Source: a virus
Lineage: Duplodnaviria; Caudoviricetes
Strand: one strand, 5' to 3'
DNA: 64,000 nt
Virus record (IMG/VR): IMGVR_UViG_3300014773_000009
Coordinates: 1 to 64,000 of that record
Shown here: piece after piece, positions 1-64,000 of the stretch
How positions within the stretch are numbered: position 1 is the first letter of the stretch
How the letters are laid out: every line of letters starts with the position of its first letter
Notes under the pieces: generated by a model
Databases searched by the model: none
Told to the model about the DNA's origin: nothing
Seen by the model: only the letters and a program-made list of their open reading frames with translations
Program-made: the position numbers and the translations under genes

Positions 1-1
1 A

Positions 2-1504
2 CAGCTGCTGTACGACGCGATCGGATCGGCCGGTGACGCAGGCGTTGTGCAGTTCGAGAACGCCTCGCTCTTCACGCCGGCCACCAGCACCGTGCAGGCC
101 GGGGGGACGTACCTCGACCTCGGCAGCACCGTGAGCCTCACGGACAAGATCATCTGCGGCACGTTTCAGTTCTCGCTGCCGCGCGACTACGTGGACGCGG
201 CGCGGATGAAGGAGGGCGGCGGTGTGTTCGCGATGTTCGGCGACACCAGCTTCAACCGCAAGGCCTGGTGCGTTGGCAACTTCCGCGACGCGGAGACCAA
301 CGACGCACAGCGCAACCGCTTCGCTATCGACTGGGAGCAGACGGTCGACACCACCTGCGCGCGCACCACCACGGACCCGAGCGACACGATCGCTGACGTC
401 GGGTTCTTCGCCTTGGGACCACGCGGCGCGCCGTCTTTCGCCGTGAGCCACATGGCCGCGATCACGCCGGCCAACGCCGTAATCAACGGCGGAAGCTCCA
501 CGCTCCCGATCACGCTCGAGGAGTTTCTTGCGCTTGGCGACGCGAGCCCTCTCCAGCTCTTCCGCGACGGGCGCATCATGATCCCCGTGACGATCGGCGG
601 GAGCGACGTCGTCCACTTCGCGATCGACGGCTTCACGCTGACCTTTCCAGGCGTGGCTACGCCGTGGACGACGGGTATCTACGAGACGAGCCCAAGGTGC
701 CAGGCGCACTACGACGAGGACAAGCTCGGCTTCGTGATCGCTGCTGCTGCCGGCGACACGGTCAAGATGACGAGCGGCAAGATCTCGAGCCCGACCCGAT
801 GGCGGTTCGAGGTCACCGCGGGAGCGAGCGCATCCGCGACCTACGACTTCGACGACCTGCTGTTGATCAACGCGCTGGTCACGCTGCGCGCCGTCCACAC
901 GTGGGCTGGCATGACCTTCGAGGAGTGCGTCGTCACGCAGAACGGGGCGACCGTGACCGGGTGCTTCTTCACCGACTCGCTGGTGACGAGCAACGATCCG
1001 GCCGACATCTCCTCGTGCTCGTTCGTCAGCTCGGGCACGGGACACGGCATCGAGATCACTGCTGCCGGCACCTACACCTTCTCGGCGAACACCTTCGATG
1101 GGTATGCGGGCACGAACGGCAGCACCGGGAACGAGGCCGTCTACAACAACAGCGGCGGGGCGGTGACGCTCAACATCGCCGGCGGTGGGGACACGCCGAG
1201 CATCCGCAACGGCGCCGGCGCGTCGACCACGGTGAACAACAACCGCACCGTCACGCTCACCGGGCTGAAGAACCCGAGCGAGGTGCGCGTCTTCACCGCT
1301 GGGTCTACCAGCGAGATCTCGGGCACCGGCGCCGAGAACGTCACCGACGGTGACCACGCCTTCTCTGTTCCGGTGGGGACCGACGTGGACATCGTCATCC
1401 TGGCGCTCGGCTACCAGAACATGCGCATCCTCGGCTACTCTGTGGACGCCGACGCGACCCTCCCCATCGCCCAGCAGCTGGATCGCCAGTACGCGAACCC
1501 GTGA
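2..1504 (+). CDS. Virion structural/fibre-associated protein, 5'-truncated
   Basis: The frame is open from base 2. G/T/N-rich beta-solenoid-like C-half ending QQLDRQYANP, a type of ending seen in phage structural proteins. Confidence 0.6.
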   Translation, partial: QLLYDAIGSAGDAGVVQFENASLFTPATSTVQAGGTYLDLGSTVSLTDKIICGTFQFSLPRDYVDAARMKEGGGVFAMFGDTSFNRKAWCVGNFRDAETNDAQRNRFAIDWEQTVDTTCARTTTDPSDTIADVGFFALGPRGAPSFAVSHMAAITPANAVINGGSSTLPITLEEFLALGDASPLQLFRDGRIMIPVTIGGSDVVHFAIDGFTLTFPGVATPWTTGIYETSPRCQAHYDEDKLGFVIAAAAGDTVKMTSGKISSPTRWRFEVTAGASASATYDFDDLLLINALVTLRAVHTWAGMTFEECVVTQNGATVTGCFFTDSLVTSNDPADISSCSFVSSGTGHGIEITAAGTYTFSANTFDGYAGTNGSTGNEAVYNNSGGAVTLNIAGGGDTPSIRNGAGASTTVNNNRTVTLTGLKNPSEVRVFTAGSTSEISGTGAENVTDGDHAFSVPVGTDVDIVILALGYQNMRILGYSVDADATLPIAQQLDRQYANP

Positions 1505-1507
1505 GCC

Positions 1508-2143
1508 ATGGCGACCTTCACCTTCGACGGCCCCAACAAGCGCATCCTGGTCGACGCGGAGATCGGCGACTCGCTCTTTGTCCCGGCGGAGCTCTACTCG
1601 GACTGGAAGGTCTGGGTCGCCGCGGGAAACGCCCAGTTCGAGCCCGCGTTTGCCGAGAGCGTGGGTGGCAACGACCTGGGCGCCGGCGCGGCGCTGGACG
1701 CCTACATCTTCCTGCGCAACGACCTTGGGTGGCGCATTCGGCCGGACGCACGCGACCACACGCTCACGGTCGACGGCAACCTGTTCGGTGCCGATGCGGG
1801 GATCACGCTGTTCGCGCCCACGACGTCCCCAGCGCTGGTGCAGATCGAGCGTCGGTTCAGCGCGCGCGCGCTTGCGGTGGACAGCGGTGGCGGGGGGGCG
1901 AGCTCGTCGGCCATCGCCGCAGCCGTGTGGGCGCACGCGTCGGCGGTGGACCTCCAGGCGAAGGTGGCGCTGGTGGAGAAGATCCTGCGAAACAAGACGG
2001 TGACGGACCCAGTGTCGGGCACCATGACCGTGTTCGCCGACGACGGGGTGACGCCCTACCTCGTGTGCCAGGTCTTCGAGGACGTGGCCGGCGCCCAGGC
2101 CTACCGTGGCTCGGGTGCGAACCGCAGAGAGAGACTCAGCTGA
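1508..2143 (+). CDS. Putative virion structural protein
   Basis: Good high-GC codon usage; lies in the structural operon; no clear family. Confidence 0.6.
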   Translation: MATFTFDGPNKRILVDAEIGDSLFVPAELYSDWKVWVAAGNAQFEPAFAESVGGNDLGAGAALDAYIFLRNDLGWRIRPDARDHTLTVDGNLFGADAGITLFAPTTSPALVQIERRFSARALAVDSGGGGASSSAIAAAVWAHASAVDLQAKVALVEKILRNKTVTDPVSGTMTVFADDGVTPYLVCQVFEDVAGAQAYRGSGANRRERLS

Positions 2144-2412
2144 TGCTGGTCACACGCGGACTCGGCGGGCACGCCCAGCTGGTGCTCTGGGGCTTCGGCG
2201 CCGAGCTCGAGGTGACGTGGCCGGCCGTCGAGCCTGGAGTCCACACGGTCGTGGTGGGGTCTGACCTTCTGGCTGAGACGCACGGGTCGGTCGAGTTGAC
2301 GGAATCGCGCGGCGGAGCCCAGGCCGAGCTCGCGATGGTGGATGGGACCCAACAGATGGCGACCGCGCTGGCGCAACCAGCCATCGCCGTTGCGGTAGAG
2401 GTGGACGCGTGA
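2143..2412 (+). CDS. Hypothetical protein
   Basis: ATG overlaps the upstream TGA (TGATG); stop overlaps the next GTG. Confidence 0.5.
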   Translation: MLVTRGLGGHAQLVLWGFGAELEVTWPAVEPGVHTVVVGSDLLAETHGSVELTESRGGAQAELAMVDGTQQMATALAQPAIAVAVEVDA

Positions 2413-2744
2413 GCTCGAGCTCAGACTTCTTCATCAAGCGCGGGGACCGACTGCCGACGCTCGCGCGCGCCCTCAAGTTCACCGACGGATCGGTCATCGA
2501 CCTCACGGGCTGCACCGTGCGCTGGAGGATGCGGGACAAGGTTGGCGGCACGGTGATGGTGGACGCTCCGGCGACCATCGTGTCCGCCACCGACGGCAAG
2601 GTCGAGTACGCCTGGGCGTCACCGGACACCGACACGGTCGGCCACTTCGTGGGGGAGTGGCAGGTCACCTACCCGGACGCCAAGGTGCTGACGGTGCCGA
2701 CGCTGAACTTCGTGACCGTCCACGTCGGCGAGAGCCTGGCCTAG
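2409..2744 (+). CDS. BppU N-terminal-like (baseplate upper/Ig-like) protein
   Basis: IKRGD..P.L, DLTG.TV, GKVEY.W...DT...G...GEWQVTY pattern. Confidence 0.7.
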   Translation: MSSSSDFFIKRGDRLPTLARALKFTDGSVIDLTGCTVRWRMRDKVGGTVMVDAPATIVSATDGKVEYAWASPDTDTVGHFVGEWQVTYPDAKVLTVPTLNFVTVHVGESLA

Positions 2745-2926
2745 GTCTCGACCGACTTGAGCGTCGCGCTGGGGAAAACCTCAGCGCAAAGCTTGTCTGC
2801 CGCTGCGCCCACGAACCAAGCACAAACCCACGAGTCGTCGTCGTCCGAGAACCGCTTCTGCACGGTCATCCGCGGGCCACCTGACTTCAGCTGCACCAAG
2901 TCACCGACCTTGAACGTGTTCGACAT
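2741..2926 (-). CDS. YodC/DUF2158 family small protein
   Basis: FKVGDLVQLKSGGPRMTV...C.WF signature. Confidence 0.85.
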   Translation of the reverse strand: MSNTFKVGDLVQLKSGGPRMTVQKRFSDDDDSWVCAWFVGAAADKLCAEVFPSATLKSVET

Positions 2927-2949
2927 GCGACGAAGGTAGCAGCCAACGC

Positions 2950-2986
2950 GCGCCGACGGGAGACCACGCGCGGTCCGAGGCACCCT
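2950..2986 (+). promoter_or_regulatory. Late-promoter motif copy
   Basis: GCGCCGACG-N22-CACCCT; this copy has a leader with SD GAAGGAGA before ATG 3037. Confidence 0.5.
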
Positions 2987-3036
2987 GCTCGAGCTCCGGG
3001 GGATGACCGGGCACCAACCCGAAGGAGACTCCCCCG

Positions 3037-3600
3037 ATGAAGCAGAACATCCACGTCAAGCGCTACTCCGACCCGTCCGCCGGATGGGCGCTCAGCATCG
3101 AGCCCGAAGACCGCTCGTTCGTCGTCTTCGTCCCCAACGAGGGCGACGCTCTTTTCTACCGCCGCGTCGAGTTCGAGACCGGAGACGGTAAGCTCGAGCA
3201 CGGCTACGCCGACGTCGAGTTGCCCGGCAGCATCCCGATGCAGCACATCCAGGCACCTGAGCTGCCCAGGGCAGACACGAAGACCTGGCCGTTCCCCATC
3301 GACTTCAGTGTCGAGCCGGTCTCGCCCGAGGGGCTGGATGACCTGACCGAGGAGCAGCAGCAGTTCAGCCCGAGCCGTCAGGTCCCTGGGTTCTGGGCGG
3401 CGCTCAACTGCCGCAGCATCAAGTGCTGGGGGCGGACCGAGCACGAGGCCGTCCAGGCCCTGATGAACTTCGCCATCTCGCTCGCGGTCGCCGGCTCGCT
3501 CGACCACACGGGCAAGCCCATCCGGCACGTGTCCAAGCGCCGGTACGACGCAGTGTTCGGTCCGGTCGACATCCCGGGCGCGACCGGCGCCGAGCAGTAG
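3037..3600 (+). CDS. Hypothetical protein with possible HicB-like C-terminal domain
   Basis: SD GAAGGAGA upstream; FWAAL...CWGRTEHEAVQAL resembles the HicB N-terminal fold. Confidence 0.55.
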   Translation: MKQNIHVKRYSDPSAGWALSIEPEDRSFVVFVPNEGDALFYRRVEFETGDGKLEHGYADVELPGSIPMQHIQAPELPRADTKTWPFPIDFSVEPVSPEGLDDLTEEQQQFSPSRQVPGFWAALNCRSIKCWGRTEHEAVQALMNFAISLAVAGSLDHTGKPIRHVSKRRYDAVFGPVDIPGATGAEQ

Positions 3601-3604
3601 CCTC

Positions 3605-3642
3605 GCGCCAGCGAGACCAGCCCAGGGGCGCCCACCTAGCGT
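3605..3642 (+). promoter_or_regulatory. Late-promoter motif copy
   Basis: GCGCCAGCG-N23-TAGCGT-N9-ATG(3652). Confidence 0.5.
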
Positions 3643-3651
3643 CCCTGGGCA

Positions 3652-6600
3652 ATGGCCCCCAGGATTCGAGCAGACCAACCCGATGGCGCTGGCAGTGGTG
3701 TGGCCGGTGAAGCACGCACGGGCATCTGGCTCGACCAAGAGGTCGAGCTCGTGGACGTGGGAGAGGGGGCGCCCACCACCAGGCTCTTCACGCTCGACGA
3801 CAAGCCCGTGGGGAGCGCTGCAGTGCTGGCTGGCGCGACCACGTCCACAGCGACTTTCACGCCCGACGTCCCCGGCACCTACAAGTTCTCGCTCGCGTGG
3901 AACGGCGACGTCGACAACGCCTTCACGCGCGTCGTGCGCGTCACGAAGAGCGCGGAGGGCGTGGACCTCGACATTTTGATCCTGCCGGCACACGAGGAGG
4001 AAGCTGAGCACTCGGAGGGAATCAGTGGCCAGGGCGCCACGGGTCGTGGGTGGACTCCACTTGTGGAGCGCGTGATGGCAGCGACTCAGACGACTCTCGT
4101 CGACCTCACCTCCCAACTCGTCATGGACCGTGACCAGCTGATCGACGCCAGCGGCGTCGGTCCAACCATGGGGACACCTTGGGTCCCAGGATTGGCTGCC
4201 TCAGGTCACGTCCCCGGCACCAAGACCAGCTACTACATCAAGGCGTACACCCGTTCCCTGATCGTCTTGCCTGAAGACTTCGGCGTCACCTTCGTCGACG
4301 GGACCCCATTCGATCCGGCCCAGTGGGATCTCGCGCTCGATACGGTTATCGAGCTTCGCCGCGTCTTCGATCGCACCATCGGCACGCTTACCCAGGTCGG
4401 CGAGAAGGACACGACCGCGCCACGCATCGTGAAGGCGTACGTCGACATCGATGACCCTGACGTCGTGGTGGTCCGATTCGACCGCGGGGTTATCGCTCCG
4501 ACGTCTGGCGACACGAGCGTCACCGGCAAGACCATCACCGGCATCAAGTACCCGGACACGAGCCCAGAAGTCCGCTACCAGCTCAACTCCGCGTTGACGG
4601 GCGACTTGGATGCTGGGGTGGTGCACGTGACGTTCGGCGCGGCCAACACGGTCAAGGACCTCAACGGCAACGCACTCCCCGCCCAGACGATCGGCGTCTT
4701 CTGGTGGCGCGACCTGATCGACATCCCTGGACACACCGCCCACTACAAGGCCGACGACTACGTCAGCACATCGTGGGACGACGTCGCGAGCATCCGGACG
4801 CCGCTCAATGCTTCCGGGCCAGTGCGCGCCACCAATGCGATCGAGGGCGCCGTGTGCGTGAGCTTCGACGGCGTCAACGACGTGTTCAGCACAGCCGACA
4901 CGCTCGAGGCATACGTCGACAACACCGACGGCATCATTCTGTTCGGCGGCGTGGTCAAGCTCGCGCACTTGAACGGAGGCGCGGGCCAGCCCGTCAATAA
5001 CGACCAGTTGATCTGCCAGACAGGTACGGGGCAGGGCTTCGCGGTCGACTCCGGAGCCGACGGTGATAGCTACGAGCTGATCGCCACCTGCTACAGTGTG
5101 TCGCCCTATCTGGACGGAGCGAACGTTGGGATCCAACGTGGACAGCCGTTCGTCGGTCGCAACCGGCACTCGACCACCAGCCTATGGTGCAAGCGCGACC
5201 GCTTCGCGGAAAGCAGCGCGACGACTACGGGCAACATCACCGCGACGATGGCCTCGGGCTTCACCATTGGCGGACACGGTGGAGGCGACCGATTCCCAAA
5301 GTTCTACGCTGGAGACATTGCGTTCTTCGACGCGCCACTAGATGCGCAGAACGAAGAGGCAGCGTACACCTACCTCGAGCTGCGCCCGTGGGCCCACCAC
5401 CTTCGGCACACCCTGTTGCCGCCGATCGATCGCTACGCGGTGGTCGGCGTCGCGATGGAAATGAATTGGGAACACGTGATGAGCGTGCCGACGCCGGCGT
5501 TCAACTCGTCGGCGTTGAGCCAGTACACCTTCGCGGTCACGGGGCTGCCCACCGCACCGACGGTCACCACGACCAAGATGAGCTGGACCCCTGGGTCCGC
5601 ACACGTGGGCACCCACACGGCCACGGTTACCGCGACGCTCGGCAATCGCGTGGTCGCCACCGCGCGCTTCTCGGTCCACGTGTCCGCCGCGACCGGCACG
5701 GGCACGATCAAGATCCTGATCGTCGGCGACAGCAGGACCGAAGCGCTGACCTGGCCGAAGCGTATGGTCGATCAGCTGACCGCGCAGGGCCTCACCGTCA
5801 CCATGCTCGGCTCGCGTGGCGGGCGCTTGGTGACCGCGGTCAACAGCGGCACCGACCGGCTCACGATCACGGGCCACAGCCTCACCGTGAACGAACCGGT
5901 GGACCTGATCCAGACGCTCACCGGCGGCGCGTTCCCCACGGTCAGCGGCGACGCTCTAGCGGTCGGCACAACCTACTACGTCAAGACGGTGGTGGACGCG
6001 AACACGGTAGAACTGAGCCGCACGGCCGGCGGAGCCATCCTCGACTTCACGAGCACGACGGCAAACAGCTGGTACGTGCGGGCTGCGGATGAGCGAAACG
6101 AGGGGCGCGCCGGGTGGAGCTGGAGCCACTACGTCGTCGGCGACCACCCGACTCAAGGTACCTCACCGTTCCTGGATGCGGACGGCGCGTTCTCGGTGCA
6201 GCACTACATCGACACCTACCTGGGCGGCGTGGTGCCAGACGTGATCATCTGGGCGCTCAACGTGAACGGCATCTACTCGTTCTCGTCGCCTCAGATCGCC
6301 GGGGTTGCGGCCGACGACCCCACCACCTTCCGGGCCTTCATCAAGGCAACGCAGATCGCTCACGCGGAGGTCGCCATTGCCGCCGCCATCCGGGCAAACG
6401 GCGACGCTGTGCAGTTGGTCGAGGAGCCCGAGACGATGAACCTGCGCCAGGCAGCGTTCGATGCAGACTCGGGCGGCACCACGCGGTGGCAGTACAAGCG
6501 CGGCCAGGAAGTGCAGAAGGAGATGATGCGCGAGCGCTTTGGGTCGAGGGCTCTCGACAACGTGTGGCTCTGGTCACCGAGCGCGATCGACACCTACTCG

Positions 6601-6699
6601 CACTTCGACGCAGCGAACGGCATCCACCCGAACGACGCTGGGTACACGCTGATCGGTGATGAGGCAGCAGCGGCGACCCGCTTCAGACTGGCGGCATGA
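3652..6699 (+). CDS. Large multidomain virion protein: PKD/Ig-like, lectin-like, C-terminal SGNH/GDSL esterase
   Basis: TFTPDVPGTY (PKD-like); SFDGVND (LamG-like); SGNH blocks VGDSRT, EGRAGW, WALNVN, GIHPNDAGY. Confidence 0.7.
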   Translation: MAPRIRADQPDGAGSGVAGEARTGIWLDQEVELVDVGEGAPTTRLFTLDDKPVGSAAVLAGATTSTATFTPDVPGTYKFSLAWNGDVDNAFTRVVRVTKSAEGVDLDILILPAHEEEAEHSEGISGQGATGRGWTPLVERVMAATQTTLVDLTSQLVMDRDQLIDASGVGPTMGTPWVPGLAASGHVPGTKTSYYIKAYTRSLIVLPEDFGVTFVDGTPFDPAQWDLALDTVIELRRVFDRTIGTLTQVGEKDTTAPRIVKAYVDIDDPDVVVVRFDRGVIAPTSGDTSVTGKTITGIKYPDTSPEVRYQLNSALTGDLDAGVVHVTFGAANTVKDLNGNALPAQTIGVFWWRDLIDIPGHTAHYKADDYVSTSWDDVASIRTPLNASGPVRATNAIEGAVCVSFDGVNDVFSTADTLEAYVDNTDGIILFGGVVKLAHLNGGAGQPVNNDQLICQTGTGQGFAVDSGADGDSYELIATCYSVSPYLDGANVGIQRGQPFVGRNRHSTTSLWCKRDRFAESSATTTGNITATMASGFTIGGHGGGDRFPKFYAGDIAFFDAPLDAQNEEAAYTYLELRPWAHHLRHTLLPPIDRYAVVGVAMEMNWEHVMSVPTPAFNSSALSQYTFAVTGLPTAPTVTTTKMSWTPGSAHVGTHTATVTATLGNRVVATARFSVHVSAATGTGTIKILIVGDSRTEALTWPKRMVDQLTAQGLTVTMLGSRGGRLVTAVNSGTDRLTITGHSLTVNEPVDLIQTLTGGAFPTVSGDALAVGTTYYVKTVVDANTVELSRTAGGAILDFTSTTANSWYVRAADERNEGRAGWSWSHYVVGDHPTQGTSPFLDADGAFSVQHYIDTYLGGVVPDVIIWALNVNGIYSFSSPQIAGVAADDPTTFRAFIKATQIAHAEVAIAAAIRANGDAVQLVEEPETMNLRQAAFDADSGGTTRWQYKRGQEVQKEMMRERFGSRALDNVWLWSPSAIDTYSHFDAANGIHPNDAGYTLIGDEAAAATRFRLAA

Positions 6700-7970
6700 C
6701 CCCCACCGTCACGTCCATCCTCCCCGCGCTCGGCCACACCGGCGGCCGGACGTTCGTGGAGGTCACCGGCTCGGGCTTCCGCCTCCCCGGCGCGCCCCCC
6801 GCGACCGGCATCGCCCCGGCGCCAGTACGCACCGTGCGTGTGCTCTTCGGCGATATCGAGAGCCCGCTGGTGGAGGTGGCTGGGGAGGACCTGCTGTGGG
6901 TGCGGACGCCGGTGCACGACCCGGGAACGGTCGATGTCACCGTCGAAAACCTGGGCGAGACTCCGGCGGAGCTCATCTCGAGCGCCCCCACCTTCCCGCT
7001 CTCCATCGGCCACACGCTCGACGTATCGGTGAACGGCGGGCCCGCCCAGACGGTCACCTTCCAGGCCGGCGAGATCACCGCAGGAGCAACGACCGCGGGG
7101 CAGGTGGCCGCGGCCCTCAACCGACTGCTCGGGGCGCGCGCGACCATCAATGCCGCCGGCCGTGTCCGCCTGCGCACCGACCAGCGTGGGGCGAGCTCGA
7201 GCCTGCAGGTGACCGGCGGGACGGGCGCGGGCGCGCTCGGCTTTGGCGGCGCCGTCGTCCAGGGCTCGGCGGCGCTGGAGGCCATCGAGGAGGAGCGGGT
7301 GGTGCTGGCCCAGGCCTACGCGTTCGTCCGGCCTGACCTGACCCAGGCGTCCCAGCCAACGCTCGCGCTGCGCCAGCTGATGGTCGAGCTCGGGCGCCAG
7401 GTGGTCGACAACGTCCACTTCGCCACCCACACGGACTACGACGAGGAGACCGGCGACCTGCTCAACACGGCGATGCTGGCGTCGCTGCCGGCCATCATCC
7501 TCGCGGGGCTCGAGCTGCCGGACAGCCAGTCAGCGCCCACCCTCGGTAAGCAGTACGTGGAAGGTGAAAACGGGCGGGTGATCGAGAAGAGCCCGCCCGA
7601 CATTGTCGACATGACGATGATGCTGATCGGGGTGGCCAACACGGGGCCCGAGGCGCTCAACATGTACGCCATCCTGCGGCGGTTCTTCCGCAAGAACCCC
7701 ACGCTCTCCGTGCCCACGGGCGTCGGTGACGCCACCAAGAGCCACGACCTCGAGTGGAGGGCGGCGACGCCGGGTGGGGTGGCGGTCACCGCCGACAACA
7801 GTAACATCGTGACGGTGACCGGCACTGTGGCGATCCGTCGGGTCCACATCACCGACATGCCCATTCGGACGACGACGCTGCCAGCCGACCACCCGGATGC
7901 GCCTCACGAAGGTACAGCGGGAGTCACCTTCCCGAACGAGACGGTGATCCTCGACGTGCAGCCCAAGTAG
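6696..7970 (+). CDS. IPT/TIG-domain tail protein (possible tail terminator/completion C-terminus)
   Basis: PTVTSILP..G...G...VEVTGSGF...TPVHDPGTVDVTV TIG motif; lies just before the sheath gene. Confidence 0.65.
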   Translation: MTPTVTSILPALGHTGGRTFVEVTGSGFRLPGAPPATGIAPAPVRTVRVLFGDIESPLVEVAGEDLLWVRTPVHDPGTVDVTVENLGETPAELISSAPTFPLSIGHTLDVSVNGGPAQTVTFQAGEITAGATTAGQVAAALNRLLGARATINAAGRVRLRTDQRGASSSLQVTGGTGAGALGFGGAVVQGSAALEAIEEERVVLAQAYAFVRPDLTQASQPTLALRQLMVELGRQVVDNVHFATHTDYDEETGDLLNTAMLASLPAIILAGLELPDSQSAPTLGKQYVEGENGRVIEKSPPDIVDMTMMLIGVANTGPEALNMYAILRRFFRKNPTLSVPTGVGDATKSHDLEWRAATPGGVAVTADNSNIVTVTGTVAIRRVHITDMPIRTTTLPADHPDAPHEGTAGVTFPNETVILDVQPK

Positions 7971-7976
7971 GTGGCC

Positions 7977-8012
7977 GCGCCGACGGGACGCCGTGGGCTG
8001 GCACCGTACGGT
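7977..8012 (+). promoter_or_regulatory. Late-promoter motif copy
   Basis: GCGCCGACG-N21-TACGGT-N7-GTG(8020). Confidence 0.65.
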
Positions 8013-8019
8013 CTTCCCC

Positions 8020-8427
8020 GTGGCCACCACCCTGACGAACCGCACCCAGCAGGTGCTCACGTTCATCCTCCACGCCGGCCCCCACGTGGCGGAGCTCCTG
8101 CCCGTCGTGCGGCAGACGGTGGCGGTGGAGAAGCACGACCCGGTGACTGGCGCTCGCTCGCTTGAGCAGAAGGCCCGGCGGCTTCCCACCTCCGTGACCC
8201 TGCAACCGAAGGGGATCAAGGGAGACCGTGTCGCTGGCCTGCCGAACTCGGTCCTGCACTGTCCCGACGTCCAACGCGCCATGCGAAGTGGATTCGTGGA
8301 CGTCGCGACTGAGGCTGACGCGGCCGCAGCGCCACCCGCACCCGTCGCGGCGGCGCCCCAGCGTCCAGATCCGATCCCCTCCGACCTGTCCACCACCGAG
8401 GGCCGCAAGGTCCGCAAGGAGGGCTGA
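8020..8427 (+). CDS. Hypothetical tail-region protein
   Basis: ORF 7993-8427; start moved to GTG 8020 to fit the promoter motif. Confidence 0.6.
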   Translation: MATTLTNRTQQVLTFILHAGPHVAELLPVVRQTVAVEKHDPVTGARSLEQKARRLPTSVTLQPKGIKGDRVAGLPNSVLHCPDVQRAMRSGFVDVATEADAAAAPPAPVAAAPQRPDPIPSDLSTTEGRKVRKEG

Positions 8428-8430
8428 TCC

Positions 8431-10680
8431 ATGCAGCCGCTACTCGCCCCCGGGATCTACTCCCACGAAGAGGAACCCGCGCCGGTCACCATCCCCACGC
8501 AAGTGCAGACGGTCGGCGCCATGGTTGGCCTGTCCGAGATGGGCCCGATGGACGGCGCCCCGACGACCAGCGTCGACTTCCCCGACTGGCAGCGCCAGCA
8601 CGGTGGATACACGAGCTGGAACCTCGCCTCGGTGGCGAGCGTGAAGAAGTTCTTCGAGGACGGCGGCCAGCTGCTGCGCTTCGCGCGCACCTGTCACCAC
8701 TCGGATCCGTCGGACCCGAACTCCAAGACGAGCGCGAAGGCGACCAAGACGATCCAGACCTCGGACCTGGCCGCTGGGTCTGGCAGCGTGCTGAGCGCGA
8801 ACGCCGCACCCTACAACCTGGAGCCGGGCGACACCCTCGTGGTGGGTCGGGACGCACTGGGCAACGCCACCGCGACCTTCAACGCCGCGGTGGCAGAGCG
8901 CGCCAGCGGGAACGGTCCGTTCGCGCTGTCGAACAACCAGAACCTCACTCTCTCGGTGAACGGTGGCGCGGTGCAGACCATCACGTTCACCACCAGCATG
9001 TTCGTGGCCATCGGCGCTGCGACGCCGGCCGAAGTCGCGGCCGCCATCAACGGGCAGCTATCTGGCGGGTACGCGGCAGTCGACGGCTCTGCAGTGGACA
9101 TCCGCACGGATCGGCGCGGCACAGGCGCATCGCTCAACATCACCGGCGGCACCGCCAACGGAGCGCTCGGGTACACCACTGGCGCCATCAACGGCACCGG
9201 CAACGTGGCTGACATCGACGCCGTGACCTCGGCCGAGGTCAAGACCGTGGTCGAGGCTGCCGTGTCGGGAGTGACGGTGACCAGCGAGAGCGGCTACCAG
9301 CGCATCACGTCGAACACCACCGGTGGCTCGAGCAGCGTCCAGGTGCAGGCGAGCTCGACGGCGGACGATGAACTTGGCTTCGACAACGCACTGCACACCG
9401 GCAACGCCGCGGGCGCGGTCGACACCCTGCGCATCGACGCCAAGTGGGACGGCTCCTACGGGAACGAGCTCCGGGTGGTGATCGCGGCGGGGACCGACGG
9501 TGTCGCCGGCCACTTCAACCTCACGGTCCAGCGCAACGGCGTGACCATCGAGACGTTCGCCAACCTGTCGATGCTCGACACCGACCCGCGCTTCGTCGAA
9601 ACCATCCTGAACGACGTCAACACGGGCTCGCGCTACATCGCGGCCGTCGACCTGGACGCGGCGGCCAGCTTCCCGCTCGACGTGCCCGCCACTGGCACCC
9701 ACGGTCCCCTCACTGGCGGTGGAGACGGCCTCGGATCGCTCGACGACAACGACTTCGTCGGCGGCTCTGGCGTCAACGGCACGGTCGGCTTGAGCTGCTT
9801 CGACGAAGTGAAGCCAGACCTCATCGGTGTCCCGGAGCGCGCCACGCCGGTGGTGCACAACGCGATGGTGACCTGGTGCGTGACGGTGATGGACGGCAAG
9901 TGCCTCCCCATCCTCGAGCCGCCCGCCGGCTACAGCGACAGCCAGATCGAGACCTACTTCACCTCCACGGCGGCCCTGAAGGGACTGTCGGAGCACGGGT
10001 CGTTCTTCTGGCCGCGCATCAAGGTCGCGAACCCCAACAAGACGGTGTACGGCAGCGGCGACCAGGTAACGGTGCCGGTCACCGGCATGCTGATGGGCCT
10101 CTGCTGCCGGGTCGACGGGCTCAAGGTCGGCGGGCAGTTCGATCAGCCCGCCGGCGCACAGGCCAACTACCTGCCGCGCAACGTCCTGGGCCTCGAGAAC
10201 GACGCGGCCAACAAGAAGAGCGTGCGCGACCGGCTCGCTCCCCTCGGCATCAACGTCATCCGCAACAGCGGGCGCCGAGGCCCCATCATGGTGGACGGCT
10301 CGAGCGTGCTGCTCCAGACCGGCAACTGGCCGAGCATCGGGCAGCGCCGCGGCATCAGCTTCGTCCGAAAGCAGATCGACCTCTTCATGGAGGTCTACGT
10401 CCACCGGAACATCACGGACGATCTGCTTCGTGACGAGAAGGCGACCATCGACGCCTTCATGACCGCGCTGGTGGGAGGCGGGAACCTGCCGTCCAAAGTG
10501 CCGAGCCAGGTGTTCTTCACTGACTTCGGTCCCGGCCAGAACACGGCCGCCACCAAGCGCGCGATGCAAACCCGTGGGCGCCTCGGCATCGCGACCGCCT
10601 ACCCCAACAAGTTCGTCGTCATCAGCATCGGACCGGACAACCGGGCGTTCGAGGCTGAGCTGGCAGCGCAGGTCGGCTGA
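8431..10680 (+). CDS. Contractile tail sheath protein
   Basis: N-term APGIY.HEE; FFEDGG; FWPRIKV..P; GINVIR; C-terminal sheath domain. Confidence 0.9.
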   Translation: MQPLLAPGIYSHEEEPAPVTIPTQVQTVGAMVGLSEMGPMDGAPTTSVDFPDWQRQHGGYTSWNLASVASVKKFFEDGGQLLRFARTCHHSDPSDPNSKTSAKATKTIQTSDLAAGSGSVLSANAAPYNLEPGDTLVVGRDALGNATATFNAAVAERASGNGPFALSNNQNLTLSVNGGAVQTITFTTSMFVAIGAATPAEVAAAINGQLSGGYAAVDGSAVDIRTDRRGTGASLNITGGTANGALGYTTGAINGTGNVADIDAVTSAEVKTVVEAAVSGVTVTSESGYQRITSNTTGGSSSVQVQASSTADDELGFDNALHTGNAAGAVDTLRIDAKWDGSYGNELRVVIAAGTDGVAGHFNLTVQRNGVTIETFANLSMLDTDPRFVETILNDVNTGSRYIAAVDLDAAASFPLDVPATGTHGPLTGGGDGLGSLDDNDFVGGSGVNGTVGLSCFDEVKPDLIGVPERATPVVHNAMVTWCVTVMDGKCLPILEPPAGYSDSQIETYFTSTAALKGLSEHGSFFWPRIKVANPNKTVYGSGDQVTVPVTGMLMGLCCRVDGLKVGGQFDQPAGAQANYLPRNVLGLENDAANKKSVRDRLAPLGINVIRNSGRRGPIMVDGSSVLLQTGNWPSIGQRRGISFVRKQIDLFMEVYVHRNITDDLLRDEKATIDAFMTALVGGGNLPSKVPSQVFFTDFGPGQNTAATKRAMQTRGRLGIATAYPNKFVVISIGPDNRAFEAELAAQVG

Positions 10681-10691
10681 GGGAGATCACC

Positions 10692-11153
10692 ATGGGAGCC
10701 ACGGCAATTCCGTCGCGCATCGAGCAGAAGTGGCAGTACAAGGTCCGCGTCCAGGGGCTGGAGATCGGGCACTTCACGAGCTGCTCGGGCTTGGAGGGCG
10801 AGGTCGAAATGACCGAGTACCACGCCGGTGGCGATCCCGACCCCGCGCTGCAGACCCCGGCCAAGCGCAAGCATGCGCCCGTGACGCTCGGTGCTGGCGC
10901 CAGCGAGGTGACCGACCTCTGGGACATGTGGAACCGCATCTACAACGCGGAGGGCGCGGGGGAGAGTCTCGACGACCTGCGCGTGCAGGTGTTCATCGAC
11001 GTACTCGATCGCGACGGCGAGACCGTGCTCAAGACCCACGTCCTGAACCGCGCCATCATGTCGAAGTTCAAGGCGGGCGAGTTCGACGGGAGCTCGAGCG
11101 ACAACGTCATCGAAGAGGTGACGTTCCACTACAAGAACCTGTCGCGCGGCTGA
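10692..11153 (+). CDS. Tail tube protein (T4 gp19/eCIS-like)
   Basis: FTSCSGL..EVE..EY..GG, PVTL..G, IEEVTF motifs; follows the sheath. Confidence 0.9.
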   Translation: MGATAIPSRIEQKWQYKVRVQGLEIGHFTSCSGLEGEVEMTEYHAGGDPDPALQTPAKRKHAPVTLGAGASEVTDLWDMWNRIYNAEGAGESLDDLRVQVFIDVLDRDGETVLKTHVLNRAIMSKFKAGEFDGSSSDNVIEEVTFHYKNLSRG

Positions 11154-11239
11154 TCTGCGGCTCCCGCTGACCGTTCGGCCGAGCGGGTGAGCGGGCGCCG
11201 ACGTGCTGGATCGCTCGGCCTCTACGCATGAGGTTGAGC

Positions 11240-12079
11240 ATGAGCACCATCACTGGCCCGAGCGGGTTCTCGTTCGAGGCCCGCAAGCTGTCGGCGGACG
11301 AACTCCGGCAGCTGTCCGAGGCGAACGAGTCCAACGAGTCCGACGGCGGTCTCACCCGCATCATCAACGCCTGCTGGGAGGACCTCGTCGACCCCGGACC
11401 CTACCAGATCGCCTCAGGCGCCAGACCGAACTGGGACCGCATCCTGGATGGGGACGTGGTGGTCGCGATCATGCAGATGCGCCGGGCGACGCTGGGGGAG
11501 GTCGTGCAGTTCAACTTCGAGTGCGAGCGCTGCGGGCGCAAGCAGCCGTCCAGCATGGACGTCGAACTATCGAGCTTCGCTGTGCGGACGCTGCCGGAGA
11601 CGACGCGCGCCGCGCTGATGGCCAACAAGCCCCTGGTGGCCCAGCAGCTCGACGGCAGCGAGGTCCACTTCCACCCGATGCTGATGGGCCAGCTCAAGCG
11701 GCTCACCGACGTGAAGCGTCAGTACCAGAAGAAGCTCCCCGCGCACGAGCAGAAGAAGGCGATGCGCGCTCAGCCCTGGGACTTCCTGGTGCGGCAGGTT
11801 ACCCACGTGCAGAAGCTCGGCGACAAGGCAGCTGACGTGATGGAGCGCATCAAGTGGGCTCGGTACATGCCGCTCGACGACTTCTTCCACCTTCAGCAGC
11901 AGTTCGAGAACGCAGAGTGCGGTGTGGACCTCAGCGTCGATGCTGTATGCCAGCACGTGAACTGCGAGTGGGAGCAGGAGGACCTCACGCTCCCTTTGCG
12001 TGGGGCCTTCTTCCGCATGCCGAAGCGGGAGAAGGAGCCGAAGCAGACGGAGCCGGAGAGCGACTCGGCGCTGGGCTGA
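11240..12079 (+). CDS. Tail assembly chaperone (T4 gp26-like, CxxC motifs)
   Basis: Between tube and tape measure; CERC and CQHVNC; C-terminal PL...FF. Motif GCGCCGACG at 11195-11203 lies 36 nt upstream. Confidence 0.7.
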   Translation: MSTITGPSGFSFEARKLSADELRQLSEANESNESDGGLTRIINACWEDLVDPGPYQIASGARPNWDRILDGDVVVAIMQMRRATLGEVVQFNFECERCGRKQPSSMDVELSSFAVRTLPETTRAALMANKPLVAQQLDGSEVHFHPMLMGQLKRLTDVKRQYQKKLPAHEQKKAMRAQPWDFLVRQVTHVQKLGDKAADVMERIKWARYMPLDDFFHLQQQFENAECGVDLSVDAVCQHVNCEWEQEDLTLPLRGAFFRMPKREKEPKQTEPESDSALG

Positions 12080-12318
12080 CGGCCTGTCAGAAGCTGGCCA
12101 AACTCCTCTTTGGCGACCTGAGCCTCGAGCGCTTTCGCGAGAAGGTTCACCGACTGACCTACACCCCAGCCATCGGTGGTGGTGGTGGCTACTCGTTCAC
12201 GCGCGCCGACGTCATGGCCATGACGATCAGCGAGTTCGAGTGGTTCCACGACCGGCTGCCGCGCGCGTGGCAAGAAGATGCCGACGCGCGGAAGAGGGCC
12301 CAGAAGTCGAAGGGTTAA
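12080..12318 (+). CDS. Second chaperone segment (G-T type), probably reached by -1 frameshift; start uncertain
   Basis: The -1 frame is open through LLFGDLSLERFREKVHRL...DVMAMTISEFEWFHDRL; no good ATG/GTG start. Confidence 0.55.
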
Positions 12319-12321
12319 GCC

Positions 12322-14964
12322 GTGAACCAGCTCGGGCTCGGATTCATCTTCTCAGCCAAGGACAAGGCGTCCGCGGCCTTCAGGGCCATGTCGGGAGCTC
12401 TGGTGTCCTTGCGTGGTGAGGCGAAGAAGACCCAGCAAGAGATCGCGAAGGTCCAGCCGATGGGCGGCGGGGCGGCGGGGGCGACGCGCTTGCGCGGTGG
12501 AGACGGGCGTTTCGTCGCTGGTGCTGGCGGTGCTGGCGCGGGCGCTGGCAAGGGCGCCGGCGGCGCGGGAGGCGCAAGCATGTCCGGCGGCGCCGGCGCC
12601 GTGTTTGCCGGTGCCGGGCTTGCCGGCGCGCTGGGTCTTGCGGCGCTCGTGCCAGCGCGTGAGGCGGCTGAGCAGTACGGCAAGTCGCTCGCCAACATCC
12701 GCACCATCGTTGACGAGACGGCGTTCTCCACAGCTGACCTGCAGAAGGTCACGATGGGGCTGGCTGGCACCTACGGCATCGACGCCTTCCAGCAGGCGGA
12801 GGGGCTGTACGAGACCATCTCGGCCGGCATCACCGATGCGAAGCAGGCGACCGAGCTCCTGACGGTGGCCAACAAGTTCGCGGTGGGCGGAACGACCGAC
12901 CTGAAAAGCTCGGTCGACGTCCTCACGTCGGCGGTCAACACCTACCGAGACCAGGGGCTCACGGCTGCTCAGGCCTCGGACATGATGTTCGTCGCGATCG
13001 CCGCAGGCAAGACCACCGCCAGGGAGCTCAGCGCGTCGCTCGGTGAAGTCGCGCCCACGGCGCACGCTGCCGGCGTGTCATTCGCGGAGCTCCAGGCGTC
13101 GATCGCGGCGATGACCCAGCAGGGCATCCGTACGCCGCAGGCTGTCACCGGCCTGAACGCGATGCTCTCCAACCTGATGAAGCCGTCCAAGGACGCAGCC
13201 GACGAGGCGCAACGGCTGGGCGTCGAGTTCTCAGCGACCGCGCTCAAGACGAAGGGATTGCAGGGGGTCCTGAACCAACTCGCCGGCAACACCAAGGTCA
13301 ACGACGAGACCTTTGTGAAGTTGTTCGGGTCGGTGGACGGCGTGAAGGCGGCGCTCGCGCTCGCCTCAGAGGATGGCCGCGTGTTTGGCGAGATCCTCAA
13401 CCAGATGAAGGCAGCCGCAGGCTCGACCGACAAGGCTTTCAAGACCATGTCGGAGTCCGACGCGTTCGCGACCCAGCAGCTGGACGCGCTCAAGAAAAGC
13501 GCCCTCATCCTCATCGGGCAAGCGCTGCGTCCGCTCGTGGCTGGTGTGGTGCAGTTCGGTAGCGCGGTGCTCGGTGCTTTCGCAAAGCTGCCGGCGCCGA
13601 TGCGCGCCTTTCTGGTCCAAGGCTTTGCCATTGGTGCCATGCTGCTTGTCGTGACCGCAGCGCTGGTCGCCTTTGGGGTGGCCGCGGCGGCGGTGGGCGC
13701 GCCGTTCATCATCGGAGCTGCGCTGGCGGCTGCTGCGCTTGGTGGGATCATCGCCGCTGTCGTTGGCCTCAAGTACGCCATCGACAACAACATCGGTGGT
13801 TTGGGCGACAAGTTCGCCGCGGTCGCGGCCAAGGCGAAGCTCGGATGGGAGGGCCTCAAGCAGGCCTTCACGGACGGCGGCTTTTCCGGAGCGGTACGCG
13901 ACGAACTCAACAAGGCAGAGAACGCTGGCCTCAAGGCCTTCATCGTCAACGTCTTCACGCTCGGCAGCCGGATCGCCGAGTTCGCGTCCCAGGTGAAGGC
14001 CGGGTTCGCGTCTGTCGTCGAGACCATGGGGCCGACCTTCGATCGGCTTGGTGCTGCGTTCGGCAAGATCATGTCGATGCTGGGCCTCACCAGCAACTCG
14101 ACCGAGAAGGCCAAGGCGAGCTGGAACAGCTTCAGCGCCGCCGGCGCCAAGGTTGGGTCAGCCCTGGGCACCGCCTTTGACCTCGTGGTGCGCGCCATTT
14201 CGGCGGTGATGGAGGTAGGCGCTGGTTTCATCGGCACCTGGGGGAACATCAAGGCCGCGATGGAGCCGGCACGCAGCGCGCTGAGCGGCATGGGGGCAGT
14301 GTTGTCCGATGTGGGGAAGAAGATCGGCCTCATCAGCCCCGGCGCAGCCACGTCGGGCTGGGAAAAGTTCGGGAAGGTCATCGGCACGACCGTCGAGTTC
14401 GTGGTGGGCTTTGTGTCGGGTGTTGTGCGCGTGCTCACCGGGGTCGTGAACTTCATCGCGGGCATCGTGGAGATCATCGCGGGCATCTTCACGGGGGACT
14501 GGGGCATGATCTGGAACGGCGCCAAGAAGGTGGTGTTCGGGCTGCTCCAGGCGGTGGGGGAGATCCTGCTCGCGATGGCCTCCCAGATTGCGCAGGTGAT
14601 CGATGGGCTCGGCGCACTCGTGGACCAGGACATCGGCGCCACGGCCAAGGTGGACGAACTCCGGAAGTCGATGCGCGGCGGGATCGACGCCATGCTCGAG
14701 GAGACGGCCGATGTGAAGAGCGAGGCGCCCTCAAGCACAGCGACAGCAGCGGCAGCGCAGCTCGACATCCTCAAGTCGTCGATGCCTGCCACCGGGATCG
14801 AGACGCCTGGGTGGGTGGCAGGGCTCACCTCGGCGATCAAGGAGGGCGGCAAGGCAGTGCTGCCGCAGCAGGTGATCAACTTCCAGATCGACGGAGAGAC
14901 GGTCGCCTCGCTGGTAATGGGCAAGGACGGGCGAGAGACGAGCCCGCTGGTGTCGCCGACGTGA
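12322..14964 (+). CDS. Tape measure protein (TP901-type core)
   Basis: AEGLYETISAG, GKTT..EL, 880 aa Ala/Gly-rich, TGDW repeat region, TM segments. Confidence 0.92.
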   Translation: MNQLGLGFIFSAKDKASAAFRAMSGALVSLRGEAKKTQQEIAKVQPMGGGAAGATRLRGGDGRFVAGAGGAGAGAGKGAGGAGGASMSGGAGAVFAGAGLAGALGLAALVPAREAAEQYGKSLANIRTIVDETAFSTADLQKVTMGLAGTYGIDAFQQAEGLYETISAGITDAKQATELLTVANKFAVGGTTDLKSSVDVLTSAVNTYRDQGLTAAQASDMMFVAIAAGKTTARELSASLGEVAPTAHAAGVSFAELQASIAAMTQQGIRTPQAVTGLNAMLSNLMKPSKDAADEAQRLGVEFSATALKTKGLQGVLNQLAGNTKVNDETFVKLFGSVDGVKAALALASEDGRVFGEILNQMKAAAGSTDKAFKTMSESDAFATQQLDALKKSALILIGQALRPLVAGVVQFGSAVLGAFAKLPAPMRAFLVQGFAIGAMLLVVTAALVAFGVAAAAVGAPFIIGAALAAAALGGIIAAVVGLKYAIDNNIGGLGDKFAAVAAKAKLGWEGLKQAFTDGGFSGAVRDELNKAENAGLKAFIVNVFTLGSRIAEFASQVKAGFASVVETMGPTFDRLGAAFGKIMSMLGLTSNSTEKAKASWNSFSAAGAKVGSALGTAFDLVVRAISAVMEVGAGFIGTWGNIKAAMEPARSALSGMGAVLSDVGKKIGLISPGAATSGWEKFGKVIGTTVEFVVGFVSGVVRVLTGVVNFIAGIVEIIAGIFTGDWGMIWNGAKKVVFGLLQAVGEILLAMASQIAQVIDGLGALVDQDIGATAKVDELRKSMRGGIDAMLEETADVKSEAPSSTATAAAAQLDILKSSMPATGIETPGWVAGLTSAIKEGGKAVLPQQVINFQIDGETVASLVMGKDGRETSPLVSPT

Positions 14965-15470
14965 ACGACATCGAGCCCTCCAAGATGACGCTGACCAACG
15001 TGCGAACCGGGCGGACGCTCGAGGTGCAGTTCAACCCGCCCGAGATCGAGGCGAAGCTCTCGAGCACCTACAACATGCTCAAGGTGCTGGGGCTTAGTCA
15101 CGAGCCCCAGCAGTTCCAGCAGCTCACCAACCTGGAGGTGCCGCTCGAGCTCTTTTTCGATCGGCTGACCGCCATCGGGGGCGGCGGTGGCGGGCCGAAT
15201 TACATGAGCGCCCTGAACTTCCTGCGGTCGCTGCAAGTGCCCAACCGAGCGGACAGCGTGCTCGGCGGCGGGGCGCCGGACGTGCTTTTCGTGTGGCCGA
15301 GGCTCTACCGGTTCGTGTGCCGAGTGCACGACTTGACCGAGCGCCACCAACGCTTCGCGCGCGATGGGCGGTCGACGATGATGGTCGTGCGCATGGTGCT
15401 CAGGCGGTTTCGTTCGATCCGCTACCTGGGTGATGAGGTCGAGCGCGACGGCTTCGAGGAGACCGCCTGA
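14961..15470 (+). CDS. CIS tube-initiator-like protein
   Basis: LEVQFNPPEI and PDVLFVWP motifs; GTGA overlap with the tape measure stop. Confidence 0.75.
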   Translation: MNDIEPSKMTLTNVRTGRTLEVQFNPPEIEAKLSSTYNMLKVLGLSHEPQQFQQLTNLEVPLELFFDRLTAIGGGGGGPNYMSALNFLRSLQVPNRADSVLGGGAPDVLFVWPRLYRFVCRVHDLTERHQRFARDGRSTMMVVRMVLRRFRSIRYLGDEVERDGFEETA

Positions 15471-15796
15471 TGCACCGCTTCAGCCGCTACCGGTTCTCGG
15501 ACATCGAGACGGACGCTGCGGGACGCAGGTTCCTCGGTGAGCGCGCGCGCTTCACCTACCGTGACTTGCCCGACAATCGAATCCACACGGTGAGCGCTGG
15601 CCAGAAGCTCCATCACGTGGCTCAGCTCTACTTCGGGCAGATGCCTCGTGCCGGCAATTTGTGGTGGGTGGTCGCAGACTTCCAGCCTGAGCCCATCATG
15701 GATCCGACCCTTGAGCTCGAGGCCGGGCGCGCGCTGGTGGTGCCGAGCATGCGCGTGGTGGAGGAGCTCATCTTCGCCTCATCGAGGCGGTCATGA
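15470..15796 (+). CDS. LysM/tail X-like baseplate protein
   Basis: HTVSAGQKL..VA..YFG....WWVVADF..I.DP. Confidence 0.75.
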   Translation: MHRFSRYRFSDIETDAAGRRFLGERARFTYRDLPDNRIHTVSAGQKLHHVAQLYFGQMPRAGNLWWVVADFQPEPIMDPTLELEAGRALVVPSMRVVEELIFASSRRS

Positions 15797-17097
15797 CCGA
15801 CCAGTCCGCCCCCCAGTTCTTCGTGGCTGTTCGGCACCCAACATCGGGCGCGGAGGAGCGGGTCGACCAGAGCGAGCGCGTGCTCTCGATGTCCTTCGAG
15901 GACACGGAGGCGAAGGCGGACAAGCTGGTGCTGAGCATCGACAACTACGACCTGAGCCAGCTGGACTCGCCGCTTTGGCAACCGGGCAACATCGTCGAGT
16001 TCTCGTTCGGCTACCCGGGGGCGATGAGTCCGACGCGCGAGATGAAGATCCAGACCGTCAAGGGCTTCAACCCACTGCAGGTGGAGGCGCACGGCGACGA
16101 GGCCATCTTCAACCGCCGCCCGCGCACGGACCGCAAATGGGAGAACGTGAAGCGCAGCGATGTGGTGAGGAAGATCGCGGAAGAGTACGGCTACCAGCCG
16201 GACCAACTTCACATCACCGACACCAAGCTCGTGGTCGACCAGGTGACCCAGGGTCGGATGACGGACCTCCAGCTCATCAAATCGCTCGCGTTCCGCGACG
16301 GGTTCGAGTTCTACATCGACTTCGACGGGCTCCACTTCCACCCCAGGAACCTCGACCAGCGTCCCCTGAAGGAGGTCACCTACTTCACGGACCGCACCGG
16401 GGACATCATCTCGGTCTCGGTCGAGGACAGTCGGGCACCTGGCAAACCTGGCGCGGTCGCAGTGGCCGGGCGCGACCCGATGAACAAGGAGACCTTCAAG
16501 GTCGACGCCGACGACAAGAGCACGCCACGCACCACCGTGGCTCCGGAGAGGACCAGCTACGGGGTGATCGAGAAGATCGACGGTGTAACTGGCGCGACCC
16601 ACGAAGAGTCGGTCCCCGTGAAGACGGTGGCCCAGGAGATCACAATCCCGTCACGAGAAGTGACCAAGGAGGCGGCCACGCAGGGGGCGCAGGGCCTGTT
16701 TAAGCAGCTCCAGCTGAAGGCGGTATCGATGACGCTGGGCCTGCGAGGCGACGCCCAGCTCATGGCCAAGTCCATCATCGCGGTGAAGGGTCTGGGCGCT
16801 CGTCTCTCTGGCAACTGCTACGTGATCTCGGTCAAGCACGACCTCGGCGCGGGCTTCACATCCACGGCGAAGGTGCGGCGCGATGGCCACAGCACGGCTG
16901 TCGGGCAGGGCGGGTTTCGGTCCACCACGGCGGCCAGCACGGCCAAGGCAAACAACAAGGACCCGCTGCAGAACGTCGACGCGGCGGGCAAGGAGACGCT
17001 CTCCGGGGCGTTCCGTCAGGTCGAGGTCATCGACCCAGTGACTGGCGCCACCTCGGTCAAGTTGGTGTACTCGGGCGGGCGGAATGCCAAGCCCTGA
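15793..17097 (+). CDS. Baseplate hub / late control D protein
   Basis: Q..MTDLQLI..LA.RDGFEFYID...LHF; G..LSGNCYV.SVKH. Confidence 0.85.
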   Translation: MTDQSAPQFFVAVRHPTSGAEERVDQSERVLSMSFEDTEAKADKLVLSIDNYDLSQLDSPLWQPGNIVEFSFGYPGAMSPTREMKIQTVKGFNPLQVEAHGDEAIFNRRPRTDRKWENVKRSDVVRKIAEEYGYQPDQLHITDTKLVVDQVTQGRMTDLQLIKSLAFRDGFEFYIDFDGLHFHPRNLDQRPLKEVTYFTDRTGDIISVSVEDSRAPGKPGAVAVAGRDPMNKETFKVDADDKSTPRTTVAPERTSYGVIEKIDGVTGATHEESVPVKTVAQEITIPSREVTKEAATQGAQGLFKQLQLKAVSMTLGLRGDAQLMAKSIIAVKGLGARLSGNCYVISVKHDLGAGFTSTAKVRRDGHSTAVGQGGFRSTTAASTAKANNKDPLQNVDAAGKETLSGAFRQVEVIDPVTGATSVKLVYSGGRNAKP

Positions 17098-17101
17098 CGG
17101 T

Positions 17102-17138
17102 GCGCCCACGCGCTTGGCCGAGCGTCCGCACGTACACC
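17102..17138 (+). promoter_or_regulatory. Late-promoter motif copy
   Basis: GCGCCCACG-N22-TACACC-N7-GTG(17146). Confidence 0.5.
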
Positions 17139-17145
17139 CGATGGC

Positions 17146-17718
17146 GTGGAGCTCGACGACCCGACCCAGCGCTACCCATTCGCCTACCCAGGCGTTGTGG
17201 TCGACAACGTCGACCCCGAGGGCCTGAAGCGGTGCAGGATCGAGATCCCCGGCGTGGTCGACATCACCACCTGGGCCTGGCCGATGGGCACGATGGGCGG
17301 TGGCAGCAGCCAGCGTGGCGGGATGGTGAGCCCGGCGATCGGTGCGGATGTGGTGGTCATGTTCCTCCTCGGGGACATCGAGCGCCCAATGTACCTACCG
17401 GCGCACTGGGCGTTCAGGGGCGGTGAGCCCGAGATGCCGCTGCCGGTGAAGGACGTGCCACCGACGGAGGCCCACCAAGTCCAGATGCTGCAGCTCGGCC
17501 ACCTGGTGCTCTCGGTGGACGAGCGACCCGGGCAGAGGAAGCTCGCGATGGAGGACACAGTCACGGGTGACGCGATCGTGTGGGACCTAGAGAAACAGGG
17601 GCTGCGGATCAAGATGACGAGCGCGGTGCTGATCGAGGCGGACGGCCTGGTGCGCGTGAACGGAGCGCAGGTGACCCTCCAGAACCGCATGGTCCAGATC
17701 GACCCCAAGCCGGTGTGA
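17146..17718 (+). CDS. Baseplate spike (gpV/Gp5 OB-fold)
   Basis: GVVVDNVDPEGL.R....P, WA.P, P.IG..V.V.F..GD..RP. Confidence 0.88.
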   Translation: MELDDPTQRYPFAYPGVVVDNVDPEGLKRCRIEIPGVVDITTWAWPMGTMGGGSSQRGGMVSPAIGADVVVMFLLGDIERPMYLPAHWAFRGGEPEMPLPVKDVPPTEAHQVQMLQLGHLVLSVDERPGQRKLAMEDTVTGDAIVWDLEKQGLRIKMTSAVLIEADGLVRVNGAQVTLQNRMVQIDPKPV

Positions 17719-17719
17719 C

Positions 17720-18445
17720 ATGGCCGACGGACTGCCCTCCCTCTCCGACTTCTGCATCAGCCTCTCACTGGGGCCGGGGGAGCTCTGCATCCAGTTTCCA
17801 GGCGGGGTGAAGCTCTGCGCCCAGGCGGGCTTCGACACGGGCGACGCCTCCACGATCGTGCGCAGCCTGCTCGCGCAGGTGAACAGCGCGCTGATGCCCC
17901 TCCAACCGTTCTTCATGGTGCTCGACGCGCTCAAGGCGATCGTCGACTGCGTCCAAGCGGTGCCAGAGGCCATCATCCAGCTCGACCCGAGCGGCATGAT
18001 CGAGTGCATCCCGGACATGGTGAAGAAGCTCACCAAGCTCCTGCAGCTTCTGCCGCAGCTGTCGATCCCTGTGCTCATCAAGCAGCTGCTCGAGGCGCTC
18101 GTGGTGCAGCTGATCGCGCTCCGCGGGCAGATCGCAGCCCTGATCGCGCACCAAGCACGCCTGATCGCTGCCGGGTTGCGCGCCGCCGAGCTCGGCAACT
18201 TCGAGCTTCAGGCGGTGGTGGACTGCGCGCTCGAGAATGTGACCGCGCAGCTCGCGAACAACAACGCGTCGCTCGCGCCGCTCAACCGTTTGATGGGCAC
18301 GATCAACCTGATGCTCGAGCTCGCCGGGCTGCAGCCGATCGAGCTTCTCCCGAGCATGGGCGACGAGGTGAGCGACGAGGTGCTCACGGTGCTCGACGGA
18401 GCCATCGACGTCCTTCAGGTCGCGGCCGACGCGATCCCGGTGTGA
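17720..18445 (+). CDS. Hypothetical baseplate-region protein
   Basis: Tightly coupled ORF with helical, Cys-containing sequence. Confidence 0.6.
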   Translation: MADGLPSLSDFCISLSLGPGELCIQFPGGVKLCAQAGFDTGDASTIVRSLLAQVNSALMPLQPFFMVLDALKAIVDCVQAVPEAIIQLDPSGMIECIPDMVKKLTKLLQLLPQLSIPVLIKQLLEALVVQLIALRGQIAALIAHQARLIAAGLRAAELGNFELQAVVDCALENVTAQLANNNASLAPLNRLMGTINLMLELAGLQPIELLPSMGDEVSDEVLTVLDGAIDVLQVAADAIPV

Positions 18446-18446
18446 C

Positions 18447-18881
18447 ATGGCAGACATCTCCTCGCCCAGCCCGAAGGTGGATCTCGCAAAGCGTGGCCTG
18501 CTCGCCCCGCTGCGACGCGACCAGAAGAACGACTTCGCGCACGGGACCGCGGCGGAGCTCCAGGCCTCCAACATCCGACAGGCGCTGATGACCCAGGCCG
18601 CCACCGACGAGGCACCTGGGGAGGTCGCGTGGGACGGGACGCTCGGAAGTAGTCTGCACTTGGTGCTCCACCGTAATGGCACAGTGAACATGGATGACGT
18701 CGCGACCTATTACGTGGTGGACGCGATTCGACAGGCTGAGCCGCGCGCGCGGGTCACCAGCGTGCAGCTGAAGCGCGACAAGTCCACGCTGATGCTGGTG
18801 GTGAAGTTCGTGCCGACCGATGGAAACGGGCGCGCCATCGCCGACGAGCAGAACACCGAGATCCCCGTTTCGGAGACCTGA
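18447..18881 (+). CDS. Baseplate wedge gp25/gpW-like protein
   Basis: NI...L.T...GE......GS.L, AI...EPR. Confidence 0.8.
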   Translation: MADISSPSPKVDLAKRGLLAPLRRDQKNDFAHGTAAELQASNIRQALMTQAATDEAPGEVAWDGTLGSSLHLVLHRNGTVNMDDVATYYVVDAIRQAEPRARVTSVQLKRDKSTLMLVVKFVPTDGNGRAIADEQNTEIPVSET

Positions 18882-18883
18882 CC

Positions 18884-20389
18884 ATGCCCATTCTCCCTAA
18901 GGACCTCGACTACACCACGCTCGACCAGCAGGCGCTCGAGACGCGCATCTTTCGCCTCATCGATTCGGTGTTTCCGGAGTGGTCGGAGCGGGCCCGGATC
19001 AACTTCGGCAACCTGCTCGTGGGAGCGATGGCGATGGTGGGCGACAAACTCGCGTTCATCATGGACAACCACGCGGCCGAGAGCCGCTGGTCGACAGCGG
19101 TGCTGCGTCGAAGCCTGCTCTCGATGAGCAAGCTGATCGGGTACAGACCGCCATCGGCGTCGGCGGCCACCGTCGACGTGACGCTCGCGTTGGACGCTGC
19201 TGCGCTGGGCACCGTGACGATCGCTGCGGGCACGACGATCCGCACGGGCGAGGTGACCGCCCCCGTCGTCTACCAGCTGCTGGCAGACGTGGTGTTCACG
19301 CCTGGACAGACCTCGCGTCCTGGCAGCGCCGAGAACAGCGAGACGTGGTCCGAGCAGTTCCTGTCGACCGAGCTCCGCAACCAGGTGGACACGCTGCAGC
19401 GCACCGGCGTGCTCGACGGCAGTCTGTCCGTGGTGTCGGCCGACGGCGCGTACACCGAGGTGGCCGACTTCCTGGACTCGAGCGCCACGTCGAAGCACTT
19501 CACGGTGACGATCGACGCGAGCAATCGCGCAACCCTGCGCTACGGCGATGGCGTCAATGGTGCGATCCCGGTAGGTACTCGCACGGTAACCTACAAGACG
19601 GGGGGCGGGCGCGGGGGGCGGGTTGAGCCCGGTCGGCTCAACCGCATCGACGGAACTTTCACGGACTCGCTTGGCAACCAGGTGCGTGTGAGCGTGATCA
19701 ACGCCGCGGCGTCGGTTGGTGGAGAGGACCGCGAGTCCAACGCGATGTTCAAGGTGAAGGCGCCGCGCTCGCTTCGGGTGCTCGAGCGGAGCGTTGGGCG
19801 CGAGGACTACGAGATCGTCGCACTCGAGGTGCCTGGCGTGGCGCGGGCTCTACACCTCACTGGGAACGAGAATGGGGCGATCGGAGAGAACCAGGGCCAG
19901 CTCTTCATCGTGCCGGTGGGCGGTGGGTCGCCGTCGCAAGCACTGCTCGACGCGGTCGCCGCTCGCTTCGATCCGATGACGGGGGACCGACCCAAGACGA
20001 ACACCTACCAGCTACTCGTGCAGGGGGCTGGGTACCTGTCTGTGGATCACCAAGCGACGGTGTACTTGAAGAGCGGAGTCGCGCGGGAAACCGCGCGCGC
20101 GGCCGTGCTCGCCTCGCTCCAAGCGTTCTACGCGCTCACCACCACCGATGAGGCTGGCGAGGAGATCGACAACCTCACCGTGAACTTCGGCTTCTATCTG
20201 CAGGGGCCGCTCGCGTGGTCCGACGTGCTGAACGCCATCCGCGACACCGTCGGCATCCTACGCGTCGACCCTGGTCCTGCTGGGCTGCTGCTGAATGGCT
20301 TGCGTGATGACGTCGAGTTGGAGGTGCAGCAGTTCCCCCAGATGGGCGACCTGGTGCTGATCGACGGGCTCACCGGCGAGACCTTCTGA
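18884..20389 (+). CDS. Baseplate J-like wedge protein
   Basis: DYT..D, IGY.P, YGDGVNG.IP, GG.D.ES, R.V...DYE. Confidence 0.9.
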   Translation: MPILPKDLDYTTLDQQALETRIFRLIDSVFPEWSERARINFGNLLVGAMAMVGDKLAFIMDNHAAESRWSTAVLRRSLLSMSKLIGYRPPSASAATVDVTLALDAAALGTVTIAAGTTIRTGEVTAPVVYQLLADVVFTPGQTSRPGSAENSETWSEQFLSTELRNQVDTLQRTGVLDGSLSVVSADGAYTEVADFLDSSATSKHFTVTIDASNRATLRYGDGVNGAIPVGTRTVTYKTGGGRGGRVEPGRLNRIDGTFTDSLGNQVRVSVINAAASVGGEDRESNAMFKVKAPRSLRVLERSVGREDYEIVALEVPGVARALHLTGNENGAIGENQGQLFIVPVGGGSPSQALLDAVAARFDPMTGDRPKTNTYQLLVQGAGYLSVDHQATVYLKSGVARETARAAVLASLQAFYALTTTDEAGEEIDNLTVNFGFYLQGPLAWSDVLNAIRDTVGILRVDPGPAGLLLNGLRDDVELEVQQFPQMGDLVLIDGLTGETF

Positions 20390-20402
20390 GCGCGCCGACG
20401 TG

Positions 20403-20433
20403 ACCCGCTCTCCCGGGAGAGAGCAGGGTTTTC
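20403..20433 (+). terminator. Possible intrinsic terminator (overlaps a late-promoter motif copy starting 20392)
   Basis: ACCC-GCTCTC-ccggga-GAGAGC-a-GGGT followed by TTT. Confidence 0.4.
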
Positions 20434-20437
20434 GTTC

Positions 20438-20668
20438 GTGGAGCGCTCGATCATCGCGAACAGGCTGAAGCAAGCGCGGCAGCAGCGTGGGGTGTCGCTT
20501 CGCGAGATGGCCAGGCGGCTCGGGCTGTCGGCCAGCAGCGCGGTGGTTCGCATCGAGGACAACCACTGCGTGAACGAGCGGACGATCCGCAGGTACGCGG
20601 ACGCGCTCGACCTGGACGTCGAGATCCGGCTGGTCGAGCGCAAGCAGGAGCAGGCAAATGCCGAGTGA
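20438..20668 (+). CDS. XRE-family HTH protein
   Basis: LKQARQQRGVSLREMARRLGLS...VRIE. Confidence 0.8.
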   Translation: MERSIIANRLKQARQQRGVSLREMARRLGLSASSAVVRIEDNHCVNERTIRRYADALDLDVEIRLVERKQEQANAE

Positions 20669-21110
20669 CGAGCCCAAGAAGAAGCCAGCGCGACCGAAGA
20701 AAAAGCGACCGAGCCGCGGCAAGGTGCACAGCAAGCAGCCTGCGCTCACGCCGGAGTTGATCAAGGAGGCGCTGGAGAAGTCGAGCGGCGTCGCCAAGGC
20801 TGCGGCGCGCATGCTGAAGGTCAGCGCGTGGACGCTGCATCGGCACATCGGTCGAGATCCAGAGCTGCGCGCCATCCTGGCGGTCATTCGAGAGGAGACG
20901 CTCGACCTGGCGGAGACGTCGCTCACCAGGTTGCTGAAGGACCCCGACCATCCGGCGCACCCGCAGGCGGTCTTCTTCACGCTTCGCACGCTCGGCTCGA
21001 CGCGCGGATTCGCCGAGCGGCAGGAGATCGTGGGCGCGCCCAATCCTGATGGATCGGCGGGGCCCGTGAAGGTTCAGTTCTATCTGCCCGAGCGCGAGGT
21101 AGATGGGTGA
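20658..21110 (+). CDS. Probable terminase small subunit (HTH)
   Basis: Immediately upstream of TerL; HTH, LDLAE..L, AVFF.L.T.G..RG..ERQE. Confidence 0.7.
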   Translation: MPSDEPKKKPARPKKKRPSRGKVHSKQPALTPELIKEALEKSSGVAKAAARMLKVSAWTLHRHIGRDPELRAILAVIREETLDLAETSLTRLLKDPDHPAHPQAVFFTLRTLGSTRGFAERQEIVGAPNPDGSAGPVKVQFYLPEREVDG

Positions 21111-22509
21111 CGATCTCATCATCCGACCGAACCCAGGACCTCAGACGGCAGCGTTCAGGTCGAACGCCAAGGAGCTGCTGTATGGCGGGGCGGCTGGCGC
21201 TGGAAAGAGCTTCTTCCTCGTCGCCGACCCCCTGAGGTTCGTCGAGCACCCGCGCTCTCGCGCACTGCTCTTGCGGCGAACGACCAAGCAGCTGGAGGAC
21301 TCGCTCATTGCAGAGACCGAGCGGCTGTACCCGCATTTCGGGGCCAAGTTCAATGGCACGAAGCTGACGTGGACGTTCCCGAGCGGAGCCAGGGTGCGAC
21401 TTGGGCACATGGAGCACGACAAGAACAAGTACGACTACGACGGAGCGCCATTCTCCTGGATTGGCTGGGATGAGCTCACGCACTTCCTGCACTCGCAGTA
21501 CACGTTCATGTTCTCGCGCCTGCGGTCGGCGTACGGGGTACCGACCTTCATGCGCGCTACCACCAACCCAGGTGGCCCCGGGCACCGGTTCGTGCTTGAG
21601 CGATTCGCGCCATGGCTCTACCCACCTGACTTCGATGAATACGCTGGCGCTCGCGCGAAGCCAGGAGAGAAGTTCTTCTATCGACGCACCAGCAAAGGAA
21701 CGCAGCGCTGCGAGCCAACATGGCACGACCCGGAATGTCGGAAGGGTTGCCGTGAAGGCGACCCATGCCCACGCCACAAGCCGCTCTCCCGCACCTTCAT
21801 ACCCGGCAGGTTGGCCGACAACCCGTACCTGGAGGGCACTGACTACGAGGCGTCGCTCGACGAGCTCAACCCCATCGAGCGAGCGCAGAAGAAGTTCGGC
21901 GACTGGATGATCAAGCCCGCGTCGGGCAAGGTCTTTCAGCGCGGCAAGATCCCGATCGTTCCCGCGGCTCCCGCCACCGTGCTCTGCCGTGCGCGCTTCT
22001 GGGACCGCGGCGGCACCGACGATGGCGGCGACTGGACGGTTGGCGTTCGAATGGCCGCGCTCGCCAACGGCCTGTGGTGCGTCGAGCACGTGGTGCGTGA
22101 GCAGCTCGGGCCGGGCGGCGTGGCGCAGCTGATCGCGAACACTGCGAAGACGGACCCCCCGGGGACGGTGATCGGCATCGAGCAGGACCCGGGGTCAGCC
22201 GGAAAGTTCGAGGCGCACTACTACGTGAGCGCTCTCGCCGGCTTCACGGTGAAGATCTTGCCGACCCAAGGGGAGAGCAAGCTCGCGCGCGCTGGGCCGC
22301 TCTCGGCTCAGGCGGCGGTCGAGAACCTCATCTGTGTGGCAGGCACGTGGAACCACGAGTTCGTGACCGAGCTGAACGACTTTCCCGACGGCAGCTTCGA
22401 CGACCAGGTGGACGCCGCTTCGGGCGCCTTCCGTCTCCTCGTTCAGCTCGTGCGGGCGATGACGAACGCGCAGCGCGGTGCCGGAGGGGTGCGGGTCCGC
22501 GTGGCGTGA
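21103..22509 (+). CDS. terL: Terminase large subunit
   Basis: YGGAAGAGKS Walker A, WDELT Walker B, TTNPGG, RFWD, EQDPGSAGK, DDQVDA. Confidence 0.95.
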   Translation: MGDDLIIRPNPGPQTAAFRSNAKELLYGGAAGAGKSFFLVADPLRFVEHPRSRALLLRRTTKQLEDSLIAETERLYPHFGAKFNGTKLTWTFPSGARVRLGHMEHDKNKYDYDGAPFSWIGWDELTHFLHSQYTFMFSRLRSAYGVPTFMRATTNPGGPGHRFVLERFAPWLYPPDFDEYAGARAKPGEKFFYRRTSKGTQRCEPTWHDPECRKGCREGDPCPRHKPLSRTFIPGRLADNPYLEGTDYEASLDELNPIERAQKKFGDWMIKPASGKVFQRGKIPIVPAAPATVLCRARFWDRGGTDDGGDWTVGVRMAALANGLWCVEHVVREQLGPGGVAQLIANTAKTDPPGTVIGIEQDPGSAGKFEAHYYVSALAGFTVKILPTQGESKLARAGPLSAQAAVENLICVAGTWNHEFVTELNDFPDGSFDDQVDAASGAFRLLVQLVRAMTNAQRGAGGVRVRVA

Positions 22510-22558
22510 GGTGCCAGCGCGACCGACGGGCCGCCGTGCAGGCATCCCTGTGAGCGCC

Positions 22559-23740
22559 ATGATCGAGCGCCAGATCAAAGTCGCCCAGCGCGTCCGCTCC
22601 GCCCTCGCGAAGGGGCGCCCGGTGAAGCGGGCGAAGTTCCAGGACATCGAGCTCCGCATCGATCGCCCAGCCGGCTACGTGCAGCAGGGAAAGGACGCCG
22701 CAGGCAACAAGTGGGAGCGCACCTTCAAGGTGGACTACGGCTACATCCCGGGGACCGCCGGCGGGGACGGCGACGGGGTGGACGTCTACCTGGGCCCCGC
22801 CTCGAACGCGCCGCTCGCGTACTGGGTGATCCAGCGCACGGCAGCCGGCGGCTTCGACGAGTACAAGCTGATGCTCGGGTTCCTGGACAGGCGCTCGGCG
22901 AAGGCCATGTGGGAGGCGCACACGCCCGCGAAGTTCTACGGTGGGATGACGACCACCTCGATGGGGGTCGTCAAGGCGCTGCTCGGGGTCGAGCCGGTGG
23001 CGATCCACAAGGCGCGGACCGACCTCATGGTCGCTCTCACCAAGTCCGAGGACCGCAGCACCGCGTCGTTGCTTCTCGAGGCTGGTCCGCCCATGGAGTG
23101 GAGCGGCTCTGTCGCTCAGATCTTGGGCGAGGTCAGGCGCAAGAAGATCGAGGAGCTGTGGAGCGCGCTATCGGCCGAGCAGAAGGCGATGGTCGAGCAG
23201 GCCTGGAACGCCTACATGGACACGCTCTACGAGGAAGACGAGCCCACCCCGGCCCCGGTGCGAGAGCGCATGGAGCAGGTGGCAGCAGACCTCGTGGCCA
23301 AGTACCCCGAGCTCGCGAAGCGGGACGGGCTCCTGAGCGTGGAGAAGGCGAGCGAAGAGCAGCGGTACGTTCTTGGTGTGGTGCTCACCCCCGACGAGGT
23401 CGACGCCCAGGGCGACACCTACGACGCGCCGACGGTCGAGCGAGCCGCCCACCTGTACCTGGCCAAGTTCCGCAACCGCGGCCTGCAGCACCAGCAGCTG
23501 GTCAACCACTACGTGGACCTGGTCGAGAGCTACATCGCTCCGTGCGACATCACATTCGGCTCGAGGACGGTCAAGGCGGGGACCTGGCTTGCCGCGTTCG
23601 TGGTCCACGATGACGAGATTTGGCAGGCGGTAAAGCGCGGGGAACTCGGGGGACTCAGCATCGGTGGGGTGGCCACCAAGGTGGACCCGGCAACCGGTGA
23701 GGTGATCGCGCCGCCGCCCGACATGGCGCGCTTGCTCTGA
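22559..23740 (+). CDS. InPase (inorganic pyrophosphatase-like) domain fused to XkdF-like prohead serine protease
   Basis: N-term DYGYIPGT.GGDGDGVDVYLGP...FDEYKLMLGF; C-term PDEVDAQGD, QH, VESYIAP, GTW, VKRGELGGLSIGG. Confidence 0.8.
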   Translation: MIERQIKVAQRVRSALAKGRPVKRAKFQDIELRIDRPAGYVQQGKDAAGNKWERTFKVDYGYIPGTAGGDGDGVDVYLGPASNAPLAYWVIQRTAAGGFDEYKLMLGFLDRRSAKAMWEAHTPAKFYGGMTTTSMGVVKALLGVEPVAIHKARTDLMVALTKSEDRSTASLLLEAGPPMEWSGSVAQILGEVRRKKIEELWSALSAEQKAMVEQAWNAYMDTLYEEDEPTPAPVRERMEQVAADLVAKYPELAKRDGLLSVEKASEEQRYVLGVVLTPDEVDAQGDTYDAPTVERAAHLYLAKFRNRGLQHQQLVNHYVDLVESYIAPCDITFGSRTVKAGTWLAAFVVHDDEIWQAVKRGELGGLSIGGVATKVDPATGEVIAPPPDMARLL

Positions 23741-23751
23741 TCGATTTCTGC

Positions 23752-23787
23752 GCGCCGACGGGACGCGGAGGGTCGCGCTCGTAGGGT
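23752..23787 (+). promoter_or_regulatory. Late-promoter motif copy
   Basis: GCGCCGACG-N21-TAGGGT-N7-GTG(23795). Confidence 0.65.
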
Positions 23788-23794
23788 CGCGCTC

Positions 23795-24562
23795 GTGGCC
23801 AACCGAAAAGCCAAGGCGCAGCTCAAGGACATCATCGTGGGCGAGGTCTCGCTCGTCGACCGTCCCGCCAACGAGGCGCCGTTTCTGGTGAAGAAGGCCG
23901 AGGGCGACGCCCCCGCGCCGGCGCCAGCACCGGCAGCGGCGGGTGAACAGGCGGCGGCCGAGGAGAAGGCCGACCCGATGATCGGGACGGACGTCAAGCA
24001 GCCGCTCATCGACGAGCTCGGGGCCTGTCTCGAGGCCCTATCAGGTCTCGCTGCGACCATCTCCGAGACCCAGACCCAGGACGGCGCCGGTGTGCCACCC
24101 GAGTTCACCGAGATGATCCGTAACGAGGGCGCCCGGCTCACGGCGCTGGCCGACAAGTTCGCGCCTGCCGCTCCCCCCGAAGAGGCGCCCAAGGAGGCCG
24201 CGGCGCCTGCCGCGCCGGACGGACCCTCCCCACAGACCGCACCCGTCGATGCCGCCGCGATCGAGCGCGCGATGGAGAACGTGCTCGAGCGCTACGGCGT
24301 GAAGAAGCCGGACGAGGCGTCCGCAGCCAAGAGCGTCGAGACCACGAAGTCGATCACCGAGAAGCTCGACAAGGTGATCGCGCTCCAGCAGGCGTCGCTC
24401 GCGCGGGCGGTCGCTGGCTCGATCGGCAAGTCCGCGCAGCCGCCGAACTCGGAGCCGCCCGACGCGCCTCCACCGCCAGCGCCGGAGAAGCGCGTGCACT
24501 GGCCTTCCGATCTGAGCGCGGAAGTGACGGCCAAGATGGCCGCCACTCGCGCCGGTTCCTGA
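23795..24562 (+). CDS. Head scaffold protein with N-terminal EVSLVDRPAN segment
   Basis: Low-complexity Ala/Pro/Glu sequence directly before the capsid gene. Confidence 0.65.
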   Translation: MANRKAKAQLKDIIVGEVSLVDRPANEAPFLVKKAEGDAPAPAPAPAAAGEQAAAEEKADPMIGTDVKQPLIDELGACLEALSGLAATISETQTQDGAGVPPEFTEMIRNEGARLTALADKFAPAAPPEEAPKEAAAPAAPDGPSPQTAPVDAAAIERAMENVLERYGVKKPDEASAAKSVETTKSITEKLDKVIALQQASLARAVAGSIGKSAQPPNSEPPDAPPPPAPEKRVHWPSDLSAEVTAKMAATRAGS

Positions 24563-24613
24563 TCTTCCCACCAGCTCCCCATCTCCCCAACCCATCCGAA
24601 AGCGAGTCGCAAG

Positions 24614-25582
24614 ATGTCCACGAACGCGGAGCTCATCCAGAAGCAGAAGAGCCTGATCGCGAAGGCCGACATGCAGCTGTCCGAGCTCACCTCTGGCGGC
24701 GGCAAGCTCCAGGAGGAGCAGGTCAAGGAGTTCTGGCAGGTCTCGATCGCCAGCAGCGCCTTCCTGCAGCTGGTGAAGACCCAGCCCATGAAGGGCACCG
24801 AGTACGAGATCCCGAAGATCGCGATGAGCGACTGGACGCTCGTGCCCGGCAACGAGCGCACCTCCCTCGGTGAGGACGACCGCTCGAAGCCCACTCCCGG
24901 AAAGGTCACGCTGAGCACGAAGACGTTCAAGGGCAGCACGTCGCTCTCGTACGACCAGCTGGAGGAGAACATCGAGGGCGGCACGCTGCTCGAGACCGTT
25001 CGGTCGATGCTGGCCAAGAAGGTGGCGTCCGAGATGGCCATCATCTGCGTGCAGGGCGACACCGCAAGCGGCACCACGACCAAGAAGCTGCGCGCGCTCA
25101 AGCAGCTCGATGGCATCCTGAAGCAGGCCACCTCGCTCGTGTACGACGCCAGCGGCGCGCGCCTGAGCAAGGCCGTGCTCGAGACGATGTGGCGCAAGCT
25201 GCCGGTCGAGGCTCTCGACATGGCGAACTTGGCGTTCCTCACCAGCAAGAACGCGAGCCACGACTACACCGCGTCGGTGGCGAACCGCCAGACCCCCAAG
25301 GGCGACAGCGCGCTCGACAAGATGGCCGAGGAGCGGTACGGCCGCGCACCCATCATCCCCGTCGCCGCGTTCCCCGAGGATCTGGGCGGCGGCGACAAGA
25401 CGAACGTCGTGCTCTGCGACCCGAAGTCGATCGTGATCGGCCTCGGCAAGGACGTGACGATCGAGACGATGCAGGACGTGCGCTCGAGCGAGTACATCAT
25501 CGTCGTGCGAACGAAGTTCGACGTGAAGTTCGTGCACGAGCCCTTCGTGGTGAAGGCGACGAACGTCCTCGCGTCTGCCTGA
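24614..25582 (+). CDS. Major capsid protein (HK97 fold, XkdG-like)
   Basis: GG.L..EQ..EF, LEENIEG, QGDT, DGILKQ. Confidence 0.88.
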   Translation: MSTNAELIQKQKSLIAKADMQLSELTSGGGKLQEEQVKEFWQVSIASSAFLQLVKTQPMKGTEYEIPKIAMSDWTLVPGNERTSLGEDDRSKPTPGKVTLSTKTFKGSTSLSYDQLEENIEGGTLLETVRSMLAKKVASEMAIICVQGDTASGTTTKKLRALKQLDGILKQATSLVYDASGARLSKAVLETMWRKLPVEALDMANLAFLTSKNASHDYTASVANRQTPKGDSALDKMAEERYGRAPIIPVAAFPEDLGGGDKTNVVLCDPKSIVIGLGKDVTIETMQDVRSSEYIIVVRTKFDVKFVHEPFVVKATNVLASA

Positions 25583-25648
25583 TCTCAGGTCATCGGAACC
25601 CATCTCGCTTGAAGACGGCGCTGCGGCGCCACGCAGGAGAAAGACCAC

Positions 25649-25987
25649 ATGGCTCTCGGAACTCCCACGTTGGACGAATCTGCTGGCCGCAACGGAGCCC
25701 CGGTCTTCGTGGACCTGGTCTCCTTGCTCGGGGACACCTCTTACCCGACCGGCGGTTCGACGGGGCTGGAGGCCGCGCTCGAAGCCCTGGTCGGCGCGGG
25801 CCGCAAGATCTTGGGCGTGATTCCGCTCGAGTGCGGCGGCTACCTGCCGCAGTGGGACCTCGCGAACGGCAAGCTCAAGATGTTCTACGGCGACAACAAC
25901 AACGCCTCAGACGGTCCGCTGATCGAGGTGCCGAACGCCACCGCGCTGAACGGCGTGACCATGAAGCTGCTCGTGCTGTCGAAGTGA
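25649..25987 (+). CDS. Head decoration-like protein
   Basis: SD CAGGAGA; SYPTGG...KLK.F...EV.N...L pattern; follows the capsid gene. Confidence 0.55.
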   Translation: MALGTPTLDESAGRNGAPVFVDLVSLLGDTSYPTGGSTGLEAALEALVGAGRKILGVIPLECGGYLPQWDLANGKLKMFYGDNNNASDGPLIEVPNATALNGVTMKLLVLSK

Positions 25988-25994
25988 GGGCACC

Positions 25995-26231
25995 ATGAGC
26001 ACCATCAAGACAGACTTCGGTGAGGGTGGCGCCAACCTGGCGCCCGGCGGCGCAGCAGGTTCACCCGACTTGGCCACCGCCCTGCGCGACGGTGCAGACG
26101 ACTTCGAGACGCTGCGCGCCGCGTTCAACGCGCTGCTGACCAAGCTCGACGCCGACGCCGGCGTGGCCGACGTGAACTACAACTCCACGCTCGCGGTCGC
26201 GTCCGGAACCATCAAGACGAAGAAGGGCTGA
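25995..26231 (+). CDS. Small head fibre-like protein
   Basis: LRAAFNALLTKL coiled motif. Confidence 0.5.
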   Translation: MSTIKTDFGEGGANLAPGGAAGSPDLATALRDGADDFETLRAAFNALLTKLDADAGVADVNYNSTLAVASGTIKTKKG

Positions 26232-26278
26232 CCCTTCGCTCGCGGTTTCCACCATCAGCTTCCACAGAGGTCTCTGCC

Positions 26279-26641
26279 ATGGCCACGTATCGCGTCCGCA
26301 TCAAGAGGTCGGTTCCTTGCATCGAGTTCAACGAGTTCAAGGCAAGCAAGGGCTGGTACGAGGTGGACGAAGCCAAGGCGGAGTGGTGTCGCTCCCGGCG
26401 CATCAACGACCTCTCGCCCGACGCCCCGCTGGTCTTCGACGTCATGACGAAGGAAGAGGCCCGGATCGCCGACCAGGTCGAGCGCAGGATCGAGAACCCC
26501 GTCGGAACCGTCGATTCGCCGACTCGGCTCCCCCCCTCCCGCACCACCGAAGGTGACGGCGACACCGGGGACGCGTCCGGCAAGGACGAGAAGGGCACGA
26601 GGGGCAAGGCCAAGAACCCGGGCGCCGAGCCGCAGCTCTGA
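26279..26641 (+). CDS. Hypothetical head-region protein
   Basis: ORF with SD-like GAGG upstream. Confidence 0.55.
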   Translation: MATYRVRIKRSVPCIEFNEFKASKGWYEVDEAKAEWCRSRRINDLSPDAPLVFDVMTKEEARIADQVERRIENPVGTVDSPTRLPPSRTTEGDGDTGDASGKDEKGTRGKAKNPGAEPQL

Positions 26642-26708
26642 GGTCAGCCAGGCAATCTTGGGGCGCGCACCGATCACCGGCAGCGCGCCCCTCGTCATTT
26701 GAGGTCCC

Positions 26709-27713
26709 ATGCTCCTGGTGGAAAAAGGCACGGCGCTCTCGATCGCCAACCCGCTCCTGGGCTTCTTCGGCGTGACGACGAAGGGGTTCCTGGCGGACGT
26801 CGACGAGCTCTCCTTCCAGGTGTTCAAGGGGTCGACGCAGGTCTACCCGGTGACGCCAGGCAACAAGCAGCCGGTCAACGTGACCACCGACCGCATCGGC
26901 CTCGGCCGGTACGCCGCCACGTGGACCGTACCTTCGGCGACCGACACGCCAGGGCGCTACGAGATGCGCTGGTTCTACAAGTTCGACACCGCGGACGCGG
27001 AGGCGATGTCCCGCGAAACCTTCGAGGTGGTGAGTTCGCTCTCCGCGCCCGGCCCGTTCTACGCCGGCCCAGCTGACCTGCTGACCGACGAGGCCGTGGC
27101 CGGCGTGTCCGAGGGGCGCGCGCTTCTGGCGCTCAGCGTCGCGGGTCAGATGATCGATCGCTTCACCCGCACGTTCTTCGAGCCGCGGTACCTCGCGGTC
27201 GGGATGGACGGCAAGGGCGGCGACACCCTGCACCTGCAGCACGCGATCGTGGCCATCGAGACGGTGCTCGAGAACGACTCCGAGGTGGGAGATCTGGCGA
27301 ACGCCCTGGTTGTCTTCAACCGCCACCTGCGCGGCCTCACCAGCCCGAACGACCGAGGGAATCCGAAGCTGGTCTGGCGCTCCGGGGTGTGGGTCCGCGG
27401 TGCCCAGAACTTCGAGATCCGGGGCGTCTTCGGGTCGATGGAGCAGGGGCCCGCGCTCTGGGGGCGCCACATGGGAATGGTCCGCCACGCGGCCAAGCTG
27501 ATCGCGACGCGCGAGCTCGGTGTGATGGGTGACGCGGACGTGCGCGATGCAGCCCAAAACCGCTACCGCATGGTGAGCGAGAGCACGCGGGACCAGAGCT
27601 ACACGATGTCGCCGCTGACCGGGCGTGGCGGCCCGGCGTACTTCACCGGGGATCCGGAGATCGACCAGATTCTGATGGTCCTACGGGGCCCGATCCGGGT
27701 GGGTTCTACGTGA
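26709..27713 (+). CDS. Head-tail adaptor with N-terminal Ig-like domain
   Basis: IDRFTRTFF, SES...SY, TGDPEID.IL. Confidence 0.7.
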   Translation: MLLVEKGTALSIANPLLGFFGVTTKGFLADVDELSFQVFKGSTQVYPVTPGNKQPVNVTTDRIGLGRYAATWTVPSATDTPGRYEMRWFYKFDTADAEAMSRETFEVVSSLSAPGPFYAGPADLLTDEAVAGVSEGRALLALSVAGQMIDRFTRTFFEPRYLAVGMDGKGGDTLHLQHAIVAIETVLENDSEVGDLANALVVFNRHLRGLTSPNDRGNPKLVWRSGVWVRGAQNFEIRGVFGSMEQGPALWGRHMGMVRHAAKLIATRELGVMGDADVRDAAQNRYRMVSESTRDQSYTMSPLTGRGGPAYFTGDPEIDQILMVLRGPIRVGST

Positions 27714-28198
27714 GCTACCGCGGGCGCTTGATCCAACCATTCCTCGTCTCGATCGAGCGCATCGACACCGCGGCGACCGAGGCGGCCGACGGCTACGACC
27801 CGGTGTTCAAGACGGTGAAGCCGCAGTACGACGCGGACGGGAAGCTGGTGACGCCGGTGCGCTACCTGCCGGCGGTGCAGGTGCGGGCGCAGGTCGAGCA
27901 CAGCAGCTCGAAGGCGCAACAGCAGACCAGCACCGGAGACGCGCCACGGTCGCGCTACCAGCTGGTGATCCACTTCCTCGAGCTCGAGCGGCGCGGATTG
28001 CTGGACGAAAGCAAGAACCCCATGTTCCGGGTCAACGACCGCTTCACCGCCATCCACCGCCTCTCGGGCGAGCTTGAGCAGGCCATCGACCCACCGCTGG
28101 CGGTGACCGAGGTGCAGACCTCCGCCTTTGGCATCGGCGGACGCCGGAACCTCTGCGTGTTGGTCGTGGAGGACAGACCGCGAGGGGTCAGACCGTGA
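27710..28198 (+). CDS. Head closure-like protein
   Basis: Position after the adaptor; YDPVF motif. Confidence 0.55.
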   Translation: MSYRGRLIQPFLVSIERIDTAATEAADGYDPVFKTVKPQYDADGKLVTPVRYLPAVQVRAQVEHSSSKAQQQTSTGDAPRSRYQLVIHFLELERRGLLDESKNPMFRVNDRFTAIHRLSGELEQAIDPPLAVTEVQTSAFGIGGRRNLCVLVVEDRPRGVRP

Positions 28199-28785
28199 GC
28201 AGCGGCACGAGTGGCGACTGGGAGCGCGCCCTCCGGATCTTGGCCAAGGCGCCCCAGCGCATCAAGACCGCGCTCGACCAGGCCCTGATGCAGGAGGCTC
28301 ACCGCCTGCGAGCAGCCATGGTGCGCGGCATCGACTCCGGCGCGCCCGGCGGCAAGAAGTTCGCGGCGCACTCGCCGCTCACGCTGGTGATGCGAAGGTT
28401 CCGCGGAAAGGGTGGCAGCAAGATCCTGATCCAGAGCGCCGCGCTCCGGAACAGCATCACCGTGGCGCGCGTGGGGAGCGTGATCTTTGTGGGGGTGCTT
28501 CGCGGATCGCGCGGCCGAGCGAACATCGCCCGCATCCACGAGGAGGGGCGGACCTTCACCCGCACGCTCTCCCCCAAAGCGCGGCGCTTTCTGTTCGCGG
28601 CGTTGCGAGCCGCCGGGATTCCGCCACGCCCGCGCGCGAAGGGCGCCAGCGGTGGAGGTGTCACGGTCACGGTCCGCATCCCAGCACGCCCGTTCATCGC
28701 TCCGGTGGTGGCAGCGATGGACCGTGGAGCGGTGACCCACCGAATCGCGGACGCGGTCACCAAGGCCATCGCTTCGATCCAGTAG
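28195..28785 (+). CDS. Neck/virion morphogenesis protein (HK97 gp10/Mu gpG-like)
   Basis: LI....LRNSI, IARIHE.G, IPARPFI. Confidence 0.8.
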   Translation: MSSGTSGDWERALRILAKAPQRIKTALDQALMQEAHRLRAAMVRGIDSGAPGGKKFAAHSPLTLVMRRFRGKGGSKILIQSAALRNSITVARVGSVIFVGVLRGSRGRANIARIHEEGRTFTRTLSPKARRFLFAALRAAGIPPRPRAKGASGGGVTVTVRIPARPFIAPVVAAMDRGAVTHRIADAVTKAIASIQ

Positions 28786-28787
28786 CG

Positions 28788-28824
28788 GTGCCGACTCGGC
28801 CGCCGGGGCGCGCGCCGCTATCCA
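28788..28824 (+). promoter_or_regulatory. Late-promoter motif copy
   Basis: GTGCCGACT-N22-TATCCA-N9-ATG(28834). Confidence 0.5.
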
Positions 28825-28833
28825 GGTGGTGCG

Positions 28834-29646
28834 ATGCCGTTCGCGAACCTGGGCTTTGAGACCGGAGTCGGAGGCGAGCCGGGGTCGGCGGCCAGCTGGT
28901 TCCACGAGTACGGCGTCAGCGTCGAACTCTGGGCGCCCTACGCCGGACCCGAGTACATCGAGGACCACGAGAGCTTCGAGTACTGGACCACGGGCTGGAG
29001 CACCGCGCTCGGTTCGGTGAGCGCCGCGCTCTACGCAGCCACCTTTCTTGTCACACCGGTGGCGTACGAGGCGTTCGCCGTGGGTTGGGAGACGACGCCG
29101 TGGCTCACCGACCTGGGCGCCACCGCAGCCGCGGCCTACGGAGTTGGGTTGCTCGCGCTCGAGGCCTTCGAGGTGGAGTGGTCCAATGACACCTGGCAGA
29201 CCGCGCTCGGGGCGACGGCGACCGCCAGTTACGACACCTCTCCTGAGAACTTCGAGGACCACGAGGAGGACTGGTCCAACGCGAGCTGGCAGCTCGGGTT
29301 GGGCAGCACCGCCTCCGCGGTCTACGACAACGGTGGGGAGGTCTACGAAGACTTCGAGGAGGTCCTCGCGCCGATCGCGTTCTCGCTCGACCCAGCCACA
29401 GGCACGCTCACGGCGCCAGCGCACGGGCTCACCAACGGCACGCTGGTGCGGCTGGCGACCACGGGTCAGCTGCCCGGCGGGATGAGCCCCGCGCTCGACT
29501 ACTACGTGGTGACCGCCGCCGCGAACACGCTGCAGCTGTCCCGCACAGTGGGCGGCGCGGCGTTGACGTACAGCCACCAAGGCGGTGGCACCCAGACGCT
29601 GCTGGTGGACCCCACCCGCTACTGGAACGACGTGATCTCGATCTGA
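28834..29646 (+). CDS. Virion protein with 31-aa repeats and C-terminal beta-barrel (FCCH-like) module
   Basis: Four repeats of E.FE..W....W...LG......Y; HGLTNGT.V...YYVV. Confidence 0.6.
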   Translation: MPFANLGFETGVGGEPGSAASWFHEYGVSVELWAPYAGPEYIEDHESFEYWTTGWSTALGSVSAALYAATFLVTPVAYEAFAVGWETTPWLTDLGATAAAAYGVGLLALEAFEVEWSNDTWQTALGATATASYDTSPENFEDHEEDWSNASWQLGLGSTASAVYDNGGEVYEDFEEVLAPIAFSLDPATGTLTAPAHGLTNGTLVRLATTGQLPGGMSPALDYYVVTAAANTLQLSRTVGGAALTYSHQGGGTQTLLVDPTRYWNDVISI

Positions 29647-29656
29647 GAGGAATGCG

Positions 29657-30358
29657 ATGGCCTCGACCGACTGGACTGAGTTGACCGGTGTCCTCTCGAG
29701 CACCGACGTGCGCCGTGGCGTGACAGGTGGCGCCACCCCACCCAACGGAGGAGGGACGTTCGTGTACGGCATGCGCTCCGAGCAGGTCGTCGTGGGCGCG
29801 GTTGGTCGATTCACCAACCAGGCGAACTTCGCCCCCACACCCGTCGGCAAGGGTGGGAGCGTGCGCGGCGCGATCCAGCGCGGCATCAGCGCCGGCGCCG
29901 ATGGCTTCCAGCCCTTCCTGTTCATCGGCGCCCAGGGCTCCGACATCCTGTCGAACGCCTACATGCTGGGCCTCACCGACGGGGAGTCCGGCCGGATCGC
30001 GCTCGTGAAGGGCCCGATCTCAAGCGGTATCCCCGATGTCGCGCCCGGCACCAACGGCGTGCTGCGACGCTCGAGCAGTACGTTCGCGATCGGCGCGTGG
30101 CAGCACCTGCGACTCGACATGCGGGTGAACGCGAACGGTGACACGGTGCTCACCGTCCAGCGCAACGACCTCGCAAACCCGGTCGGCTCTCCGGTGTGGG
30201 CCGCGGTGCCAGGGCTCGAGCAGTTCATCGACGACGCGATCGGCGCGAACAGCGGGACCGTCCCGTACCCCAACGGGCGCATGGGGTATGGTGCCCGCTT
30301 CGAGGACGTGTACCGCCGCTGCTACTTCGACCACCTCGAATGCCTGCGTGAGACCTGA
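29657..30358 (+). CDS. Hypothetical virion protein (lectin-like beta sandwich)
   Basis: SD GAGG; WQHLRLD...FD.L pattern. Confidence 0.55.
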   Translation: MASTDWTELTGVLSSTDVRRGVTGGATPPNGGGTFVYGMRSEQVVVGAVGRFTNQANFAPTPVGKGGSVRGAIQRGISAGADGFQPFLFIGAQGSDILSNAYMLGLTDGESGRIALVKGPISSGIPDVAPGTNGVLRRSSSTFAIGAWQHLRLDMRVNANGDTVLTVQRNDLANPVGSPVWAAVPGLEQFIDDAIGANSGTVPYPNGRMGYGARFEDVYRRCYFDHLECLRET

Positions 30359-32169
30359 TGCCGGGCTGGGGCTCATTCCCGTGGGGTAGCGGATCCTGGG
30401 GTGGCGGCGCCTTCGTGCTGCCGGAGCTCTCCCTGTTCACGCGCGAGATGGGCCTCGCGCAGGGACGGGTCCAGCCGCAAGCAACTGCGCCGCTTGAAGG
30501 CAACTGGCTGGTCGTGCTCGGGAGCGACGCGCGCGGGCGGCGCGGCTTCCTGGCTGCCGGCGACTTCGTTCGCGTCTCGCAACTGAACGACGCTGGCAGC
30601 ACGAAGTTGGTCCGCCCGCGGTTGAAGGTGCGGCCTGCGGAAGCGCCACCCGTCGGCGTCTCCTGGAAGCTCCGCATGACGCTCGACGCGGCCACGCTTG
30701 TCGAGATCACGCTCGACGAGAACGAGGACCTGGACGACCTCGCGGTGAACGTGAGCGGCCTGGCAGGCTCGTTCCGCATCGGTTTCGAGCTCGTCATCAG
30801 CGGCAGCGGTGGGCCGTGGGAGGTAGAGCTCCCCGCCGTCTACGTCGACGCCCTGGTTCTCGACGCCACCACGGCCCGCCCCGTGCTCGCGAACCGCGTT
30901 CCCGGTCCAGACGCGACGCAGGTGCCTCGCTCGACGCTGATCAAGCTCGACGTCATGGACACGACGGCCTCGGGGATCAGCCTGGCCGCAACCAAGGTGT
31001 ACGTGGACGACGTGCTGGCGTTCGACGGTGGCACCTTCCAGGGCGGGTGGAACGGCGGCGGGAGCGCCCACTCGAGCGTCGATGGCGGGCGCACGCGCCG
31101 GGTAATCATCGACCCGACCAGCGACTTTGCGAGCCTGGACGGCGTCACCGTGCGGGTCGTCAGCGCGACCAACGACGGTGCTCTCCTGGATGAGAGCTAC
31201 CAGTTCACGGTCGAGGACTTCACCGCTCCGGTCGTCGCCAGCGCGCAGGCAACCGGAGAATCCGCGGTGCGCGTGACGTTCGACGAACCAGTGCTCCAGG
31301 TGAGTGCCAGCGGCGCTGCGGACGCCCTCAATCCAGCGAACTGGGCCGTCGAGCTCGTGGACGGCGCGCCCGCGGTGTGGGTCACGGTCACGTCGGTGGC
31401 GTCGATCACGGACCGCGTGGTCGAGCTCGCGACCGACATCCCGATGACCGCCAAGGCGGTGTACCGCACGCACGCCACCGCCATCGAGGACCTGTTCGGC
31501 AACGCCGTCGAGAGCCCCAACGACGTCGCCACCTTCACGGCGATCGGGGACCAGGCGCCGGGTCGGAGCTTCCACATCATGGAGCTGCTGCCGTCCTGGA
31601 ACGAGGACGTCGACGCGGGCGACTACGCCAAGTTCATGGGGGTGCTGCAGGAGGTGATCGAGCTCCTGCTCCGCCAGATCGACCGCTGGCCTGAGATCAT
31701 CGACGTGGACCTCGCGCCCGAGGTGTTCGTGGACGCCATGCTCCAAGACCTGGGCAACCCCTTCTCGTTCGAGCTCACGTTGCTCGAGAAGCGCAAGCTC
31801 GCCCGGCTGCTGGTGCCCATCTACAAGTCGAAGGGGCTCGCGCGAGGCATCATCAACGCGATCCGGCTGTTCCAGGGGGTCGAGGTGTCGCTCGACTACC
31901 CCTACTTCGGGGGGCTCAGGATCGGGACGGCGCGCATCGGGTCCACGTTCCGACTGGCCGGTTCAGCCTACGACGCCTACTCCTATCGCATCCTGGTCGA
32001 CCAGGCCCTCACCGACGACCAGCGCACCAAGATGAGAGCGATCGCGACCTACATGCAGGTCGCTCACGAGCACTTGGTAGCAATCGTGGAGCCCGCGCCG
32101 CCGGCGGAAGAGCCCGACCACCTGCAGCTCGGGCGGTCGCACCTCGGCGTCAACTGGCGCCTCCACTAG
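30358..32169 (+). CDS. Baseplate/tail protein, P2 gpI-like C-terminus with Ig-like domains
   Basis: ID.DLAPE.F..A.L..LG, YKSKG...GI..AIR. Confidence 0.78.
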   Translation: MPGWGSFPWGSGSWGGGAFVLPELSLFTREMGLAQGRVQPQATAPLEGNWLVVLGSDARGRRGFLAAGDFVRVSQLNDAGSTKLVRPRLKVRPAEAPPVGVSWKLRMTLDAATLVEITLDENEDLDDLAVNVSGLAGSFRIGFELVISGSGGPWEVELPAVYVDALVLDATTARPVLANRVPGPDATQVPRSTLIKLDVMDTTASGISLAATKVYVDDVLAFDGGTFQGGWNGGGSAHSSVDGGRTRRVIIDPTSDFASLDGVTVRVVSATNDGALLDESYQFTVEDFTAPVVASAQATGESAVRVTFDEPVLQVSASGAADALNPANWAVELVDGAPAVWVTVTSVASITDRVVELATDIPMTAKAVYRTHATAIEDLFGNAVESPNDVATFTAIGDQAPGRSFHIMELLPSWNEDVDAGDYAKFMGVLQEVIELLLRQIDRWPEIIDVDLAPEVFVDAMLQDLGNPFSFELTLLEKRKLARLLVPIYKSKGLARGIINAIRLFQGVEVSLDYPYFGGLRIGTARIGSTFRLAGSAYDAYSYRILVDQALTDDQRTKMRAIATYMQVAHEHLVAIVEPAPPAEEPDHLQLGRSHLGVNWRLH

Positions 32170-32172
32170 GCC

Positions 32173-32209
32173 GCGCCTACGCGCTCTGGTGGGTGTGGAC
32201 TGAGACGGT
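32173..32209 (+). promoter_or_regulatory. Late-promoter motif copy
   Basis: GCGCCTACG-N22-GACGGT-N6-GTG(32216). Confidence 0.5.
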
Positions 32210-32215
32210 CAGCCC

Positions 32216-34039
32216 GTGGCCAACCGCAGGAACTTCTTTTTCGACCAGCTCGTGGAGGAAGACGAGCTCGACGCCGCGTTCGATGGGGTCGAGCAGGCCG
32301 ACTTCAACCAAAACGTCGACCTCGGGCTGATCGGAATCACGACTGGGTTGGCGGCTGCTCAGCACAGCCCAACCGCAGACCTCACAGTCGACGTGGCGGT
32401 GGGCAACGCCTACGACAAGCAGGGCCGGCGGCTCAACGTCCCCTCGCTGCAGGTCGTGAACCTGGCCGTCGACTCGAACAGCGTCAGCACGTCGGTCGTC
32501 AACGTCGGCAACTCGAAGATCGTCAGCCTGTTCCTGCGGTTCAAGCGCAACCAGGGCGACCAGCGGACCGACGGAAACGCCGTCACGGTCTACTTCGTCC
32601 AGGACGAGGGCTTCGAGTTCTTCGTCGAGCAGGGCGCGGAAGCGGTTACGCCCACCCCACCGGCGCTGCGCAACGACTCGATCCTGCTTGCAGACATCAC
32701 GCGCACCTTCGGGCAGACCCAGATCGTCAACGCCAACATCTCGGGCACGCGGCGGGAGCACCAGTTCGTTCTGGCCGCGGGCTCGCTCACCGTCGCTGCC
32801 GGCACACCGGAGGCCTCGGACCAGGCGGTGCTGACGCACCTCAACAACCACGTGACCGGCGTCGCGAACCTGCATCCAGCGTCGGCGGTGGACTACGCCG
32901 GCGGGTCCGCGTGGGCCGACGGCGTCACCAACCCGGCTACCACGGTGGAGGCTCAGATCGACAAGATCCTGAGCGAGCTCGCCTCCACCAGCGGCAGCGG
33001 CGCGGACAAGATCGGCATCAAAGCTCGCACTGCGTGGCGCGGAGGCGGGACCAACCCGGCCGGAACCCTGTTCTCCGCGATCGACGCAATCATCACCGAT
33101 CTCGCGCTCCAAACCGCATCCAACGACGGAGCCGAGCGCATCGGAGCGCAGGCTTCCGGTGGTCTTGCGGCGGGGAGCGTGCGCTCCCAACTGGACGAAC
33201 TCGACAACGAGAAGGGGGGCGTGGCGACAGCCAACAACTGGACGCAGCCACAGGAGTTCGCTGAGATCGACGTAGGCTCCGACGCCACGTTTCAGGCGCA
33301 GCTGATCCTGTCCGGGGGCGGTGAAGAGAGCCCGGCGATCCTCGATTGCACCCGCGCGCTCACGAACTACACCCAGATCTTGCGGGTGCTCATCGATGCG
33401 ATCCCAACCGGCTCCTACGGCCGGTTCATGGGCATCAAGAACGAGCCAGGAACCGCCGACGAAGACACGCCGTATGCGGGCAACCTCCTCTTTACGACGA
33501 ACGCCAAGATCGTCTCGAGCCAGTGGAATCGCGATGCAAGCGGCGACAGCTGGGCGTTCGCGATTGGCGGGACCGGCGGGGACGCGCAGGGCGGCATCAC
33601 CGTCCTGTATCGCGACTCCACATCGGCTAGCGCGTGGACGGACTGGGAGCAGCACATCCACGTCTCGCCGCTGATCCCCAACGCCAACAACGCCAACGTC
33701 AGCCACACGCTCACTCCGAAGAACATGTGCTCGGCGTGGGTGCGTGCGCGCACCGACGGCGCTGGCAATGTGTCGGTGGTCGATGGGTTCAACGTCTCGG
33801 GGGTTGGCATCAGCGGATCCAACATCCTCGAGATCACCTTCGCTCGAGCGATGGCAGACGCGAACTACGCGTACTCCGCCATGGACGGCACCGACGAGAC
33901 CGTGGCAGGCTTCTACAAGACCAAGAGCGTGTCGACGACCGTGCTGGGCATCGGCCGCACCACGGACGGATCGGCGGCAACGAACCTCAGCACGACCGCG
34001 ATGGACATCGTGGTGGTCGTCACCGGCGCCACCTCCTAG
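32216..34039 (+). CDS. Tail fibre protein
   Basis: R.NFFF.QLV...EL, G.AYD..G.R N-terminus; GA..IG / TV...IDEL repeats; AWV...FNVS...ITF..AMADANY tip. Confidence 0.8.
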   Translation: MANRRNFFFDQLVEEDELDAAFDGVEQADFNQNVDLGLIGITTGLAAAQHSPTADLTVDVAVGNAYDKQGRRLNVPSLQVVNLAVDSNSVSTSVVNVGNSKIVSLFLRFKRNQGDQRTDGNAVTVYFVQDEGFEFFVEQGAEAVTPTPPALRNDSILLADITRTFGQTQIVNANISGTRREHQFVLAAGSLTVAAGTPEASDQAVLTHLNNHVTGVANLHPASAVDYAGGSAWADGVTNPATTVEAQIDKILSELASTSGSGADKIGIKARTAWRGGGTNPAGTLFSAIDAIITDLALQTASNDGAERIGAQASGGLAAGSVRSQLDELDNEKGGVATANNWTQPQEFAEIDVGSDATFQAQLILSGGGEESPAILDCTRALTNYTQILRVLIDAIPTGSYGRFMGIKNEPGTADEDTPYAGNLLFTTNAKIVSSQWNRDASGDSWAFAIGGTGGDAQGGITVLYRDSTSASAWTDWEQHIHVSPLIPNANNANVSHTLTPKNMCSAWVRARTDGAGNVSVVDGFNVSGVGISGSNILEITFARAMADANYAYSAMDGTDETVAGFYKTKSVSTTVLGIGRTTDGSAATNLSTTAMDIVVVVTGATS

Positions 34040-34075
34040 CGCCGATGCGCAGGCGAGTGCCCAGCCGTGGATGGT
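34039..34075 (+). promoter_or_regulatory. Late-promoter motif copy
   Basis: GCGCCGATG-N22-GATGGT-N7-ATG(34083). Confidence 0.55.
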
Positions 34076-34082
34076 ACGGAGC

Positions 34083-34388
34083 ATGGACGCTCCGTCGACT
34101 CCCGCCGAATTCATCGAGTTTCTGACCTCCGAGGACGCCTACATGGTGGCCGCTGGCGTGGTCTTCCTGGTGGTATGGGCGGTGCCCCGCATTCCGGCGC
34201 TGGCCGCGCTCTTCTTGACCGAGGCGCGGCGCGCCGCGCTCGCGCTGGCGATGTCGGTGCTCCCAGCCATCGGCTTCGCGCTCATGTCGCACGCGCCCGC
34301 CAAGCGCATCGTCGCAATCGCGCTCGTGGCGCTGCTGGCTGGTCTCACCCCGCCCGCCCCCAAGCCCGCCGAGCCGAAGTCGGGCTGA
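34083..34388 (+). CDS. Holin-like membrane protein (about 3 TM)
   Basis: Three hydrophobic segments; first gene of the lysis-like block. Confidence 0.5.
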   Translation: MDAPSTPAEFIEFLTSEDAYMVAAGVVFLVVWAVPRIPALAALFLTEARRAALALAMSVLPAIGFALMSHAPAKRIVAIALVALLAGLTPPAPKPAEPKSG

Positions 34389-34795
34389 TGCTTCTCGCGC
34401 TGGTGGAGCCTGCTGGGGCGGTCGAGCAGAGCGCGATGCAGCTCGTGCGCGAGACCGTACTCGGCGCCATCTGCATCGTGGCCACCACGATTGCAGTCTG
34501 GGCGGTGCTCACCCTGAAGAAGGTCCAGGACCAGCGCGTCACGGACCAGGTCTCGATGGCTGATCGCGCCGAGAAGAGCAACGAGAAGGACCGGGAAAGA
34601 ACCGACAAGCAGACGGTCGCCATCGTCGAGCTCGCGCAGGCCATCAAGGAAAACACGCGCAGCCAAGAAACGATGAAGGGCGCGATCGAGAACCAGAGCC
34701 GCCTCTTCGAGAAGCAGTCGGAGTGGATGCGCACCCTGTGGGCCAAGAGCTCGGGCCAGTACTCCGCGGTGCGACCCAAGAAGGACGAGGACTGA
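34388..34795 (+). CDS. Single-TM coiled-coil protein
   Basis: TM segment then coiled coil; TGATG coupling. Confidence 0.55.
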   Translation: MLLALVEPAGAVEQSAMQLVRETVLGAICIVATTIAVWAVLTLKKVQDQRVTDQVSMADRAEKSNEKDRERTDKQTVAIVELAQAIKENTRSQETMKGAIENQSRLFEKQSEWMRTLWAKSSGQYSAVRPKKDED

Positions 34796-34797
34796 CC

Positions 34798-35046
34798 ATG
34801 ATCACGACGTGGCTGGATCGGTTGCTGCTGGGCAAGGAAGCCGTCGAGCGCGGACAGGAGGCTGAGTCGAGGCTGAGACAGGCCGACCGGATCCGGGAGG
34901 TGCTCGACGCAGAGGAGACCCGTCAGCTCGGCCGGCTGGAGTCTGAAGCGCGCGCGACCAGGCAGCTGGCCGAACTCTCGCGCGCGGACTCCTGCCGACC
35001 CTTGCGGCATCCGAGCCTGCCCGAGATCGAACTGGAGGTGTCATGA
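34798..35046 (+). CDS. Small hypothetical protein
   Basis: Coupled ORF with SD GAGG. Confidence 0.5.
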   Translation: MITTWLDRLLLGKEAVERGQEAESRLRQADRIREVLDAEETRQLGRLESEARATRQLAELSRADSCRPLRHPSLPEIELEVS

Positions 35047-35450
35047 CGGAGTCGAAGGTTCCACACGACCGGGTCGACGTGGTTCGAGCGGCCTACTCCC
35101 TCGTGGTGATGACGCGCGAGACGATGCGTCGAGCGATGCTGCTGCTCGTGGCGGTGGGGGTGCTCACGCTGGGCGCGGTGATCACGCTCATCGTCTGCGC
35201 CATCTACATCCACAAGCAAACCGCACTCGTCGAGGAGATGCTGCTCGAGCAGCAGGCGACCCGTGCCACCGCTCAGAGCGCCGAGCAGGCGGCCGCTACC
35301 GTGAAGGAGGAGCTCGACGCGCTTCCGACGCTCGAGATCGTTCCGGTGCCGGCGTCCGCGTCGGCGCTGGTGGTCGTGCGTCCGCGGTCCGTGCCGACCA
35401 GCGCTCCTCGGCCGGCCCCGGCCACTCTGTCGACCGGAGGTTCCCCGTGA
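35043..35450 (+). CDS. Single-TM protein (i-spanin-like candidate)
   Basis: TM, coiled coil, Pro-rich tail. Confidence 0.45.
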   Translation: MTESKVPHDRVDVVRAAYSLVVMTRETMRRAMLLLVAVGVLTLGAVITLIVCAIYIHKQTALVEEMLLEQQATRATAQSAEQAAATVKEELDALPTLEIVPVPASASALVVVRPRSVPTSAPRPAPATLSTGGSP

Positions 35451-35911
35451 TGTGTTCTCTGCTGCGGCGATTTGCCCACGTCTTCACCGTGCTGGCGCTG
35501 ACGCTGGTCTCGATCGCGCTGGCTGGCTGCAAGGAGTTCTTGGCGGCCATGCCCAAGGTGGTGTCGGTGGTCCAGGATGCGATGCTCATTCTGGATCAAA
35601 TCGAGGGCTTCACGGGGCAGTACTTCCAGGCCCACCCGAGCCCTGACAAGGAGCGCGCGGTGGCCGATGCGCTGAGGCGCTCGCGCCACGCCCTGATCGC
35701 AGCGCAGCGGGCGGGGACTGGCGCCGACAAGTTGGACAAGGGCACGACGCTGTCGGCGCTGGCCGACTTCCAGGCGGCCTACAGCGAACTGCTGAAGGCC
35801 TGCGAGGGCATCCCGGGGCTGAGCGTTGGGGCGATGGGAGATGCCGCGCCGCCGGGTGGCCTCACGGTCCCGGAGCCGGTGGCGATGGGGACGCTCGTTC
35901 TGGAGGAGTAG
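35447..35911 (+). CDS. Lipoprotein (o-spanin-like candidate)
   Basis: Signal peptide with lipobox LAGC. Confidence 0.55.
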   Translation: MMCSLLRRFAHVFTVLALTLVSIALAGCKEFLAAMPKVVSVVQDAMLILDQIEGFTGQYFQAHPSPDKERAVADALRRSRHALIAAQRAGTGADKLDKGTTLSALADFQAAYSELLKACEGIPGLSVGAMGDAAPPGGLTVPEPVAMGTLVLEE

Positions 35912-35915
35912 TTCG

Positions 35916-36311
35916 ATGGACGGCGACGCGTCGCAAGCGCTGGCGGAGCTGTACGGAGCGAAGATCCAGGCGCTCAGCACCGACCTCACCAAGATCGGCG
36001 AAGAACTCGCTGCCACCAGGACGGAGCTCGGCGAGTTTCGCGCGGAGATTGCGACCGAGATGCGGCTTCAGCGGGGAGCGCTCGAGTCGATGGTGCAGCT
36101 GTTGACGGGTGCTGCCGAGGACCGATCGGATGGTGCTCGCCTCAAGAAGAGCGTCACCGACTCGGTCGTGATCGCAGCCCGTCGGGTGCTCATGCTCAAG
36201 GGCGGCGCCGGGTCGCTGCTCCACCTCGCAGACGCGCTGGACCGGCTCGACGCGCTCGACGAGACCACCGATCCGGGTGGACCGACCACGATGCCGCCGG
36301 ACGCGGGCTGA
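35916..36311 (+). CDS. Coiled-coil hypothetical protein
   Basis: SD GGAGGAG; heptad pattern. Confidence 0.55.
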   Translation: MDGDASQALAELYGAKIQALSTDLTKIGEELAATRTELGEFRAEIATEMRLQRGALESMVQLLTGAAEDRSDGARLKKSVTDSVVIAARRVLMLKGGAGSLLHLADALDRLDALDETTDPGGPTTMPPDAG

Positions 36312-37102
36312 TGCGGCGCGGCTTCGGCTGGCTGCCGGACCTGCCGAAGCGAGCGAGCGCGGAGCGTCCGGACTGGACCTTCGAGGAGGCGATGCTGCGC
36401 GCGCCCTCGAAGGCGGTGCTGCCAGAGGCGCACTCGAACAGCCGGCTCGTGCTCTCGGTGCTCGATCAGCTCGAGCTCGGCGCATGCGTGGCGTGTGCCG
36501 GGTTCCAGGCCATCCGGATGGCTGAGGTTCGGCAGGGTGTTGCCGCGCCAAAGCTTGGGGCGCGCCTCTTCAACTACTATCTCTCGCGCGCCGCGCACGG
36601 TCTGGCAGCGTTCGACGCGGGCACACAGCTCCGCACGTTCTTCTGGACGCTGAACAAGTTTGGCTTCCTCTCGGAGGACAGCTACCCGTTCGGCTACGAC
36701 ATCCACCGGTTCGCTGAGTCACCACCGGCGATCGCGTACACGAGGGCGCTGGACCAGAAGTCGCCCACCAGGTACTGGGGCATCGGGGAAGGGCCAGCAC
36801 GCATCGACCAGGTGAAGCGGGCGGTGTCGCTTGGTTATGGCGTGTGCTTCGGCGTGCAGGTTGGCGCACCCTTCGCGGACTGGCAGATCGACCCCGGCAC
36901 GCCTCTCGACCCGCCATCTGCGCGCGCGGTGACCTTCGGCCACGCGATGCTCATCGAGGGGTACGGCGGGGACGTGTTCACGGTCCTGAACTCGTGGGGT
37001 GAACAGTTTGGGGACCGCGGGCGCTGCCTGTTCACCGCCGACTACATCAACGCCGCCCATTCGGTATGGGTGGTCGAGTCCGTTCCGAGGAGACGACGAT
37101 GA
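36311..37102 (+). CDS. Papain-like C1A cysteine peptidase
   Basis: GFGWLPD, DQ..LGAC (Gln/Cys), GHAM (His), NSWG (Asn). Confidence 0.9.
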   Translation: MRRGFGWLPDLPKRASAERPDWTFEEAMLRAPSKAVLPEAHSNSRLVLSVLDQLELGACVACAGFQAIRMAEVRQGVAAPKLGARLFNYYLSRAAHGLAAFDAGTQLRTFFWTLNKFGFLSEDSYPFGYDIHRFAESPPAIAYTRALDQKSPTRYWGIGEGPARIDQVKRAVSLGYGVCFGVQVGAPFADWQIDPGTPLDPPSARAVTFGHAMLIEGYGGDVFTVLNSWGEQFGDRGRCLFTADYINAAHSVWVVESVPRRRR

Positions 37103-37374
37103 AAGTGCCCGTGCTGATGGTCTTGGCCGCGTGTGGTCCCGAGCTCGCACCGGCGGCGCCGGCGCAAACGACCAGTGCCACCGCCCCAACCTGCGCGGAG
37201 GCGTGCGCGCACGCGCGCGAGCTCGGCTGCGAGGTCGGACTTCCGACAGATGCCGGCACGACCTGCGAGGAGGTCTGCGGCACGGTCGAGGGGCTCGGGC
37301 TGGACGAGGCTCGGTGGCCGATCGCCTGTGTGCTCAGCGCCACCACCTGCGACCAGGCCGACCTCTGCCAGTGA
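37099..37374 (+). CDS. Cys-rich lipoprotein
   Basis: Lipobox LAAC followed by 8 further Cys. Confidence 0.65.
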   Translation: MKVPVLMVLAACGPELAPAAPAQTTSATAPTCAEACAHARELGCEVGLPTDAGTTCEEVCGTVEGLGLDEARWPIACVLSATTCDQADLCQ

Positions 37375-37381
37375 GGTTTCC

Positions 37382-38923
37382 GTGGGCCGACAGACCATCA
37401 TCCAGCGAGGCACGGGCGAAGACGTCTTCGTCTACATGCACATCGAGGGAGCCTACATCGCCGAGCAGGCGAAGAAGGCCACCAAGGACACGGTCGTGTC
37501 CGAGCTCTGGGGTGCCGGAACGAGCGTCTACAAGACGGTCATCGCCGGGTACGGCGGGTGGCAGAAGTACATGGACACCATCGCGGGACTGGCGGGGCGC
37601 CGGAGCTTCGAGCACGAGTGCCTGACCACGTGGAGCGCGGGGTCCGAAGTCCTCAAGACGGTCTGCCGCGGCGCGCGCCAGCCACATGCGATCGTGTCGC
37701 TCGACGGCCTGTACGGTACCAAGCCTCCGGGCTCGAAGCCGGGGGACGGCAACGTGCTGTTCGACGCTGGTATCGAGGCGGTCGCGAACTACGCGGTCGC
37801 CGCGGCGCGCGGTGACCGGATCTTCGTCCTGCTGCACTCCTCGATCTCCACGCCCTACGGATCGAGCGGCGAGGTCGCCGCACGGATTCGAAGACACGTG
37901 GAGGAGACGCTCGGGCGGCCGATGGAGAACGACAGCTCCATCACCGCAGCCGAGCTCGACCAGCACCAGTTCAGCGAGGCGCTCGTGCTGGGCAATTTCC
38001 ACCTGCTCGAGTTCCCTGGGCGGGACGCCAAGGAGCATGTGCGTGAGGCGCACCTGTTCGACGAGGTCTGGCGACGCTGGATCCCGTGGGCAACCACGGA
38101 CAGCGGGACGCCTTCCGACGCCGTTCCGGCCGCACCGACGGTTCTCGGCCTGGGTGCCAAAGGCGACGCGGTGAAGACCTGGCAGACCTACCTCGTGGGG
38201 CGCGGCGCGCAGATCAAGGCCGATGGCGACTTCGGGCCGAAGACGGCATCGGCCACCAAGCAGTTTCAGCTCGAGCAAGGACTGGAGCAGACGGGCGAAC
38301 TCGACGCGGCCACGCGCGAAGCGGCAGGCCGCAACGGGTTCTGCCAACCGATGGGCGGTCCTCAGCAGCCGGTGGAGCAGCGTGGCGTCGAGTGGCCTCC
38401 GTTCCCGCCGTTTCAGCCCCTGGTTGGCAACGCCGCGCGCGTCGCGGCGTGGGGGGCGATCCGGTACGAGTCTGCGCCGACTCCGGGCAACCCAGAGGGC
38501 ATCAGGATCCTGGATGGCTGGGACCGCGCCAACATCGTGATGGTCGCGCTCCCGCAGCTGCGCGGACTGGTGGGAGCACCGGCCGACGGCCGCGTTCCGT
38601 TCCACCGCGCCGGCGCCGACCGCTTGCGCGAGCTGTTCGAGCGGTGGGAGCGCGCAGGGCTGCTTCCGTTGGTCAAGACGTGGGCGGGGAGCTGGGCCCC
38701 ACGATTCATCCGCGGTAGCCGCTCGACGCTGAGTAACCATGCTTTCGGGACCGCGTTCGACATCAACGCTGCCTGGAACCCGCTGGGGACGGTGCCCCCG
38801 CTCGCGGGGCGCATCGGGTCGGTGCGCGAGCTCGTTCCGATCGCCAACGAGCTCGGCTTCTTCTGGGGCGGACACTTCGCCTCACGCCCAGATGGAATGC
38901 ACTTCGAGTTGGCGACACCCTGA
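37382..38923 (+). CDS. Modular endolysin: alpha/beta-hydrolase-like N-term, PG-binding domain, M15 peptidase
   Basis: TWSAG..., VSLDG; G.KG..V..WQ..L..., DGDFGPKT..A...FQ; SNHAFGTAFDIN...WGG.F...DGMHFE. Confidence 0.85.
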   Translation: MGRQTIIQRGTGEDVFVYMHIEGAYIAEQAKKATKDTVVSELWGAGTSVYKTVIAGYGGWQKYMDTIAGLAGRRSFEHECLTTWSAGSEVLKTVCRGARQPHAIVSLDGLYGTKPPGSKPGDGNVLFDAGIEAVANYAVAAARGDRIFVLLHSSISTPYGSSGEVAARIRRHVEETLGRPMENDSSITAAELDQHQFSEALVLGNFHLLEFPGRDAKEHVREAHLFDEVWRRWIPWATTDSGTPSDAVPAAPTVLGLGAKGDAVKTWQTYLVGRGAQIKADGDFGPKTASATKQFQLEQGLEQTGELDAATREAAGRNGFCQPMGGPQQPVEQRGVEWPPFPPFQPLVGNAARVAAWGAIRYESAPTPGNPEGIRILDGWDRANIVMVALPQLRGLVGAPADGRVPFHRAGADRLRELFERWERAGLLPLVKTWAGSWAPRFIRGSRSTLSNHAFGTAFDINAAWNPLGTVPPLAGRIGSVRELVPIANELGFFWGGHFASRPDGMHFELATP

Positions 38924-38935
38924 GGAGGACCACCC

Positions 38936-39238
38936 ATGCGACAAGAAGCGCTCAACGTCGAGTGTCCCAACAGCATCGCCGCTGGAGCGGCGTTGCCGTG
39001 CGCCGGGCTGGTGAACAAGTACATCCACGTGCACGGCACCTTCACTGCGACCGTGTCGCTGGAGGGTCGAGCGCGCGGCGGGGCGACGCCATCACCGTGG
39101 GTGGTGATCGCAAGCGTGAGCGCGCCGGGGCTGACGGCTGTGCCTCAGCCCTTCGCGGAAGTGCGCTGCAACGTCACCGCCTTCACCTCGGGTGACCCGG
39201 AAGCGGTGCTCATGGGGGACAACTCCCGCACCGAGTAG
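38936..39238 (+). CDS. Small beta-sandwich hypothetical protein
   Basis: SD GAGGAGG; GTF.ATV.LEG....W pattern. Confidence 0.6.
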   Translation: MRQEALNVECPNSIAAGAALPCAGLVNKYIHVHGTFTATVSLEGRARGGATPSPWVVIASVSAPGLTAVPQPFAEVRCNVTAFTSGDPEAVLMGDNSRTE

Positions 39239-39402
39239 CGGATCGCCACGGCGTCGTCGTCTACGACGACCTCCACCATCTCGGGCAGCGTCGCGGCGAC
39301 AGCGGCCGCCGCGGCGCGCGCCACCGATTCGCTCACCCCCTCAGCGAGCAGACGATCCATCAGCAGGCGCTCGGCCAGGTCGCGGATGGTCTCTTCGTCC
39401 AC
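39145..39402 (-). CDS. Small hypothetical protein (antisense)
   Basis: Fills the gap before the portal promoter with a protein-like sequence, but overlaps the upstream gene by about 94 nt. Confidence 0.35.
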   Translation of the reverse strand: MDEETIRDLAERLLMDRLLAEGVSESVARAAAAAVAATLPEMVEVVVDDDAVAIRYSVRELSPMSTASGSPEVKAVTLQRTSAKG

Positions 39403-39420
39403 GCGACCCAGCGTAGGCTG

Positions 39421-39457
39421 GTGCCGTCGAGAGCACCACGCCGCGCTCGCCTACCGT
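39421..39457 (+). promoter_or_regulatory. Late-promoter motif copy
   Basis: GTGCCGTCG-N22-TACCGT-N6-GTG(39464). Confidence 0.6.
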
Positions 39458-39463
39458 GTGCGC

Positions 39464-41188
39464 GTGGCGAGCGTGGTGAAGGTGCGCGTGGCGGGTGGCC
39501 CGGACAAGGCGCCGCAGCCCCCCAACGCCGTGGGGCCGGACGAGAACAGGTTTGTGGGCGTCGGCGCGCTGGTGCCTCCCTACGACCCGCTGGTGCTCAG
39601 CACGATGTACGAAGAGTCGAGTGCGCTCCGGCCGAACGTGGAGGCGTACGCGGCCAACATCGAGGGCTTCGAGCACCACCTCGAGCCGACGCTCGACCTG
39701 GAGGCGAACGACGCGCGCGAAAAGCTTCGCGACGCCATCATGCTCGAGAAGCTTTTCGATGGGGAGGTACCCACGGTCACGGACGAGGAGATCGACACCA
39801 AGATGGTGGAGGTCCAGTCGGTGGCACGCCTGGAGCGCCTGTTCGTCGACTCCTGGTTTGATGCGTGCTGCAGCGACCTGAGCTTCACCGAGCTGCGTGA
39901 GCGAACGCGCATCGATCTGGAGGTGACAGGTAACGCCTACTGGGAGGTCACCCGCAACCAAAGCGGTCAGATCGCGCAGCTCGAGCACGTGGTCTCGACG
40001 ATGGTTCGGCTCATGCCGCTCGAGCGCACGCGCGTGGAGGTGTCCACCTTGCGACGCGTGAGCGCGCTCAGCGTGCGACGCCTCCAGCGGACCAAGCGGT
40101 TCAGGACCTACGTGCAGATGGTCGACGGAACCGAGGCCGTGTTCTTCAAGGAGCTCGGCGACCCGCGAGTCTTGAGCAGCAGAACGGGGCGGCGCTTTGC
40201 TTCTGCGGAGGAGTTGATGGCGACGGAGGGCGCCCCGCCAGCGACGGAGCTGATCCACTTCCGCATCTACAGCCCGCTCTCGGCCTACGGTGTCCCGCGC
40301 TGGATCGGCGCCACTCCCGCAGTGCTCGGAACCCGCGCCGCGGAGGAGATCAACGTCCTCTACTTCGAGGACAAGTGCATCCCGCCTATGGCCCTCTACG
40401 TGGAGGGTGCCACGCTCGAAGACGGCGCGCTCGACCGCATCGAGGAGATGCTCAAGGCCAGGATCAAGGGCCGCGAGAACTTCCACTCCCTGGTGCTTCT
40501 CGAAGCGGGTCTGGTCACGATGTCTGGACCCACCGGGGATCAGTCGTTCCTTCCCAAGATCCGGCTCGAGCCGCTGACGCAGTTTCAGCAGCAGGACGCG
40601 CTGTTCCAGAACTACGAAGCCAACAACGCCGAGAAGGTCGGCCAGCAGTTCCGGCTGCCCCGCATCCTCCGCGGCCAGATGACCGACTTCAACCGAGCCA
40701 CCAGCGAGAGCGCGCTCGAGTACGTCGAGCAGCAGGTGTTCCAGCCGGCGCGCCACAAGGTGGACCACGTCATCAACAACAAGATCCTGGCCGAGCTCCA
40801 AGTCCGGTTCTGGACCTTCGTGTCGGGCGCGCCCGTGGTCCGCAACCCGCCGGCGCTCGCGAAAATGATCTTCGACATGGTGCAATCGAACGTCATCACG
40901 CTGAAGGAGGCGCGCGAACTCATCGTGGACGTGTTCGGGCGCAACTTCGACGCCATCGACGAGGAGTGGACGCAGGGCCCGGTCGCTCGGCTGACGAACC
41001 AACAAAGCCCAGCCGCGGACGCGGTTCGCGAGATCATGGCGCTGCGCGCCGGCCTCGAAACCGCCGAGGCCGGCAGGCAGGAAACGCCGGCGGAGGCCGC
41101 AGCTGGGCACGCCCAGGCAACGTCGCTCGTCGAAGTGCTCGAGATTCCCTCCGACGAGTTCAGGGCGCTGTTCCGGCCGGCGGGGTGA
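39464..41188 (+). CDS. Portal protein (PBSX XkdE/P2 Q-like)
   Basis: PPYDP..L, DLEVTGNAYWEV.RN, ELIHF, YGVPRWI, QQDALF..Y, FRLP...G...DFNRAT. Confidence 0.92.
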   Translation: MASVVKVRVAGGPDKAPQPPNAVGPDENRFVGVGALVPPYDPLVLSTMYEESSALRPNVEAYAANIEGFEHHLEPTLDLEANDAREKLRDAIMLEKLFDGEVPTVTDEEIDTKMVEVQSVARLERLFVDSWFDACCSDLSFTELRERTRIDLEVTGNAYWEVTRNQSGQIAQLEHVVSTMVRLMPLERTRVEVSTLRRVSALSVRRLQRTKRFRTYVQMVDGTEAVFFKELGDPRVLSSRTGRRFASAEELMATEGAPPATELIHFRIYSPLSAYGVPRWIGATPAVLGTRAAEEINVLYFEDKCIPPMALYVEGATLEDGALDRIEEMLKARIKGRENFHSLVLLEAGLVTMSGPTGDQSFLPKIRLEPLTQFQQQDALFQNYEANNAEKVGQQFRLPRILRGQMTDFNRATSESALEYVEQQVFQPARHKVDHVINNKILAELQVRFWTFVSGAPVVRNPPALAKMIFDMVQSNVITLKEARELIVDVFGRNFDAIDEEWTQGPVARLTNQQSPAADAVREIMALRAGLETAEAGRQETPAEAAAGHAQATSLVEVLEIPSDEFRALFRPAG

Positions 41189-41192
41189 CGTC

Positions 41193-41462
41193 GTGGGCGT
41201 CCGCACCGAGCCGCACACGACGTGCGCGCGCAAGCTCAAGCCCGGCCAGGTGAAGCGGGTCACGCTGGCCGGGCCGCTGATCGGCTACCACATCGCCTGT
41301 CCCGGCTGCCGCTTCGTCGCCTCCTACCTCAAGGAGGAGGCGGGGTTTTTGGAGGAGCGGGACGATGCGGGTCCCGTGCTCCTCGGGCTCGGGCGTCGAG
41401 TCACCTGCATCCGGTGCCGGCGCGAGATCACCATGCGCGCAGGACGTCTCGAGGTCGCATGA
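41193..41462 (+). CDS. Small Zn-finger protein
   Basis: CPGC...CIRC. Confidence 0.55.
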   Translation: MGVRTEPHTTCARKLKPGQVKRVTLAGPLIGYHIACPGCRFVASYLKEEAGFLEERDDAGPVLLGLGRRVTCIRCRREITMRAGRLEVA

Positions 41463-43231
41463 ACGCGCGTCGCGCAGTCGCGGCACTCGACGACGTGCTG
41501 TGGGTCATTGGGCTCGAGCACGTGACCAAGGCCGTCCGCAGCCCGTTCTCGCGCGCGGGCTTCGACCAGATGGTCTCGTCGTTGGTGGCGGCCCTGCAGC
41601 AGGCCACGGAACCCCAGCGCCAGGCGGCGCTCGCCGCTGCGATCCAGCAGCTCGATCAGCGCTGGAGCGGCGTGACCGAAGGCGACCGCGCGCGGCTAGT
41701 GGCAACAGCGATGAGCCAGTACGTGGCCGGGTCGAGTGGCTTGGTGGCTGGCACCGCCGACGTTTTCGGCACGCACATGAGAGCGATCGCGGGCCGCACG
41801 CGCGCAGCCGCGAACCGGACCCACCAGCTCAGGCTGCCGCTCGAAGATCCGTTCGCGCTGATCGATCCGCGCGTGCTTGAGCACGCCCGCACATCGAACG
41901 CCCTGTTCGTGCGCAACGCGCGTGGCGCAATCGCCGAGCGGCTGTCCGGTGTGGCACGTGGGGTGGTGGCAGACGGCCTCTCTCGTGGCTGGGACGACGA
42001 CACCATCGCGGACGAGCTCGGCGTGGCGCTGCGCGGGTCCGAAGCGAAGCAAAGTCGCGGCTACCTCACCATGGTGAGCAGCGTGTTCGTGGCTCGCTCG
42101 CGCCACTACGCCACGCTCCGGTCATTCGAGCAGGCGGGAATCGCGACATACGAGCATGTGGCGGTGTTGGACGAGAGGACGTGCTCGGCGTGCAGGTTCA
42201 TGCACGGGCGCACCTTTCGCGTGCGCGTGGCGCTCGACCAGTTCACGGCGGTGTCCGCTGGTGGGCCGGAGTCCGTTGTGGAGCTCCAGCCGTTCATGCG
42301 TGCTGCGCGCTTGCCCAGCGGAGGACAGGTGATCGCGGTGCCATCTGGGGGTCAGGTCGTCCCGGTGGCTGACATCCAGGACAGCGGCGTGGGGCGTGTC
42401 GACGCGCTCGGCTCGTTCCGCGCGCGCGTGAGTGACGCTTCGATCCAGCGGATGGGGTGCGGCTGCCCGGTGCATCCGCGGTGTCGGTGCACGATCGTCC
42501 CAGGAGCCACGACCACTTCGGTGGCCGTCCCGGCGGGGCCGGGAGCGGCGCCCGCTCAGGTCAGTGCAGCGCCGGCAACGGAGCCACCGAAGCGAAGACG
42601 GCGTGGGGCTCCGGCCCAGATCTCTCCACCGCCACCGTCCACTCCTGCGGCGCCCACGTTCACTGTGGGCGTGCACGCCCTCTCATTCGAGAGCGACATC
42701 CCCAAAGCAGCACAGAAGGAACTGCTCGACGGCTTGGCCGCTCGCGTGCCGTGGGTCTTGCCGTTCCTCGAACGAACGCCCATCTCGACCCTCGCGGTCA
42801 AGAAGACACTCAAGAGCCGCCACTCCAACGGGAGCTACTGGATTCACCGCCACCGCATCGACGTCCGATGGAACCGCAGCGCCGGAACCTGGGGGCAAGC
42901 GCTGGAGCCCTCCACATGGTCCGTCTCACAGACGGGCGCCACCCGCGCCGAAGCTGTGCTGCGCACGCTGGTGCATGAACTCGGACACCATGTGCACCTC
43001 TCTGGTGCCAAGGCCAGGACGGAGCTCTTCCTCACGGTCGATCGGATCATTCGTGGCGCGTTCGTCGGGAGCAGACCCAGGCTCACGCAATACGCAGCGA
43101 CGTCGCCATCGGAGCACTTCGCGGAGGCCTTCGCCGCGTACGTGTTCGCCCCGGACGAGCTCAAGCGCGTGGACGGCGCTGCCTTCGACCTTGTCGAACT
43201 CGTGCTCGCGCAGCACGGGATCTTTCCGTGA
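41459..43231 (+). CDS. MuF (phage head morphogenesis) protein with C-terminal zincin metallopeptidase
   Basis: AVLDERTCSAC..MHG.TF and HPRCRCT (MuF); Pro-rich linker; HELGH and YA..SPSEHFAEAF..Y. Confidence 0.85.
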   Translation: MNARRAVAALDDVLWVIGLEHVTKAVRSPFSRAGFDQMVSSLVAALQQATEPQRQAALAAAIQQLDQRWSGVTEGDRARLVATAMSQYVAGSSGLVAGTADVFGTHMRAIAGRTRAAANRTHQLRLPLEDPFALIDPRVLEHARTSNALFVRNARGAIAERLSGVARGVVADGLSRGWDDDTIADELGVALRGSEAKQSRGYLTMVSSVFVARSRHYATLRSFEQAGIATYEHVAVLDERTCSACRFMHGRTFRVRVALDQFTAVSAGGPESVVELQPFMRAARLPSGGQVIAVPSGGQVVPVADIQDSGVGRVDALGSFRARVSDASIQRMGCGCPVHPRCRCTIVPGATTTSVAVPAGPGAAPAQVSAAPATEPPKRRRRGAPAQISPPPPSTPAAPTFTVGVHALSFESDIPKAAQKELLDGLAARVPWVLPFLERTPISTLAVKKTLKSRHSNGSYWIHRHRIDVRWNRSAGTWGQALEPSTWSVSQTGATRAEAVLRTLVHELGHHVHLSGAKARTELFLTVDRIIRGAFVGSRPRLTQYAATSPSEHFAEAFAAYVFAPDELKRVDGAAFDLVELVLAQHGIFP

Positions 43232-43436
43232 GGAGATCTTCCCCGGCGTCGATCCAGCTCTCGTCCTCTGCGAATAGCTCGATGGCCTCCATCCCCTCGG
43301 CTTCGAGGCCATCACCCAGCGCGTCTGCCATGTCGGCGTAGGCGATAGCGAAGGCGCCGATGGTGAGCTGCCCGGCGCGTGAGAGGGTCTCAGCGTCAGC
43401 CAGAATCTGCCTTACGCGGTCCATGTCCACGGCCAT
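43161..43436 (-). CDS. Small acidic hypothetical protein
   Basis: Follows the 43440 ORF; overlaps the MuF 3' end convergently. Confidence 0.45.
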   Translation of the reverse strand: MAVDMDRVRQILADAETLSRAGQLTIGAFAIAYADMADALGDGLEAEGMEAIELFAEDESWIDAGEDLLTERSRAARARVRQGRRQRRPRA

Positions 43437-43439
43437 GAC

Positions 43440-44369
43440 TTACCTCTGCGACGTATCCATCCCGCGTTTCGCCTTGGCGCGTTGGACCGCGACGTGCGGG
43501 CCCTCCTTCGCCGCCTTCGCAACCTTCACGAGCGGCTTCCCGGCTCCAGGCTGCGCCTGATAGTCGGTCTGGAAGGATTTGAATCGTTCGCGCGCGTCGC
43601 GCGGGTTGTTGGTCTTGTCGACGACCCGAAAGCGGCCGGCCACGGCGAACGGTCCAGCCTGGATCTCGTTGACCTCCGCGCTCGGCTCGAGCTGCCAGAA
43701 TCGCGCTTTGTCGAGCGTGGCTTCGACGCCAGGACCATCCACGTCCCTGGGCACCTTGCGACTCGAAAGGATGGCTGCGCTCGTCCAGCGTTCGACTCGG
43801 CCCGTTTTCTTGGCGCCGTCCGCACCAGTCTCCACCAGGTCGCCGTCCGACTTGAACGAGAAGCTGCCGCCGTCGATCGAGCCGTACACCAGCTCGAGCG
43901 GGGCTGGCGGACCGCGCCTCGATGTCTCGAGCGCGTTCACCTGCTCTGGATCGAGCATGTGCCGACCATCGATCCTCACGCTCGAGAGGCGCCGGTTCTG
44001 GATTGCCTGTCGGATCGCGCTCTCGTGAACGCCGCGATGCGCAGCGGCTTGCGCAACCGTCATCGAGTAGCGTGCGCGAACCTTGTCCATGTCGAGCGAG
44101 CCGAGCGCGAGGCGCTTGCGACCGAGCAGGTCAAGCATCACGTGGTAGGCCGGATCGGCAAACACAGCCTTGGTCACCGTGCCGCGCCCCGGCATGATGG
44201 TTTGGTCGAGCAGCGGGTTCTCCACCGAGTACAGGAGCTCGATGAACGTGGCCTCGGAGACGGTGACGTCTTCGACGCCGGCGCGGAGTCGATCCAGGAA
44301 CGCGTTCAGAGCAGGGGACAGTGCGGGGGTTGAGATCTTCTCGCCAGAGAGCAGGGTGAAGTGCGGCAT
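43440..44369 (-). CDS. Protein with central MerR-like/HTH_17 DNA-binding domain
   Basis: MTVAQAAAHRGVHESAIRQAIQNRRLSSVRIDGRHML. Confidence 0.7.
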   Translation of the reverse strand: MPHFTLLSGEKISTPALSPALNAFLDRLRAGVEDVTVSEATFIELLYSVENPLLDQTIMPGRGTVTKAVFADPAYHVMLDLLGRKRLALGSLDMDKVRARYSMTVAQAAAHRGVHESAIRQAIQNRRLSSVRIDGRHMLDPEQVNALETSRRGPPAPLELVYGSIDGGSFSFKSDGDLVETGADGAKKTGRVERWTSAAILSSRKVPRDVDGPGVEATLDKARFWQLEPSAEVNEIQAGPFAVAGRFRVVDKTNNPRDARERFKSFQTDYQAQPGAGKPLVKVAKAAKEGPHVAVQRAKAKRGMDTSQR

Positions 44370-44414
44370 CGCGCGACTCCGAGGTTTTGGAGAATAGGTC
44401 AGGGGAGGAAAACC

Positions 44415-44434
44415 GAGCCCCCGTGAGGGGGCTC
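44415..44434 (-). terminator. Intrinsic terminator
   Basis: 8-bp stem GAGCCCCC/GGGGGCTC with 4-nt loop, followed by GGTTTT on the - strand. Confidence 0.6.
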
Positions 44435-44438
44435 CAGG

Positions 44439-44750
44439 TCAGACGATCTCGGACAGGCCGAGGTAGCGGAGGTAGATGGCCTCCTGCGCGTAGTGGCGCT
44501 TCGCGAAGTCGATGACCTCGCGGAGCTTGGTCGCGTCCAGGATGGTCGCGAGCGCCACGATGTAGGCGCGGTTGGCATCACGGTAGGTGAAGCCACCGTC
44601 ACCGACCCACGCACCAGCCACGAGGCCAGGCGCACGGGAGAAACCACCGAAGTGGTCGAGCAAGAAGGCCTCGAACACGCTGTCGTGCTCGGGCGAGAAA
44701 GCCGCACCCTCGTTGCTCAGGACGGGGATGAGGATGGTGAACTCAATCAA
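44439..44750 (-). CDS. PII/ferredoxin-like small protein, SAM-lyase/DUF3574-like candidate
   Basis: TTG start with SD AAGGAG; FGGFS....G.W....G..Y.D and AK..Y.QEAI motifs. Confidence 0.55.
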   Translation of the reverse strand: MIEFTILIPVLSNEGAAFSPEHDSVFEAFLLDHFGGFSRAPGLVAGAWVGDGGFTYRDANRAYIVALATILDATKLREVIDFAKRHYAQEAIYLRYLGLSEIV

Positions 44751-44818
44751 GCGCTTGGTCTCCTTTGGAGTGCCCAGAACCGCTGGGCCGGGTCGGGCGT
44801 CTCGCCCTGACGAGAGAC

Positions 44819-44847
44819 AATCTAGCCACCCCAAAAACTGTCGTCAA
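44819..44847 (-). promoter_or_regulatory. sigma70-type promoter
   Basis: TTGACG-N17-TAGATT in an AT-richer patch. Confidence 0.7.
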
Positions 44848-44999
44848 CAGATAGGCGCCAGAAATCGACCGGCTACGTCGATTTCGACGCAACTGGGAGG
44901 CTCGGTGGTCGACTTCCATGCATGAGCCGAAGAACGCCAACGCCCGATCAGATCGCCCGCTTACTCGAGGCCGTCCGCCGCCACGCTCACCGCGCCGAG

Positions 45000-45230
45000 C
45001 TACGGCGCGCGCGCGCCCAGCTGCTTTGCGACGGTGTTCAGCGCGATCCGCGCCGGACCACCGATGGGGTGGGTGCCGCTGACCCAGCGGTAGAGGGTCG
45101 TCTTGTGGACGCCCAGGAGCTCGCACAGGGCCGCCGTTCCGCCCGCCTTCTCGGCGAGCTCGCCCCACGCTCCAGGGAGTTCGACCGGTCGTCCGGCTGA
45201 TGCCTGAGGTGCCTTCCTGCGCGCCGCCAC
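45000..45230 (-). CDS. Cro/XRE-like HTH regulator
   Basis: GGTAALCELLGVHKTTLYRWVSG; GTG 8 nt after a -10 box. Confidence 0.75.
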   Translation of the reverse strand: MAARRKAPQASAGRPVELPGAWGELAEKAGGTAALCELLGVHKTTLYRWVSGTHPIGGPARIALNTVAKQLGARAP

Positions 45231-45238
45231 GATGACGA

Positions 45239-45267
45239 ATCGTAGCGACGCGCAACTATCAAGGCAA
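45239..45267 (-). promoter_or_regulatory. sigma70-type promoter with operator
   Basis: TTGCCT-N17-TACGAT; operator-like CGCGCAACTATCAAGGCA at 45249-45266. Confidence 0.6.
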
Positions 45268-45276
45268 GGCGACAGC

Positions 45277-46323
45277 TCAGGCGACATCGGACATCAGGTC
45301 TTCGATCACGCGCCGGCCGATCGCCCGCGGGTCGATGCCGTGGTCGAGCGCACGGTGGACGGTCATGGGCTCCACGGTCCCGTCTCGAAGCACCACCTCG
45401 ATGATGGTCTGGATCTCCTGGATGCGCTCTGCGCGGGTGCCGAACAGCAGGTTGTCCAGCTTGTTGCCGCTGCGGGTCTCGCGCGGGCTTCCGTCGGCGT
45501 TGCGGTCCACCAGGTAGGTCGCCGCGTTCCAGACGGTGGCGAGTGTCGGACCCTCGAAGTTGATCGCCATCGTGGCGGCGACCTGCGCGTCGTGACGCGC
45601 GTTCTCCGCGCGGGTGACGGTGGCCTTGCTGGACCCCTCGGGAGCGACCGGGAAGAGCAGGTCGAAGGCGGCCTGGGCGGTGCGGCGCGAGAGCTTGGCA
45701 TCGCGGGCGCGGGCGTAGGTCTCGCGTACCTTCTGGCCGGTGGCGATCGCCTTGCCGATGCTCTCACCCAGGGCGGCGACCTTCTGCTCCAGGCTCGCGG
45801 TGTGGCGGATGCTGGCCATGCCACCGCCGTCCTTTCGAAAGGCTGCGGTCATCGTGTTCCAGCAGACCGTGCGGATCTCCGTGGTGCCGCACCGCAGCCC
45901 CAACGACCCGTCGAAGCTGTCGACGATGATCAAGTTGGTGCGCAGTCCGTTGGCCGCGCCTACCTCGAAGGTGGCCAGCGCCCGGGTCCCGTTCGCGAGC
46001 GCGAAGGCTCCCGTGGGGCGCCCGCCCGCCTCCACCGCAGCGCGGACCAGCTCGCGCCACTCGTCCGGGGTGGTCGCGCGGTAGCGACCGCCCACGATAC
46101 CGAGCACGGCGGTCTCGTGCTGCTGGTAGTCGGCCACGATGGCCCCGTTGCGCGCCTTCACGCCGTTGGCGGTGAAGAGCGGCTCGCGGCGGATCGCCGT
46201 CGGCCAGGCGCCGGTGCGGTCAGCGGCTGCGATCATGCCGTCCGCTCCGACCATCACGCCCACCTCTTCGAGACCGTGCCACGAGCTCTTGTCCAGGATT
46301 CCGCGGTGCCATTCGTGTGCCAT
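45277..46323 (-). CDS. DUF932/DUF945 family protein
   Basis: WHGL, LG.VG.RY, G.L.NG.R, SFDGS, RTVC.NT, IRHT, T...WNA.T...D. Confidence 0.88.
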   Translation of the reverse strand: MAHEWHRGILDKSSWHGLEEVGVMVGADGMIAAADRTGAWPTAIRREPLFTANGVKARNGAIVADYQQHETAVLGIVGGRYRATTPDEWRELVRAAVEAGGRPTGAFALANGTRALATFEVGAANGLRTNLIIVDSFDGSLGLRCGTTEIRTVCWNTMTAAFRKDGGGMASIRHTASLEQKVAALGESIGKAIATGQKVRETYARARDAKLSRRTAQAAFDLLFPVAPEGSSKATVTRAENARHDAQVAATMAINFEGPTLATVWNAATYLVDRNADGSPRETRSGNKLDNLLFGTRAERIQEIQTIIEVVLRDGTVEPMTVHRALDHGIDPRAIGRRVIEDLMSDVA

Positions 46324-46347
46324 GTTCCCTCGCTCTCTCTGGGTAAT

Positions 46348-46375
46348 AAGATGCGTCGCGCAACTAATTACGCAA
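46348..46375 (-). promoter_or_regulatory. Promoter with operator upstream of DUF932
   Basis: TTGCGT-N16-CATCTT; operator-like CGCGCAACTAATTACGCA at 46357-46374. Confidence 0.55.
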
Positions 46376-46406
46376 GGGGTTGACCCGAGAAAAGTCGGCT
46401 GGTCAC

Positions 46407-46595
46407 CTACTTTGTCCGCTTGGCTGCACGGTCGAGCAGCTGGCGAATCCATGCGGTCAGCGTCATCCCCGCGCGCTCGGCAGCCTCGCGCCACGCCTCG
46501 ATCTGGCCCGGCCTCTCCTCGCGCAAGATAACGCCTGCCTGGCTGTTCTTGCCGCTTGGGCCCGACGCCTTCTTTCGCTTCTGCTCCGTCGCCAC
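46407..46595 (-). CDS. Ribbon-helix-helix-like small regulator
   Basis: WREAAERAGMTLTAWIRQLLDRAA. Confidence 0.65.
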   Translation of the reverse strand: MATEQKRKKASGPSGKNSQAGVILREERPGQIEAWREAAERAGMTLTAWIRQLLDRAAKRTK

Positions 46596-46615
46596 GGCCA
46601 GGATGATAGCCGAGA

Positions 46616-47251
46616 TCACTCGAGCGGCTCCCAGGCTTGGGAAAACTCGCGCTCGGAGAAGAGCTCCGCAAGGCCAGTGATCTGCTTGAGCCGGAGCACC
46701 TCGTCGCCATCCATCCCGAGTTCCTTTCGGATCCTCTCGTCGCTCCAGTTGCGGCGCGAGAGTTCTTGCACGATGGCGCTCATCCCGCTGACGACGTGTC
46801 GCCCGCGGGCTCGGTTGTGGCGGATCGTGGACGCCATGCGGTCGCCGCGGTCGGCGCGGTCGGCGCTGACGGTGGTCACGGGAAGGTAGCCGAGCGTGCG
46901 CGAACGCACGGCCTCCGACTTGCGGCCAACTTCTCCGCGGTGGAAGCCATCGACTGTTTCTCGTCGGTCGGCATCCTGCCACGTCACCACCGGCTGGGTG
47001 TAGCCGTCGCTCTGAATCGAGTGCTCCAGCAACTGCATCTCAGGGCGCGCGGTCACGTTCGGGTTGTAGTCGTTGGCCTCCACCTGCTCAGCAGGAACCC
47101 AGAGAACAAGGTCCACCGGGTGCGATCGCAGCGGGCTCACGGCGTGCAGCGCACGTCGCGCGTCGTTGAGCGCATCGACCTGCGCCGAGACTGTGGGTAG
47201 CGCTGCGATCGCGGCAGCGAGCTCGCGAGCGATGTCGGACGGTGATCTCAC
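46616..47251 (-). CDS. IbrB/YbdM-like ParB-Srx domain protein
   Basis: HPVD.V.WV, ANDYNPN, SI..DGYTQP, VDGFHR, STIRHNRARG.H, ELGM..DEVLRLKQITG. Confidence 0.9.
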   Translation of the reverse strand: MRSPSDIARELAAAIAALPTVSAQVDALNDARRALHAVSPLRSHPVDLVLWVPAEQVEANDYNPNVTARPEMQLLEHSIQSDGYTQPVVTWQDADRRETVDGFHRGEVGRKSEAVRSRTLGYLPVTTVSADRADRGDRMASTIRHNRARGRHVVSGMSAIVQELSRRNWSDERIRKELGMDGDEVLRLKQITGLAELFSEREFSQAWEPLE

Positions 47252-47658
47252 GTGGCCTTCTCCAGCGTGATCCATGAGCCACGCTGCGACACGATCGACC
47301 AGCCTCGCTCTTCGTAGTGCTTCCATCGTCGCTTCGGCATGGTGGCTCGGAGTGGGCGTCGGTTCCCGCGCAGGTGCTTGTCTCGAGCCTTGGACAGTTT
47401 GGCGAAGATCCCTTTTCCGCGCATGTCGGGCGCCACGTACGCGTAGTCGTACCAGAGCGCACCGTCCTTTTCGCGGAGAGAGACGAAGCCCACCGCATCG
47501 TCGTGGTCGTCATCGAAGGCGACGAACCAAAGCATCCCGGGTGCGGAGTACATGGGTCCTGCCATCTCCTTCAGCACGGCTCGGCTGCAGAAGAACTGTC
47601 CGAGCACGATCCACATTCTGTCGGTGCCGTGCGGCAGCACCTCTACATGAGTCCCCAT
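47248..47658 (-). CDS. GNAT-family acetyltransferase
   Basis: YAYVAPDMRGKGIF acetyl-CoA motif A; HYEERGW. Confidence 0.8.
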   Translation of the reverse strand: MGTHVEVLPHGTDRMWIVLGQFFCSRAVLKEMAGPMYSAPGMLWFVAFDDDHDDAVGFVSLREKDGALWYDYAYVAPDMRGKGIFAKLSKARDKHLRGNRRPLRATMPKRRWKHYEERGWSIVSQRGSWITLEKAT

Positions 47659-48881
47659 CGCGACCTCCTGTCCGCCATCAGCTTGCGGTATCGCTCGTAG
47701 TGCTCAGGCTTGGTGGGCGAGAACGACAATCCCTTGCACCAGTAGTCGTTGCGCAGCAGCACCTTGCAGATGCGCCGCCAGCTGGCCACGTCTTCGCTGC
47801 CCGTGTCATTGGGCGCTTCGTCCGGGACCTGTATCGAAAGCTTCTCGCTGCAGTACCGAAGGTAGACAGCGATCTTGTCGCGGTAGTGCTCGGCTGTGGC
47901 CGCCGGCATCGTGTCGAGCAGGAAGCGCGCAAAACTCTCCCAAGTGTGGCCTTCCGGGAGCTCGACCTTGGCATTGCCCAAGATGTTGCCTCGCTCGCCC
48001 GCGTAGAGCGCGCCGCTGTTGGCACCGGCCACGCGCGCGCAAACCTTGCCCCACGTCTCCGGCTCGACAGCGTGGAAGAGCCACAGGCCTCGCCGCTGCT
48101 CGTCGCCGTACGGCTCGCAGATGCGCATGTGCGCGAGCGGGACGCCGGCCTGATGCATTCGATCGTAGAGGCGGTTATACGGCTTGCGCGTCCTGCCCAG
48201 GTAGGTCCAGATGTCAGCTGTGCGCCAGTCGTAGATGGGGTACGCGTTGAAGAGCGCCCCGCCCTTCCAAGCCGTCCACGGCTTGCCCTCCAAGCGCGAC
48301 TTGCGTCGCTTTGAGATCGCGCGCCACCGGTGCAAAGACTCGACGGTGCGGATACCCACGAGACACGCGGTGCTGGCTCCGCCGTCGCTGTACCACGCAC
48401 CGAACTTCTCGATGAAGTGCTCGAAGGTGATCTCGGGGTAGTGGAACGGGAACCGATTGGAATCGGTGATGGCTCGGTCTGGTGGTGGCCGCACCCACAA
48501 GTCACGTTTGCTCGGGTCCCAGCATGTCCACTCCGGCTCGATCATGCTCACGGCGTTGGTCGTCGTGAGTGGAAGCGCGACCCAGAACGGGTCGATGTGG
48601 CTCGCGTACAGGTCGAACATCTCGGTGACGTGATCGATCGTCAGGCGGAACTGGGCTTCCCAATCGAGGAACAGGACCCCGACTCGCCGGTCACGCTTGA
48701 CCGCTTCCTCCATCACGAGGTGCAGCATCACGCTCGAGTCTTTGCCGCCGCTGAACGAGACGTAGATGCGCTCGAAGCTGTCGAACGTCCACCGTATGCG
48801 CTCCTCCGCTGCTTCCAGCACGCTGACGCTGAGGTACTGCTTTGGGTAGGCAGCCGCTTTCTTTACTGAGCTGCTAGCCAC
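47643..48881 (-). CDS. IbrA/YbdN-like PAPS-reductase-family (PP-loop) protein, DUF3440
   Basis: SFSGGKDS, DWEAQ, GIR..ES..R, YPIYDW, MRICEPYGDEQRRGL, SWRRICK..L.ND.WC..LSF. Confidence 0.92.
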   Translation of the reverse strand: MASSSVKKAAAYPKQYLSVSVLEAAEERIRWTFDSFERIYVSFSGGKDSSVMLHLVMEEAVKRDRRVGVLFLDWEAQFRLTIDHVTEMFDLYASHIDPFWVALPLTTTNAVSMIEPEWTCWDPSKRDLWVRPPPDRAITDSNRFPFHYPEITFEHFIEKFGAWYSDGGASTACLVGIRTVESLHRWRAISKRRKSRLEGKPWTAWKGGALFNAYPIYDWRTADIWTYLGRTRKPYNRLYDRMHQAGVPLAHMRICEPYGDEQRRGLWLFHAVEPETWGKVCARVAGANSGALYAGERGNILGNAKVELPEGHTWESFARFLLDTMPAATAEHYRDKIAVYLRYCSEKLSIQVPDEAPNDTGSEDVASWRRICKVLLRNDYWCKGLSFSPTKPEHYERYRKLMADRRSRWGLM

Positions 48882-49477
48882 GTCGCTGCCTCCGACTGCG
48901 AGAGCGTGCACAGCGCCGGGCCGGCACCGATCAGGCGCCGCCGCTCGGACTCACCAACGATGTCTCGTACCTCGTACACGCGACCGTGGCGCAGCCGGTA
49001 ACACCGCTGGCCAGCCAAGACAACGAAGCCCAGGACGCGTGGCATGCCGAGCCCTGTGATCTCGGCGACCCACGGCCGGTCATCGGTGTCGTCCACACGG
49101 AGCACGGTTACTGGTCCGTCGTGACGCTCGGCCAACGCCAGCGCTTCAAGCGGCTCAAGCTTGATGTACTTTCCGAGCTCGACTCGAAGGAACTCGCGCG
49201 CCACGTGGCGCTTGGAAGAGCTGCCGCGCAATCGGCTCACCTCGTACAGGTTGCCCTCGCGCAGCGGGAAGGTAGCCACCACGCCGTAGAGGTTGCCGCT
49301 CCACGCCTTCTTGGCGTGCTCCCAGTCGTTCAGCTTCTGCACGAAGTGACGAGCCAGCCCGTACTTCGGATCGGTCCCGTCGATGCGCGCCACCCACGGT
49401 CTCGGCACATCGGAAGAGCCATGGAAGTGCCCGTCGACCTCGATGCTCAGCATCTTGATGCGGCCGGGCGATGCCAT
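48863..49477 (-). CDS. Hypothetical protein with internally duplicated domain
   Basis: PWVARIDG..LREGNLYEV repeated as PWVAEITG..LRHGRVYEV. Confidence 0.6.
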   Translation of the reverse strand: MASPGRIKMLSIEVDGHFHGSSDVPRPWVARIDGTDPKYGLARHFVQKLNDWEHAKKAWSGNLYGVVATFPLREGNLYEVSRLRGSSSKRHVAREFLRVELGKYIKLEPLEALALAERHDGPVTVLRVDDTDDRPWVAEITGLGMPRVLGFVVLAGQRCYRLRHGRVYEVRDIVGESERRRLIGAGPALCTLSQSEAATWLAAQ

Positions 49478-50103
49478 CAGTGCGGCGCTCCCGTCTCCCA
49501 GCATGACCCCTGACCACGGGTCACGCGCTCGCCGCACTCCTCGCACTCGTAGGAGCGACCGCTCGGGATGCCGTCGTCGTTGCCGTCCGCTCGAGCCTGC
49601 TTGGCCTCCTCGGCGAAGCGCTTCAGCTTGCCGATCGTGGTCGGGCGCCCGTAGGACTTGACGACCTGAACCTCATCGCGAGCCGCCCAGAACGACTTGG
49701 AGCCGTCCCGGAAGGAGATGAGCACCTTCTGGTGGTCGCGAGTCGAGACGGCTTCCACCGTGTCGTCCCAGCGCGTGCGACCACGCACGAGGCGGCCCAA
49801 GGCGTAGTAGGTGCGTCCCTGGTAGGTGACGCGCGCAGCGACGATGGCGCTCTCGCCGGGGGCAGCACGGTCGGCACCACGGTCGGAGTCGGGGGCCGGC
49901 GTCGTAGGCGGCGCGTCGTTGGCCGGTTGGCCGCAGGTGCCCTGGACGAGCTCGACCGCCGTCTCGAGCTTGCCTGTCCACCAGGCCTTGGCATCGCTGT
50001 CCCACTTGCAGCCAGCCGCGCGCAGGCGGTCCTTGATGGGGAAGGTGTTCCCGCGGATGTAGTGACGGCGCCCCTGGGTCTCGACGGTGATCGCGTTGTT
50101 CAT
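49477..50103 (-). CDS. Hypothetical early protein with C-terminal Zn ribbon
   Basis: GNTFPIKD.L.A.G.KWD...K.WW N-terminus; CEEC...CWETG..H. Confidence 0.65.
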   Translation of the reverse strand: MNNAITVETQGRRHYIRGNTFPIKDRLRAAGCKWDSDAKAWWTGKLETAVELVQGTCGQPANDAPPTTPAPDSDRGADRAAPGESAIVAARVTYQGRTYYALGRLVRGRTRWDDTVEAVSTRDHQKVLISFRDGSKSFWAARDEVQVVKSYGRPTTIGKLKRFAEEAKQARADGNDDGIPSGRSYECEECGERVTRGQGSCWETGAPH

Positions 50104-50111
50104 GGTCTACC

Positions 50112-50139
50112 AGTATGCGCGCAGATATCTGCGCGTCAA
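50112..50139 (-). promoter_or_regulatory. sigma70-type promoter with perfect 18-bp palindromic operator
   Basis: TTGACG-N16-CATACT; CGCGCAGATATCTGCGCG at 50118-50135. Confidence 0.7.
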
Positions 50140-50157
50140 GGTGCCGGGGTGCCGAAT

Positions 50158-51183
50158 TCAGAAAATCCCCCTGGGGATGGCTGGGAACAGGTCCTCCGTC
50201 TTGGTGGCCAGCGACCGGCCACGGCGCATGTAGCGCTGGGTGGTCATGATCTGCGCGTGGCCCACCCTCTCCATGATGTCGCCGATGGGGTCTCCACGCA
50301 TCGCCCACCACGTGATGCCGGTGGCACGCAAGTCGTGGAAGTTGATGGGCCGCCGCTGGTCGTCGTTGGCGAAGAGTTCGGCGCGGTCGCATCCGGCGCG
50401 CGCCAGGTCCCGCCGGAGCGTCACTGCGGCATCGCCTCGGCCCCATGTGACCACTTGCTCATGGGCCTTCTGCCGCCCACGGATTGCTCGCAGAAGCTCC
50501 AGCACGGTCGGCTCCACGATGAACCGTCGGTCGCATCCTGTCTTGGTGGGACCCACCGCTCCTGTTTCTGCGCTCGTTGACCGGTACACGTGGATCCGCC
50601 CGGAGCGCAGGTCGATGTCGCTCCAGGTCAGCGCAGCGAGTTCGCCAGCCCGTGGCGCAATGTAGACCGCGAGCGCGTACGCCCGACGCCGGGCTACCGG
50701 CAGTGCGCTGCATCGGAGCAGACGAACGACCTCGTCGGGGTAGAGGAACGTGGCGGCGCGGTCGTGCCCTTGGTCGGGACCGCGCACTCCAGAAGTGATG
50801 TCGTCGTCGCGCACCCGAAGCTCGCGACGTTTGGACCGGCTCAAGTCGCGCAGCATCGCGCGCATGAAGATCCATCGTCGGCGAGCTGTCCCCCACCGGA
50901 TGGCATCCTGAGCGACCAGGTCGTCTATGCTCTCGACCCACGACGCGACGTCGTCGCGGGTCATCGTGTGCACATCGAGCCGACCAAGCGCGGGAGATAC
51001 GAAGCGCTGGTACATGGTCCACTCGCGCTCACGCCCGAGCGAGCGACGGTGCTCAAACCAGCGGGTGACCCAGTCGTCCAGCAGCTCGGTCGCGCGACGT
51101 TGGTGTCCGCCGGTCATGCGCTCGAGCCGGTCGGCGATCGCCCGCAGCTGCGCGACGACGGCCAACAGCTCGGTCACGTCCAC
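50158..51183 (-). CDS. Tyrosine recombinase (second)
   Basis: R.GEL, TKT, FHDLR, GH....T.RY catalytic set. Confidence 0.88.
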   Translation of the reverse strand: MDVTELLAVVAQLRAIADRLERMTGGHQRRATELLDDWVTRWFEHRRSLGREREWTMYQRFVSPALGRLDVHTMTRDDVASWVESIDDLVAQDAIRWGTARRRWIFMRAMLRDLSRSKRRELRVRDDDITSGVRGPDQGHDRAATFLYPDEVVRLLRCSALPVARRRAYALAVYIAPRAGELAALTWSDIDLRSGRIHVYRSTSAETGAVGPTKTGCDRRFIVEPTVLELLRAIRGRQKAHEQVVTWGRGDAAVTLRRDLARAGCDRAELFANDDQRRPINFHDLRATGITWWAMRGDPIGDIMERVGHAQIMTTQRYMRRGRSLATKTEDLFPAIPRGIF

Positions 51184-51704
51184 TCCATCGGCTTCGTGTC
51201 GCCGCGCAGGTACAGCGGGTGGCGAGGCTGGCCACGCTGGGTCAGCCCGAGATGGTAGAGCCTGCGGCCGGAGCCTCGCAGCGTCTCGCGCACGAATGCG
51301 TCACGGTCGCGCAATGCTCCGTGCGAGCCCCACGCGCAGACGATGATGTCGGCGGTCGTCGACGCGCTCACGATACGCCCGATGTTCTGCGGGTCGCCCT
51401 CAGCCTGCGCGTCGCTGTACAGCGCGCGCGGGTCCGTCGAGCGCAGCGAGAACAGGTTTCGGATCTCGAGCGCGGTGCAGTGCCACGCCTTGGCGAACCC
51501 AATGCAGCGGCGGATCGTGGGGTCGTTGTTTTCGTGGTCCGCTGTCGAAGGGTTGAGCATCACGAAGAGCGCCGTCTTCGGCTCGGGCCTCGAAAACATG
51601 CCGTGGTCGATCACGCGCGAGAGCTCGTAGCGATGGCGCAGGTCTTGGCTGAAGACAGCGCCACCGAATCCGGCGAGGTACACGGGGAGCACGATGTCAC
51701 CCAC
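51174..51704 (-). CDS. DUF1643 family protein
   Basis: RY.L.R, FVMLNPSTAD...DPTIRRC, NLF..RSTDP, AWG, PRHPLY. Confidence 0.9.
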   Translation of the reverse strand: MGDIVLPVYLAGFGGAVFSQDLRHRYELSRVIDHGMFSRPEPKTALFVMLNPSTADHENNDPTIRRCIGFAKAWHCTALEIRNLFSLRSTDPRALYSDAQAEGDPQNIGRIVSASTTADIIVCAWGSHGALRDRDAFVRETLRGSGRRLYHLGLTQRGQPRHPLYLRGDTKPMEWT

Positions 51705-51903
51705 AGTCCGGCTCCTTCCGCGCGCACTCGCTGCACACCACGAACGCGCCGCATGCTGTGCCATCGTCGAGCGTCAGGTCGTGCTCGATCGAACACATGT
51801 CTCTGCACGGTTCGGCCTCGTGGCACTGTGGGCAGCGGTGTACGTGGTCGCCAATCGCGAGTGGTCGCGGCGACTGCATGTAGATCGTAAACGTCTCACC
51901 CAC
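51697..51903 (-). CDS. Small Cys-rich (Zn-finger) protein
   Basis: CPQC...C...C...CSEC; bounded by a 19-bp direct repeat. Confidence 0.55.
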   Translation of the reverse strand: MGETFTIYMQSPRPLAIGDHVHRCPQCHEAEPCRDMCSIEHDLTLDDGTACGAFVVCSECARKEPDCG

Positions 51904-51914
51904 AGTCCGGCTCC
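51697..51914. repeat. 19-bp direct repeat TCACCCACAGTCCGGCTCC (51697-51715 and 51896-51914)
   Basis: Exact match read from the sequence. Confidence 0.9.
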
Positions 51915-52102
51915 GCGTCGCTGCCGCTGGCTCGGTCGATGCCAGTCGCTGCTCGCGACAGCGAATCGACGTGAACACACGGAGCAGAACCGCCACACGG
52001 GAGGTGCCACGCTCGCTCGCGACCAAGCAGCGCGCCGCAGCCGGTGCAGACCCACGGCATTCGTGGTCGCCTCTTGTTGCCAGCGAATCGATTCGCCTTC
52101 AC
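51896..52102 (-). CDS. Small hypothetical protein
   Basis: GTGA coupling to the mom stop; contains CTGC. Confidence 0.45.
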   Translation of the reverse strand: MKANRFAGNKRRPRMPWVCTGCGALLGRERAWHLPCGGSAPCVHVDSLSRAATGIDRASGSDAEPDCG

Positions 52103-52893
52103 CCCTCACCTCCTGCCGCCAGCGCGAACTTTCTGTACGGCTCACCTGCCGGCATGTGTCGTCGTAGGCGTCGATCGAGTGCCCACGCGTACCGGAGGTT
52201 CCCCGGGTGTCGAGCGGTGCGCGTGAGCCGTGGCAGCCACGTCGCGACCCACTCTCTCCCGCGCGTCGGGTCGAGCAGCGGCTCCGCCCCGTGCGCCACC
52301 AGCATGCGCATCGAGTACCGCCAACCGCGATCACCAGACCGGATCTTCTGGATGGCGCGCGCGCTCAAGACGTGCCCGTCAGGCAGCAGGCGCACGGTGC
52401 GCGGGTTTGCCTGACCCAGGAACACGCCGTTGTGCGCCTGGTAGATGGTCCCGATGTGGCCTGCGAACACCAGCGATCCGGAGGCGCTCCTGCGCGGCAT
52501 CGGATCCGAGAAGCTCAGGACCATGTCTGCGTCGTGGCGGAGCAGGTCCCAGCACCGCGCCAGCGTCCACGTTTCGGCGTTGGCCGGAACACGATCCAGC
52601 AGCACGAACCGAGACAACTCGATGGGCGTGCCAGGCAGGCGCGCGGCTTGGACTGCGGCGGGAAACGGGTCCGAGAACACCGCGACGCCGACGAGCTCGC
52701 CACGGTCGAATAGGCCGAACCGGAAGCGAGCCGCTGGGTAGCTGGCCGCGTAGTGATGCCTCTCGACGAACGCCTTCACCGTCGCGTCTTGTTCGATGGG
52801 TGCCACGTCGAGCGTGGCGGTGGAGACGACCTCGCCCGCCGGTCGGTAGTGATCGCGCCGATCGCGCCAGCGCTGGCACACGGCGGTCAGCAT
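52099..52893 (-). CDS. Mom-family adenine-modifying (methylcarbamoyl) GNAT enzyme
   Basis: FV..HHY..S.P, GL.....LVGVAVF, ELSRFVLLD.VP.NAE.W, SFSDP, GH.GTIYQA.N. Confidence 0.85.
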   Translation of the reverse strand: MLTAVCQRWRDRRDHYRPAGEVVSTATLDVAPIEQDATVKAFVERHHYAASYPAARFRFGLFDRGELVGVAVFSDPFPAAVQAARLPGTPIELSRFVLLDRVPANAETWTLARCWDLLRHDADMVLSFSDPMPRRSASGSLVFAGHIGTIYQAHNGVFLGQANPRTVRLLPDGHVLSARAIQKIRSGDRGWRYSMRMLVAHGAEPLLDPTRGREWVATWLPRLTRTARHPGNLRYAWALDRRLRRHMPAGEPYRKFALAAGGEG

Positions 52894-54281
52894 GACTCCA
52901 CCGCCAACTCGTTCATGTCCCAGAGGTCAGAGAGGTGGTCGACGTCCGCGCGCATCCTGGCGACGTCGAAGCCACCTTTGGCGAGACCAGGTCGCCGCTG
53001 CTCCTGTTCACCCGCGGTGCAGTCAGCGCCGAATCGCGAGCAGTTACGGCCACCAGCTGGTGGGCTGTTAATCACCGGGTCGCTGGTTCGAGTCCAGCAG
53101 CTGGAGCCAAAAATCACGCAGAACTCGCTGCGTGGCGTGGGCACCAAGACCCCAAAATCCTGCGGTGAGTTCTCCCGCTTTCGAGGCTCCTGATACACCG
53201 GCGCTACAGCGCGCAGCATGCGCGCTGCGAGTTCTTCGCGGCTGAACCGTCCGTAGGTGGTCTCCACCATCCGCGTGTCCACGTGGCCCATGCTGGGCCC
53301 GATGAGCTCCACCGGCATGCCCGCGGCGCGCATCCAGTGGGAGTAGGTTCTGCGGAGGTCGTTGGCTGAGCATGGCTCGATGCTGGCGCGGCCGCACGCG
53401 TCGCGCAGGTCGCGCACGTTCTTCACCCACGGGCGAAACAGGCGACCGGCATCCTTGTTCGCGGCGCCGGCGAGCGCGTGCTTGAGCAGTTCGCGCTGCC
53501 ACGTCGTCACGATGGGAACCCAGCGCTCGCTCGCGTCGGTCTTGGTGCCGCGCACGCGAACGAAGCCAGCGTCGAGGTCGATGTCCACGCGCTCTGCCCG
53601 GTCGCTCTCCCCAAGGCGTGCGGAAGTGGCCACGATGAACGCCACCCGAGCGGCGCGATCTGCGGCGACCATGTTGTGCCACGGCCATTTCGCTCCACGG
53701 TCGCGCCCGAGCTCGACCAACAGCTGGTCGAACTCCTCTCGCACGAGCCACCGCTGACGCGGTTGGTAGCCGGGCGAGAACCCGATCGGCATGATCTTGG
53801 CGAGGTCGCCGTCCCAACGGTCGCGGCGCTTCGCGAGTCGGAGCGTCTTGCGGAGCACGACCAGCTCTTTGCTGATGGTGTTGGCGGTCACGCCCTCGTC
53901 GCGGCGCAGCGCGATGTACCCGTCCACATGCCGCGCAGCCAGGTCGCTCGCGAGCGTGGGGAGCACGAGCTCGCCTTCGGCGTCCTTGGTCTGGAGCGCG
54001 CGCACGAGGTGACCGGCACGCGCCGTGTAGAAGTCGACGGTCGCGGTGGACAGCTTGCCCTCCTTCGCCTGCGCCCAGCACTCCGCGATCATGTCGTCGA
54101 GCGCGGACTCGAGCGTGGTCGTGCTGGTCGTGTGATTGGGATCAGCCGACTCCCGCTCGAGACGTCGTGCGACCTGCTCAGCCGCCGCGCGGTCGTGGCA
54201 CTTGGTGGATCGCGTCTGCCGTTCGCCGGCGCGATCGTAGAACTGCGCGTACCAGACCCTGCCTCGCTTGAAGACCCGCAC
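52887..54281 (-). CDS. int: Integrase (tyrosine recombinase) with attP inside its 3' end
   Basis: KRG.VW N-terminus; R..E, GTKT, NDLRRT, MGH....M...Y; the C-terminal GSSCWTRTSDPVINS is a tRNA read antisense. Confidence 0.88.
   Translation of the reverse strand: MRVFKRGRVWYAQFYDRAGERQTRSTKCHDRAAAEQVARRLERESADPNHTTSTTTLESALDDMIAECWAQAKEGKLSTATVDFYTARAGHLVRALQTKDAEGELVLPTLASDLAARHVDGYIALRRDEGVTANTISKELVVLRKTLRLAKRRDRWDGDLAKIMPIGFSPGYQPRQRWLVREEFDQLLVELGRDRGAKWPWHNMVAADRAARVAFIVATSARLGESDRAERVDIDLDAGFVRVRGTKTDASERWVPIVTTWQRELLKHALAGAANKDAGRLFRPWVKNVRDLRDACGRASIEPCSANDLRRTYSHWMRAAGMPVELIGPSMGHVDTRMVETTYGRFSREELAARMLRAVAPVYQEPRKRENSPQDFGVLVPTPRSEFCVIFGSSCWTRTSDPVINSPPAGGRNCSRFGADCTAGEQEQRRPGLAKGGFDVARMRADVDHLSDLWDMNELAVESC
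53063..53109 (+). other. Probable attP core: 3' half of tRNA-Asn(GTT)
   Basis: CT-GTT-AA loop, TCACC, T-arm GCTGG-TTCGAGT-CCAGC, acceptor AGCTGGA-G-CCA; no D-arm upstream. Confidence 0.85.
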
Positions 54282-54448
54282 CGCATCACCTCCGCCACGT
54301 ACTGCTCCCAAACCGACCGCGGGACTCGCAGGATGCCACGAGCTCCGCGCTTGCGCTGCACCGCTCTTCGCATGTGCGCATACGCCGTCGACTCCACCAC
54401 GTCGAGCGACGCCATCACCTCCTGCACGGTGACGAACTCGGCGCTCAT
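54089..54448 (-). CDS. Excisionase-like HTH protein
   Basis: VTVQEVMASLDVVESTAY...LRVP...WEQY; directly upstream of and overlapping int. Confidence 0.6.
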   Translation of the reverse strand: MSAEFVTVQEVMASLDVVESTAYAHMRRAVQRKRGARGILRVPRSVWEQYVAEVMRCGSSSEAGSGTRSSTIAPANGRRDPPSATTARRLSRSHDVSSGSRLIPITRPARPRSSPRSTT

Positions 54449-55566
54449 GGCATCTCCTGCATCTCGCGCGCCACGCGCGAGAGGTAGCCGCATCCATCGA
54501 TGTGCGGACCAGGATCCTCAACGTCGGTCATGCATGGGCACACTGGCCACGTGTCTCCCGGCATCATCCGCGCGCGCAGGCCAGCGGGCCACTCCGACAT
54601 GTCTCCGCCCTTGCGGTCCTTCAGCGATCGCACGCCTAGCGGTCTCGACCCGAGCTGCTTCACGAACGCCGGCACACCTGCTGCGCGGCACTGCTCCACG
54701 ATGTCGTGGACCCACCGAACGTCGCACGGCCTGGCGCCGGGTCCGCTTTCGCCGCCAACGATGACCCAGTCGATTCTCGCGACGTCGCGGCACGGTCTGC
54801 CCATGTCTGAGTGTCGACCGGTGAGCGCGTCTACCTGGCACATGCTTGTATGTCCGGCGCGGTCGGCGTCCAGGTGCCTGAGATTGATCTTCTCCAATAG
54901 CGGCTCACACGACAAGAACCGCACGGTTGCAGGTGTTTGGAGCAGATGCGGAATGCGCTCGTCTGCGCGCTGCTGGTCTTCAACGCTCACGCCCAGGTGG
55001 ACGTTGCGCAGCGGCCATTGCTGGAAAACAAGGTATCCATGCTTGTCGAGGTCGTTGAGCAGCCTACGGCTCTGGTGCGTTCCTGGAGGCAATGCTCCAG
55101 CCTGCTCGGCGCACAGCTCGCAGCGAGAGATCGTGCCTGCGGCTAACGGCTCCGCGGTGAACGAGTCGACCCACATGAACCAGCGTCGCATCCGCTCTGT
55201 GCGCTTGGTGAGGACTTGGAACGTGTGCTGCGGCGCCGCTGCCATCACTCCGAAGACGGCAGCGATCTGCTCGTTGGTGTTCTGCTCGAAGAACAGATCG
55301 CCCATGTCGCAGACGAAGATGCGCGATGGGCTGCGCAGTCGAAGCGGCATCGTGAGGTCCTTGCCCCACAGCCGAGACTCGCCAGTCCACCGCGGGCCGC
55401 CCTGCCTCTCCGACCACTGTGCGAGCCCGGCGTACTTGGGCAGGTGTCGCAATCGCGTGGCCGTAAGCCGCTCGGCGTAGCAGTTCGCACAGCCTGGGCT
55501 GGTCCGCAGGCACCCGTTGAGGACGGGCCAGCTGTGGTCGGTCCACTCGATGTTGGTCTTACCCAT
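54445..55566 (-). CDS. Gp37/Gp68 (DUF5131) family protein
   Basis: T.IEWTD.SW, GC...SPGC.NCYA, MGDLF, HTFQVLTKR, FLSCEPLL, WVIVGGESG, FVKQLG. Confidence 0.93.
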   Translation of the reverse strand: MGKTNIEWTDHSWPVLNGCLRTSPGCANCYAERLTATRLRHLPKYAGLAQWSERQGGPRWTGESRLWGKDLTMPLRLRSPSRIFVCDMGDLFFEQNTNEQIAAVFGVMAAAPQHTFQVLTKRTERMRRWFMWVDSFTAEPLAAGTISRCELCAEQAGALPPGTHQSRRLLNDLDKHGYLVFQQWPLRNVHLGVSVEDQQRADERIPHLLQTPATVRFLSCEPLLEKINLRHLDADRAGHTSMCQVDALTGRHSDMGRPCRDVARIDWVIVGGESGPGARPCDVRWVHDIVEQCRAAGVPAFVKQLGSRPLGVRSLKDRKGGDMSEWPAGLRARMMPGDTWPVCPCMTDVEDPGPHIDGCGYLSRVAREMQEMP

Positions 55567-55969
55567 CGTCTCGCTCCAAGCAATTCCACTGCCCGCTCTT
55601 CGCGCGGACATAGTCGCGCCACGAACCGCCGAACTCGCGGCGACACTCGGCGAGTTCGGCCATCGTCGGATGGCCGCGCATGATCGGCGAGTCGCCGGCC
55701 TCGTGCAGGCGGACCCGCTTGGTGATTTGGAAGCGTAGGTGACCCGGAGCCGACGGACACACCGCTCCACGCCAGCAGCGTTTGTGACACTCGACCACAA
55801 AGCGCGTCAGTAGCGAGTCGTCGAACGTGCTCGCGCCAGGTCGTCCAACGTAGATCGAGACGCTGAAGACGCGGCCACCGTCGTGGCGGATGTCGCGGTC
55901 GCGCATGTGGCGCTGGAGCGCGGCCTCGAACAGCGCTCGGGCCTGGGCGGCTAGGTCGCTCATCGCCAC
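55559..55969 (-). CDS. Hypothetical protein
   Basis: STFD...LT.FV...H..C.R motif; coupled ORF. Confidence 0.6.
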   Translation of the reverse strand: MAMSDLAAQARALFEAALQRHMRDRDIRHDGGRVFSVSIYVGRPGASTFDDSLLTRFVVECHKRCWRGAVCPSAPGHLRFQITKRVRLHEAGDSPIMRGHPTMAELAECRREFGGSWRDYVRAKSGQWNCLERDDG

Positions 55970-56238
55970 CGCTCCAGCAAGAACGCCACTGCCGCCTCCG
56001 GATCCTCGAACCGAACGGCTCCCATCTGGATCTCGCTCAGCTCCAGCGCGGACAAGCCAGCGCGTTTGGCGGCCTCGCGCAGTCCAATACCAGCAGAGAC
56101 CCGCATCGACCGAATCTCGTTGCCGAGCGTCTCGGTGGCGTGCGAGTACATCTCGAGCTTGACCACGCCGAGTCCAATGGCATGCGCGTCGCGCGTCCCG
56201 ATGGGCTCGAGCTTAGTTCTCTTGAGCGGATCGGTCAT
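55960..56238 (-). CDS. XRE-like HTH protein
   Basis: IRSMRVSAGIGLREAAKRAGLSALELSEI. Confidence 0.65.
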   Translation of the reverse strand: MTDPLKRTKLEPIGTRDAHAIGLGVVKLEMYSHATETLGNEIRSMRVSAGIGLREAAKRAGLSALELSEIQMGAVRFEDPEAAVAFLLERWR

Positions 56239-56310
56239 GGTCTTGCTCCTGCGCGCAGCAGACCCATCTCGACCATGGGCGCGACGCACATTGGGTGATG
56301 GAGAGGGCTC

Positions 56311-56556
56311 TCATCGCTTGGTCTTCCGACGCGGTGCCATCCTGGCTGGGCGAATTCCTACGACTTCGAATGTGCGACCGGAGGCGCACATGGTGAGAAA
56401 CAGCGTGGCTCCGTCGCCATGGAAGTGAGCGTCGACGTGCACGCTCAGCTGCACGTTGGTGGCCTTTGCGTGGCGCATCGCGCGCAGCACGATAGCCAGC
56501 GCAGCCATCTCGCCGCTCGTCGCGCCATTGACGAGCGCCTCGTCTCGCTTGCTCAT
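56311..56556 (-). CDS. Hypothetical protein
   Basis: ATGA coupling. Confidence 0.45.
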   Translation of the reverse strand: MSKRDEALVNGATSGEMAALAIVLRAMRHAKATNVQLSVHVDAHFHGDGATLFLTMCASGRTFEVVGIRPARMAPRRKTKR

Positions 56557-56981
56557 GCTGGCTCCAAAATCGCAGCGGCGCACACGATCTCGCCGCAGTA
56601 GGTCACGCCCAGCTTGGGCAGGATGTCCCTGCCAAGCACCGTGCGGTGGCAGCGCTCCGGGTCGGTGCAGAAGCACAACAGCACGACGCGCGGAAGTCCC
56701 AACAGCGCATCCCACGCCGGCCGGCGCTCGCGATAGCTGAGCCGCATCTCCTCCGTGTACGCGGCCACGTAGCGCTCCCAGTCGCCGTCGGTGAGCCGGT
56801 TGAACTTGCGCTTGCTCAGGTACGGGTAGAGCAGCTCGGGCGACGGCGCGAAGAACAAGCCGATGCCGCGATGGCCACCGACCTCGCCCTTGTTTGCGCG
56901 CCGCACGTTGCCCTGCAGCGAGACGTCCAGGTGGTCGTCGTCGCGGATGCCAAGGCGGGCGGTGAAGACGTGGACGGTCAC
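56553..56981 (-). CDS. DUF488-like protein
   Basis: FAPS..LL, W..Y...Y..EMR.SY, VVLLCFC....CHR. Confidence 0.75.
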   Translation of the reverse strand: MTVHVFTARLGIRDDDHLDVSLQGNVRRANKGEVGGHRGIGLFFAPSPELLYPYLSKRKFNRLTDGDWERYVAAYTEEMRLSYRERRPAWDALLGLPRVVLLCFCTDPERCHRTVLGRDILPKLGVTYCGEIVCAAAILEPA

Positions 56982-57361
56982 GTGCCGCCTCCGATCACCT
57001 CGAGGTGCGAGTCGAGCGCAGCTCCAGCTTCCTCCCAGTTGCTGCCGCGGCATGGCTGTCCGCAGAGGCATGAGAGGACCACGTCGCCTACGAGGTTGTC
57101 GTAGCGCCCACCGCGCACACCGTGCTCGACGGTTCGCTGCGCACCCGTCGCCGCCAAGTACAGCTGGTCGATCGTCTTGCGGCCGACGCCACGAAGGTGG
57201 GCGATGTTGCGGCTTGGGTTCTTGCGCCACTCGAAGACGGCGTTCATGGCACGCACGTCGCTCCAGAGTGCCTGGCGTACGTCGTCGTCGCTGGTCTTCG
57301 CGAGCCATGCCTGGATCGTCTCGGCCTGTTCGAGCCGCTGCATGATGCTGGCTGCGCTCAT
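56978..57361 (-). CDS. Hypothetical protein
   Basis: Coupled ORF; C.CG...H C-terminus. Confidence 0.5.
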   Translation of the reverse strand: MSAASIMQRLEQAETIQAWLAKTSDDDVRQALWSDVRAMNAVFEWRKNPSRNIAHLRGVGRKTIDQLYLAATGAQRTVEHGVRGGRYDNLVGDVVLSCLCGQPCRGSNWEEAGAALDSHLEVIGGGT

Positions 57362-57579
57362 CGCGTCCGCCTCCTGACAACGAACTGCACAGGCTCCCCG
57401 CTCTCGTCGAGCAGCAGCCCGCCGGGTGTCGGCATCAGTCCTGTGACCTTGTGGATCGCGGCGCGCAGCTGTGGCGTGCACATCATCCCGCTGTCTTCCT
57501 CCACCGCAGCAATGCACGCCGCGAGCAGATCAGGGGCTGCTGCGAGCAACTTGCGCCAGTCGACGTCGATGCGCTTCAC
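57358..57579 (-). CDS. Hypothetical protein
   Basis: LLAAAPDLLAAC...AAI.K motif, common in phage small ORFs. Confidence 0.55.
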   Translation of the reverse strand: MKRIDVDWRKLLAAAPDLLAACIAAVEEDSGMMCTPQLRAAIHKVTGLMPTPGGLLLDESGEPVQFVVRRRTR

Positions 57580-57932
57580 AGCCGACCTCTCATCGCGCGT
57601 TTTGCGCGAGCGTTGGCAATCTCAAGCGCCACTTCCAGCGCCTCGATGCGCGCCTTTTGCTCTGCCATCTTCTCGACCACGCTGGGGCCGTTCAACGCTC
57701 GCGCTTGTAGCTCCCAGCGTGTGCCGTCAACACCTGTTGAAATCGCACCTGCGTAGGTCTTGCACTCCGGATGAGCCATCGCGTCGAGCAGCCGCCACGC
57801 GATCGACGATTCGATCATCGTCAGCATCTCGTTGGCCAACTCCAGGTGCTTCAACTCGCGTTCGCACTCGCCAGCTAGAACGGGATCCAGGCCCAGCGTC
57901 TCACAGTCGAGCAATCTCCGAAGCGCGCTCAC
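57576..57932 (-). CDS. Hypothetical protein
   Basis: GTGA-coupled ORF. Confidence 0.5.
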   Translation of the reverse strand: MSALRRLLDCETLGLDPVLAGECERELKHLELANEMLTMIESSIAWRLLDAMAHPECKTYAGAISTGVDGTRWELQARALNGPSVVEKMAEQKARIEALEVALEIANARAKRAMRGRL

Positions 57933-58582
57933 AGCCCCGCCTTGCGCAGCCGCGCGTCAAGGGCTTCGATGTTGCGGCGTAGATCGACCGCGTAGCGGCC
58001 CTCGAAATCGCCGGGTGTTGGGAACCCCGGCGACCAATCCAGCGGAGGCGCCTCCGCCTTCGGCTCGTCGTCGCGCTCGAACTCGTCCCCGTCGGCGAAG
58101 TGGCTGCCTTCGTGGCCGGCTTTGCGCTCGCACTGCTGCTGGCCGAAGTGGTGCCCGCTCGTCTCGCACATGAATGGGCACTGCTCAGGCAGACGAGGCT
58201 TGAACGGACTTAGCGCCCGCACTCGCTCCACCATAGCCTCTCGCGAAGACTCACACCCAAGCGCTTCAGCTACCGCGAGCAGGTCGGCGCGCGCCTCGTC
58301 GCGCTCGCGGGTGGTCTGCTCGAGTCTGGCACAGGCCATGTCGCGCCCCCTGGCGAGTTGCTCGATCCCAGCCGCCAGGCCCAGATCACCAACGCCAGCG
58401 CGCGCCAGCGCGTCGAGCGCCTCGGTGACGATCTTGTACGCCTTCGCCGACTCGGCATGCAGGCTCTCGGCGAAGTCGATTCCGCTCGCTGCGTTCAGCG
58501 CCAGCTGCGCCATCTCGTCCACGTCCGCCTTGCGCGCGCTGCCGTCGAGCCACGCGCGGGCCAGCTCTTCCAGGCGGGTCAC
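57929..58582 (-). CDS. Hypothetical coiled-coil protein
   Basis: ERDEARA repeat; C...C....GH.G.H motif. Confidence 0.55.
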   Translation of the reverse strand: MTRLEELARAWLDGSARKADVDEMAQLALNAASGIDFAESLHAESAKAYKIVTEALDALARAGVGDLGLAAGIEQLARGRDMACARLEQTTRERDEARADLLAVAEALGCESSREAMVERVRALSPFKPRLPEQCPFMCETSGHHFGQQQCERKAGHEGSHFADGDEFERDDEPKAEAPPLDWSPGFPTPGDFEGRYAVDLRRNIEALDARLRKAGL

Positions 58583-60996
58583 CGCACCACCACCCTTCCA
58601 CCGCCAACCTCAACCCTCGTGTCCGCCAGCTCCCACGTCGCTGGGTTGTGGCTGACGAACAGCAGGTGCCGACACGACGCGAGCTCGCGCGCGCGCCGGA
58701 GCATCTGCATGAAGCGCACGGCGTTGGCCCCGTCGAGCGCCGCACCACTCTCGTCGCGCACGATGGTGACGTCGGTGAGCCCGTGGGCGCGGCAGTTGAT
58801 CGTGGTCAGCGCGAGCGCCACAGCCTCGCTCAGGATGACCTTCTCGCCGCCGCTGAAGGTGTCCAGACTCCCCTCCCGGCCGCGCTCGGTGTCCATCACG
58901 GAAACGTCGCAGTCCTCCACCAGCTTCTTGCCGTCCGCGCTGACCCGCGTGGTCTCGAAGCGCACGCTGAACCGTGGCCCGAAGGCGGTGTGCAGCAGGT
59001 CGTTGGCCAGAGTCGACAGCTCTGGGCCAGCCGCGTCGACCAGCAGCGCCTGGACACCGTCGCGGCCGAGGCCGTCGGCGATGAGCTGCCAGTCGGCGAC
59101 ATCTTCGTCAGCCGCGGAGAGCTCGGCGCGCGCCGCTTCGACCCGCTTGGTGAGCTCCGGCAGCGCGTCCTTGGCCTTCGTGGTGGTGTGCACCCGGAGC
59201 AGCGCGGTCGAATGCGCGGCCTTGCGGACGCCCAAGCGCGCCTCCGCCTCGGTGACGGTGTGCATGCACGTCGGCCACACCGGGTCGAGCATTCCGTTGC
59301 GCTCGCCCTTGGCGCGGGCGAGTTCATCTTCGACTTGCAGAGCCTGCTCGCGCAACTCGACGACCCGGGCAGACGCGGCGGCCAGTGGCTGCTCCAGCCG
59401 GAGGAGTGGCTCCAGCTGGGCACGCTCGGCCTCGTGGGCCTTCAGCGTGGTGGTTGCCTGCTCGAGGCTCTGCTGGGCGCGGCGTTCGTCCTCGGTGCGG
59501 GCGTGCGCCACGTCGACAAGGCGCGCCACCTCGGCTCTGGCGGCGGCCTCGCGCTCGAACAGGTCAGCGGCATCGAGTTCGGCCTGCTCGACCTGGGGAA
59601 GCCGCGCGGATGTCGCCGAAAGCTCGGTGTGCCGACGACGGGCTTCGGTGATCGCGGTGGACGCCTTCTCGACGACGGACCGAGCGCTGGCCAGCTTTTT
59701 CGGGTGCTCCTGGGCGAGACGTGCTGCCACCTCGTCGTTGGTGAGCGCCGCCTGGGCCGCCCGACCGGCCATGTGCTCCTCGGCCACGATGTCCGTGAGC
59801 GCACACCGCAGCCCAGCGATGCGCCCGTCCGCGCCCACCAGCTGCGCGCCCATCGTCGCCTCGAGGTCGGCGCGGGCGCTGACGAGTGCCGCCTCCATCG
59901 CCTCCAGGTTGATGCCACGCAGCTCCTCCACCGCCCTGCGCACGCCCGGCCCCTCGCGCACCACGGCCTCCGCCTCACCCAGCAGCTTGGCCAGGCGGCC
60001 CCGCTCGCCCTCCGCCCGCTGAAGGGCAACCTGGGCGTCTCTCGTGCCCTCTCGTGCCCTGTCGCGGCTTTCCGTGCACGACTCGAGGTGCAGTCTGGCG
60101 CGCTGGATGAGCTCGACGTCGAGCTGGTCCGCACGCACTCTGGCAGCCCCCACCCGGTCGCGGTCGCCCACCAGCCGCACGTTGTTGGTCACCCTGGTCT
60201 CGATGTCGGCGAGCCTCCGCTGGAGTTCGTCCACGCGGGCGTCCGCCCGAGCGATGGCCGACGCCTGCTCCTCTGCGAGACGGCGCTCGCCGACCGCGCG
60301 CTCCGCCGCGCGCAGGTCGTCCTCGGCAGCCGCGAGCGCCTGGACGGCCTCAGCCAGGTCGCTGGCGGCGCCCTCGAACTCGTTGTCCACGAGGCCCTGG
60401 GCCAGCCAGAGCGCTTCCTCCGCCGCCCGCAGACGGTCACGCACGCCGCCGGCGGACGTCTTCCCGTCGCGCCCACGCTCCCGTGCCGCCGCAGCCAGCT
60501 GCTCGAGCTTCTCGACGCCCAGGAGCCGCAGGATGGTGGCCTTCCGCTCGCTCTTGCCCAGCGCGGCGAACCCCCCCGAGCCCTGGGCGGCGAACACCGA
60601 GGAGAAGAAGACCTCTGGGCTCGGCATGTGCCGGGCTGCCCAGGCCGCGAAGGCTTTTCGGCCCGTGCCCGGCAGCGCGGGCTGGCCAGCCGCGTCGAGC
60701 ACCAGCACCTCGCCCGTGCCCTTCACCGCATCGATGAGGTGTCGGATGGTGTAGCGGCTGCCGTTCACAACGGTGGCCTCCACGAGCGCGTCCCTGGCCA
60801 CCGCGCGGTCTTGCAGCGACTGCCGCTGGTCCGGAACGCTCAGCCCGAGGGCACCGGGGAACGCGTTGAGCAGGCTGGTCTTGCCCTGGCCGTTGGTGCC
60901 GACGACAGCAACCAGACCAGGCTCCACGGTGGAGAGGTCGAGCTCTGCGTCGGTGAATGGCCCGAAGGCGTGAAGGCGAAGGCGGTCGAGTCTCAT
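58579..60996 (-). CDS. SbcC/Rad50-like SMC ATPase
   Basis: GTNGQGKT, AAQG, long coiled coil, FSGGE, IVRDE, VSH. Confidence 0.9.
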   Translation of the reverse strand: MRLDRLRLHAFGPFTDAELDLSTVEPGLVAVVGTNGQGKTSLLNAFPGALGLSVPDQRQSLQDRAVARDALVEATVVNGSRYTIRHLIDAVKGTGEVLVLDAAGQPALPGTGRKAFAAWAARHMPSPEVFFSSVFAAQGSGGFAALGKSERKATILRLLGVEKLEQLAAAARERGRDGKTSAGGVRDRLRAAEEALWLAQGLVDNEFEGAASDLAEAVQALAAAEDDLRAAERAVGERRLAEEQASAIARADARVDELQRRLADIETRVTNNVRLVGDRDRVGAARVRADQLDVELIQRARLHLESCTESRDRAREGTRDAQVALQRAEGERGRLAKLLGEAEAVVREGPGVRRAVEELRGINLEAMEAALVSARADLEATMGAQLVGADGRIAGLRCALTDIVAEEHMAGRAAQAALTNDEVAARLAQEHPKKLASARSVVEKASTAITEARRRHTELSATSARLPQVEQAELDAADLFEREAAARAEVARLVDVAHARTEDERRAQQSLEQATTTLKAHEAERAQLEPLLRLEQPLAAASARVVELREQALQVEDELARAKGERNGMLDPVWPTCMHTVTEAEARLGVRKAAHSTALLRVHTTTKAKDALPELTKRVEAARAELSAADEDVADWQLIADGLGRDGVQALLVDAAGPELSTLANDLLHTAFGPRFSVRFETTRVSADGKKLVEDCDVSVMDTERGREGSLDTFSGGEKVILSEAVALALTTINCRAHGLTDVTIVRDESGAALDGANAVRFMQMLRRARELASCRHLLFVSHNPATWELADTRVEVGGGRVVVR

Positions 60997-62366
60997 GCTG
61001 CAATGGTCTCCTGGCGGCCAACGTTGGCGCGGATGAGTGCGGCCGCGACGGGGGGCGACACGCTGTTCCCGCACAGTCGGATCTGGGCCGTCTTCGTGAG
61101 CGGCCTTCCATCGACAAGCGCATCGATGGAGTAACCATCATGGAAGCCCTGCGCTCGAAAAAGCTCTCGCGGCTGAAGCATTCGGTGGTGAATGTCGGCC
61201 ACATCGAAGCGCTCACCGTCAACGACTACCGTCGCGTCGACGCCCAACAACTCGCGCACGTCGGCGCGACGGTCGCCGTCAGAGTGCACGGTCACGAATC
61301 CGTGATGGTCCTTGGCTGTGATGGTGGAGATGGACCGGTCGAGCGGGACGCCGTCGTTGCCGTGTCCGCTGTAATGGCGAGCCAGGAAGGCGCACACCAG
61401 CGCATGCTTCTGGCCTTGGGCCATCACGGTGCCGAGCGGCTGCTGGATGTCGTAGACACGCGGAGATTGGCCCTCCCGCTCTCCGTTGCCGCTGTGGATC
61501 AGCGTCGGCGCGACGAGCGCGAACGGGCTGCGGCTCGACGCCGTGATGGTGCGCAGCGGCTCGTCGACCGAGTGGACGCGGTGGTCTCCAGCGTGAGAGA
61601 CGGGGATCACAAATGGGCGCGGGCAGTCGAGAACAAAGCGCCGGATGCCTCGCGCGATGCGAGCCAACGTGTTCGCCGCTAGCGGGCGTGAGCGCCCGAA
61701 GATGGATCGCGATGGCAGGCCGAAGTCGATGCATTCGGCAGCAGTGCGGAATGGTTGCTCCCACATGGACGTGCCGTGTGTTGGCATCGGCCACACGATG
61801 GGCCGGCCGTCGCGCCTGGCGACGACGAACAGGCGCTTGCGCGTCGTTGGCGCGCCGTAGTCGCACGCGCGTAGCTCGCGCCAATCCACCGCGTACCCAG
61901 CCGACTTGAGGCAACCTACCCAGTGGCGAAAGTTGCGACCAGCGCGGCCCCAATCGGGTCGACCAGCGGCAGTCAGAGGGCACCAGTCGGCGAACTCGGT
62001 CACGTTCTCCAGGCAAATGATCGCTGGCCGGACCTCGCGGGCCCAACGCACGACCACGTGAGCGAGAGCCCTCCTGGCGGTTGCAACTCGTCGGTCTCGG
62101 AAGGGCGCCGCGCCGCGGCTTCTCGAGAAGAAGGTGCAATCCGGAGAAGCCCACAGCAGCGAGACCTTGCGCCCACCGACGACCATGCGCGGGTCCGCGT
62201 GCCAAACGTCGCCGCAGACGTGGTGGGTGTCTGCGTGGTTGACAGCGTGCAGGGCCACCGCATCTGGGTCGTGGTTGATGGCAACGTCAGGAGAGCGGCC
62301 GAGCGCTAGCTCGATCCCGAGAGAGGCGCCACCGCCCCCAGCGAAAAGGTCCACCACAATACTCAC
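60993..62366 (-). CDS. DNA cytosine-C5 methyltransferase
   Basis: DLFAGGGG, SPDC, ENV, R.RLF, R.L...EL..AQGF, GNSV.P. Confidence 0.93.
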   Translation of the reverse strand: MSIVVDLFAGGGGASLGIELALGRSPDVAINHDPDAVALHAVNHADTHHVCGDVWHADPRMVVGGRKVSLLWASPDCTFFSRSRGAAPFRDRRVATARRALAHVVVRWAREVRPAIICLENVTEFADWCPLTAAGRPDWGRAGRNFRHWVGCLKSAGYAVDWRELRACDYGAPTTRKRLFVVARRDGRPIVWPMPTHGTSMWEQPFRTAAECIDFGLPSRSIFGRSRPLAANTLARIARGIRRFVLDCPRPFVIPVSHAGDHRVHSVDEPLRTITASSRSPFALVAPTLIHSGNGEREGQSPRVYDIQQPLGTVMAQGQKHALVCAFLARHYSGHGNDGVPLDRSISTITAKDHHGFVTVHSDGDRRADVRELLGVDATVVVDGERFDVADIHHRMLQPRELFRAQGFHDGYSIDALVDGRPLTKTAQIRLCGNSVSPPVAAALIRANVGRQETIAA

Positions 62367-62596
62367 GATCGCGACCTCCACATCCCAGCTACCTGCTCGA
62401 ACGCCTCAGCGTGCTCGAAGCACCTTGCCGCCAGATGCTCGACGTCGGGCGTGGAGACGCGCACCAGGGCCTGTACGAACAGATCGCGCGCCAGGCTTTC
62501 GATGCGGTCCCGACGTGCGCGAGCTTCGCCGTCAGCCATCACACGATGGTGGTGGTCGAGCAAGGCCTTGCGTTCTTCGTCGCTGATCAGACTCAC
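62363..62596 (-). CDS. Small hypothetical protein
   Basis: GTGA overlaps at both ends. Confidence 0.5.
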   Translation of the reverse strand: MSLISDEERKALLDHHHRVMADGEARARRDRIESLARDLFVQALVRVSTPDVEHLAARCFEHAEAFEQVAGMWRSRS

Positions 62597-63777
62597 GCCC
62601 CACCTCCAGCAATCTCGGCCTGCAGCTGCTCGACCTTCTCCCGCAGCCGCGCCCGCCGTTCCTGCGTCAGCTCCACGCCGTCGGCCGCCCACTTGGTCTC
62701 GAGCTGCTCGAAGACCGTGGCCTTCCTCGCGATCTCCGGAGCGCGCGCCTTGCTGGTCGCGATGACCTGCTCCTCCACCTTCACCTCGACCGCGCCGTAC
62801 TCGCGCAGACGTTGCTGCATCTGCGACGCGCCCGCTCGAGCCGCATCGCGGCGGTCTGCCTGCACGCGGTAGCGGAAGCGCACCTCCGCGCCGCGCACGT
62901 CCCAGTCGATGGCGGCGCAGTTGGTCCAACCAGAGACGTCGTCCTGGACCTTCCACTCGTCCTCCCAGAGCAGCATCGGGCGGCACGGCGTCTCGACGTG
63001 CTCGACGTCGACGCAGCGCCAGCGGCAGGCCACGAGGTCGAAGCTGGCCACCACGAAGCCCTTGCCAGGCGTAGGCTCGCCCCAGTTGCAGTGCCGCGGC
63101 GCCCCCGGGTAGACGACCGGCGCGCCATCGATATCCATGAGCTGGTGCGCGTGGATGTGTCCGAGGGCGTAGTAGTCGGCGCCGGCCAGCGCGAGCTCCG
63201 CAAGGTTCACGCTCATGTCGCCGTTGAGCATCGGCTGGTCGTGGTCGGTCACCGCGCCGTTCAGATCGACGTGGCCAACGAGGATGCGGGGGCCACCTGC
63301 ATGAGCAGCGCCAGAGCTGAAGCCTCGCAGCACGTTGGCCAGCGCCTCGCGCGCCAAGGTGTTCGCCTGCTCGCGCGGCACATCGGCGCCGAGCGCCGAG
63401 AGCAGCGCAGACCGGCGCGGCCACGGAAGGCAGTGCACCTCGCAGCCAGCCACCGTGATGGTCCCTGGCCTGGCAAAGGCGAAGGCAGGCTGGTCGGTCC
63501 TCAGCCTATTGAGCGCCAGCACGTCGAGCTCGGCGTCGTGGTTGCCGCGCACCACCACCAGCGGCGCCCACTCGGTCACCTCTTGAGCCCAGTCGGCCAC
63601 CGCCTCACGCTCGCGCGCGGTCGTGGTGGCCCTCTCGAAGATGTCCCCGGAGTGAACGACAAGGTCGAGCTCGCTGTCCCGGATCTGTTGCGCGATGAAG
63701 CGCATGACCCGCTCGTGCTCGTCGAAGCGCGAGTGCTCGTCCGCGTGGGTGTCAGCGACGTGGGCGACGCGGATCAT
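62593..63777 (-). CDS. SbcD/Mre11-like metallophosphoesterase nuclease
   Basis: AD.H, SGDIF, GNHD, GH, ALGHIH, YPG.P....WGE..KGF. Confidence 0.92.
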   Translation of the reverse strand: MIRVAHVADTHADEHSRFDEHERVMRFIAQQIRDSELDLVVHSGDIFERATTTAREREAVADWAQEVTEWAPLVVVRGNHDAELDVLALNRLRTDQPAFAFARPGTITVAGCEVHCLPWPRRSALLSALGADVPREQANTLAREALANVLRGFSSGAAHAGGPRILVGHVDLNGAVTDHDQPMLNGDMSVNLAELALAGADYYALGHIHAHQLMDIDGAPVVYPGAPRHCNWGEPTPGKGFVVASFDLVACRWRCVDVEHVETPCRPMLLWEDEWKVQDDVSGWTNCAAIDWDVRGAEVRFRYRVQADRRDAARAGASQMQQRLREYGAVEVKVEEQVIATSKARAPEIARKATVFEQLETKWAADGVELTQERRARLREKVEQLQAEIAGGGA

Positions 63778-64000
63778 CGGGACGCCCTCGCTGCCAATAG
63801 GTTGGCCAGCAGGCTCTTCGCCTTCGCGTCCCCGTCGGCGAGCTCGCTCAGCCGCCGCTGCTCGAGCGCCGCGAGGTCGGCGTAGGCCTTCCTGGTAGCG
63901 TCGTTCTTGAGCTGCTCACGGAGCAGCTGGTCGCGCGCAGTGTCGAGCATCGCGGACGCGTAGACCTTGTCGGCGAGCGCGCGCGCGGATGCGGCCACGT
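63774..64000 (-). CDS. Hypothetical protein, 5'-truncated by the window edge
   Basis: Open to the edge; ATGA coupling with sbcD. Confidence 0.5.
   Translation of the reverse strand, partial: VAASARALADKVYASAMLDTARDQLLREQLKNDATRKAYADLAALEQRRLSELADGDAKAKSLLANLLAARASR

Follow-up and report, generated by a model that had tools for sequence, protein, structure and literature searches.

An integrase gene running through a tRNA-Asn attachment core in a probable temperate phage of uncultured Polyangiaceae

The virus record IMGVR_UViG_3300014773_000009 comprises 94,867 b (~95 kb) and contains tail, terminase and lysis genes. Our analysis addressed positions 1–64,000 of this record (the window, 64,000 nucleotides), and all coordinates given here are window coordinates. 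Between phage structural genes on the left side and DNA-metabolism genes on the right, a leftward run of genes includes a tyrosine integrase gene (int) that contains the 3′ part of a tRNA-Asn gene in antisense orientation and overlaps a mom-like gene at its end. The region comprises the following features:

54445..55800, minus strand: DUF5131 gene of the Gp37/Gp68 type, preceding int in this leftward run (Pfam DUF5131, 6.3e-71)
52887..54281, minus strand: int, encoding a tyrosine integrase that has 464 aa in its attP (phage) form (Pfam Phage_integrase, 4.4e-09)
53120..53235: candidate P arm with three GCNGNGAGTTCT copies at 53120–53131 (minus), 53162–53173 (plus) and 53224–53235 (plus), within the int codons for a linker predicted to be disordered
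53065..53109, plus strand: attP core of 45 nt, in antisense to int, matching tRNA-Asn(GTT) without a difference from C32 in the anticodon loop through CCA
52887..53064, minus strand: Int tail, residues 407–464 and stop, which integration is predicted to exchange for HLLYRLS*
52099..52893, minus strand: mom-like gene, 264 aa (Pfam Mom PF25680, 9e-20)
51174..51764, minus strand: DUF1643 gene, downstream of mom in the same leftward run (Pfam DUF1643, 2.8e-37)
50158..51183, minus strand: second tyrosine recombinase, 341 aa, whose start overlaps the DUF1643 end (Pfam Phage_integrase, 3.5e-15; weak Xer-like matches only in NCBIfam)

The match of Int to PF00589 lies above the cut-off (36.8 versus 27.1 bits), and the GTG start of int is fixed by the MR(V/L)(F/Y)KRG N-termini of 181 homologues. 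A further ORF (54089–54493) overlaps this start. All catalytic positions are present (R222, K247, R310, H333 and Y343, with roles assigned by eye from alignments); K247, R310, H333 and Y343 show little or no variation in the alignments, and R222 occupies the Arg-I position in this protein. The AlphaFold model reaches pLDDT >90 for most of residues 1–360 and shows an N-terminal three-strand sheet (pLDDT >95) followed by the core-binding and catalytic domains, whereas residues 371–438 are nearly all below 50. The linker that follows the catalytic domain and leads up to the core is accordingly modelled as disordered, and its codons probably also serve as the P arm. The minus-strand int frame (54281–52887) reads through the core, whose antisense translation constitutes Int residues 391–406 (FGSSCWTRTSDPVINS), and continues for 58 codons beyond it. 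This bears out the original prediction that int reads straight through half a tRNA, except that about 59 codons had been counted after the core.

The core is identical at 45 of 45 positions to tRNA-Asn(GTT) genes at seven loci in metagenome-assembled genomes of uncultured Polyangiaceae, in agreement with the claim that an anticodon-loop-to-CCA half of tRNA-Asn lies on the plus strand. Its start had been placed at 53063, which fits Sorangium-type tRNA-Asn; this type differs at two anticodon-stem positions, however, and the exact match starts at 53065. No whole tRNA was reported in the window by ARAGORN or by Rfam at E up to 10, as expected for a stretch that is half a tRNA, and the identity of the core was established by pattern search and alignment. 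Across 185,579 species genomes, a 29-mer from the core matched 67 loci, all of them Polyangiaceae, Sorangium, Labilithrix or similar, and all 11 whole-tRNA loci checked among these matches were tRNA-Asn genes. The search for the host through its tRNA-Asn thus led to Polyangiaceae-type genomes; judged by sequence, the host group is soil and sludge myxobacteria of the Polyangiaceae, and we predict as host an uncultured activated-sludge Polyangiaceae with a GGTGA/TCACC anticodon stem in its tRNA-Asn. The genomes behind five of the exact-core loci contained no close Int, and at one exact-match locus a serine-recombinase element follows tRNA-Asn. Partial tRNA-Asn copies at two further loci were rejected as unlinked to this int family.

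The core is single-copy across the whole 94,867-b record. Contigs from four bioreactor-sludge DNA runs of one study bridge it unchanged in the attP form, and together with the phage genes on both sides this upholds the claim that the record represents the unintegrated form. No attL or attR joints were present among the sludge contigs of these four runs; as contigs drop rare variants, this count carries no judgement on the existence of lysogens. Loose contig ends at 53078 and 53111 were considered as phage joints and rejected because they belong to another organism's tRNA-Asn. The runs listed with the stretch are these four DNA runs, with no RNA run among them; one of the four may represent the source sample. 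DNA and protein searches of the GenBank phage collection returned no close relatives, and Int peptide patterns found none in IMG/VR.

Relatives of Int exist in both states. Nine attP forms, 43–61% identical to Int, contain the same tRNA-encoded peptide, GS(S/D)CWTRTSDPVINS, followed by a tail. In integrated relatives (attL forms such as P0006 and P0009; loci L074–L076), Int instead ends with ...DPV(I/V)NSHLLY(Q/R)LS*, where the int stop is a TAA belonging to a whole tRNA-Asn gene in antisense, and host genes follow. As to the check for integrated relatives, Int homologues with the same core thus sit in tRNA-Asn, have a rewritten C-terminus and are followed by host genes. The layout is general in the wider family, in which a tRNA lies antisense just past the catalytic domain in 18 of 30 Polyangiaceae loci (14 Phe, two Arg, one Met and one Pro), and both attL-type and attP-type tails are present in the 120-sequence family alignment. 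For one tRNA-Phe-clade prophage the attR was not found in the genome searched, the second match being a whole tRNA-Phe and not a fragment. These data add to the evidence that, in a large integrase family of the Myxococcota without sequence kinship to the Int of myxophage Mx8, int genes as a rule extend across attP. Annotation pipelines should expect two C-terminal forms of such integrases and keep tRNA fragments inside int.

Since only attP-form contigs were found for the exact phage, we infer its integration from relatives at no more than 54% identity. Crossover at the core would rebuild an intact tRNA-Asn at attL; the analysis yields an exact attB for an uncultured 95-kb phage. The int frame would then enter the tRNA 5′ half (whose sequence ends ...GGTAGAGCAGGTGA) in antisense and stop at a TAA that the tRNA contributes. 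Int would change from its 464-aa phage form to a 413-aa prophage form, predicted from the sequence to consist of residues 1–406 plus HLLYRLS, so that the last 58 residues would be swapped for seven. While the int body would come to lie at attL, the 58-residue tail, mom, DUF1643 and the second recombinase would move to attR, severed from everything upstream. We consider it likely that the record represents a temperate contractile-tailed phage of an uncultured Polyangiaceae host in its free attP form, with int running through attP; this confidence applies jointly to the whole explanation, comprising the free form, the reading of int through attP, the tail swap and the detachment of mom as a by-product.

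Both the attP-in-int layout and the exchange of the Int C-terminus are already known from Mx8. The integrases of Mx8 and SSV extend across attP, and integration of Mx8 alters the Int C-terminus (Islander paper, PMC4383910). In the Mx8 record, an antisense tRNA 3′ end (6433–6466) lies inside int (5085–6809), which is followed by co-directional genes. The altered C-terminus was reportedly described by Tojo and co-workers in 1996, and the IntP and IntX (IntR) forms with attP within int are said to go back to the same work and to that of Magrini and co-workers in 1999 and Tojo and Komano in 2003; Mx9 is said to be similar, as reported by Julien in 2003. With the Mx8 anatomy confirmed from its record and same-core relatives found integrated with rewritten Int ends, the reading of the locus as Mx8-type holds. 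Common to both phages is a tyrosine integrase ORF whose 3′ part extends across the 3′ end of a tRNA in antisense; the target is a tRNA gene in Mx8 and is predicted to be one here. The two systems differ in most other respects. BLASTP showed no similarity between Int and Mx8 Int above chance level (E 0.66), and Mx8 was absent from the tblastn matches of Int in the phage collection. The predicted target here is tRNA-Asn, whereas that of Mx8 is tRNA-Asp. While the identity block of Mx8 spans about 30 nt of T-arm and acceptor, that of the present phage covers 45 nt from the anticodon loop; its tail has 58 codons instead of about 115, and the hosts are Polyangiaceae and Myxococcus, respectively. 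Finally, a 95-kb genome with a tail sheath contrasts with the 49.5 kb of Mx8. The int-attP segment is a candidate cassette for genetic tools in Sorangium- or Polyangium-type myxobacteria, a field in which the systems of Mx8 and Mx9 usually serve as models. In the SSV type, integration splits the integrase gene into two separated parts and thereby inactivates it, whereas here just the last 58 codons would be swapped and the catalytic domain would stay whole. Shared with these archaeal integrases (Fuselloviridae) is the position of attP inside the integrase gene, which is altered by integration into a tRNA gene (PMC4383910).

On the catalytic side of the core, GCNGNGAGTTCT occurs three times within 116 nt, out of four exact matches in the 64-kb window, and repeats of this type were not seen on the tail side. 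The copies may be bound by Int, which with its N-terminal three-strand sheet is a candidate for a heterobivalent (arm-binding) integrase of the lambda type; such integrases combine an arm-binding domain at the N-terminus with arm-type repeats on the flanks of the core. The first copy also forms a terminator-like hairpin (53134–53115) that is followed by a T-run and lies in int just before the core. On the other side of the core, the tails of the nine attP-form homologues comprise about 35–70 residues, have the motif (P)GLAKAVR..G..(W/F/Y)D in common and are invariant at C421 and L433. Third-position GC is low over 52970–53210 and high again (0.80–0.90) in the same frame over 52850–52999. AlphaFold places a single low-confidence helix at residues 440–463 of an otherwise mostly disordered tail, and a protein search with residues 380–464 alone found only the phage's own protein. 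By analogy with IntP and IntX of Mx8, we infer that the tail swap would alter the behaviour of the integrase, with the free form favouring integration.

Two alternatives compete with this reading. Were the tRNA-like stretch a relic, either left behind by an old recombination event or captured as part of a tRNA, the phage would no longer integrate; the presence of a second tyrosine recombinase and the observation of the attP form alone in four runs of one study are compatible with this. The 45/45 identity to tRNA-Asn genes of living hosts is however unlike a decaying relic, all five catalytic positions of Int are intact, and close family members are integrated at exactly the same site, which together make a relic very improbable. 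If, on the other hand, only the tail were meaningless read-through, the first ~360–406 residues would be the working Int in both states, the frame would simply be open through GC-rich DNA, and integration would change nothing important for Int. The open frame alone is indeed weak evidence for a tail, because such a length is not rare at 68% GC (by our own estimate, about 28% of 58-codon stretches are free of stops at this composition), and both the low pLDDT of residues 371–438 and the dip in third-position GC are in line with read-through. The real support for the tail comes from the relatives and the codon-position GC signal. A tail of similar length with both invariant residues is kept in nine homologues although their DNA has diverged, its substitutions (aromatic–Asp, Lys/Arg) are typical of constraint at the protein level, the last ~40 codons regain high third-position GC in the same frame, and the int stop overlaps the start of the next gene both here and in a related contig (P0004). 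Tail conservation is modest, and part of it could stem from constraint on the DNA by arm sites. On balance, mere read-through appears unlikely, and we prefer the reading in which integration exchanges a conserved Int tail.

Next to the end of int lies a gene that scores above the gathering threshold of the Mom family (71.6 versus 27.1 bits, residues 28–190). The int TGA (52889–52887) overlaps the mom ATG (52893–52891) in ATGCTGA, and this start is supported by Mom homologues of 48–55% identity, which align from residue 2–5; the claimed overlap of the int end with the mom start was therefore corroborated. A simple consensus scan found no sigma-70-like promoter in 51900–54700, although myxobacterial promoters are not modelled by such a scan, and neither int nor mom has a copy of a late-promoter-like 9-mer (GCGCCGACG) in its vicinity. 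Among six attP-form loci including this phage, Mom follows int in two, with a direct overlap only here; at the other four the next gene is a 101-aa ORF, YAcAr, a 153-aa ORF or small ORFs. In the second locus with Mom (L072), int is followed by a 200-nt gap, a 77-aa gene and then Mom, while DUF1643 lies upstream of int.

The original prediction held that integration separates mom, DUF1643 and the second recombinase from the upstream operon and that this restricts Mom to the extrachromosomal state. The first half stands, as the crossover geometry would detach these genes; a dedicated switch found no support. Such a switch would require that the three genes lack a promoter of their own and are expressed solely by read-through and translational coupling from int, leaving a potentially toxic DNA-modifying enzyme silent in the lysogen and allowed only after excision. 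The ATGCTGA overlap, the result of the promoter scan, the attP-in-int geometry and the position of Mom downstream of an attP-bearing int in L072 all speak for it. Against it, the arrangement is not conserved: four of the six attP-form loci have no Mom after int, in L072 Mom is parted from int and DUF1643 lies on the other side, none of three viral contigs with Mom homologues of 42–55% identity has int upstream of Mom, and Mom adjoins DNA methylases at the two chromosomal loci examined (of five found). The blindness of the scan to myxobacterial promoters weakens its result, the terminator-like hairpin and T-run before the core, if real, argue against tight co-transcription, and the early operon is probably repressed in the lysogen anyway. 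We therefore regard a switch dedicated to Mom as unlikely; most likely, the detachment of mom is a by-product of the position of int in the middle of an operon. A broader proposal starts from the observation that, in this phage and in related ones, int lies midway along an extended early operon of co-directional genes; it holds that integration acts as a physical operon breaker and at the same time swaps a conserved, directionality-setting Int tail, resulting in a two-part checkpoint that reads topology (“excise first, then modify DNA”). This strikes us as improbable too; if true, genes downstream of attP would be expressed only once excision re-joins them to the early promoter.

Integration or excision is known to change the junction of a gene and thereby make its expression depend on topology, as in lambda int/sib retroregulation, ICEclc Pcirc and IS junction promoters. 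The proposed mom switch would resemble these cases in principle, but they rest on mapped RNA elements or promoters, whereas the switch is hypothetical, and the idea would gain importance only with transcription data that reveal topology-dependent expression.

Mom homologues are present in five of 383 Polyangiaceae genomes. At locus L113, Mom directly follows an AraC gene of the host, and ~500 nt upstream of it lies what resembles the decayed 3′ end of a tRNA; this locus was considered as an integrated relative with mom at attR and set aside, the tRNA-like end being too degenerate to call. The membership of the gene after int in the Mom family of phage Mu (PF25680) suggests a putative role in DNA modification, and in contrast to Mu the Mom homologues found here are located in operons for DNA methylases or DNA metabolism.

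The integrase gene of this phage carries its own attachment site. The minus-strand frame is open over 54521–52887, and the homologues fix the int start at the GTG at 54281 (MRVFKRGRVWYAQFYD...), giving a protein of 464 aa. Residues 391–406 (FGSSCWTRTSDPVINS) are the antisense translation of the 3′ part of a tRNA-Asn(GTT) gene, after which the frame continues for 58 codons. The observation of an attP within int, with a tail originally put at about 59 codons, is confirmed, and the interpretation attached to it is partly supported. The features concerned, from right to left, are:

54089–54493, minus strand: ORF with ATG at 54493
52887–54281, minus strand: int, tyrosine integrase
53115–53134, minus strand: hairpin
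53065–53109, plus strand: attP core, 3′ part of tRNA-Asn(GTT)
53050–53060: short repeat left of the core
52099–52893, minus strand: mom, Mom-family gene
51174–51764, minus strand: DUF1643 gene
50158–51183, minus strand: second tyrosine recombinase, 341 aa
47643–48911, minus strand: PAPS-reductase and DUF3440 (IbrA-like) gene

The 29-mer GGTCGCTGGTTCGAGTCCAGCAGCTGGAG (53078–53106) was searched against one genome each from 185,579 species. It matched 67 loci, every one of them from Polyangiaceae, Sorangium, Polyangium, Labilithrix, Byssovorax, Chondromyces, Minicystis or unclassified Myxococcota MAGs; of 12 loci scanned, 11 have it inside a tRNA-Asn(GTT) gene. Register-by-register comparison gave exact identity over the 45 nt of 53065–53109, from C32 of the anticodon loop to the CCA, with a tRNA-Asn variant whose anticodon stem is GGTGA/TCACC. 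All seven loci with this variant (L014, L015, L021, L031, L033, L048 and L065) belong to uncultured MAGs, six of them labelled Polyangiaceae; the L065 MAG comes from a membrane bioreactor and L021 (Lyne MAG), judging by its name, looks like a wastewater sample. The plus-strand tRNA-Asn half predicted at 53063–53109 thus stands over 53065–53109, and a match beginning at 53063 fits the Sorangium-type gene only with two differing stem positions. The window has no tRNA 5′ half, and the whole record contains a single copy of the core. At L021, a large serine recombinase gene (6288–7600, minus strand) lies directly downstream of the tRNA-Asn, and a partial copy of this tyrosine integrase family follows about 1 kb beyond, at the contig end; tRNA-Asn looks like an integration hot spot. 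In Labilithrix luteola (L030), the tRNA-Asn at 1206–1279 is followed 944 nt downstream by a partial copy (D-loop onward, 2194–2222) with an identical 3′ flank, which looks like a tandem duplication or an old-island scar.

Integrated relatives show what the crossover does to the protein. P0006, an Int homologue 54% identical to the window Int and present on six contigs, ends like P0009 in ...DPV(I/V)NSHLLY(Q/R)LS. At each of L074, L075 and L076, the 3′ end of int overlaps an opposite-strand tRNA-Asn that ARAGORN calls complete; the int TAA falls inside the tRNA 5′ half, and host-like genes (polysaccharide deacetylase, DUF3224, AraC-type regulator) lie past the tRNA. This junction is attL, and the anticipated rewriting of the Int C-terminus at a tRNA-Asn target is thereby found in relatives. 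From the L014-type tRNA-Asn and these attL forms, we infer that the prophage Int of the window phage would consist of residues 1–406 plus HLLYRLS, a predicted 413 aa.

The tail of the unintegrated form was assessed separately. The Pfam integrase domain and all database similarity stop near residue 350–360, and the openness of the tail is weak coding evidence because of the high GC content (about 67% in the window). Third-position GC in the int frame is at least 0.9 up to about 53210, 0.57–0.77 over 52970–53210 (linker and core) and again 0.80–0.90 in the last 40 or so codons. All nine Ints in attP form (the window Int, P0004, P0005, P0011, P0074, P0079, P0096, P0046 and P0094; homologues 43–61% identical) read GS(S/D)CWTRTSDPV(I/V)N(S/R) and then a tail of about 35–70 residues with an invariant Cys and Leu and the common motif (P)GLAKAVR..G..(W/F/Y)D, while their DNA is strongly diverged except in the core. 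An AlphaFold model from a 120-sequence alignment is confident for residues 1–360 (a three-strand sheet at the N-terminus, ahead of the core-binding and catalytic domains); residues 371–438 nearly all have pLDDT <50 and 440–463 form a single low-confidence helix. We conclude that the tail is translated under weak constraint, with a putative function. By eye, Arg222 stands at the canonical position of Arg-I, the third residue ahead of the conserved Glu (ATSARLGE), where many homologues of the family alignment have Cys or Asn (ATSACWGE, ATGANLSE); Asn307 takes the place of the usual first His in box II.

The arrangement extends well beyond the closest relatives. Homologues at E ≤1e-40 occur in 29 of 383 Polyangiaceae genomes (37–54% identity), and 18 of 30 Polyangiaceae loci have an antisense tRNA gene 100–250 nt past the catalytic domain (14 Phe, 2 Arg, 1 Met, 1 Pro). 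Most of the 120 aligned sequences contain ...GIEP(P/A/G)TRGFS..., an antisense T-arm, followed by either a short, attL-like end CST(D/N)* or a longer conserved, attP-like tail. Judged from these sequences, an int spanning an antisense tRNA is a trait of the whole family. On a 16-Mb Polyangiaceae-family chromosome (L107, G219:C1:569614-570444), a homologue matching Int residues 143–434 reaches through the core into the tail, has one internal TAG and no tRNA nearby, and may be an attP-form remnant.

The integrases of Mx8 and SSV extend across attP (Islander paper, PMC4383910, citing Tojo et al, 1996). In the Mx8 record, int (5085–6809) likewise crosses the 3′ end of an antisense tRNA (GGGTTCAAGTCCCGTACTCCTCGCCA, about 6433–6466) and is followed by co-directional genes, whereas the two Int proteins share no significant similarity (E 0.66). 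With this anatomy and the relatives' attL forms, the proposed parallel holds: the arrangement works like that of Mx8 in an integrase outside the Mx8 family, with tRNA-Asn as predicted target and Polyangiaceae as predicted host.

The original prediction also read the locus as a switch for mom. The int TGA (52889–52887) does overlap the ATG (52893–52891) of the 264-aa Mom-family gene (Pfam 9e-20), a start supported by homologues aligning from residue 2–5. Since the core is oriented as the tRNA, the int body adjoins the rebuilt tRNA at attL after crossover; the int tail would then pass to attR together with mom, DUF1643 and the second recombinase, all pointing into the prophage and preceded by host DNA, so the claimed detachment follows geometrically. 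A dedicated switch is nevertheless improbable given the gene order in relatives, as the int–mom linkage is not conserved. L072 (Int 56–58% identical) has DUF1643, int, a 200-nt gap, a 77-aa gene and then Mom; on the P0004 contig (60–61%), a 4-nt overlap joins the int stop to a 101-aa ORF, with no Mom recorded; YAcAr follows int at L117, a 153-aa ORF at L118 and small ORFs on the P0079 contig. None of three viral contigs with 42–55% identical Mom homologues has int upstream, where AAA_24, RadC or small ORFs stand instead, and, of five chromosomal Mom loci, the two examined both place Mom beside C5 and N6/N4 DNA methylases. Because int lies inside a long same-strand operon in every relative, integration always splits an operon, whatever its cargo, and we treat the detachment of mom as a consequence of this architecture.

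The window covers the first 64 kb of an IMG/VR record of 94,867 b (linear class, CheckV completeness estimate 100%), which has a tail-sheath-like protein, tape measure, baseplate wedge, large terminase, endolysin and MuF-like head protein to the left of the locus, and DUF5131, DUF488, small ORFs and an SbcC-like protein to the right, bearing out the phage-like flanks. In four DNA runs of one bioreactor-sludge study, contigs span the core in attP form with zero differences; no integrated junction was seen in them, a form that contigs could easily miss. Together with the single core copy, this agrees with the unintegrated state claimed. The leftward arm also holds the IbrA-like gene, DUF932, DUF488, DUF5131, Mom and DUF1643, a set that points to DNA-modification-type genes being concentrated there. 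The second tyrosine recombinase, overlapping the DUF1643 end, possibly serves dimer resolution, inversion or a second att system.

GCNGNGAGTTCT has four exact copies in the window, three of which fall within 53120–53235, after the codons of the catalytic domain and before the core. As candidate arm-type sites, these three would fit the N-terminal sheet domain predicted by the model. The one closest to the core coincides with the hairpin (7 bp, then ATTTTT, on the int strand within the ORF just before the core), which could limit transcription into the attL tRNA gene or into mom; one such hairpin equals the chance expectation from shuffled sequence in the terminator scan. Left of the core, CCACCAGCTGG (53050–53060) repeats CCAGCAGCTGG of the acceptor/T-arm part (53094–53104) and is also inverted-complementary to it (PvuII-like palindrome), so that the left flank of attP mimics the 5′ acceptor strand; the pair may mark a core-type site or have arisen by chance. 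Finally, the ORF at 54089–54493 shares about 190 nt with the beginning of int, in a different frame, recalling uoi over the Mx8 int start; it has no Pfam or NCBIfam match, and its first 55 or so residues look by eye like a small HTH/excisionase-type protein.
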